Positions 1 through 6,736 are shown, counted from the first letter of the stretch. The stretch: 6,736 nt of DNA from Candidatus Heimdallarchaeota archaeon (GCA_030614005.1 JAUWKS010000108.1:1-6736), one strand, 5' to 3'. The notes: a model not told the origin generated them from the letters alone. Numbers and translations: made by a program.

Positions 1-3
1 AAA

Positions 4-178
4 CGTCAAACGAAAGTTCCTCCCTTCGGGGAGTTGGGCGGACTCGCAGAAAGTCAAAAGTTAACTCTAACTCTTATTAGAGCTCGTTAACCAAGATAGA
101 CCATAGACATTTGCTTACTGAATGTGAACTTGTTCATCTTGTATACTTTGAATCCCACAGATTCAGATGAAAAACATT
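4..178 (+). ncRNA. Candidate structured non-coding RNA or element end, probably truncated by the window edge; identity unknown
   Basis: No ORF of 60 aa or more here. Hairpins read from the sequence: AAC-GAAA-GTT (9-18), CTCCC-TTCG-GGGAG (20-33), GACT/AGTC (41-44/52-55), GTTAAC+TCTAA / TTAGA+GTTAAC (60-70/77-81, 86-91), and a composite stem AATGT/ACATT (121-125/174-178), TTCATC/GATGAA (133-138/166-171), TGAATC/GATTCA (149-154/160-165). Positions 16-56 are GC-rich relative to the rest of the window. Confidence 0.35.
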
Positions 179-181
179 AAA

Positions 182-216
182 GCGATGGAAGTTATTCCCT
201 CGCACCTCTTTTTCTT
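182..216 (+). terminator. Hairpin plus U-tract, intrinsic-terminator-like, ending the upstream transcript
   Basis: GCGA-t-GGAA (182-190) pairs with TTCC-c-TCGC (195-203) around a 4-nt loop GTTA. It is followed by TCTTTTTCTT (207-216). Confidence 0.5.
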
Positions 217-261
217 GCAAAGTTCTTTTATATTTTGTCGACATAGTATATTGTGAGGGAG
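217..261 (+). promoter_or_regulatory. Putative archaeal-type promoter (BRE/TATA) and ribosome-binding site for the 268..579 gene
   Basis: GCAAAG (217-222) precedes TTTTATAT (226-233), about 35 nt before ATG 268. SD-like GTGAGGGAG at 253-261 lies 6 nt before that ATG. Confidence 0.4.
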
Positions 262-267
262 CAAGTA

Positions 268-579
268 ATGCTAAAAAAAGAAGAAAAAGAAGAATTTAAA
301 GTTGGACTTCCTATAAGGCAGAATATTCATAGTGAAATTGAAGAAAGGTTAATTGCCAAACTTTTTACTATAGTAGAAACTATTGAGGAAACTGCAGAAG
401 GCGAATTAGATTTCAAACCATACGATGACCGTTTACTTATACAGATAGAAGCTCTACTAGAGAAGAAATTTAAAGATAAAGTATTCAAACACAAAAGAGA
501 TCATCAGATAAGTGCTTTTCTACAGCAAATTAAGATAGAGCGACAAAACCGAGATTTTGATCTTCCTTTTATTAAATAA
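268..579 (+). CDS. Hypothetical soluble, probably helical protein (103 aa from ATG 268; the ORF track starts at GTG 253)
   Basis: Open frame ending in TAA 577-579 with protein-like charged composition. The GTG at 253 lies inside the SD-like sequence, so ATG 268 is preferred. No family motif recognised. Confidence 0.72.
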   Translation: MLKKEEKEEFKVGLPIRQNIHSEIEERLIAKLFTIVETIEETAEGELDFKPYDDRLLIQIEALLEKKFKDKVFKHKRDHQISAFLQQIKIERQNRDFDLPFIK

Positions 580-602
580 TGAATTGTCTTTAGGGTATCA
601 TC

Positions 603-618
603 AAAAACAAGAAAAAAA
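603..618 (-). terminator. Oligo-T (archaeal-type) terminator for the 625..1191 gene
   Basis: On the minus strand T7 (618-612) and T5 (607-603) start 6 nt after the stop codon, in the 45-nt gap between convergent genes. Confidence 0.45.
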
Positions 619-624
619 CATACC

Positions 625-1191
625 TTACGATTCAGTATGAATAGTATCCTCCTCTATCTCTATGTTAGTTATTGGTTTCAATAAATTGTAGGATAGTAAA
701 ACATTCTTCTCAAATTTAAACCTCAATAAAGACTTTACTGCTATAATAAGAGCACCGACTGCAAACATAGATATTAAGATAATAATTATTGTTTGATAAG
801 ACATGATTCCTAAAAGGTGTCCTTGAGCTTGGGAGAAGGGGTAAAAAATCATCATCTCAGGATATAAACTTCCATCAAAGATGATGTGAGACACTAAACC
901 AAGTAGACTTGAGATACCTGAATATAGCCAGTTAAACCTGAATTTCTTATTCGCTATTTTCATGTATAGCTTATAAAACACCCAACTGAAAAACGTACAC
1001 GGAATTAAATAAATCATTACTCCAAGCAAGCTATGAGTATAACCATGCAATGCACCGATTTTAAATAATAAATAAAGAACGCCTTCAATATCAATTATTA
1101 TCGTTCCAATCAATATTGCAGTTACATCAATAAATGGACATAGTGCAAAAACGAATGCTCCAAACCCTAAATGAAATGGTGTAAAAGGCAT
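625..1191 (-). CDS. Membrane-bound putative metal-dependent hydrolase, YdjM/DUF4184-like (MPFTPFH type)
   Basis: N-terminal MPFTPFH (H7), D34-I-E36, H49-G-Y-T-H53-S, S-H102-I-I-F-D106 and I-F-Y-P-F-S match the H / D / HxxxHS / HxxxD / PF motif order of YdjM-type hydrolases. It has 4-5 hydrophobic helices. Confidence 0.85.
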   Translation of the reverse strand: MPFTPFHLGFGAFVFALCPFIDVTAILIGTIIIDIEGVLYLLFKIGALHGYTHSLLGVMIYLIPCTFFSWVFYKLYMKIANKKFRFNWLYSGISSLLGLVSHIIFDGSLYPEMMIFYPFSQAQGHLLGIMSYQTIIIILISMFAVGALIIAVKSLLRFKFEKNVLLSYNLLKPITNIEIEEDTIHTES

Positions 1192-1225
1192 ACGCTATGT
1201 AAAATAGTAACAAATTTATTCTTTC

Positions 1226-1310
1226 TTATTAAATTGATATTAATTGTATTTGCTCACTGGTTAGCTAACAATAACTTTATACAAAATAAATTTCGAATTA
1301 AATTGAGGGT
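1226..1310. promoter_or_regulatory. Divergent promoter region: a TATA-like box for each flanking gene, plus an RBS for TTG 1318
   Basis: Minus strand TTTAATAA (1233-1226) is about 35 nt upstream of ATG 1191. Plus strand TTTATA (1276-1281) is about 37 nt upstream of TTG 1318. GAGGGT (1305-1310) is 7 nt before the TTG. AT-richness makes chance matches likely. Confidence 0.4.
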
Positions 1311-1317
1311 AAAACGT

Positions 1318-1824
1318 TTGAGAAGCAAGAAATTTAGAATAGTAGTTTTGATTTTGGCACTACTACTCAGCAACTCAATAGAAATGACCCGATCCGAAGA
1401 CATGTGGGTTGGTTCCCAAGAGATAGCATATTCGGGAGTATTGAACATCGATTTGGGTATTTTTTATTCTGAAAACCAAACGTTGTATTGGTCATTCATA
1501 AGCACATCCGATAACATCAATATCTCAATTTATAAATTCGAGAATTACCCCGGAGGTGGAGGACACATCACTCTCTTATCTTATGGTGTAAGCTCTGGAG
1601 AAGGAAATTTCATAGCGGAAACATCACTAAACTATTCAATTAGATTTGCGCATATGGATTGGAATTACAGAGAAGAAAACACAACAATAACAGCAGTAAT
1701 AACAGATACTGCACATAGTTCCAATTCAACTGTAGAAACAAACACTGCAAATTCATCAATAATTTTTATCGTTTCGACAATATTTATTGTTAGTTTTTTC
1801 AAAAGAAGAAAAAGAAGAATTTGA
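1318..1824 (+). CDS. Secreted, C-terminally anchored surface glycoprotein, 168 aa; beta-rich ectodomain, possibly GOLD (emp24/p24)-like
   Basis: In-frame TTG 1318 with an SD gives a classical signal peptide (MRSKKFR-IVVLILALLLS-NSIEMTRS). The ~95-aa beta-patterned domain is followed by a Ser/Thr-rich linker, hydrophobic SIIFIVSTIFIVSFF and basic tail KRRKRRI. There are six N-x-S/T sequons (NQT, NIS, NYS, NTT, NST, NSS). The track's ATG 1171 overlaps the opposite gene and is rejected. Confidence 0.8.
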   Translation: MRSKKFRIVVLILALLLSNSIEMTRSEDMWVGSQEIAYSGVLNIDLGIFYSENQTLYWSFISTSDNINISIYKFENYPGGGGHITLLSYGVSSGEGNFIAETSLNYSIRFAHMDWNYREENTTITAVITDTAHSSNSTVETNTANSSIIFIVSTIFIVSFFKRRKRRI

Positions 1825-1848
1825 AATAAGAATATTACTTCTTATTTC
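1823..1848. terminator. Bidirectional terminator-like perfect inverted repeat between convergent genes
   Basis: GAAATAAGAA (1823-1832) and TTCTTATTTC (1839-1848) form a perfect 10-bp inverted repeat with a 6-nt loop. It spans the whole 23-nt intergenic gap and touches both stop codons. Confidence 0.6.
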
Positions 1849-2726
1849 TATTGTCTCGATCTCACAGGATATTCTTTTACCAACATAATAAACGAGGTAA
1901 TTATTACTACTAGTGTGCCAAACATTATGAAATGATTACCAATAACAGAAGGAATTCGTGCAGTAATTGCAGTTGCAAAACCTAGTGAATTTACTGTAGC
2001 AATAGCGAATGCTAAGAAGAAAGCATTTACTAAAGTTAATACCAGAATTTTTTCGACTTTTTTGTCCATTTTTCCAAACAGTTTGAAGATTACTATAGTA
2101 GCTGCAAAGAGAAGGAAAATAAGTTCCAAAGTATTTGGTAAGAAGGTTATTCCTAGCAGTGTTGTTAAAGGAACTGCTTCAGTTCCATATGTTATACTTT
2201 GCTTTACGTAATAGAATCCACCGAAATCATAAATTGCTAAAACTAACAACCAAATCAATGTTGCAAATTTCTCATATATTGGCATCTCACTTCGTTTTAC
2301 AAATCTGAGAGCAAAAACAACTATCATCAATATCGATAATATTGTTAAAGCTATTAAGCCAATTAAGCTAACTCCTGAAGATATATAATCTCCAAGAATA
2401 TTTCCTGTGCCAGGGGCACTACCAATGCTGCTTCGATATTGTACTACGAAAAAGTGAGCAAATGAGTAAAGCAAAACATAGGCTGCACTACTAATAAATG
2501 CAACATTCAAAGTAATGTCTCTATTACTTGGAAGGAACATCCACACAATGAATGTAATAAGTGCAATTATTCCAACAAAGTCAGCAATCACAAGTATTAT
2601 TGTATAAGCAGTGCTAGTCCAAATTGTAATGATTTCTTGAATCAAATACATTATTAGTCCAGCAACTCCAATAGCAATAGCTACTTGGAATATTATATTG
2701 AGTATTTTATTTTCAACTATTTTCAT
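1848..2726 (-). CDS. Hypothetical polytopic membrane protein, 292 aa, about 8 transmembrane helices
   Basis: Long ORF with eight hydrophobic segments. Basic loops (PSNRD, KRSEMP..EK, GKMDKKVEK, KEYPVRSRQ) alternate with Gly/Ser/Thr-rich loops. SD-like AGGGA lies about 10 nt upstream of ATG 2726. No family recognised. Confidence 0.88.
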   Translation of the reverse strand: MKIVENKILNIIFQVAIAIGVAGLIMYLIQEIITIWTSTAYTIILVIADFVGIIALITFIVWMFLPSNRDITLNVAFISSAAYVLLYSFAHFFVVQYRSSIGSAPGTGNILGDYISSGVSLIGLIALTILSILMIVVFALRFVKRSEMPIYEKFATLIWLLVLAIYDFGGFYYVKQSITYGTEAVPLTTLLGITFLPNTLELIFLLFAATIVIFKLFGKMDKKVEKILVLTLVNAFFLAFAIATVNSLGFATAITARIPSVIGNHFIMFGTLVVIITSFIMLVKEYPVRSRQ

Positions 2727-2835
2727 ATTGATCTATCCCTATAGAAAGAATCACATATACTAAGCAGTTACTTTTCGACGCTTCTTCATTAATAATATTT
2801 TTGTGTTACAAACATCTTGATAGGTAAATTTAAAG

Positions 2836-2895
2836 AAAAAAATTGTTCCAAATGGAAAAAGCGTTCAAAGATTTAAAAAGAATTGATAAAGAAAA
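2836..2895 (-). terminator. Cluster of oligo-T tracts downstream of the large activase/dehydratase gene
   Basis: Minus-strand T4 (2895-2892), T5 (2879-2875), T5 (2860-2856) and T7 (2842-2836) lie within 80 nt of the TAG stop at 2916-2914. Confidence 0.35.
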
Positions 2896-2913
2896 GAAGG
2901 ACCAACAAGTAGT

Positions 2914-5900
2914 CTATCTTTTCCTCCATCTAATTAGATTAATTATCGTTCGATTCTTTAATCGTCGTTCGGTTCGTTCCATTTGTTGATCCCATTGTTT
3001 TTCTTTCTTCTGAACCATTCTATACAATCGTTCTCTTTTACGCTCTTGTTTTCTCTCTCGAGATTTCAGTCTTCTTTCTACTCTTTGCGACCATTTTACT
3101 TCACGCAAATTTTTCGTTCTTTTTCTTTTAATTTGCTCAATATTGGCATATATTAGTCGCTTCATATTGGGTGTGATAGCTGAAATATCAACGTCAAAAA
3201 CTAGGAAAGGCGTGTTATGCTTATAGTAAATGGGTTTCAAAATTGCTTGAGATACTTTATATGGCAGACAATTAAAGGGACCGGTTAATATTAGAGAATC
3301 ATATGTTGAATCATCCAATATTTCTAATCCTTTGCCAATTGTTGGAATTGCTTCACCAAAGATTAAATTAGAGATATAAGGATCAGAGTGATTGAGAAGC
3401 TGCCCTAAATCATTTTGTTCAGCATATAACAAACCAGTTCTCTTAAATCGTCTTCTCACTCTTCTTTCAATCAAAGGCAGAATCTTTAGTACTATCTTAG
3501 ACATAAGGAAATTTCTTGATGCTTTATCCCAAGGTGTAAGAAAAGCTCTCAATTGAGTAAAGAATTTCGTTGGATCTTTGTGCCATTTTTTCGCAATCTC
3601 ATAATATCCATTGAATTTAGTACTATACAAACTTAATTCATATAAATCCGAGGATTTAACGATGATACCATTTTCAGTATAAATATCACGCAACTCTTTC
3701 AAAAAGAAAGAACTAAATCGCACAAAGAAATCACCAGTAACCAATACTTTTGGATAATTTATCGGTGAGTCTTTTCTAGGTATTTTTCTAATATTTCTAA
3801 TGAGTTTTGTTACACCCCTTCTGTAGGTCTTTTTGGATGTAATACTATTCAAGAATCCATCCCAATGTTCCTGAAGCAATTCTAAACTATCAGAATCACC
3901 CACAACTCGGAGAGAACTTTCAATTTCACCAATAATATCACCAATAACAATTCCCGTTGGGAAAAATTGTAAAACATCAATCAAATTTGTACCTAAGAAT
4001 TTTGTTAAGTAATCCAACCTGTAAATGAAAACGTTTTCTAGTTTATTACTTTCCAAGAATTGTTCAATGTAATGATAATAGCTATAAACAGCACAAGGTG
4101 AGCCACCACGAATCATATACATACCAATTATTTCACCTGGTTTTCTATTCTCAACAAGAGTTAGTATTTGACCTAAAACAACAGGGAGTGGTATGCATTC
4201 TTTCCCGGAGCTGCATCTTAATCCTTTAATCGGGTAGTCTAGTAGGATGTCAGTAGCAACACCCATTTTGAAGCCAAACATAGTCATCATTTTTCCACCT
4301 ACATCAACATGGTATCTTGAAAAAGTTGGTGAATGGAGTGTGACTCTAGGATCCTTAATATCTATGGATTTTCCTTGCGAAGTTATTACAACTGTTTTTC
4401 CTTGTCTACGTTTTATTTGCGCAACTTGAAATGGTGCTTCTTGAACTTTTTTCTTACTTTCTTTGAAGTTTTTAACAATTTCTAGGAAGGCTTCTAATCG
4501 TGTTTGGATACCAGCATCTGCTGTGTGTGCATCCAATTCTAGAAAAAGATAAGGTTTAGAAGTCATCTCAGAGCGTACATAATTCTGAATAAAAGCATCG
4601 ATAGTGCAACTGAAACTATTAATGAAGAGAATGTAGAGATTTTCATTTTTTAGTGCAAGATCAATTGCCATTTTGACATAATTAGCAAAATACCAAGGAA
4701 TATCAGCCACATCAGTCTTTTCAAGAAAATCAAAAGGTATGACTGTAATACCCATACTTGAAAGCTTCTTGGGAATATTCATAGAGGTTTCAGATGGGAA
4801 GGCATTATAGCTTCTTCCAACTAATATGATGCCGATTTCATCAGTTCCTTTCAATTTATCAATTGTTTCTTGACCCAATTGTAGGAACTGTTTTTCAACT
4901 TCCAATTGTGCTTCAACAGCCTTTTCATAGGCTTGCTTAGCTCGTTTCTTCGTATGATGCAATTCATCCATAGCCATGGTAATTAATGAATGTTCTTTGG
5001 AATAACCAAGTGAGAAATCAAGTGTTGGTTTTAAAATAGTAATATCTTCGAACGCTTGTGAAATAATATATGAACTTGCTTGAGTTATGGGGCAGAAAGT
5101 TGAATCCCTCCAAGTATCTACTTTGGTTAGGTTAACAACATGGGGGAGAAATATCGTTTTTACTTTCCTCTTTGTAAGATCCAACACAGCTCCATGCAAT
5201 ATCTGTATTGGATAACAAAATGGTGCATTTGCCATCAGTTCCTTATCATCATCTATTCCAGAAAGAATGACTTGATAACCCAGTTCTTTTAAGAAAGTAG
5301 AATACATTGGATACAAACTGTGAGTTAATAATGCTCGAGGAATACCAATTGCTTTCTTACCTCTCAAAATTTTCACATTATTATTAATATTATTATTTGC
5401 TTCTCCAAGCATAAGTTCATTTCTCTTCTGAACAAGATCTTCTTTTTCAGCTATTTTCTCTGATCCTTTCCACTGGTGCTCGTATTTTGAGCAACTCCCT
5501 CCAAATAGGAAGCGTCGACCACCAACTTCATATCTTTCTATTTTACAATAATTTTTGCAAGATTTACAGGTAATACTTCCGAGATGTTTTAGCTCTTCCT
5601 TGATCAGACTTTCAAGAGAAGTTGATTTTGGCATCTCTGTTATTTCATGTTGCTCGAATTTAATTTTCGCTATTAAAGCAATACCAAATGCTCCAACCAA
5701 TTCAGGATTTGGAGGTATAATGATTTGTTTTCCAGTGGTTTGTGCGAAAGCATAGCCTATAGAGTGATTTTTAGCAACACCTCCCTGAAAGAAAATCTTC
5801 TTTCCTACTTGTCTTGCTCCCTTAACTTTATTCAAATAATTATCAACAATTGAATAGACCAATCCAGCAATGATGTTTTCTTTGCCATAATCTTCTTGCA

Positions 5901-6736
5901 TAGCTGTGCGAATATCAGTATTAATGAAAGCCGCACAATCAGCTTTGAACCTAACTGGTTGTTTAGCCTCAATTGCAGTTTTAGAAATATCAAAAACAGA
6001 GATACCCAAATCGCCTTTTGCACTTTCTTCCAGAAATGAACCGGTACCAGCTGAGCAAGTAGCATTCATTGCATAATCAACAGGAACACCGTTCTGTAGA
6101 AGCATATATTTGGAGTCTTGTCCACCAATTTCAAAGATGGTATCGACTTCGGGATCATAAAAGACTGCTCCCTGGGAATGAGCCGAAATCTCGTTATAAA
6201 TTGCAGGAGTTCCTAAATAAGCACCAACTATTGATCTTCCTGAACCTGTAACTCCAACTAAAGAAACTTTCTGATTACCAACTTGAGAAATAATTTCAGT
6301 AAGGCAATTCTTAGTTGCACTAATTGGATTACCACTTGTTCTTCCATAATAAGAAGCAACTACACTTGAGTCAGAAGGATCAACCAACACTGCTTTAGTT
6401 GTCGTAGAACCCACATCAACACCTAAATGAAAAATGGTATTTTTCTTGAAATTCTTCTTATTCTCTATAGGATCTATAATTGTTACTTGTTTTCCGAAAT
6501 CTGCTAAGGGGAGATTTGTTGTGAAGCTCTTAGTAATGTTTAACTCGATTTCTTGGTTAACAGGATTATCACGAACCAAAAGGGCTGTTCCATAAGCTTC
6601 GAAAACAGAACTGACTTCTTTTATTACAATATTAACTTTAGGTAATTCGTCTCGCAGTATTTTGATGAAGGCTTCATTTAATGAAACACCACCGATAACT
6701 AACATACGTTTGACATCAACACGAGATTGTACGACC
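2914..6736 (-). CDS. Fused acyl-CoA dehydratase activase / 2-hydroxyacyl-CoA dehydratase-like Fe-S enzyme (tandem BadF/BcrAD-type ATPase + DUF2229-like domain + second dehydratase-like domain); PlsA-PlsR/Ger-type architecture; 5'-partial
   Basis: The frame stays open to the window edge (VVQSRVDVKR-MLVIGGVSLN). GGVSLN..FEAYGTAL is the end of a first ASKHA domain. The second activase domain (~6432-5668) has GVDVGSTTTK, VTGSGR, NEISAH, EIGGQDSK, MNATCSAGTGSFLEE, DCAAF, FQGGVAKN and GAFGIAL. The linker has CKSCKNYC..GGSC (5568-5491). Domain 3 (~5352-4471) has IGIPRAL, FCYP, FCP, GRSYN, FSC.ID and ELDAH..DAGIQTRLEAF. Domain 4 (~4347-3136) has GKECIP, SPC, GDFFVR, GEAI and GPFNCLP. Confidence 0.93.
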   Translation of the reverse strand, partial: VVQSRVDVKRMLVIGGVSLNEAFIKILRDELPKVNIVIKEVSSVFEAYGTALLVRDNPVNQEIELNITKSFTTNLPLADFGKQVTIIDPIENKKNFKKNTIFHLGVDVGSTTTKAVLVDPSDSSVVASYYGRTSGNPISATKNCLTEIISQVGNQKVSLVGVTGSGRSIVGAYLGTPAIYNEISAHSQGAVFYDPEVDTIFEIGGQDSKYMLLQNGVPVDYAMNATCSAGTGSFLEESAKGDLGISVFDISKTAIEAKQPVRFKADCAAFINTDIRTAMQEDYGKENIIAGLVYSIVDNYLNKVKGARQVGKKIFFQGGVAKNHSIGYAFAQTTGKQIIIPPNPELVGAFGIALIAKIKFEQHEITEMPKSTSLESLIKEELKHLGSITCKSCKNYCKIERYEVGGRRFLFGGSCSKYEHQWKGSEKIAEKEDLVQKRNELMLGEANNNINNNVKILRGKKAIGIPRALLTHSLYPMYSTFLKELGYQVILSGIDDDKELMANAPFCYPIQILHGAVLDLTKRKVKTIFLPHVVNLTKVDTWRDSTFCPITQASSYIISQAFEDITILKPTLDFSLGYSKEHSLITMAMDELHHTKKRAKQAYEKAVEAQLEVEKQFLQLGQETIDKLKGTDEIGIILVGRSYNAFPSETSMNIPKKLSSMGITVIPFDFLEKTDVADIPWYFANYVKMAIDLALKNENLYILFINSFSCTIDAFIQNYVRSEMTSKPYLFLELDAHTADAGIQTRLEAFLEIVKNFKESKKKVQEAPFQVAQIKRRQGKTVVITSQGKSIDIKDPRVTLHSPTFSRYHVDVGGKMMTMFGFKMGVATDILLDYPIKGLRCSSGKECIPLPVVLGQILTLVENRKPGEIIGMYMIRGGSPCAVYSYYHYIEQFLESNKLENVFIYRLDYLTKFLGTNLIDVLQFFPTGIVIGDIIGEIESSLRVVGDSDSLELLQEHWDGFLNSITSKKTYRRGVTKLIRNIRKIPRKDSPINYPKVLVTGDFFVRFSSFFLKELRDIYTENGIIVKSSDLYELSLYSTKFNGYYEIAKKWHKDPTKFFTQLRAFLTPWDKASRNFLMSKIVLKILPLIERRVRRRFKRTGLLYAEQNDLGQLLNHSDPYISNLIFGEAIPTIGKGLEILDDSTYDSLILTGPFNCLPYKVSQAILKPIYYKHNTPFLVFDVDISAITPNMKRLIYANIEQIKRKRTKNLREVKWSQRVERRLKSRERKQERKRERLYRMVQKKEKQWDQQMERTERRLKNRTIINLIRWRKR
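5377..5397 (-). repeat. (AAT)3-ATT-(AAT)3 trinucleotide microsatellite encoding NNNINNN in an interdomain linker
   Basis: The plus strand reads ATTATTATT-AAT-ATTATTATT. It corresponds to aa 437-443 of the track translation, between the Cys linker and the IGIPRAL motif. Confidence 0.6.

Follow-up and report, generated by a model that had tools for sequence, protein, structure and literature searches.

A 5′-truncated gene of a Heimdall-type Asgard archaeon for a putative single-chain, ATP-driven radical reductase of the PlsA/Ger family

Described relatives and the gene in the window

Ger, also called "modified PlsA" and known from D. alkenivorans (SHJ90043) and T. maritima (Tmari_0479), yields 1-O-alkylglycerols when either protein is expressed anaerobically in E. 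coli (PMC13159169). Like the protein described here, it combines a single-chain BBD architecture with a second, diverged reductase domain. PlsA/PlsR, represented by Q8XL48/Q8XL47 in Clostridium perfringens and by fused proteins in Enterococcus faecalis (Q835P9), Listeria, and Lactococcus, shares with our protein an order of two activase and two reductase domains (Act1-Act2-Red1-Red2), 12 Cys, and membership in the BCR/HAD-related radical enzyme family. More distant are the systems HgdC/HgdAB, HadI/HadBC, BcrABCD, MbdONPQ, BzdNOPQ, and DCCP/DCCP-R. The common ground with them comprises activase homology (1e-28 to 1e-31 to HadI/HgdC), the core fold of the reductases (Z 15.7 and 9.8), and the same logic of an ATP-driven, low-potential electron. 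However, these systems are built from separate subunits with a homodimeric activator and act on CoA thioesters, whereas the enzyme studied here is one chain with an additional Cys4 linker, and its reductase part resembles theirs at the fold level only.

Sahonero-Canavesi et al. (2022; PMC13159169) listed homologs of Ger for Heimdallarchaeota and Lokiarchaeota, including P. syntrophicum, and addressed what these homologs mean for the lipid divide. The novelty that the original prediction saw in a bacterial-type ether-lipid enzyme in an archaeon was therefore overstated, and the present gene adds another member to a set of Asgard homologs known since 2022.

The window, that is, the whole stretch of DNA analyzed, is a complete contig (C61) of 6,736 bp, and for this reason the open reading frame (ORF) lacks a closed 5′ end. 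According to the ORF list and translation, a single ORF of 1273 codons plus a stop (2914-2916) occupies positions 2914..6735 of the minus strand, and all the predicted parts do lie in one frame, as Act1-Act2-Cys4-Red1-Red2. The nearest full-length ortholog, P0002 (1444 aa), is 93% identical to the window protein, and the alignment begins at P0002 residue 175, which places approximately 171 to 174 N-terminal residues past the contig end. Comparison with the contigs of four metagenome runs revealed zero indels, and one contig (run X1) extends 1346 nt beyond base 6736. The gene is thus large, intact apart from the cut at the contig end, and present over most of its length.

Domains and cluster cysteines

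Residues 1 to ~95 of the window protein (6451..6735, minus strand) are what is left of activase domain 1 at its C-terminal end, as indicated by P0002, which carries two PF01869 stretches. The ATP motif and the two cluster Cys of this domain belong to the missing part of the gene; these two are the only Cys ligands of the family pattern outside the window, and P0002 has them. In P0002 numbering, Cys99, Cys137, and Cys141 of Act1 are kept in 100 to 101 of 102 homologs. Since the N terminus of Act1 is outside the window, its phosphate motif was read from orthologs that are at most 79% identical. In Asgard orthologs this motif is degenerate and reads G-[IV]-N-[IV]-G-S-[IV]-S-[IV]-N. It is degenerate in Nitrospira-like and Desulfatibacillum-type proteins too, whereas PlsA has the canonical GLDVGSTTAK.

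Activase domain 2, a BcrAD_BadFG/HgdC-type ATPase, is complete (residues 104 to 356; 5668..6426, minus strand). It was recognized by Pfam (PF01869, 2.2e-41; 142.6 bits, cutoff 31.5) and by TIGR00241 (7e-51; 173 bits, cutoff 125), and its matches in the PDB were HadI (4eht, 2.6e-31) and HgdC (1hux, 1.5e-28). The phosphate motif is canonical (GVDVGSTTTK), and both cluster Cys, Cys227 (6055-6057) and Cys267 (5935-5937), are invariant among the 102 homologs. The predicted end of one activase followed by a full second activase with two cluster Cys is borne out.

Between the activase and reductase parts lies a Cys4 motif that went unmentioned in the original prediction (CxxCxxxC-x17-C; Cys390, Cys393, Cys397, and Cys415; 5491..5568, minus strand). 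It is invariant in the 102 homologs and is also kept in the PlsA of Listeria and Fusobacterium, in Desulfatibacillum-type and Brocadiia proteins, and in a split paralog encoded by the same genome. The motif probably forms an extra metal or Fe-S site, with these Cys as putative ligands.

Reductase domain 1 (residues ~440 to 765; 4441..5418, minus strand) consists of DUF2229 (Pfam 4e-52, residues 463 to 670) and an HGD-D-like end. For this end, residues 688 to 753 (66 residues) reached 20.8 bits against PF06050, below the Pfam cutoff of 28.4, and in a profile search of the reductase part against the PDB the best E value was only 0.08. The AlphaFold model of Red1 (pLDDT 86) was compared with known structures by VIA-align: the best structural match was HadC (3o3n_B, Z 15.7, 277 residues), accompanied by BzdNO, DCCP, and Mbd, with Z between 12.7 and 15.7. 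Reductase domain 2 (residues 769 to 1190; 3166..4431, minus strand) had zero Pfam matches and is a diverged copy of the Red1 fold. The two domains show remote homology by hhalign (E 2.6e-4), in which C507 pairs with C847 and C548 with C881. Modeled alone, Red2 reached a pLDDT of 90, and its best eight structural matches were all core subunits of HadBC, Mbd, Bzd, or DCCP (Z 8.4 to 9.8, 248 to 275 residues). In these models, both domains adopt the benzoyl-CoA-reductase/2-hydroxyacyl-CoA-dehydratase fold. Each also carries three Cys, at 507 (5215-5217), 548 (5092-5094), and 710 (4606-4608) in Red1 and at 847 (4195-4197), 881 (4093-4095), and 1156 (3268-3270) in Red2, so that the two dehydratase-like domains with three spaced Cys proposed earlier were recovered.

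The eight Cys codons on which the original prediction was built (C227, C267, C507, C548, C710, C847, C881, and C1156) all encode Cys at exactly the positions it named. These residues are invariant in 102 full-length homologs and are also kept in the PlsA references, the Desulfatibacillum-type proteins, and the split paralog. The protein thus displays the Cys pattern of the broad PlsA/Ger family: a 2+2 activase pair, the Cys4 linker, and 3+3 in the reductases.

The C terminus is a polybasic tail of ~70 residues, 30 of them K or R (2917..3126, minus strand). The conserved end of the Desulfatibacillum type (...FPQ...LE.F.LQA.R.H) differs from it, and the tail was absent from the H. aukensis, P. 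syntrophicum, Nitrospira-like, Desulfatibacillum-type, and PlsA proteins compared. Only one Heimdall subclade carries it (P0001-P0005, P0015, and P0019).

Family placement and archaeal host

The protein almost certainly belongs to the PlsA/Ger ("BBD") family. The defining architecture (two PF01869 followed by PF09989) is complete in P0002 and is represented in the window by the tail of the first B, the full second B, and D. At E<1e-30 this family has 1153 representatives, mostly bacterial. In our main tree (IQ-TREE, unrooted, 70 rows and 1353 columns, without T. maritima Ger among the rows), the window protein falls in a monophyletic Asgard clade (SH-aLRT 100), which is closest to a Nitrospira-like clade and to another, mixed clade with Heimdall- and Kariarchaeaceae-named sequences. 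A superclade with SH-aLRT 100 unites the Asgard and Desulfatibacillum-type clades and leaves out the PlsA of Listeria and Fusobacterium, which make up a long-branched clade of their own; a FastTree tree agrees with this topology. The phylogeny united the protein with the Desulfatibacillum-type (probable Ger) clade and kept it apart from PlsA.

The Desulfatibacillum-type clade is probably Ger, judging by size and ubiquity rather than by a tested sequence: the protein of a congeneric Desulfatibacillum sp. has 159.1 kDa, the same size as the active D. alkenivorans Ger (159 kDa; PMC11150832), and proteins of this type were present in 16 of the 16 Desulfatibacillaceae genomes searched. Sahonero-Canavesi et al. 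(2022) used E≤1e-50 and coverage of at least 30% as their Ger criterion; with the Desulfatibacillum sp. MAG protein as proxy for SHJ90043 and Tmari_0479, BLASTP aligned 1395 residues of P0002 at 32% identity (704 bits, E 0). This stand-in shares all cluster Cys, the Cys4 linker, the degenerate Act1 motif, and the superclade with the window protein, and identity to the Desulfatibacillum type overall is 32 to 34% (~1390 residues, ~700 bits). Differences from Ger are this low identity, the separate Asgard clade, and the archaeal host.

It is important to consider that a true plasmalogen synthase of the PlsA-PlsR type, with a product that ends at the vinyl ether, would have the same four-domain layout and the 12 Cys found in Listeria and Fusobacterium PlsA(/PlsR), and that Ger chemistry may itself proceed via a plasmalogen intermediate (PMC8788747). 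We nevertheless consider this reading, to which the title of the original prediction alluded, improbable, as identity to Listeria PlsA is 25% (336 bits), the PlsA references lie outside the superclade, and the Act1 ATP motif, canonical in PlsA along with that of its second activase, is not canonical in Asgard orthologs. A narrow-sense PlsA-PlsR assignment was rejected on these grounds. From the combined PlsA-PlsR/Ger-type call, the family, the domain layout, and the cluster Cys stand, but the PlsA-PlsR type does not.

The window comes from a Heimdall-type Asgard MAG of marine-sediment or cold-seep origin, and these anoxic habitats constitute a further likeness to Ger. A bacterial fragment misbinned into this MAG could be suspected in view of a family dominated by bacteria and of a contig that is short (6.7 kb) and has no archaeal marker gene. 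Such an artifact is very improbable, however. The window GC (30 to 37%) brackets that of the genome (33.5%), every named protein among the ~50 nearest is Asgard, and in the tree the Asgard proteins group in a clade by themselves. Moreover, a 35-kb contig of a related Heimdall MAG keeps the identical gene order, and orthologs occur in two closed chromosomes, that of Promethearchaeum syntrophicum MK-D1 (P0047) and that of Heimdallarchaeum aukensis (P0039), where genes for the ribosomal proteins S19 and S26e lie nearby. These results uphold the archaeal host that was originally proposed. Annotated as "acyl-CoA dehydratase activase," P0039 and P0047 belong to the same clade, have the same domains, and are 62% and 55% identical over their full length, but they differ from the window protein in lacking its polybasic tail and in their gene neighborhoods.

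Candidate mechanism and lipid context

By analogy with HgdC/HadI and HadBC/BCR, the fused activase pair would hold one [4Fe-4S] cluster between its domains, with two Cys contributed by each. A reduced ferredoxin or flavodoxin would supply the electron, and ATP hydrolysis would drive it to a very low potential. From there it would pass, with the Cys4 linker site as a possible relay, to the 3-Cys [4Fe-4S] clusters of the two reductase domains, where the substrate carbonyl would bind. Homology to Ger suggests that the enzyme most likely acts on a fatty-acyl glycerol(phospho)lipid, whose ester carbonyl would be reduced to give an alkyl (or alk-1-enyl) ether. The FAS-like megasynthase of the genome could supply the acyl chains, or DegV carriers could bring them in from the environment. 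The complete reading, in which a Heimdall-type Asgard archaeon has a PlsA/Ger-family radical reductase that is self-contained, driven by ATP, and likely active on ester lipids, stands in our view at even probability. The lipid ester-to-ether function of the Asgard enzyme, which is argued by homology, is a tentative assignment with a probability at or slightly under one half.

Gene content is informative for the premise of fatty-acyl ester lipids. The genome encodes a FAS-like megasynthase of 3576 aa (KS-AT-ACP-KR-ER-PPTase) with an adjoining carboxyltransferase, 19 copies of DegV, and six atypical PlsY-like genes, most of them without canonical motif 3; the split paralog of the enzyme adjoins DegV and PlsY. 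Plausible fatty-acyl machinery is thus in place, as the premise would have it. The genome search was nonetheless only partly in its favor, as it yielded zero matches to PlsC (PF01553), GpsA, PlsX, and FakA.

These missing matches could also be read in favor of an enzyme of the same family with another substrate, namely, an acyl thioester (acyl-CoA or acyl-ACP) or a soluble carbonyl in fermentative or fatty-acid metabolism instead of a membrane glycerolipid ester. The solved fold relatives HadBC, BzdNO, and MbdON all use CoA thioesters, and only a handful of members of this very large family are characterized. In addition, the D. alkenivorans paralog Ger2 is inactive and gave no ether lipids (PMC11150832), so that high similarity is no guarantee of activity, and the window protein is only ~33% identical to the nearest probable Ger. 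Genes for thiolase, acyl-CoA dehydrogenase, and MaoC precede the ortholog of P. syntrophicum MK-D1 on its own strand, 148 bp away, and the ortholog adjoins and faces CoA-transferase A/B genes. However, neighborhoods were not conserved across the seven ortholog loci examined, and the acyl-CoA context occurs in one of these seven, where it is itself a fatty-acid context. Furthermore, for the fused members whose assays were covered here (Ger of T. maritima and D. alkenivorans; PlsA of C. perfringens, Enterococcus, and Lactococcus), the substrates demonstrated so far are all lipid esters, and the reductase part is DUF2229 and not a bona fide HGD-D. Another substrate is thus an unlikely reading, though one of some weight. 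The MK-D1 genome, the sole cultured carrier examined, had zero megasynthase matches, and archaeal lipids alone are reported for this organism in the account cited by PMC13400652.

The distribution of the gene among Asgard genomes argues for the preferred role in lipid ester-to-ether conversion and against another substrate. In a sample of 151 Asgard genomes, the 14 others in which the gene was strongly matched all carry the megasynthase as well, and strong matches were found in 0 of the 128 megasynthase-negative genomes, a co-occurrence that covers few independent lineages (one Heimdall class and family f26). Combined with the fatty-acyl genes of the genome itself, this co-occurrence makes such a role plausible.

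The reductase gene and its archaeal host

The window comprises all of contig C61 (6736 bp). The reductase gene lies in a single minus-strand frame of 1273 codons, which according to ORF listing and translation is open at the contig end (6735) and closed by a stop codon at 2914-2916. A codon check placed all eight cysteines named in the original prediction (C227, C267, C507, C548, C710, C847, C881, and C1156) in this frame, and an alignment of 102 full-length homologues found each of them invariant. Compared with its nearest relative P0002, a 1444-aa full-length orthologue that is 93% identical and carries two PF01869 stretches, the window protein aligns from P0002 residue 175, and residues 1-95 of the window protein correspond to the tail of the first activase domain (Act1). 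The missing 5' piece was not found elsewhere in the G000 assembly (3.62 Mb in 126 contigs, 33.5% GC, estimated completeness of 90%) by tblastn with a full-length orthologue as the query. One contig from the public metagenome run X1 extends 1346 nt past base 6736, and thus the missing part exists in nature. Furthermore, the ORF is free of indels in metagenome contigs, and at least three studies of marine sediments and cold seeps yielded metagenomes that contain the stretch; the sequencing runs that contain it include no RNA dataset.

The archaeal origin proposed for the gene is well supported. The named sequences among the approximately 50 best database matches are all Asgard (Heimdall-, Loki-, Thor-, Gerd-, and Kariarchaeia), and orthologues occur in the closed chromosomes of "Ca. 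Heimdallarchaeum aukensis" (62% identity) and Promethearchaeum syntrophicum MK-D1 (55%). The local gene order is the same on a 35-kb contig of a related Heimdall MAG (L010), and the GC content of the window is in line with that of G000. Against these observations, a bacterial contig mis-binned into an archaeal MAG is a very unlikely source.

Domain architecture and cysteine motifs

A complete HgdC-type activase (Act2) occupies residues 104-356 of the minus-strand protein (PF01869, 2e-41; TIGR00241, 173 bits, above its cut-off of 125); in a PDB search, its matches to the structurally solved activators HadI and HgdC had E values of 1e-28 to 1e-31. Downstream on the same strand are DUF2229 (residues 463-670; Pfam, 4e-52) and a below-threshold Pfam match to HGD-D (residues 688-753). 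No PlsA/Ger-specific NCBIfam model matched the window protein, which was recognized by the activase-domain models alone.

The remainder of the protein was recognized through its fold. A 24-sequence profile of residues 440-1190 retrieved nothing significant from the PDB (best E value, 0.08). The AlphaFold model of the same residues (pLDDT 86) had its best Foldseek matches in MbdO/N, BzdNO, HadBC, and DCCP, with the first 320 residues aligning to HadC at a Z score of 15.7 over 277 residues. Modelled alone, residues 769-1190 reached a pLDDT of 90, and the best eight structural matches all came from the MbdO/N, BzdNO, HadBC, and DCCP families (Z scores of 8.4 to 9.8 over 248 to 275 residues), against Z scores of at most 6.7 over about 85 residues for unrelated structures. 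Additionally, profile-profile comparison aligned the two reductase halves with each other (E value, 2.6e-4), pairing C507 with C847 and C548 with C881. Since two dehydratase-like domains (Red1 and Red2) are thus detectable by fold, the anatomy originally proposed is correct, being borne out by both the structural matches and the alignment of the halves.

Besides the cysteines already named, a Cys4 motif, CxxCxxxC-x17-C (Cys390, 393, 397, and 415; window 5491-5568, minus strand), lies between Act2 and Red1. The original prediction did not mention these four residues, which are invariant in the 102 full-length homologues and bring the cysteines common to the whole family to 12. The motif is common to the Asgard, Nitrospira-like, Brocadiia, and PlsA proteins and to a split paralogue in G000, and it is kept with a longer first spacer in the Desulfatibacillum-type proteins; the Paraclostridium protein is the sole one without it among the proteins compared. 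This linker probably forms an extra Fe-S or Zn site. At the other end, the protein closes with a polybasic tail of about 70 residues (30 K/R and 9 D/E; residues ~1204-1273, window 2917-3126, minus strand), for which membrane and nucleic-acid binding are both possibilities. The tail is limited to one Heimdall subclade and is missing in H. aukensis, P. syntrophicum, and every bacterial relative examined.

By analogy with the biochemistry of HgdC/HadI and HadBC/BCR and with the work on Ger and PlsA, the activase pair would hold a bridging [4Fe-4S] cluster and, at the expense of ATP, would pass an electron of very low potential to the 3-Cys clusters of Red1 and Red2, where a carbonyl would be activated. 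In Ger (glycerol ester reductase), this carbonyl belongs to the sn-1 ester of a phospholipid (the sn-2 ester reacting weakly), which is reduced to an alkyl ether, according to the Ger papers.

Position of the protein near the probable Ger clade

The family comprises 1153 representatives (50% identity) at an E value of <1e-30. As PlsA references, we used the fused protein of 1475 aa that is the sole Listeria monocytogenes homologue, Listeria having been reported with active plsA/plsR orthologues (PMC9702350), and the form split into two Fusobacterium proteins (975 and 404 aa), all taken from chromosome-sized records in a plasmid collection. For Ger, a genome-contig scan with a Desulfobacterales representative yielded 80 loci, which include a Desulfatibacillum sp. 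MAG and lack Desulfatibacillum alkenivorans and Thermotoga maritima. The Desulfatibacillum sp. protein has 1458 aa and 159.1 kDa, and its type was found in 16 of the 16 Desulfatibacillaceae genomes searched. In D. alkenivorans, the active Ger has 159 kDa and the inactive Ger2 153 kDa (PMC11150832). Because of this match in size and the occurrence in all 16 genomes, the Desulfatibacillum-type clade is the probable Ger clade, as represented by a congeneric protein rather than the tested sequence itself.

Two trees, one built with FastTree (141 rows) and one with IQ-TREE (70 rows, 1353 columns, LG+G4, SH-aLRT), agree; the T. maritima Ger is not among their rows, and because both are unrooted, the direction of any transfer cannot be read from them. 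The window protein falls among 13 Asgard-named sequences that together are monophyletic (support, 100). Their clade joins two others (support, 100), one bacterial and Nitrospira-like and one in which Heimdall- and Kariarchaeaceae-named sequences also occur, and this group forms a superclade with the Desulfatibacillum-type clade and two representatives of Thermodesulfobacteriota (support, 100). Outside the superclade are the Listeria and Fusobacterium PlsA proteins and a large clade B (Paraclostridium, Brocadiia, and Desulfurispirillum). Full-length identities are 44% to the Nitrospira-like clade, 32 to 34% to the Desulfatibacillum type (~700 bits), and 25% to the Listeria PlsA (336 bits).

The phosphate-binding motif of Act1 divides the family similarly. 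It is canonical in PlsA (GLDVGSTTAK), which lies on the other side of the family from the Asgard clade, whereas the Asgard (GINIGSVSVN) and Nitrospira-like (GVNIGALTVK) proteins have in common with the Desulfatibacillum type (GICLGASTVS) a degenerate first ATP site. Consequently, of the PlsA-PlsR/Ger assignment made originally, membership in the PlsA/Ger family holds, while the tree, the 25% identity, and the Act1 motif of its orthologues move the protein away from the PlsA-PlsR side: the Asgard sequences make up a separate clade on what is probably the Ger side. True plasmalogen synthesis, the activity of PlsA/PlsR, appears quite improbable for the Asgard enzyme. Two other archaeal homologues, from a Nanoarchaeota MAG (L076) and a Methanosarcinales MAG (L086), are sisters within the bacterial clade of the Desulfobacterales type, well away from the Asgard sequences, and thus archaea hold the family through at least two separate histories.

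Lipid context and genomic neighbourhoods

G000 encodes a FAS/PKS-like type I megasynthase of 3576 aa (NMO-type ER-like, KS, AT, ACP, KR, and PPTase domains; G000:C71:157320-169710, L115:5321-17711, minus strand) directly downstream of a 532-aa carboxyltransferase. It also has 19 paralogues of the fatty-acid-binding DegV and six PlsY-family genes, in which the canonical motif 3 is mostly missing. The split paralogue lies beside lipid-type genes (G000:C103:14136-21446, L011:5136-12446, minus strand), in a row with a PLAT-domain protein, DegV, a PlsY-like protein, DUF2229 proteins of 403 and 379 aa, a 376-aa activase, and an unknown 389-aa ORF. Across 151 evenly sampled Asgard genomes (G000 and 150 others), strong matches to the window gene occurred in G000 and 14 others, one further genome having the distant type alone (31% identity). 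All 14 are among the 22 megasynthase holders, and none of the 128 megasynthase-negative genomes had a strong match. These co-occurring genomes belong to the Heimdall class and, apart from it, to one other family (f26). In the same sample, DegV is nearly restricted to the Heimdall class, with 9 to 15 copies in most genomes of one family (f2).

Given the megasynthase, the DegV set, the PlsY-family genes, the split paralogue row, and the co-occurrence, a lipid substrate is plausible, and our analysis gives close to an even prospect that the Asgard enzyme is a lipid ester-to-ether reductase. Several observations call for caution with this reading. The co-occurrence with the megasynthase is based on few independent lineages. 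The cultured MK-D1, which bears the gene and lies outside the sample, gave no megasynthase match, which makes it a counter-example and at the same time a tractable organism for testing. There (L112:4161-14089; CP042905.2), genes for a thiolase, a 199-aa ORF, an acyl-CoA dehydrogenase, and a MaoC dehydratase precede the orthologue on the same strand, and the orthologue faces two CoA-transferase subunit genes. This fatty-acid/acyl-CoA context is not present at the other six orthologue loci examined; the seven neighbourhoods share nothing, and no conserved operon partner was found across them. Moreover, the PlsY proteins are atypical, no matches to PlsC (PF01553), GpsA, PlsX, FakA (Dak2), or PcrB-type GGGPS were found in G000 at its 90% completeness, and identity to the probable Ger is only ~33%. 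Action on some other acyl substrate is the less probable alternative, though one to be taken seriously.

If the lipid ester-to-ether reading is extended, the Ger-like reductase could catalyse the final reaction of an entire native route to non-isoprenoid ether lipids in Heimdall-type Asgard archaea, which we regard as unlikely. In such a pathway, the FAS-like megasynthase would make acyl chains, the expanded set of DegV carriers and the atypical PlsY-like transferases would load them onto glycerol phosphate, and the reductase would convert the resulting esters into alkyl ethers. The acceptor might be G1P, since bacterial PlsY accepts G1P. Relatives of the eukaryotic ancestor would then contain "hybrid" fatty-alkyl ether lipids.

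Were the Asgard enzyme truly to reduce fatty-acyl esters to ethers, some archaea closely related to eukaryotes would produce non-isoprenoid ether lipids of the bacterial style, with a bearing on the lipid divide and the origin of the eukaryotic membrane. The original prediction had treated an archaeal enzyme of this kind as new. However, Ger was defined by Sahonero-Canavesi et al. (Sci Adv 2022; PMC13159169), who described its conserved BBD architecture (two PF01869 activase domains followed by PF09989), reported homologues in Lokiarchaeota (including P. syntrophicum), Heimdallarchaeota, Methanosarcinales, Methanomicrobiales, and DPANN, and considered what this means for the lipid divide and for eukaryogenesis. 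Homologues of PlsY and PlsC have also been described from Asgard genomes (PMC6431249, PMC13400652). As the idea has been in the literature since 2022, the window opens no new question, and it provides modest supporting context for a Ger-like function in Asgard archaea. What is added here is the Asgard clade on the probable Ger side, the degenerate Act1 site common to the Asgard, Desulfatibacillum-type, and Nitrospira-like proteins, and the limitation of strong gene matches to megasynthase genomes in the 151-genome sample, with MK-D1, outside that sample, as a counter-example.

Just downstream of the reductase gene, a 292-aa multi-pass membrane ORF without a Pfam family (window 1848-2726, minus strand) was considered as its partner and rejected, having no counterpart at the more distant orthologues and being missing in the contigs of runs X2 and X3. 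Two cold-seep runs join positions 1797 and 2868 with 31 other letters between them; some populations therefore lack the ORF, whose presence is not coupled to that of the reductase gene. Farther on, a 188-aa YdjM-family membrane protein (PF04307, 3e-7; window 625-1191, minus strand) maintains its gene order in the related Heimdall MAG. At the contig end, the summed contig depth over window 1-104 is raised about ten-fold (81.7 versus ~8 in run X1), and base 104 is a point of divergence for many contigs, so that this end seems to be a repeated element.
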